Positions 1-20,490 of a stretch of DNA of 20,490 bases are shown in pieces. A program made the position numbers and the translations under genes. Source of the DNA: Candidatus Moanibacter sp. (GTDB lineage Bacteria > Verrucomicrobiota > Verrucomicrobiia > Opitutales > UBA2987). The notes beneath the pieces are model-generated. The model saw nothing but the letters and a program-made list of their open reading frames with translations. It was not told the origin of the DNA and did no database searches. The stretch spans positions 1-20,490 of the forward strand of contig CBDCEW010000006.1 in the NCBI GenBank assembly GCA_965215885.1. Direction: 5' to 3'. Position 1 is the first letter of the stretch; every line of letters starts with the position of its first letter.

Positions 1-48
1 CGAAACGGCGAGGCTTGCCCGCCGTTCTCCTCAACAGCTTGGTTCGGC
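1..48 (-). other. attC-like integron cassette recombination site (partial, runs off the left edge)
   Basis: On the minus strand GCCGAAC (R''-like, 48-42) lies 2 nt after the TAA at 53-51. A hairpin follows (AACGGCG 4-10 / CGCCGTT 20-26, GGC/GCC, one unpaired base). A matching GTTCGAC core lies upstream of the gene at 483-477. Confidence 0.6.
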
Positions 49-50
49 GT

Positions 51-460
51 TTAATCATCATAAATGCACTCAATCAATAGATTTTTTCAACCCAAACATC
101 AAGAAAATTGCCCCATTCCCGCAACGCACATGTTAGGTTTCTTTCTTTGCATATTATCTCCAAATTCTCTCTGCTATTTGGGACCAATAAATTGAAATGC
201 GTACCCACACCACTTACACCTTCTGGATTTTCGACAAACTCCGGATTGCCGGATTTGTTCGTAAGCTTCACCGACTTCGGATAAAACTCTATGAAGTCAC
301 CTCCTTTCCAATTCTCGTCATTTAAAAAACATACCCATGCCCCTTCGCACGGATGAAATGGTTTTGCAATTCCGTCAATCAACGCAGCGACATCCGACGC
401 CGCTTTCTCTGGGTCACTTGCGTAGACTGAAGCATGAATAATACGTACTTCTTTTTTCAC
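51..460 (-). CDS. VOC/glyoxalase-like hypothetical protein, cassette-borne; apparent frameshift near the 3' end (ORF as given ends at 74)
   Basis: GTG start with AGGGAAG upstream; low GC. Motifs IIHASV..DPEKAA, IEFYP, THFNLLVP, DVWVE. Adding one A to the A6 run (87-82) gives VEKNLLIECIYDD*, ending at 51 next to the attC-like site. Confidence 0.65.
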
Positions 461-476
461 AAATTTATCTTCCCTG

Positions 477-521
477 GTCGAACTTTCTTGTAGGCAGCGC
501 TTACGCAGCTGCCAGTTAGGT
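477..521 (-). other. Cassette 5' junction: attI-like or truncated attC site
   Basis: Minus strand ACCTAAC-TGGCAGC..GCTGCC-TACAAGAAA-GTTCGAC, ending in a GTT core 16 nt before the cassette gene start. Confidence 0.4.
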
Positions 522-846
522 ACGATAAAAATCGGACCAGATTTTGCAAGGAGGTTTATATCTCCTTAATCGAGAAGAAGAATTACCTGGCTCCTTCGAC
601 GGACTGCTCATTTTTAGAGATGCGCGTACGCTGCATAGTATGAAGCATTATTGGAGCATAAAATTATAATTAAGTGCGTCTGCGCATCTAATTATCCACC
701 TGTTAGGGGAGGCTGGTTCGTTCCGACCGGAAAACGAGGACCGGCAAAAAGGTCAGGAGTTAATCTTTGGCATTAGTTTCTCGTAGCATCGCAGGGCTAA
801 TCTCCTCTCTCCGGCAAACATGCTCGCGACGTTCCGGCTCCATTGA

Positions 847-1049
847 TTGCGAAGCCGTAACCAAAAAAGAAGAAGAGAACCGCAGATGCACGCAGATGAA
901 CGCGAATGCAGAAGGAAACTCCTACTTCCCTTGAGTACCCTTGCATGCCTCGGCAAAGCGAAACGGCGACGGGTCGACCGGAATCCTTTGAATACCAGCT
1001 TCTTATACTCCAAGACTTGCACAGAAAAAAATCTGAAGGACTGTATTAC
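847..1049 (+). mobile_element. Non-autonomous element family A, degenerate copy
   Basis: Collinear with 5176-5393: GCCGTAACCAAAAAAGAAGAAGAGAACC...GAAGGAAACTCCTACTTCCCTTG...TTGAATACCA...ACTTGC...GGACTGTATTAC. Confidence 0.6.
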
Positions 1050-1206
1050 AAAGAAAAGGGACCCATTCCACCCATTCGCCGTCTCCTTTTGCTCTTCCGC
1101 TCCCTTCCCTTCGTTGCCTCCTGTAAAATTGCATCTGGCATCGAGCCTCTGCCGTCCACCCTTTAGCAAATTTTCGTGTCTTTAGGGCAGGTTGGGGGGC
1201 ATCGTT

Positions 1207-1240
1207 CGAGAACGAGAACGAGAACGAGGACGAGGACGAT
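1207..1240 (+). repeat. Hexamer tandem array (CGAGAA/CGAGGA)n
   Basis: CGAGAACGAGAACGAGAACGAGGACGAGGACGAT; same family as 8721-8755 (inverted), 8849-8877, 11092-11121 and 12335-12367. Confidence 0.85.
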
Positions 1241-1606
1241 TTTGGACGAAGTGGTCTTCCTCTACCGATTCCCGATGCATCGCTCGTACGAAGTCAGTCA
1301 TAGGGTCAGTTTCTTTCGGTGTGACCCGATGGACGATCGTAAGTCCTACCGGGCATTGAGGTGAATTAATCACTTCGCAGTCGGACCCATGCCACCTCTC
1401 TAACGCGAAAATAGGAAGATGTCTCCAGCTACGACTTAGGAACGCGTATCATAACCAGATTTTTGGTTGCCTAGTTGCACACGACCATGCAAAGTCACTT
1501 CAGCGGGGAGGGGCATTGCCTGGTATTTGGCCGCAACGCTAATGTGTTCGGGTTTGTGCCGGCTGTGGGGTTGTGAGAAAAATCAAACCGAACGTTTAGG
1601 GAAAAG

Positions 1607-2257
1607 GTGCTGGACGGTAGCTTTATCTCGAGTTTCTATGTCGTCGCTTCGATCTTCGGGATCGGGGTGGTGATCATCGATGCGCTTGGCTTGCTGGGCG
1701 GCCACCATGATGACGGCGGACATGATGGCGGTGGACATGATGACGGCGGCGAGGCGGGTCACGCGCAAGCCCTTCAAGGCCATGGCGATCACGGGACGCT
1801 GACATTGGAAGCGCGCGGGGCAGCCGTGCTCTCGTTCCTCCGCTACATGCGCACCCTGGTTTACTTTTGCGCCGGTTTCGGCCCGATCGGGATTCTGGCG
1901 CTTGGGAGCGGCTACCACCCATGGATCAGTCTCGTCTGGTCGCTTCCCTGTGGCTTGGTTTCGGTTTGGATGGTGAGAAAAATGCTCAGATTCCAAAGCA
2001 AGGAAGTGGATTCGTCGCTGCGCCCGGAAGATTTGATCTTGAAGAAGGGCGAAGTCATTATTTCTCTGGAAAAGGATAGTATCGGCAAGGTGAGGATTCC
2101 AGTAGGGGCGGGCGCATCGGAACAATACGCCCTCCCCAGGCATGGCGACGAGCAGTTTGCCAAGGGGGACGAGGTTTATGTAGTCGAGGTTCGAGACGAT
2201 TGTGTGCTGGTGGAGAGCGAGGATCGCTACTTGACCAGCCGCCAGGAAGAAGGATAA
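1607..2257 (+). CDS. NfeD-like (YuaF/NfeD2-type) membrane protein with C-terminal OB-fold
   Basis: Three hydrophobic segments, a His/Asp/Gly-rich loop, C-terminal GEVIISL..IGKVRI..F.KGDEVYVVEV..VLVE; directly upstream of flotillin-like genes. Confidence 0.85.
   Translation: MLDGSFISSFYVVASIFGIGVVIIDALGLLGGHHDDGGHDGGGHDDGGEAGHAQALQGHGDHGTLTLEARGAAVLSFLRYMRTLVYFCAGFGPIGILALGSGYHPWISLVWSLPCGLVSVWMVRKMLRFQSKEVDSSLRPEDLILKKGEVIISLEKDSIGKVRIPVGAGASEQYALPRHGDEQFAKGDEVYVVEVRDDCVLVESEDRYLTSRQEEG
1706..1750 (+). repeat. 3 x 15-bp coding tandem repeat (HDDGG/HDGGG)
   Basis: CATGATGACGGCGGA CATGATGGCGGTGGA CATGATGACGGCGGC. Confidence 0.85.
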
Positions 2258-2280
2258 AATATTGGGAGGAGGAGTTTTCA

Positions 2281-3645
2281 ATGGGTATTCATGAATTAAT
2301 GACACCGGCAGCTATTAAAACGGGAGTGGGTTTGATAGTACTTTTCTTCGCTGTCGTGATAATGGCAAGAATGCTGATCCATATCTGCCCGGCCAACGGC
2401 ATTCTTGTCATCTCAGGCCGCGAGCGCACGGTGGACGGGAAGAAATACGGATTTCGCATCGTGAAGGGTGCATGGACGGTAGTCATCCCGTACCTCGAGC
2501 GGATTGAAGTCCTCGACCTGGGGATCATTCCTGTCAATGTGCGCGTAGAGGGGGTCAATTCCGCGAACGGAATTACCCTGGCGGCGGACGCCACCGCCTG
2601 CGTCTGTATCGACGACTCCGACCAGACGTTGCTCTACAATGCCGTGGAGCGTCTACTGGGCAAGTCCCAGCGCGAGATTCAGGAGCAGATGCATCTGACC
2701 ATGGTCGGTAATTTCCGGGGCGCCTTGAATGGCACCACGCCGTTGCAGGCCATCGGTATGGTTGATGAAGTCGAGGCGGAGAAAACGGAGACGGGTGTCT
2801 CGGTGGAGGAAACGGCAGAAGTGGAAGGCGATTTTCGCGATCTGCTGCTGAAAGATTGCATGGAAGATCTCTCTTCTTTCGGAATTAAGGTCGTTTCGGT
2901 TTCCCTGCAGCGCATAACGGACACCTCCCAATATATCGCCAATCTAGCGGACAAGACACTTTCCAGCAAGCGCCGCGAGGTCCAGATCGAGGAAGCGAAG
3001 TTAAGGGCTATGGCGGAACGGGCGGAATCGGACTCGGAACGCAGGGTTGATGTGTCGAAGAGCAACGCCGACCGCAAGATCCTGGAGGCTCGCCGCCAAT
3101 TGGAAATTCTCAAGCAGAAATGCGATGCCCAGATAAAACAGGCCAAACTGGTAGCGGACAGCACCATCAAAGGGGCCAGGAACGAGGCCGAGCGGAAAAT
3201 CCAGGAGATTACGGTCCAGCTTCAGGAATTGAAGAACCGCTCCAATGTGGTGTTGGAAAGCGAAGCCAATCGGCAGCGGGCGGAGATTCTGGCGGAAGGT
3301 GATGGGGAGGCTATCCGAGTGGTTCAAAGCACGAAAAATGCACTCTTGCAGCGTCGTGTAGGCATCTTGGCGGAGGCCGGGGACTACGGCAAAATCGCCT
3401 TGTTCATGGCGCAGTTGCCGCACCTCTTCACCGCTTTCGAAAAGCACGGGAGGCAGCTAAAGGTAGACAACCTTCTCGTCACCAATGAGGCCGATGGGTT
3501 CAATGAGGCGGTGAACCGGGGACCGCGAGCCCTGGTCGATTTTGTGGAGCGCTTCGAACAGGCATTCGGGGTAAGTATCAAATCGTACCTGACACCGAGT
3601 GCCGACAATGAGAGCGGCGCTGCTGCCGCAACCGTGAAAGGATAG
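2281..3645 (+). CDS. Flotillin-like SPFH/band 7 protein 1
   Basis: ATG at 2281 after GGAGGAGGAG. N-terminal TM helix, ICPANGILVISGR..GFRIVKG..VIPYLE, NAVERLLGK, DLSSFGIKVVS, then an A/E-rich coiled coil. Confidence 0.9.
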   Translation: MGIHELMTPAAIKTGVGLIVLFFAVVIMARMLIHICPANGILVISGRERTVDGKKYGFRIVKGAWTVVIPYLERIEVLDLGIIPVNVRVEGVNSANGITLAADATACVCIDDSDQTLLYNAVERLLGKSQREIQEQMHLTMVGNFRGALNGTTPLQAIGMVDEVEAEKTETGVSVEETAEVEGDFRDLLLKDCMEDLSSFGIKVVSVSLQRITDTSQYIANLADKTLSSKRREVQIEEAKLRAMAERAESDSERRVDVSKSNADRKILEARRQLEILKQKCDAQIKQAKLVADSTIKGARNEAERKIQEITVQLQELKNRSNVVLESEANRQRAEILAEGDGEAIRVVQSTKNALLQRRVGILAEAGDYGKIALFMAQLPHLFTAFEKHGRQLKVDNLLVTNEADGFNEAVNRGPRALVDFVERFEQAFGVSIKSYLTPSADNESGAAAATVKG

Positions 3646-3659
3646 AGGGAGGGCTTGTC

Positions 3660-4967
3660 ATGTTATTTGGAGCAATTGTAACACTATTAATTCTCAGTGG
3701 TCTGGTGGGGTTCCAGATCCTGCTGAGGATGAAGAACATACCGCCCAGCCAACTGGCCGTCGTTCACGGCCGGCGGGGTGAAGACCGGATCGGATTCAAG
3801 ACGCTCAAAGGAGGGAGGGTTTTTGTTCTGCCGCTGATCAACGACATCAGCATCATGGATCTCACCCCTAAGACGACGACGGTGGAAGTCGATTCCGCAA
3901 TCGCCAAAGGGATCGTGCCGCTGGTGGTCAAAGCCACCGTGAGTTTTGGCATATCCACGACATCGAAAGGAATAGTCAATGCCGTCCAACGCATCCTGGT
4001 GATGTCGTGGGATAATCTTATTGCGGTGGCCAATTCCATAATCGAGGGGCACTTACGCGATTCGCTTTCCCAGATGACTCCGGAGGAAGTGATGAGTCAC
4101 AAGGAGCGTTTGGTTAAGAGCATGTTGCAGGTGTGTCGGGGAGATTTGGAGGCTATCGGCTTGGAGATTACCACCATGAACATTGCCGATGTGGAGGATC
4201 ACCGATTTGACGGTGTCGAGGAGCCCGATCTCTATATTGCTCTGCTGAAGCGAGTACAGACGGCGAACGCCGAAACCCAATCGCGCACGGCGCAGGCCGA
4301 AGCGCTGGCGGCAGCTACAGAGGAGCAGGAAGCCAGGCGCACTGAAGTACAGGTGCGTGCGGCCGAAAACGAAATTGAGGAGCTCCAGGCGAGCACGGAT
4401 TTCAAGGCGGCGCAGGAGGAGCAACGATCCGCCGTCGGGGTGGAGGAAAACCAACGCCATGGGGAGGCTGAAGTGGCTGGTATTTTGCGGCAGATCGAAG
4501 CTGAAAAGCAGGGTATCGCCATGCTGGAGGCGAAATTCCGGGCGGAAATTGTGACTCCTGCCAAGGCGCAGAGAGAGCGCAAGATTCTGGTTGCGGAGGC
4601 CGAGGCAGCTTCCATTCGAGGATTGGGTGAAGCTGAACTGAAACAACTGGAAAACACCATTAATATCCTTAAAGGAGGTGGCGAAAATGGCATTAAGGCC
4701 TACGTTATTGAGAAATTTGATGAGATGATCTCGTCATTCGCCGCTACCATGGATCTATTTTCGACGGATCACGTAAGCGTGGTATCAGGTAACAGCAACA
4801 GCGGTCCGATAAGCGCGGTGCATCCAGGTGCGTTCGATCTCGAGCGCAATCGCTTGATCGGCGAGAGCCTGGGCGGGGCGCTAGAGGGGACCGGGTTTGG
4901 AGCGACTACGAGCACGGACGCCGGGAGTTCGGAAGCGCCGACTATAGCGAGGCCGCAACCAAAATGA
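3660..4967 (+). CDS. Flotillin-like SPFH/band 7 protein 2
   Basis: GGGAGG RBS; TM helix, GGRVFVLPLI, IEGHLR..MTPEEV, DLEAIGLEI..MNIADVED, AEA-rich coiled coil, IVTPAKA..AEAEA. Confidence 0.92.
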   Translation: MLFGAIVTLLILSGLVGFQILLRMKNIPPSQLAVVHGRRGEDRIGFKTLKGGRVFVLPLINDISIMDLTPKTTTVEVDSAIAKGIVPLVVKATVSFGISTTSKGIVNAVQRILVMSWDNLIAVANSIIEGHLRDSLSQMTPEEVMSHKERLVKSMLQVCRGDLEAIGLEITTMNIADVEDHRFDGVEEPDLYIALLKRVQTANAETQSRTAQAEALAAATEEQEARRTEVQVRAAENEIEELQASTDFKAAQEEQRSAVGVEENQRHGEAEVAGILRQIEAEKQGIAMLEAKFRAEIVTPAKAQRERKILVAEAEAASIRGLGEAELKQLENTINILKGGGENGIKAYVIEKFDEMISSFAATMDLFSTDHVSVVSGNSNSGPISAVHPGAFDLERNRLIGESLGGALEGTGFGATTSTDAGSSEAPTIARPQPK

Positions 4968-5036
4968 GGGAAAGAGACGAACCGCAGATGAATCCCGGCA
5001 AGCCGGGACGAATGAAGAGGAATTGACCACGGATTG

Positions 5037-5175
5037 GAGCCGTCTACTCCCGTTGAGCGGGATGCGCCGAGCCAGGGAAAACCGCGGATTGATTCAACGT
5101 GCAATTTCGGCTTGCCAAGAACAGGAAATATCTTTCGACGTGAAGTCGATCGGGATCAGCGTGACCGCGGATTAC
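5037..5175 (+). repeat. ~140-bp direct repeat, copy 1 (copy 2 at 7039-7177)
   Basis: GAGCCG.CTACTCCCG..GGGATGCGCCGAGCCAGGGAAAACCGCGGATTGATTCAACGTGCAATT...GATCAGCGTGACCGCGGATTAC, nearly identical in both places. Confidence 0.95.
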
Positions 5176-5391
5176 CTAGCGCAGCGTAGCCGCAACCAAT
5201 AAAGAAGAAGAGAACCGGTCTGCCGTACGGCAGACCACGCAAATGGACGCGAATGTAGAAGGAAACTCCTACTTCCCTTGGGTAACCTCGTCGCGAACCT
5301 TGTCCCAAACCTTGTCGACTGCAGTTTATTGAATACCAACCTTTTCTACGCAAAAACTTGCTAGAAAAACAAGGTTCTTCCGGATTGTAAT
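5176..5391 (+). mobile_element. Non-autonomous element family A (216 bp, no terminal inverted repeats)
   Basis: Present here and absent from the paralogous site GGATTAC|ACGGAT at 7171-7183. Ends are CTAGCGCAGCGTAGCCGCAACC and CGGATTGTAAT(AC). Confidence 0.75.
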
Positions 5392-5426
5392 ACGGATGGC
5401 GCTGCCCGCCATGAGCCCGTCGAATG

Positions 5427-5715
5427 GGATAGAGAGAGGTCATAGATACTTCAGTCTCAGGATGGTGAACAGGGAGTCGAACCCGCTGAGCAGGACCAAC
5501 TCGCTTATGCGAGTAGGGAAACGCAAAGAAGAGCATTCCCAAGAGTGCAACCGCAGTACGCGCCTATTAATAGCGCTTTTGGGAATGCTCTTCTTTGCGT
5601 TTCCGGCTCTGCCCTACAGCAGTGAGGTCCTGCTCAGCGGAATCGACTCCTACCTTGGCCCATAGTATTGGCTTTTTCCTGCTTGACCAATAGGCGTAGT
5701 CGAAGGGCTTTCCTT
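5427..5715. repeat. Long nested-hairpin element, copy 1 (candidate structured ncRNA or ssDNA element)
   Basis: Outer IR 5473-5497 / 5626-5650, small hairpin ACTCGC-TTAT-GCGAGT, perfect 26-bp inner IR 5517-5542 / 5579-5604; duplicated at 7189-7476. Confidence 0.85.
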
Positions 5716-5836
5716 ATTGAAATTTTGATCTCTGATCCATTTAGATTTTTCTGGTAGGACTTTCTTTTCGATGGAACAGAAGTATATTTTTTGAAAATTA
5801 AGGAGTAAATATTGCTAGATTAATGGAGAAGAGCCA

Positions 5837-5899
5837 ATGAAAGCAGTAAAAGTAACGTACACAGTGAAACCGGAATACGTGGATCAAAACAAAGCCAAT
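5837..5899 (+). pseudogene. 5' fragment (21 codons) of a paralog of the 7878-8183 gene
   Basis: Same GGAGAA RBS and MKAVKVTYTVKPEYVDQNKAN; similarity ends abruptly at 5899. Confidence 0.9.
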
Positions 5900-5920
5900 C
5901 CCGCCCCATCCCTTTGGGAC

Positions 5921-6030
5921 CGGGCGATTTTGGCGCTGGGCAGCGTTGGTCGAGTCGCCCAAGGCCGACAGGCCTGGCACGACTCGACCGCCTCCCCCGA
6001 CCGCCTCCCCCAGCATCCAAAATCGCCTCG
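5921..6030. repeat. ~110-bp palindromic element
   Basis: GGCGATTTTGG (5923) / CCAAAATCGCC (6017), GCTGGG/CCCAGC, GGTCGAGTCG/CGACTCGACC, AGGCC-GACA-GGCCT. Confidence 0.75.
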
Positions 6031-6062
6031 GCATACATCATCGTAATTACGAACTCGAGTAC

Positions 6063-6635
6063 TTAGTGTCGGCGGGGGAACAAAAACCCGAAGCCGCTGC
6101 CGCATAGTCCGCCGATGATATGGGCGAACTGGGAAATGTTGTCTTCTCGAAAGGCGTTGCCGATCTCATTACCAAGGTAGAGGATCAGAACGAGAATAAA
6201 AGTCAGCGGAACCACACCGCTTCGGACGTTTGTAATCGAACCGAGAAGAATCAGCATGAAGACGATCCCGCTGGCTCCCAGAATGCCGGCAGAAAAGAGG
6301 ATGGCGTTGAGCAAACCAGTGACAAAAGCGGTGATGAGACTCATTACCAGAAGCGGGACACTTCCGTATTTCTCTTCGAGAACAGGACCGATGAGGAGAA
6401 TGATGGAAAGGTTCGTAAACAGGTGTCGCCCGTCGGCGTGACCCGCTACATGGAGGAAGAGCCGGAGAAGTGAAACCGGCTGTATCAGCGAGAGCTCCGG
6501 ACTGGCCGAAAACAGGTGGGCCGTCAGCCACCCACTCGTGGCAAGATCGAAGCCGTAGATCAGGCAGCAGATGAGGGTAAAGGTGAGCACAAACGGGGCA
6601 TTGTATTCGACGCGCATCCTTTGGGTAATGGGCAT
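6063..6635 (-). CDS. Rhomboid family intramembrane serine protease
   Basis: Multi-TM protein with H..GHA..RHLFTN, GPVLEEKYG, catalytic GASG and AHIIG. ATG at 6635 chosen; TTG at 6638 is possible. Confidence 0.93.
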   Translation of the reverse strand: MPITQRMRVEYNAPFVLTFTLICCLIYGFDLATSGWLTAHLFSASPELSLIQPVSLLRLFLHVAGHADGRHLFTNLSIILLIGPVLEEKYGSVPLLVMSLITAFVTGLLNAILFSAGILGASGIVFMLILLGSITNVRSGVVPLTFILVLILYLGNEIGNAFREDNISQFAHIIGGLCGSGFGFLFPRRH

Positions 6636-6769
6636 CAAACGGCGATAAATTTCCTGGTGTGGACTTCTTCTCGTATTCGACTTGAGAAGGACCTCGGGCT
6701 AAGGACCGAATTCTGGAAGGCGAGTTTGTCACACTGAGGCAGGCGCGACAATCCAAAATCGCGGATTTC

Positions 6770-7177
6770 CTAGCGCAGCGAGGCCGCAACCAAAATGAGG
6801 GAAAGAGACGAACCACAGATGAACGCAAATGGACCCGTCTCCGTCCTCCGGGCTTCGCCGTGGCATGCGCGAATGAAGAGGAATTGACCACGGATTACAC
6901 GGATGGGCACGGATGGGAAAGAGTGAAAGTGGAAAGTGAGAGTGACAGGTAGTCCCGGCGGGCCGGGAAATGAAGGGCAACGAATAAAGAGGAAGGCACC
7001 ACGGATTCGACGGGCTCATCCCGGCAAGCCGGGAATTCGAGCCGCCTACTCCCGCTCAGCGGGATGCGCCGAGCCAGGGAAAACCGCGGATTGATTCAAC
7101 GTGCAATTCCGGCTTGCCAAGAACAGGAAATATCTTTCGACCTGAAGTCGATCGGGATCAGCGTGACCGCGGATTAC
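6770..7177 (+). repeat. Repeat mosaic: family A left end, CCACGGAT/CACGGATG arrays, micro-palindromes and copy 2 of the 140-bp repeat
   Basis: CTAGCGCAGCGAGGCCGCAACCAAAATGAGGGAAAGAGACGAACC, shared with 4947-4984 from GCGAGGCC onward; 7039-7177 matches 5037-5175. Confidence 0.85.
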
Positions 7178-7188
7178 ACGGATGGCGC

Positions 7189-7476
7189 GGATAGAGAGAG
7201 GTCATAGATACTGCAGTGGCAGGAAGAAGAACAGGGAGTCGAACCCGCTGAGCAGGACCAACTCGCTTATGCGAGTAGAGAAACGCAAAGAAGAGCATTC
7301 CCAAAAGCGCTATTCGTGGGACAGTAGTGCGGTCGCGCTCTTGGGAATGCTCTTCTTTGCGTTTCCGGCTCTGCCCTACAGCAGTGAGGTCCTGCTCAGC
7401 GGAATCAACTCCTACCTTGGCCCATGGTATTGGCTTTTTCCTGCCTGACCAATAAGCGTAGTCGAAGGGTTTTCCT
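7189..7476. repeat. Long nested-hairpin element, copy 2
   Basis: Outer IR 7235-7259 / 7388-7412, 25-bp inner IR 7280-7304 / 7341-7365, extra basal stem GGCAGGAAGAAG / CTTTTTCCTGCC. Confidence 0.85.
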
Positions 7477-7877
7477 ACCTTTCTCTGGGTTGCCACGCCC
7501 AGCTTCGCTGGTCTCGCAATGACAGAGTAGTAGAGTACATTGTAGGTTGATTGACAGCTCGATTCTTATAATTCCGGCAATCGAGGTTGATCATTCCCAG
7601 TCCCGGCTTTCTGGGACAAGGTTTCGAAAAATCATCTCGTAGGTCGACAGCCGGTCCTGTAAGGTAAAGAGCCGTAGATTCCAAGTAGTCCCGGCGAGCC
7701 GGGACGGGGAGTAGCCAAGTTACTCACATTGGGGCCTCGCCGAGCTTGCCAAGAACTCGACTCGGCCCAATTGATGAATAACTTGAAATACTTATAAGAC
7801 TTTTTAAGGCTGTCGTTCAATAATAGCATCATTCATCAACTGACAGATACCAGAGAATAGTAAGTGGAGAAAAGCCA

Positions 7878-8183
7878 ATGAAAGCTGTAAAAGTAACGTA
7901 CACGGTGAAACCGGAATATGTGGATCAGAACAAAGCCAATATCCGAAAGGTCATGGAGGCCATTAGAACCAACCCGATTCCCGGGATGCGATATCCCTCG
8001 TTTACCCTGGATGATGGTCAAACATTTGTTCATATCAACATGGCAAAAGACGAGGATACGATGTCCAAGCTCGGAGAATTGAAAGAATTTGAGGAATTCA
8101 GGATGGCGCTCGTAGCCAGTGAGCCTGTCTCACCTCCCAAATCCGAGAATCTGAATCTGGTGGCGGCGGGATTTGATCTCTGA
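7878..8183 (+). CDS. Small hypothetical protein, probable ABM-like dimeric alpha+beta barrel
   Basis: GGAGAA RBS; V.YTVKPE.V..N..I..V..A, G.RY.SF.LDDG.TFVHI, L.EF.EF pattern. Confidence 0.75.
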   Translation: MKAVKVTYTVKPEYVDQNKANIRKVMEAIRTNPIPGMRYPSFTLDDGQTFVHINMAKDEDTMSKLGELKEFEEFRMALVASEPVSPPKSENLNLVAAGFDL

Positions 8184-8194
8184 TTCCAGTCAGC

Positions 8195-8320
8195 GAAGAT
8201 CGACGAGGAGAGCACGATTGAGAGGCACGATCCGTCTTCGTTTCGTTTCCCTCACTACGCCGTGACGAGTGGGGGGAGTTTGAGACTGAGTCGATCTTTC
8301 GTCGTGAATCATAATCCATT
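8195..8320 (+). repeat. AAGATCGACnnGAGAtcACGATTGAGAgtCACGAT repeat module with a 39-nt insert
   Basis: About 11 same-strand copies near 8196, 8541, 10700, 10830, 10935, 11349, 12454, 13325, 16120, 16264 and 16364. Confidence 0.9.
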
Positions 8321-8327
8321 CGACTAG

Positions 8328-8500
8328 CCCGAACATTTCACAAACCTTCTACTACGACCGCGGATCTCACTGCGTATCAAACCTTCCCTTGCACGGCGAC
8401 CTCAGAGGGTTCCAACACGCTGTCGCCCGCCGCCCTGCTGAAAGGCATTGATACGCACCAATCTACGCAGTCTCGCTACGAAGTGTGTGAAATGTCCGGG
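8328..8500. mobile_element. MITE family B, 173 bp, CTAG target-site duplication
   Basis: TIR CCCGAACATTTCACA / TGTGAAATGTCCGGG; CTAG at 8324-8327 and 8501-8504; empty paralogous site TTCGACTAGCTCATGGCAGG at 13408-13427. Confidence 0.9.
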
Positions 8501-8764
8501 CTAGCTCATGGCAGGCCGTGAGCTAAAATCGGAAGAAGAGAAGATCGACTGGAGATGACGATTGAGAGGCACGATGAGGGGAGAGATTTAGCAACGAATG
8601 AATGAAGGGCAACGAATCGGAGACGCGGAGAATGGGAGAGACGCGGAGATGCGGGGGCAAGAGAAAGGGAGAGAGGGTGAAGGGGAGGAGGAGTCAACAG
8701 TAAACAGTGAACAGTCTTAGCGTAGTCGTGCTCGTTCTCGAAATCGTTCTCGAAAGTCGGTCTA

Positions 8765-8892
8765 CTGAACTATAGGTTCAAGCAAGATAATTGGTGAAAA
8801 GCTACCCTTCGGAGAATTCAGCCAAGGAGTCTGCTGCGGACACTGTTGTCGAGGACGAGCACGAGGACGATTACGATAGGGAGTCACGATGA
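8765..8892 (+). pseudogene. Degenerate internally deleted four-helix-bundle gene relic
   Basis: Homologous to 13099-13183; tail reads LVKSYPSENSAKESAADTVVEDEHEDDYDRESR*; bracketed by inverted hexamer arrays at 8721-8755 and 8849-8877. Confidence 0.55.
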
Positions 8893-8913
8893 GGGCGCCG
8901 CACAAGGAGTCAG

Positions 8914-9750
8914 CTAAACGTCATTTCCTTGAGCATTAGTCGACACGAAATCCATCACTTTCCTCCACCAGGTTGCCGCGGGGCCGGCCGGCCAACTGTT
9001 GTGACCTGCTCCTTCCAATACTTTCAGGAGCTTGGGCGCTGTCAATTCGTCGTATAGCCGCATAGTGTGTTTCCGAGGTATCACTTCGTCCAGAGCGGCC
9101 AGGACAACGGCTACGGGTTTGTCAAACGACTGAAGATTTCGGACGTTGTCATAATTGTCGCGCACCAACCATCGCGCCGGGAAGTACCAATAGTGGGTCT
9201 GGGCCAACTCCGGCAGTGAATCCCAAGGGGTAAACATAATCACTCCCGCAACCGGTACCGGAGGATCGGCGGCCACCGCCGCAGCCACACCGCATCCCAG
9301 TGATTCGCCCCAAAGATAGACGGGACCGCCGAATTCCTCGTGCGCCCGCTTCACCGTTTCCCTCGCGTCCGCCACGAAAGAATGTTGTCCCAATTTACCT
9401 GTGCGCCCGCCATACCCGGGATACTCGGTGATCAATACGTTGTATCCCAACCGGACCAGAGCGTGGACGTAGTAGCTACGATTCCACGCCGCGCCCGCGT
9501 TTCCGTGAAATATCACCACCAACCCTTTTGCATCATCTGGATCGACGGCGGCAGCGAATCCTCTGTAAGAATCGTTCCGGTCCTGCCAAAATCGCAAACC
9601 TACTGCATGGACCTGGCTGTCTGAAGGCTTTTCCTTGGCGGGAAAGTAGAGCATCCGCGTTTGGAGGAAGTAGACGGCCACCACCAGCAGGCTATATCCT
9701 ATCGCAAGGGGCACGAGAAAGCGAATTACCAGTTCCATCTTCTTTTTCAC
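8914..9750 (-). CDS. Alpha/beta hydrolase (ABHD/BEM46-like) with N-terminal membrane anchor
   Basis: Q..MLYFP, FHGNAG, EYPGYG, nucleophile GESLG, DEVIP, GAGHN. Confidence 0.93.
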   Translation of the reverse strand: MKKKMELVIRFLVPLAIGYSLLVVAVYFLQTRMLYFPAKEKPSDSQVHAVGLRFWQDRNDSYRGFAAAVDPDDAKGLVVIFHGNAGAAWNRSYYVHALVRLGYNVLITEYPGYGGRTGKLGQHSFVADARETVKRAHEEFGGPVYLWGESLGCGVAAAVAADPPVPVAGVIMFTPWDSLPELAQTHYWYFPARWLVRDNYDNVRNLQSFDKPVAVVLAALDEVIPRKHTMRLYDELTAPKLLKVLEGAGHNSWPAGPAATWWRKVMDFVSTNAQGNDV

Positions 9751-9967
9751 TACTAACCGTGAAGAAATACTAAAGGGTAATCAGGAGTGAAACACAAGTG
9801 CTTGCACGGGAACCTTCTCACTGCGATTTCGACTTTTGCCCATCCCGGCGCGCCGGGAGCTCCGCAGTACCACGGATCCAATCGGAACCGGTTTAGGGAA
9901 GAAATTAGGGAAAGGTAGTTTATTCATCCCTAAGGATGGAAGTTGCCCGCCAAAGACGCGAAAATAC

Positions 9968-10391
9968 CTAGCGCAGCATAGCCGCAACCAAAAAAGAAGA
10001 AGAGAACCGCAGATGGACGCAAATGAACCCGTCTCCGTCCTCCGGGCTTCGCCGTGGCATGCGCGAATAAAGAGGAAGGCACCACGGATTCGAGTCGTCT
10101 TCGCTGCGCCGAGCCAGGGAAAACCGCGGATCTGATGAAGAGGGATTTTCAACGGATTGGAGAAGGCAACGGATCTAAAACCATCGAATCCCGGCATACT
10201 AGCAAAATTCGGCTTTGCTCCGACCTCAATGCATTCGCAGTTTAGGACAAGGTTCGGGTTCCGCTCAGCGGGACCCGAACCTTGCCTGCCTCGGCAAAGC
10301 GAAGCGGCGACGGGTCGACCCCACAACTTTGAATACCAACATGTTACACTCCAGAACGTGTCAGAAAATAAGTTCTGACGGATAGTAATAC
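9968..10391 (+). mobile_element. Family A element, expanded by internal modules
   Basis: AATAC|CTAGCGCAGCATAGCCGCAACCAAAAAAGAAGAAGAGAACC ... TTGAATACCAAC ... CGGATAGTAATAC. Confidence 0.65.
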
Positions 10392-10399
10392 GAAAGGGA

Positions 10400-11400
10400 G
10401 AGGTGCGGCAACGGATAGGGGGGAGCCCTCCTATGCTAAAGCTTCAGAGGATGTACAACGGATGGAGAGGGAGGATTGGATAGAGAGGGAGACGGGGAGA
10501 GTCGGAGAAGCGGGGACGCGACACAGTGTTATCGTGCTCGTTCTCGGGATTTGACTACGATTATGACGACGACTTTCGAATAAATATCGAGCCGATTCGG
10601 GTCATAGTTCTGACGAAACGGATGGAGAGGGAGGATTTCGTTCGGGATTTGACTACGTCATAATCGTTGTCATAATCATAGTCGAAAATCGAAATATAGA
10701 AGATCGACGAGGAGATCACGATTGAGAGTCACGATCCGTCTTCGTTTCGTTTCCCTCACTACGCCGTGACGAGTGGGGGGAGTTGGATATCAGTTCAATC
10801 TTCCCGTCGTGATCTGAAATCGAAAAGAGAAGATCGACTGGAGATCCACGATTGAGAATCACGATGGAGATGGTGGAGACTGAGTCGATCTTCCCGTCGT
10901 GAATCATAGTCGTGATCTATGATCGAGAGAAGAGAAGATCGACGGGGAGATGACGATTGAGAGTCACGATGGGGGAAGAAAAAGGTAGTCCCGGCACGCC
11001 GGGAAATGAAGGGCCCTCCTACGCTAAAGCTATGGAGGATGTACAACGAATCGGAGACGCGGAGAATGGGAGAGACGCGGAAGTGCGAGTTAGCGTCGTC
11101 GTTCTCGTCCTCGTTCTCGAAATAGGAGGGATGCCCGCCAAAAACGCTAAACTGCGCGAAAGTTGGATATGGAATAGGAGAGACACGGCGATGCGGTGAC
11201 GGGGAGAGGGGAAGCTGATCGAAATTCCATCGTATACTCAGCCGATTTCGAATTGAAAATCCCGTTTTCGCGTCTTTTAGCGGGCATTCCTCTTTCGACG
11301 GCGACCTCCGAAAGGATATCCCACAAGCCTAACTGTAGTCGAAATTCGAAGATCGACAGGAGAGCACGATCGAGATTAACGAATAATGACGATCGTATGG
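10400..11400 (+). repeat. Intergenic mosaic of short repeat modules; no credible CDS
   Basis: Modules shared with 8195-8660, 12280-12730, 13280-13450 and 16020-16383; IR pair 11125-11160 / 11265-11293. Confidence 0.85.
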
Positions 11401-11473
11401 TGGACTCCATTGAGCTATAAATGGAGAATTTATCTTTACTGGACGATAGAAACGTAACAAAGAAGGAAGAAAT

Positions 11474-12256
11474 ATGACTGACCTACGAGTAACGATATGG
11501 AACGAGTTCGTCCACGAACGCGAGAACGAGGAAGTTGGGCGAATCTATCCCGATGGGATGCATGCCGCGATTGCGGCGGGAATCTCAGGATTAGACGCCG
11601 GCCTGGAGATTGCGACGGCGACCCTTGACGAACCCGATCATGGGCTTCCACAGGAGCGTCTCGACGCCACCGATGTATTGATATGGTGGGGGCACCGCGC
11701 CCACGCGCGAGTGGAAGATGAGGTAGTAGACCGGGTGCAGGGCCACGTCCTGGAAGGGATGGGTTTGATTGTCCTTCACTCCGGCCACTTTTCAAAGATA
11801 TTCAAGCGACTGATGGGAACTGCCTGCTCGCTCAAATGGCGGGAGGCAGGAGAGCGGGAACGCCTCTGGGTTTGTAATCCGGGACACCCGATTGCCCGAG
11901 GGGTGGACCGATTCCTGGAGTTGGAGCAGACAGAGATGTATGGTGAACCATTTGCCATTCCGGAGCCCGAGGAACAGGTTTTTATTTCCTGGTTTGAGGG
12001 GGGGGAAGTTTTCCGGAGCGGTTGTTGCTGGCACAGGGGCAATGGACGGATTTTCTATTTTCGCCCCGGCCACGAAACCTATCCCATCTACCACCATGCG
12101 ATGGTTCATCGAGTGATCGCAAACGCCGTGCGCTGGTGCGCACCGCGCGGACATTGGAAGGGCGCGGAGCGCTGCTCAAATGTCCCGGTCGATCAGGCTC
12201 GGGAACCGATTAAGCAGCGAGGGCTGAAATTGCACGCTGGGGGACATGAGGGGTGA
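11474..12256 (+). CDS. thuA: Trehalose utilization protein ThuA
   Basis: [94 protein letters not shown]. Confidence 0.96.
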
Positions 12257-12279
12257 TTTGGAAAGACAGGGAGAGTGGG

Positions 12280-12730
12280 AGATCCGTCTTCGTTTCGCTT
12301 CGCTCACTACGCCGTGACCGGGGGCGCGGTGTAGCGTCGTCGTGTTCGTGCTCGTAATCGTTCTCGGGATTATGACGACGACTTTGATCGCATACTGAGC
12401 CTCCCCCGAATCGAATATCGTCGTCATAATCGTAGTCGAATATCGAAAAAGAAAAGATCGACGGGGAGATCACGATTGAGAAGCACGATGCGGGAAAGAA
12501 AAGGTAGTCCCGGCACGCCGGGAAATGAAGGGCCCTCCTACGCTTCCCCCTACGCCAAAGCTACGGAGGATGTAAAAGCTATGGAGGATGTACAACGAAT
12601 GGGGAGTGAGCAGAACTCCCTCAGAATGGATTCGACCCGTCGTCGCTCCGCTGTACCGACGCAGGTAAGGATCGCGCCAAGGTTCGGGACCCGTCGTCGC
12701 TGTGCTTTGCCGAGGCAGGCAAGGTTTCCC
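12280..12730 (+). repeat. Intergenic mosaic of short repeat modules
   Basis: 12454-12600 parallels 10935-11051; includes a self-nested 30-nt module at 12545-12574. Confidence 0.85.
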
Positions 12731-13098
12731 TTTCGGGTGGTCCGGCGTAAATGGAAGAGAAAAATAAAGGGTGGGCACTGATCACCTTTGTTTAAACCTC
12801 GTCGCAAACGTTGTCGCGAACCTTGGCTGCCTCGTCTCGTTCGGCGGGAGGAGCGACGACAGGTCGATATTGCGCTGCTAATTCGTAGAAACGCTCCCGC
12901 GTTCCTCTACGAAATGTACGTTCATCTTAGCCGGTTTCGTCAGGAACTGGACTGTGTAGCCGGCTTCGCAAGAAGGCGGGGAGGAGGCTCGAAACGCCTA
13001 ACCTGGTAATCACAGCTGATTAGAGGTCGACGGCAAAACCGAACGCTTGCGCGTCCGGCTACCTCGCGATCTAAGATCGTTTTAGAAGGGAGGTCCTC

Positions 13099-13266
13099 AT
13101 GAACTATAGGTTCGAGCATGAAAAACTGGTGGAGAGATACTCTTCGGAGAATTCAGTTAGTGAGTCTGCTACGGACACTGTTGAGCCTTCGATCGTATTC
13201 TGTGGAAATTCGAAGAAACGACATTCGACTACTCTGCCGTACGGCGGAGACGACTTTCGAAACTAA
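13099..13266 (+). pseudogene. Internally deleted four-helix-bundle (23S rRNA IVP-like) mini-gene, 55 aa
   Basis: GGGAGG RBS, then MNYRFEHEKL joined directly to VERYSSENSVSESATD; F[DE]HEKL resembles the family N-terminus. Confidence 0.55.
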
Positions 13267-13749
13267 ACCAGGTCGCTTCTAAATCGAATATCGTGGTCAT
13301 AATCGAAGTCGAAAATCGAAAATAAAGATCGACGAGGAGATCACGATTGAGAGTCACGATGGGGAGTTGAATACCGATTCGGTCTTCCCGTCGTGTATCA
13401 TAATCCATTCGACTAGCTCATGGCAGGCCGTGATCTAAAATCGAGAGAAGAGAGGAAGTCCCACCGTTAAATCTCCTTCTCAATCTTTGTCGTTGGCATT
13501 GTAGTAAGGTTCCTTGGTTTATTCGCAGTTGACCATCGACCAAGTTGACGACCTGTCTCCGCTACGCTTTGCCGTGGCAGGCAAGGCTGACGACAGAGAT
13601 GCGAATATCGAAATTTGAAGAACCGACTATCGACGACGATTACGTTTACGACCTTCGAAGGGAAATCTACACAATTTCAATCGTAAGTGTAGTCGCAGTT
13701 CGATTCTGATTCTTGAGAATCATGATGCGAGAGTGCGGTATTGCTTGTT

Positions 13750-13778
13750 AACCCGAAGATCTGTGAGATCTTCGGGTT
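13750..13778. promoter_or_regulatory. Perfect 13-bp inverted repeat just upstream of glgB (operator or leader hairpin)
   Basis: AACCCGAAGATCT-GTG-AGATCTTCGGGTT, 16 nt before the ATG at 13795, preceded by TTGCTT. Confidence 0.45.
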
Positions 13779-13794
13779 TGAAGCACGGAATCTC

Positions 13795-16008
13795 ATGATC
13801 GTTAAAGAATCTGACCTAAAAGCCATACTGGAGGGCGCTCATCGCGATCCTCACGGGGTCCTCGGGATGCATCCGGTGAACCACCGGAGGAGAAAACGGG
13901 TTGTGGTGCGGGTTTTCCTGAGGGATGCAAAATCCTGTGAAGTGGTCGCGGTAGGTAAGGTTGAGGAGGGGAGGTTTCCTTTAAGAAAGCTGGCGGATGT
14001 AGGATTTTTTGAAGGTTTGATGGGCGATCGGGAAGAGGTTTTTTGCTACCAGTTACTCGTCGAGAGCAGCAGTGGAGAGAGTCGGCAGTTTTACGATCCT
14101 TATTGCTTTCCCCTGGTAACGAGTGAGGACACCGAACTGTGGTTTAAGAAGGGAAACGAGCGCCGGCTCAGTGATAGGCTGGGAGCTCGGGTCGAAACCA
14201 TCGATGGGATTTCTGGAGTCTCTTTTACGGTATGGGCTCCCTCTGCAAGGAGAGTGTCGGTGGTGGGAGACTTCAACGGCTGGGCCGGCCGTTTTCACGC
14301 CATGCGGTTGCTGGGAAATTCGGGAATCTGGGAGATATTCTTGCCCGGCCTGGGAACGGGTGTGAAATACAAATTTGAGATCGTGGGACCGGACGGTACT
14401 GCGCGCCTCAAGTCAGATCCCTTCGGGCTGCAATTTGAATCTCCTCCACACTGTGCCTCCGTCACCTGCGATTTACGCGGTTTTCCCTGGCGCGATGGAG
14501 CATGGCTCGAATCGAGGAAGGGGAAAGATTGGCAGAAGAGCCCGATGAGCATCTATGAAGTGCATGCGGGCTCTTGGAAACGCGTCAAAAGGGAAGGCGA
14601 CCGGCCCCTGCAGTATCGGGAACTGGCGGATGAACTGGTTGATCACATGAAGCACCTCGGTTTTACACACGTGGAGTTCTTACCTCTCGCGGAACATCCC
14701 TTTGAAGGTTCATGGGGATACCAGGTGACCGGTTTTTTCGCGCCCACTCATCGCTACGGAACGCCCCACGACTTTATGTACCTGGTTGATCACCTGCATC
14801 GAAATGGGATCGGGGTCATCATCGACTGGGTGCCGGGGCACTTTCCTTCGGATGCATTCTCAATGGCACAATTCGACGGCACACCCCTCTACGAGTACGC
14901 CGACCCCCGTCAGGGAGTTCATCAGGATTGGGACACTTTGATATTCGATTACGGTAAGGAGGAAGTGCGAAGCTTCTTAATCGCGAGTGCGTTGGCCTGG
15001 TTGCGTGACTACCACATAGACGGTTTGCGGGTGGACGCGGTGGCATCAATGCTCTACCTGGACTACTCGCGGAATGAGGGCGAATGGATTCCCAATAAGT
15101 TCGGGGGCCGGGAGAACATCGATGCGATCGAATTTTTGCGCAGAAACAATGATCTGGTGCACGAATTCTATCCCGGTGTAATAACGATAGCGGAAGAATC
15201 CTCGGCGTGGCCGGGGGCAACCCTGCCGACTGTAGAGGGCGGCCTGGGTTTCGACTTTAAGTGGAATATGGGCTGGATGCACGACACGCTGGAATACTTT
15301 CGGAAGGATTCAGTTCATCGAAAGTGTCATCAAAATCTTCTCACATTCGGCATGGTCTACCAGTTTTCGGAGAATTTCATCGAGGTATTTTCTCACGATG
15401 AAGTCGTCCATGGGAAAGCTCCCATGATTTATAAGATGTCGGGAAATCTGATTTCCGATAAGGCGCATTCCCTGCGGGCTCTCTATACCCTCATGTGGGC
15501 CTGGCCGGGAAAAAATACACTGTTTATGGGAAACGAATTTGGACAGTCCTCGGAGTGGAGTCACGATTCTTCGCTGGACTGGAATTTGCTTCAGTATCGA
15601 GACCACAAGGGAATATTGAAGATCATCGAGGACCTGAACGAATTCTATTGTTCGACCGCGATACTCCACGATTACGACAGCTGTTCGGAGGGGTTCGAGT
15701 GGGTGAGTTTCAACGACTCAAAGAATTCCGTCATCAGTTTCCTACGGAAGGGGTCGGAAGGGGGGCAGGCTTTTCTCGTAGTGGGTCATTACAACGAAGG
15801 GGTGTTAGAGGGTTATCGTGTGGGGGTTCCATTTTCAGGATTCTGGAGTGAGCGGATAAACTCGAATGCAACGGAATACGGAGGAAGCGGAGTGGGTAAT
15901 GGCGGTGGCATTTACACGGAAGAAACAGCACATGACGAACAACCGTTTTCAATCGTTGTGACGTTGCCCCCAAATGCGACGATCATTTTTGAACTTGGAG
16001 ATCGATGA
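13795..16008 (+). CDS. glgB: 1,4-alpha-glucan branching enzyme GlgB (GH13)
   Basis: H.DPH.VLGMH, F.VWAP.A.RVSVVGDFN.W, IYEVH.GSW, SWGYQVTG, DGLRVDAVASMLY, AEES, SHDEVVHGK. ATG 13795 preferred over TTG 13741. Confidence 0.98.
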   Translation: MIVKESDLKAILEGAHRDPHGVLGMHPVNHRRRKRVVVRVFLRDAKSCEVVAVGKVEEGRFPLRKLADVGFFEGLMGDREEVFCYQLLVESSSGESRQFYDPYCFPLVTSEDTELWFKKGNERRLSDRLGARVETIDGISGVSFTVWAPSARRVSVVGDFNGWAGRFHAMRLLGNSGIWEIFLPGLGTGVKYKFEIVGPDGTARLKSDPFGLQFESPPHCASVTCDLRGFPWRDGAWLESRKGKDWQKSPMSIYEVHAGSWKRVKREGDRPLQYRELADELVDHMKHLGFTHVEFLPLAEHPFEGSWGYQVTGFFAPTHRYGTPHDFMYLVDHLHRNGIGVIIDWVPGHFPSDAFSMAQFDGTPLYEYADPRQGVHQDWDTLIFDYGKEEVRSFLIASALAWLRDYHIDGLRVDAVASMLYLDYSRNEGEWIPNKFGGRENIDAIEFLRRNNDLVHEFYPGVITIAEESSAWPGATLPTVEGGLGFDFKWNMGWMHDTLEYFRKDSVHRKCHQNLLTFGMVYQFSENFIEVFSHDEVVHGKAPMIYKMSGNLISDKAHSLRALYTLMWAWPGKNTLFMGNEFGQSSEWSHDSSLDWNLLQYRDHKGILKIIEDLNEFYCSTAILHDYDSCSEGFEWVSFNDSKNSVISFLRKGSEGGQAFLVVGHYNEGVLEGYRVGVPFSGFWSERINSNATEYGGSGVGNGGGIYTEETAHDEQPFSIVVTLPPNATIIFELGDR

Positions 16009-16019
16009 ATACCGACCAC

Positions 16020-16383
16020 CGACTACTCTGCCGTAGGGCAGAGACAACGACGTTCGAAACCATAGCCGGCCGATTCCATATCGAATATCGTTGTCATAAT
16101 CGTCGTCGAATATCGAGAGAAGATCGACGGGGAGATTACGATTGAGAGCCACGATCCGTCTTCGTTTCGTTTCCCTCACTACGCCGTGACGAGTGGGAGG
16201 AGTTGGAGCCGATTCGGTCTTTCCGTCGTGAATCATAATCGTGATCTAAAATCGAGAGAAGAGAAGATCGACAGGAGATTACGATTGAGAGCCACGATGG
16301 TGGAGTTGGATACCGATTCGGTCTTCTCGTCGTGATTCATAATCGCAATCTAAATTCGGAAGACGATCGACTGGAGATTACGA
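16020..16383 (+). repeat. Intergenic mosaic of short repeat modules
   Basis: Parallels 13228-13450 and 10655-10940. Confidence 0.85.
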
Positions 16384-16387
16384 CTAG

Positions 16388-16469
16388 CCCGAAAATTTCA
16401 CAAATCTACTACTACTACGACGGATCTCACCGCGTGTCAATGCCTTCCCTTGCCCGGCGACCTCAGAGG
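16388..16469. mobile_element. MITE family B, left half only, cut by the ISAs1 element
   Basis: CTAG-CCCGAAAATTTCACAAA...CGGATCTCAC...CCTTCCCTTGC.CGGCGACCTCAGAGG matches 8328-8408. Confidence 0.88.
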
Positions 16470-16564
16470 CAGGGTAAAAGGATTCCAGGAAGCAACTAGC
16501 TGATAAGCAAGAAGATAAAAAAAGAGCTAAACAAACCCGAGGGAATCAGTCATGTTAAGATGGG

Positions 16565-17947
16565 ATGAAAGACAAAAAATCTTACCAACTGAATCCTTCG
16601 ATAGATCGTTTAACTCTGCGTCTGGTCCTGCCCGAAGAGCAGGAGCGATTCAATGATCTATTGAAACAACATCATTATTTACACAGTGCGGGCAGCGCAG
16701 GAGAGACCCTGCGCTATGTGGCGCAGATCGACGGGCAATGGATGGGCCTGCTCTTGTGGGGGGCCGCATCCTACCGGCTGAAGGATCGAGACGAATGGAT
16801 CGGGTGGGACGGGGCGCAACGGCATGCACGATTGAAACTGGTAGTACAGAACCGGCGTTTTCTGATTTTGCCCGGGGTGGATCTTGCAAATTTGGCCTCC
16901 AAGACGTTGGGTATGTGCCTGAGAGTCTTAGCCGATCACTGGCAGGAGGCTTTTGGCTATCGTCCCTTAGTAGCGGAAACGTTCGTGGACCCACAGATTC
17001 ACCGGGGCACTTGCTACGAAGCGAGCGGGTGGACGCCCTTGGGCTTGAGCGCGGGATATGGCCGCCAACGCGAAGATTTCTATCAACGCCATGAGCGTCC
17101 CAAGCAGATCTGGGTCAAACCCCTCAAGGCTAATGCCCTTGAGCTTTTGCGCGCTTCAGGGCCATTGCCCGCGGCACAGAGCCAGGCGCTCAATGAAACC
17201 GATAACTCCCATGCGGTCTGCCTCAAAGTGGAACAGATGAGCAGCCTGTGGGAACGCTTCAATCAGATAGAAGACTTCCGTCGTAAAGCGGGCCTTAGAT
17301 ATCGGCTCGCCACGGTCCTGAGCATGATTGTGCTCGGCACGATGTGCGGCAAACAGACCCTCAAGGGCATCGTGCGCCTGGCCCATCATCTCAATCAAGC
17401 CCAATTGCGCGCCTTACGCTCCTGGAAAAACCCCAAAACAGGCCGCTATAAGGCCCCTTGCTATGATGTCTTCTATCGGGTCTTGCAAAACGTAAAGGCC
17501 GAGCTCTTCGATAAAACCCTCACCGAATTCATCTGCTTACAAGACGGCTGTTTGCCCCGCGATATTGCCGTCGACGGCAAGACCCTCAAAGGCACAAACA
17601 CCGAAGAATCAAAGGCTCTGCACCTGGTGGCCGCAGTCGATCACCAAAGCGCTCAAACCTTAGCCCAAGTCGCTACCGCCGATAAATCCAACGAGATCAC
17701 CGCCGCCCAGACTCTCTTGCGAAAGATGCCCATTTTGGACGGCTCCACCTTCACCTTCGACGCCATGCATAATCAAAAAGAAACTGCCCACATCGTCGTC
17801 GAAGAACTCAGTGCTGACTATGTTATTCAAATTAAAGACAATCAGCCCAACATGCATCAATACGCTCAGAATCTCTTCAGCTCCACCCCCTTTTTCTCCA
17901 CCAAACCGTGGACAATGACCATGGGCGACTCGAAATACGTCAAATAG
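16565..17947 (+). CDS. ISAs1-family transposase, N-terminal ORF: DUF4338 domain + DDE_Tnp_1-associated region + start of DDE
   Basis: HHYL, LRYVA, RDEWIGW, RFLILP..NLAS, ETFVD..GTCY; then D.R..G.RY.L, IAVDGKTLKG, KSNEI, TFDAMH.QK, ADYV..IKDNQP. Confidence 0.9.
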   Translation: MKDKKSYQLNPSIDRLTLRLVLPEEQERFNDLLKQHHYLHSAGSAGETLRYVAQIDGQWMGLLLWGAASYRLKDRDEWIGWDGAQRHARLKLVVQNRRFLILPGVDLANLASKTLGMCLRVLADHWQEAFGYRPLVAETFVDPQIHRGTCYEASGWTPLGLSAGYGRQREDFYQRHERPKQIWVKPLKANALELLRASGPLPAAQSQALNETDNSHAVCLKVEQMSSLWERFNQIEDFRRKAGLRYRLATVLSMIVLGTMCGKQTLKGIVRLAHHLNQAQLRALRSWKNPKTGRYKAPCYDVFYRVLQNVKAELFDKTLTEFICLQDGCLPRDIAVDGKTLKGTNTEESKALHLVAAVDHQSAQTLAQVATADKSNEITAAQTLLRKMPILDGSTFTFDAMHNQKETAHIVVEELSADYVIQIKDNQPNMHQYAQNLFSSTPFFSTKPWTMTMGDSKYVK

Positions 17948-18065
17948 CAACCCATTCTCTAAGCGCTCCCTCTGCCGGCCTGCCCCATGCCCGCCAGTTC
18001 GCCTGTGTGCAACGCACCTTCCATTATCCAAACAAAGCTGAACCTTCCTCTGAACGCTCTTACTA
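17896..18065 (+). pseudogene. ISAs1 transposase middle part (-1 frame), cut by the nested IS
   Basis: LHQTVDNDHGRLEIRQ...SSERSY; HGR.E.R motif; follows CCCCCTTTTT. Confidence 0.85.
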
Positions 18066-19982
18066 GACCTTATCCGAAAAGCTACTGATTGGCCGCAAAG
18101 AGGCGCAAAAGGCGCAAGAAAAACTTGAGAAAAATCATTTTTTGGCTTGATAAAAAGTGTCGCAACATGCTAGTGTTTAACAACCTAAGATTAAGAAAGG
18201 AGTTAAACATGCCAACATGTGCGACAGAGGAGAACAAAAGCGATAAGACGCCCCTTAGCAACCTCATTCTGCCGGTTCCAGACACGGATTTCCGTGATTT
18301 TCTGGATGAAGTTGAAGAATTGGCCGGGTTCGCGGCGCAAATCATCGAGGCGATCGAGAAGGATCTGGACGCCCATGCGCGTGAGAAGAAGAAACTTCGA
18401 TTGGAAGATCGAAGGTTCTTTGAAGGGCGCACAGCGGAGCTGCCGGAGCTGGACATCGAGGAGGAGAATATTCTGGCTGCTGAATTGAATCTTGGGGCAG
18501 GCCGGCCGCGGATGCCGGCTTATGCGGTATACGTGTTCGTGATGATTCGAGGGTTTCTGGGTTCGTTGACCACGAAACCGGCACGGCGGTTTGTGCGCGA
18601 GTCGATGAGCTTGTACGGATTTTTGCAGAGCGGGGGACTGAGAATGCCGGCGGTGACGACGATTCTGGAGAACGTGAACCTGGTCAGCCATACGACCCGC
18701 GAGTTGATCTTTGATAAACAGATTGGGTTTATCCTCCAGGAGCAATGGGACGATTTCGGGAAGCTGACGATCGACAGCACCTCGGTGAAAGCAAACAGCT
18801 GCTGGCCCACCGATGGGAAGATTCTGAGCGGTCTTTTGATGCGGGCCAATCGTTTGGGTCAGAAGTTGCATGTCTTCGGGCTGGAGGATTTTCGCAAGGG
18901 ATGGGTTGGGCGTTGGCTGGAGGAAATGGACAAGCTGGAGTTTCAGATTTGTCTGGCCGCGGGCAAACCGAAGTCGAAGGGCAAGCTGAAGAAACACTAC
19001 CGGCGGTTGCTCAAGCGGGGCCGCAAGGCGGCCGACTCACTAACGGGGGAACTGAGCCATCTTGAAGAGGGCCTGTCGATGGATTCACTGCCTCCCACTC
19101 GCCGGGAGCTTCTGGAGCGGGCATTGAGCCAGATCAGGGGCGATATTGCCGACGCCAAGCGGGTTGTTGAGTATGCTCATGATCGGGTGTTTCACGAAAA
19201 GAAGCTACCGTCCACACAGAAGGTCCTGAGCCTCTCGGACGGATCGGCGGCCTACATCAAGAAGGGCAGCCGCAATCCAGTGATCGGGTACAAGCCACAA
19301 CTGGTTCGCAGCGAAAACGGTTTTGTCACCAGCCTGATCGTACCGCAAGGCAACGCGGCAGACTCCATTGAGCTGGCGCCGGCCATCGGCGATTCGATCA
19401 AGCGCACCGGTGTCATTGCTGAACTGGTCAGCACCGATGACGGATATGCTTCGGCGAAGGGACGCAAGGAGGTGCTGAGCATGGGGGTAAAGCAGATCAG
19501 TATCAGTGGGGCGAAGGGCAAGAAGTTGACCACCCCCGAGGACTGGGAGAGCGAGGCGTATCGCGAGGCACGCCGCGATCGCTCCGCAGTGGAGTCGCTG
19601 ATGTTCACGATTAAAGATGGATTTGCCTTTGGCGAACTCGGCCGCCGCGGCATCGATGCGGTAGGCGATGAACTGCTCGAGAAGGTTCTGGCCTACAACT
19701 TCTGCCGCATCATACTGATGAAGAAACGCCGAGGGGAGGAACTGGAACAGGCAGCCTGAATCTGACCGCTTTGAAGCTCAGAGAAAAAAGCACCACGGGA
19801 TGAGTATGCCTCCAGACAGCGGCAAATATACGTATTGTGCAGCAAGCCACGCCGATGGCCGCTCAATACCTGCTCATCGGCAGCGCCGGCAGCCTAAAAC
19901 CCGAAACCTGCCAGCCATAGGCTGGTCCGCCCGTGGCGGAGAACCTTAAACCGCCCGCTCGAAAGGCTTTTCGAATGGGGTC
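18066..19982 (+). mobile_element. Nested IS (ISNCY/IS5-like DDE), 1917 bp
   Basis: IRs GACCTTATCCGAAAAGC / GCTTTTCGAATGGGGTC; direct repeat TTACTA at 18060-18065 and 19983-19988. Confidence 0.9.
18209..19759 (+). CDS. DDE transposase (ISNCY/IS5-like), 516 aa
   Basis: AAAGGAG RBS before ATG 18209; GRPRM, IDSTSVKANSCWPTD, KVLSLSD..AAYIKKG.R..IGYK, STDDGYAS, RSAVES.M..IK. Confidence 0.9.
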   Translation: MPTCATEENKSDKTPLSNLILPVPDTDFRDFLDEVEELAGFAAQIIEAIEKDLDAHAREKKKLRLEDRRFFEGRTAELPELDIEEENILAAELNLGAGRPRMPAYAVYVFVMIRGFLGSLTTKPARRFVRESMSLYGFLQSGGLRMPAVTTILENVNLVSHTTRELIFDKQIGFILQEQWDDFGKLTIDSTSVKANSCWPTDGKILSGLLMRANRLGQKLHVFGLEDFRKGWVGRWLEEMDKLEFQICLAAGKPKSKGKLKKHYRRLLKRGRKAADSLTGELSHLEEGLSMDSLPPTRRELLERALSQIRGDIADAKRVVEYAHDRVFHEKKLPSTQKVLSLSDGSAAYIKKGSRNPVIGYKPQLVRSENGFVTSLIVPQGNAADSIELAPAIGDSIKRTGVIAELVSTDDGYASAKGRKEVLSMGVKQISISGAKGKKLTTPEDWESEAYREARRDRSAVESLMFTIKDGFAFGELGRRGIDAVGDELLEKVLAYNFCRIILMKKRRGEELEQAA

Positions 19983-19988
19983 TTACTA

Positions 19989-20262
19989 CGTAAGCAGTCT
20001 CGATCCCGCCGATTTGAGCCCTCAACAGTTCCTCTCGAAAATTCGCAACCATTGCTCGATCGAAAATAAAAATCATTACCCCAGGGATCGCTTCTTCGAT
20101 GAAGATCGATGTATGATCCGTAGTCATAACGCAGCCAGAATTCTTGCTGCAGGCAGGCAACTGGTTCTCAGCCTCAAGTCTTCCATGGGCGCTGAATCCA
20201 CTCCCGCACTCTGTGATGATTTCGTCTTTAACTTACATAAGGCCATCAATATCATCACCTAA
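19989..20262 (+). pseudogene. ISAs1 transposase C-terminal part
   Basis: YYVSSL..IRNHCSIENKNHYPRDRFFDEDRC, matching the ISAs1 R.HW.IEN..H..RD..F.ED motif. Confidence 0.88.
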
Positions 20263-20286
20263 TGCTCCGAGAATCAAAATACCGTG

Positions 20287-20490
20287 CTACTCGATCGGGG
20301 TGCCGACGTAAACGCGCGCGCGAAAGACCTTGAGGACGGCTCGGGCGGGCATACCCCTCTGTTTCATGCTGCGGTGGCGAACACAACCAGCGCCGGCGGG
20401 AGCCGGGCGCGTGTCGAGTTTCTGCTTGAACGCGGCGCCGATCCGACCATTCGGGCCAATCCGCGCCATCGAAAAATGCACGGAATTGAC
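20287..20490 (+). pseudogene. Ankyrin repeat protein, 5'-truncated at the IS end, runs off the window
   Basis: LLDRGADVNARAKDLEDGSGGHTPLFHAAV...VEFLLERGADPTIRAN; not in the ORF track. Confidence 0.85.

Follow-up and report, generated by a model that had tools for sequence, protein, structure and literature searches.

The flipped centre that sets apart two copies of a palindromic repeat in the window (the whole 20,490-nt stretch of DNA that was analysed) is best read as a recurrent mutational inversion of a hairpin loop, and not as part of a retron, a guide RNA or a programmed switch. The two copies, referred to here as A and B, belong to a dispersed family of intergenic nested-palindrome repeats with about 40 copies in the genome. 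The family core of about 153-178 nt folds, on either strand, into a four-way junction composed of an outer stem (P1, ~14-25 bp), a small hairpin (P2), a long stem (P3, ~31 bp, with a loop of ~24 nt) and a second small hairpin (P4). We consider it likely that the family is a lineage-specific, REP/MITE-like palindromic repeat whose loops invert via arm-to-arm template switching or recombination. The two copies and their surroundings are laid out as follows.

5033-5175, forward strand: upstream duplication block, partner 7035-7177 (96%), both members of dispersed repeats
5427-5715, forward strand: copy A, with the limits given in the initial annotation (the family profile matches 5396-5749)
5473-5497, forward strand: copy A, 5' arm of outer stem P1, partner 5626-5650 (25 nt, 92%; fold)
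5499-5514, forward strand: copy A, small hairpin P2, ACTCGC-TTAT-GCGAGT (sequence and fold)
5517-5548, forward strand: copy A, 5' arm of long stem P3, partner 5573-5604 (32 nt, 94%)
5543-5578, no strand: copy A, inverted segment, made up of the 24-nt loop 5549-5572 and 6 bp per arm
5607-5624, forward strand: copy A, small hairpin P4 of the CTCTGCC...GCAG type, its stem weakened by one T-T mismatch
5626-5650, forward strand: copy A, 3' arm of outer stem P1 (inverted-repeat match)
5837-5899, forward strand: 21-codon 5' fragment of a small gene, duplicated with copy A (ORF 5837-6046 continues into repeat)
6063-6638, reverse strand: rhomboid-family gene between two repeat-mosaic intergenic regions (context, outside the element)
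7189-7476, forward strand: copy B (the family profile matches 7149-7484)
7235-7412, forward strand: copy B, core (stems and fold)
7235-7259 with 7388-7412, forward strand: copy B, P1 (88%)
7261-7276, forward strand: copy B, hairpin P2, ACTCGC-TTAT-GCGAGT (sequence)
7280-7310 with 7335-7365, forward strand: copy B, P3 (31 nt, 97%), loop 7311-7334
7305-7340, no strand: copy B, centre, in the orientation common to most close relatives
about 7369-7386, forward strand: copy B, P4 (fold)
7878-8183, forward strand: intact 101-aa small ORF 3' of copy B, with no Pfam family and a faint ABM-like lead

The initial annotation had described two copies in the same orientation, and the direct-repeat blocks, 93% and 96% identical at an offset of 1762, agree with this. 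Both copies also carry the outer inverted repeat, the small hairpin and the perfect inner inverted repeat that it had listed, the perfect run within P3 being 26 bp in copy A and 25 bp in copy B. Its central observation holds as well: the two centres (5543-5578 and 7305-7340) match at 27/36 positions as reverse complements and at 13/36 directly, and a reverse-complement match of 27/36 was reached by 0 of 100,000 shuffles. For the 24-nt loop alone, the counts are 16/24 as reverse complement and 4/24 directly. Copy A is the sister of copy B (SH-aLRT 98) within a clade of seven members, and its segment 5543-5578 is inverted relative to copy B and to 6/7 members of that clade; since the remaining six are all B-like, the flip of copy A is recent. 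The surrounding arms and flanks are near-identical, as had been stated, and because the flanks match at 240/252 positions, the loop, with 8/24 differences against 12/252, is significantly more diverged than they are (Fisher p = 6e-5). A plain recent flip does not, by itself, explain this divergence, which would need either faster mutation of the loop or gene conversion acting to homogenise the collinear flanks alone; the closest other donor loops for copy A in the assembly match at only 18/26 and 17/26. Among Logan contigs (contigs only, at a depth of 2-4, which does not inform on the orientation at any one locus), B-type loops with no A-type loop were recovered from X2 and X3 and the reverse from X1, and the alternative orientation at locus A occurred in none. 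Run X1 may derive from the source sample. An 'opposite strands' joint between 5399 and 5613, found in a single contig with a 32-nt side, was taken as cross-talk between repeats.

A BLAST search of the element against its own genome gave 52 matches, and nhmmer gave 64 merged loci, 38 of which contain the hairpin core. The same four-way junction is folded by 33 individual copies, and among 30 non-redundant copies 91.7% of cells are paired, compared with 39-44% in slid controls, and 30/48 pairs show compensatory change with both sides altered; none of 500 shuffles attains any of these pairing and covariation measures. The junction structure is conserved across the family. The two strands, both folded as the initial annotation had proposed, reach -146.6 kcal/mol (z = -11.5) and -134.9 kcal/mol (z = -9.7), far below shuffles. 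The alternative it had entertained, of a one-off inversion in a dead palindrome, is wrong in view of the many homologues and the strong covariation. The P1 arms GGAGTCGACTTCGCC / GGCGAAGTCGACTCC are terminal inverted repeats that bound the core, and in subfamilies conserved flanks reach beyond it. An open frame runs through the core in 23/30 copies on the reference strand and in 20/30 on the other (29% in shuffles). A coding role was considered and rejected: column variability has no 3-base periodicity, the copies not being independent, and ORFs on both strands are what a palindrome predicts. A tRNA-like T-arm had been suspected in GGAGTCGAACCC; ARAGORN reported 0 tRNA or tmRNA genes.

Across the family, the earlier description of an invertible, faster-diverging loop in a conserved paired scaffold is borne out, in an evolutionary sense only. 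Relative to P2 and P4, the loop lies one way round in 16 and the other way round in 14 of the 30 non-redundant copies placed on the scaffold tree (19 vs 15 among 34 parsed copies), and the tree demands at least seven changes of orientation, at least four of them forced by well-supported branches, so that loop inversions are recurrent in the family. Over 39 close pairs, the loop has the highest mean p-distance, 0.34; the P3 stem has 0.07, and the remaining columns, those not paired in P1, P3 or P4 (most are unpaired, and P2 is among them), average 0.21. Inversion also occurs at a second, outer level, as is seen when copies are oriented by their flanks: P2 and P4 are swapped in two of eight related copies (C2 and C100), and the whole core is therefore inverted between the P1 arms. 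All four combinations of loop and core inversion occur (C14, C103:149795, C100 and C2). A difference between the loops of the twin copies C27 and C104 was set aside, because that region is full of scattered small indels.

Small hairpin-loop inversions also occur in chloroplast DNA. In the sequence of events that we favour, a local duplication would have come first, and the 36-nt centre of copy A (its loop and 6 bp per arm) would then have been inverted by intramolecular template switching, or by recombination between the perfectly complementary arms of P3. The same process would homogenise the P3 arms, and the near-perfect stems and many 'compensatory' changes may exist because of it; recurring at the level of P3 it would flip the loop, and at the level of P1 the whole core. 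This molecular mechanism would be in keeping with template switching as described between hairpin arms, which yields loop inversions and multi-base compensatory changes (PMC8794818), and between inverted repeats, which yields homogenised arms and an inverted spacer (PMC8604942). The repeats resemble such template-switched hairpins in having a loop inverted between perfect arms, stems without a footprint, multi-base compensatory changes and homoplasy (PMC8794818, PMC8604942), and differ in that the rRNA hairpins reported mostly have loops of 4-8 nt, whereas the loop is 24 nt here (a 36-nt segment), and in that a repeat family with at least 4-7 events and an outer inversion level is involved. 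The orientation of the loop would probably be functionless.

The covariation among the 30 non-redundant copies would look alike in a functional RNA, and the fold z-scores of the two strands and a loop consensus that is still recognisable across subfamilies also speak for a multicopy structured non-coding RNA family, in which the junction is the functional fold and the variable loop possibly pairs with targets. Family contigs in metatranscriptome run X9 add a weak hint, DNA carry-over being possible. We nevertheless regard this reading as quite unlikely. Where the neighbouring genes are in tandem, the element lies on the same strand 11 times and on the opposite strand 10 times (convergent settings 5, divergent 4), so the family shows no orientation bias; the two strands are about equal in folding; and G-U against A-C mismatches in P3, 22 vs 46 on the reference strand, give no clean strand signal, one inherited, loop-linked position dominating the counts. 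Both orientations are found for the loop and, in some copies, for the whole core, which would change the RNA. A promoter and terminator scan gave nothing above shuffles at the element, Rfam 15 at gathering thresholds had 0 matches in the whole window, and at E <= 10 only miRNA-type hairpins, far below their cut-offs, were reported in 5350-5800. The guide-carrying RNA proposed initially also finds no support in the loops, which are mutually homologous and, when all 34 were compared with the genome (blastn-short), had no significant match outside family loci, the sole 26/26 match being the duplicated-region twin of a family copy. The other proposal, a retron-type msr-msd template from which a reverse transcriptase (RT) would make msDNA, drew on a real likeness, namely an outer inverted repeat that encloses small hairpins and one long hairpin. 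A retron comprises an RT gene beside its msr-msd template, yields msDNA with a branch at a conserved G, and occupies one or a few loci per genome. The present family, by contrast, is multicopy (about 40 copies) and has the extra 3' hairpin P4; no RT is found in the window, the only two RVT_1 matches of the genome lie 15.3 kb and 33.8 kb from the nearest copy, and no Rfam retron family was matched, all of which leaves the retron scarcely credible.

Also unlikely as an explanation is a REPIN-like, non-autonomous single-stranded DNA hairpin element, copied by a Y1/HUH (RAYT-type) transposase whose gene would lie elsewhere in the genome. REP heads carry GTAG. One subfamily has its palindrome extended outward to GTAGAAAGTTGGGA ... 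TCCCAACTTTCTAC, and the genome has 29 Y1_Tnp matches, among them nine from copies of an IS200-type gene (152 aa) and about 18 that are longer and RAYT-like. As described for REP/REPIN and RAYT systems (Bertels and Rainey; PMC3337134, PMC3116915), such elements share with the present family an extragenic, palindromic, hairpin-forming nature, tens to hundreds of copies (tens here), conserved arms around a less conserved centre that still forms a hairpin, and a lineage-restricted occurrence, and REPINs, or their doublets, likewise occur in two orientations (PMC3337134). In the same description, however, a REPIN is two inverted REPs plus a spacer (PMC3337134), not a nested four-way junction with distinct P2 and P4, and no RAYT-like gene is flanked by copies here: 0/18 RAYT-like matches lie within 8 kb of any family locus, only 3/9 IS200-type copies lie within 2 kb, two of which are the same duplicated region, and the ends of the 555-bp IS200-type element bear different hairpins. 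The recombinase-linked single-stranded DNA site considered initially likewise has no support, no Y1/HUH, IS110 or TnpB gene being associated with the copies. A programmed inverton, in which a recombinase flips the loop and thereby alters expression of a downstream gene (phase variation), could point to the two loop orientations in the family and to the position of copy B 401 nt upstream of a small ORF, and we hold it to be very improbable: the flipped segment spans only 24-36 nt and is bounded by hairpin arms, the window has no recombinase gene, the gene downstream is not consistent, and at locus A no Logan contig carries the alternative orientation, though at a depth of only 2-4. Stems longer than the k-mer leave loop orientation ambiguous in de Bruijn graphs, and copy A could accordingly be an assembly artefact, its loop threaded the wrong way through a perfect inverted repeat. 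This, too, has very little probability, given that the perfect run of copy A (26 bp) is shorter than k = 31, that a 173-nt Logan unitig from run X1 equals copy A from 5472 to 5644, spanning P1 to P1, with 0 differences, that the A loop is not a plain reversal of the B loop (8/24 positions differ) and that 14/30 family members have the A-like orientation. Finally, the junction might be the substrate of a structure-specific copying enzyme acting on single-stranded or cruciform DNA, or part of a multicopy RNA that switches targets as its loop flips back and forth, a speculative idea to which we give little credence; with such an enzyme, the nested loop and whole-core inversions would be copying steps or by-products, and the family, if this were true, would represent a novel type of palindromic element that propagates itself and whose four states interconvert.

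Bacterial MITEs and mosaic repeats, such as Correia/NEMIS, ERIC and BIME, have terminal inverted repeats and a size of less than about 500 bp. The family is like them in being small, non-coding, intergenic and palindromic, in forming subfamilies and composites with other repeat modules, and in a presence/absence difference at an orthologous site, where the filled site (G063:C2, about 720 bp including the element) compares with an empty one (G000:C12:37555-37620) through flanks that are 92.8% identical over 1759 bp and 87.9% over 1029 bp. Two features may set it apart. The flanks of 34 copies and the filled/empty site showed no target-site duplication, the true borders of the element being uncertain because the flanks are other repeats. 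No parent transposon was found among three candidates, the two most abundant IS types (about 130 and about 45 copies) and the IS200-type element, whose ends are all unlike P1, and no mobilising enzyme was identified among the families searched. Copy number, subfamily structure and this one filled/empty site, which spans the whole ~720-bp mosaic, suggest mobility, and the family would then have spread as a non-autonomous DNA element, moved by some enzyme or by recombination. Outside its own genome, one copy was found, on a 23.5-kb contig of another genome among 150 genomes of the phylum sampled; BLAST of the element matched 0/40 relatives, two exact patterns had 0 matches in genome contigs and 0 in metagenome contigs, the second pattern alone had 0 in viral contigs, and blastn against plasmids and phages gave no match.

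Reading the flipped centre as recurrent loop inversion removes a tempting false lead towards a retron, guide RNA or switch, and brings to light a repeat family that had not been recorded before, is restricted to one lineage and folds in an unusually elaborate way. Its about 30 paralogous hairpins form a compact natural data set, covering repeated loop inversion, whole-core inversion and multi-base compensatory change, for a process usually inferred case by case. They also call for caution in RNA-structure discovery: since covariation is strong here without any strand preference, what looks like selection on an RNA fold can be produced by templated repair from arm to arm.

The intergenic DNA of this IS-rich genome is filled by a mosaic of dispersed repeats, and the family is one of its modules; within the window, 4940-6060 and 6750-7800 consist of repeats, each with about 10-97 copies elsewhere. 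Of 32 unique copies, 30 have an ORF of 180 aa or more on either side and the other two lie at contig edges. The A/B pair itself stems from a local duplication that is patchy, measures about 0.9-1.07 kb and includes the first 21 codons of the small gene. The earlier statement that both copies precede the same small gene accordingly holds for copy B, which is followed by the intact 101-aa ORF, and not for copy A, which is followed by the 21-codon 5' fragment only; the shared gene reflects the duplication and not a functional link. No consistent gene lies downstream of the copies, and no partner gene was found among the families searched (RT, RAYT-like, IS110 and TnpB). TnpB (PF07282) had 0 matches in the genome, and 1/10 IS110 copies lies 666 bp from a truncated family copy, without abutting the break. 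Two transposases that recur near copies belong to abundant IS (about 45 and about 130 copies), the ends of which neither include nor resemble the element. As had been noted, none of the window's genes encodes an RT or a recombinase; the neighbours there are SPFH (Band 7), rhomboid, hydrolase, ThuA, GlgB and transposase genes.

The window's two nested-hairpin repeats, copy A and copy B, have the same-direction architecture described in the initial annotation, in which an outer inverted repeat, the small hairpin ACTCGC-TTAT-GCGAGT and a long inner inverted repeat recur in both:

5427-5715: copy A, ~290-bp element, same orientation as copy B
5473-5497 with 5626-5650: copy A, outer 25-nt inverted repeat
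5517-5548 with 5573-5604: copy A, inner inverted repeat, perfect run 26 bp
7189-7476: copy B, ~290-bp element, same orientation as copy A
7235-7259 with 7388-7412: copy B, outer 25-nt inverted repeat
7280-7310 with 7335-7365: copy B, inner inverted repeat, perfect run 25 bp

On recount, the 36-nt centres match at exactly the 13/36 positions directly and 27/36 as reverse complements first given, the latter reached by 0 of 100,000 shuffles, and 240 of the 252 flanking bases are identical. Taken by itself, the 24-nt loop agrees at 16/24 positions once reversed, a divergence significantly above that of the flanks (Fisher p = 6e-5). Both strands of the element fold far better than shuffles (z = -11.5 and -9.7). 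A 173-nt unitig from a public run reads through copy A from one outer arm to the other with 0 differences, so this assembly is not alone in showing the flipped orientation.

Copies A and B are members of a repeat family, not a two-copy device. In their own genome (G000; 6.36 Mb, 105 contigs, 90.3% complete), BLAST with copy A gave 52 matches; nhmmer with a profile of the better copies returned 100 hits, which merged into 64 loci, 38 of them covering the hairpin core. Outer arms were located in 36 of these 38 and, with two mis-parsed ones left out, 34 copies (32 unique sequences) were parsed; alignment A2 comprises 30 rows, the duplicated-region twins C27:1126, C27:3636, C100:132808 and C104:167023 being left out. 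The common core, about 156 nt long, folds into a four-way junction:

P1, outer stem: GGAGTCGACTTCGCC pairs with GGCGAAGTCGACTCC
P2, small hairpin: type ACTCGCTTATGCGAGT or type GCGCG-nnn-CGCGC
P3, long stem: about 31 bp, closes a loop of about 24 nt
P4, small hairpin: CTCTGCC-nnnn-GGCAGAG

The subgroup of copies A and B has a P1 longer by 12 bp (core 177-178 nt) and a conserved leader and trailer; in another, the palindrome reaches 14 bp further outward, with conserved flanks of >120 nt on each side. The 30 rows give the junction strong support: pairing reaches 91.7% of cells, both sides have changed in 30 of 48 pairs, no pairing measure was reached by any of 500 shuffles, slid controls brought pairing down to 39-44%, and RNAalifold agrees for P1 and P3. 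Strong covariation alone is compatible with selection on an RNA fold and with templated arm repair alike, and cannot separate them. At C80:30924-31445, one outer-arm pair encloses two cores fused head to tail, joined at the P1 extension CAGCTGAGCGGGACC, a palindrome, pointing to slippage or recombination there. Two identical copies (C100:132045-132201 and 132808-132964), 763 bp apart, flank a fragment of the 556-aa DDE_Tnp_1 transposase gene.

Because P1 and P3 are palindromic, copies were oriented by the position of P4, and loops were then compared in both senses. The loops are homologous across all subfamilies, yet occur in either sense relative to P2/P4: as in copy B in 19 and as in copy A in 15 of the 34 parsed copies (two calls weakly supported), and 16 versus 14 among the 30 tree rows. 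On a maximum-likelihood tree of the scaffold, built with loop columns removed, loop orientation changes at least seven times, at least four of these being forced by well-supported branches. Copies A and B are sisters (support 98) within a seven-member clade; the six members besides A are all B-like, so that copy A's inversion is a recent, derived change. Loop flipping is a recurrent event in the family, in keeping with the invertible centre in a conserved scaffold first proposed; the claim of a faster-diverging loop extends likewise to the whole family, whose loops evolve several-fold faster than their scaffolds. One mismatch, 6 bp inside the stem, moves together with the loop, which places the breakpoints in the perfect part of the arms and agrees with the 36-nt extent of the flipped segment. 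There is a second, outer level of inversion as well, in which the core is flipped: among eight related copies oriented by conserved flanks, P2 and P4 are exchanged as reverse complements in two (C2, C100), and C14, C103:149795, C100 and C2 between them display each of the four possible pairings of core orientation with loop orientation.

The initial annotation had likened the element to a retron, a guide-carrying RNA or a recombination site, and its interpretation is borne out in part: retron and guide RNA are rejected, and a recombinase-linked switch is very unlikely. The two RVT_1 (reverse transcriptase) hits of G000 come no closer than 15 kb and 34 kb to any family copy, the element matched no Rfam family and no tRNA or tmRNA was found. 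Outside the family loci, G000 has nothing that the loops match significantly. TnpB gave 0 hits in this genome, only one of ten IS110 copies lies <1 kb from a (truncated) family copy, not abutting its break, and none of 18 longer RAYT-like Y1_Tnp hits lies within 8 kb of a family locus. The end hairpins of a 555-bp IS200-type element (9 copies) differ from the family's. Two transposase genes recur near family copies, their IS elements numbering about 45 and about 130; the ends of these neither contain nor resemble the element. A coding core was also rejected: an open frame is frequent, but variability lacks codon periodicity. All 30 placeable copies are intergenic, with no orientation preference (tandem same strand 11, tandem opposite strand 10, convergent 5, divergent 4), and no mobilising enzyme, target-site duplication or parent element was found for the family. 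Transcription of family members is possible, contigs carrying them being present in one metatranscriptome.

In its anatomy, the element agrees with the REP/REPIN/MITE/BIME kind of DNA palindrome, non-coding and indifferent to orientation, and this lineage-restricted family is a new variant within the known extragenic palindromic repeats, which stands out by its four-way fold and by having inverted repeatedly at two levels. REPIN doublets, too, are described in two orientations, their poorly conserved spacers still forming hairpins (PMC3337134). The inversions and near-perfect stems fit a known mutational process, in which the replicating polymerase switches to the complementary hairpin arm and then back; such a switch copies one arm from the other and can invert the enclosed loop. 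PMC8794818 describes template switching in the hairpins of RNA genes, with 'loop inversion only' events and compensatory changes of several bases among its outcomes, and PMC8604942 the homogenisation of inverted-repeat arms together with spacer inversion. The excess A/B loop divergence might reflect generally fast loop evolution, a loop single-stranded in an extruded hairpin, or escape of the inverted loop from gene conversion between direct repeats; the G000 assembly contains no closer donor loop for copy A. The family lies in a genome tolerant of much repetitive DNA, and may spread as a non-autonomous DNA element; flipping may be ongoing within a population, the read-level evidence on this consisting of low-depth contigs.

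Among 40 relatives, BLAST detected no copy of the element, and a covariance model found it in one of 150 other genomes sampled from the order. Neither exact-pattern searches of the genome, metagenome and viral collections nor blastn against plasmid and phage sequences gave an element match; words of the stretch were found in 20 public runs from 11 studies. The other genome, G063, placed in another family of the order, holds a single copy with a B-like loop and the same leader and trailer on a 23,551-bp contig (G063:C2; L101, 6242-9747). Two stretches of this contig, of 1759 and 1029 bp, match G000:C12 at 92.8% and 87.9%, respectively; a repeat mosaic of about 720 bp including the element stands where C12 has about 65 bp, which makes the two a filled/empty pair. 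The contig carries several other G000-type repeats, and could either have strayed in from a close relative of G000 or consist of transferred DNA. It also matches G000:C95 at 100% over 87 nt.

Copies A and B are parts of one patchy duplication, and the intergenic stretches 4940-6060 and 6750-7800 are made up entirely of dispersed repeats, which have about 10-97 other copies:

6063-6638, minus strand: rhomboid gene, between the two repeat-filled stretches
5009-5035 matches 6870-6896: duplication block
5033-5175 matches 7035-7177: duplication block
5427-5714 matches 7189-7476: duplication block, copies A/B
5824-5899 matches 7865-7940: duplication block, ribosome-binding region and first 21 codons of the small gene

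Both copies had been said to precede the same small gene; this holds for copy B, which is followed by the only intact version (7878-8183; no Pfam family, a faint ABM-like lead only), whereas copy A precedes only the first 21 codons. Since the last block is duplicated, the shared downstream gene is a by-product of the duplication. Runs of CACGGA / CCGTG / CTGTG-type motifs (e.g. GACCGCGGATTTCACGGATGGCACGGAT), with a period of roughly 9-10 nt, are the usual border of the element (5380-5430, 6870-6900, 7140-7190 and many copies' flanks), and the motifs themselves are scattered across G000 intergenic DNA. The repeat most abundant near copies A/B, at 8300-8450, has about 126-154 other copies in G000.

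IS elements are very abundant in G000. About 130 full or partial copies belong to a 1.92-kb IS encoding a 556-aa DDE_Tnp_1 transposase, one of them lying in the window at 18065-19983; another IS, of 2.38 kb and about 45 copies, encodes a 741-aa transposase that matches Transposase_29 weakly. In the ORF at 16565-17947, a DruA-like region at the N-terminus is joined to DDE_Tnp_1_assoc and DDE_Tnp_1 domains. The IS200-type element (about 555 bp, 152-aa Y1 transposase, own end hairpins, near-identical copies, e.g. C2:12509-12871) inserts after a TTT(T/G)A-like sequence. Part of C104 (165900-176182) has a twin, 96-99% identical, in contig C27, by duplication, strain heterogeneity or assembly redundancy, and the twins differ by many scattered small indels in one stretch.
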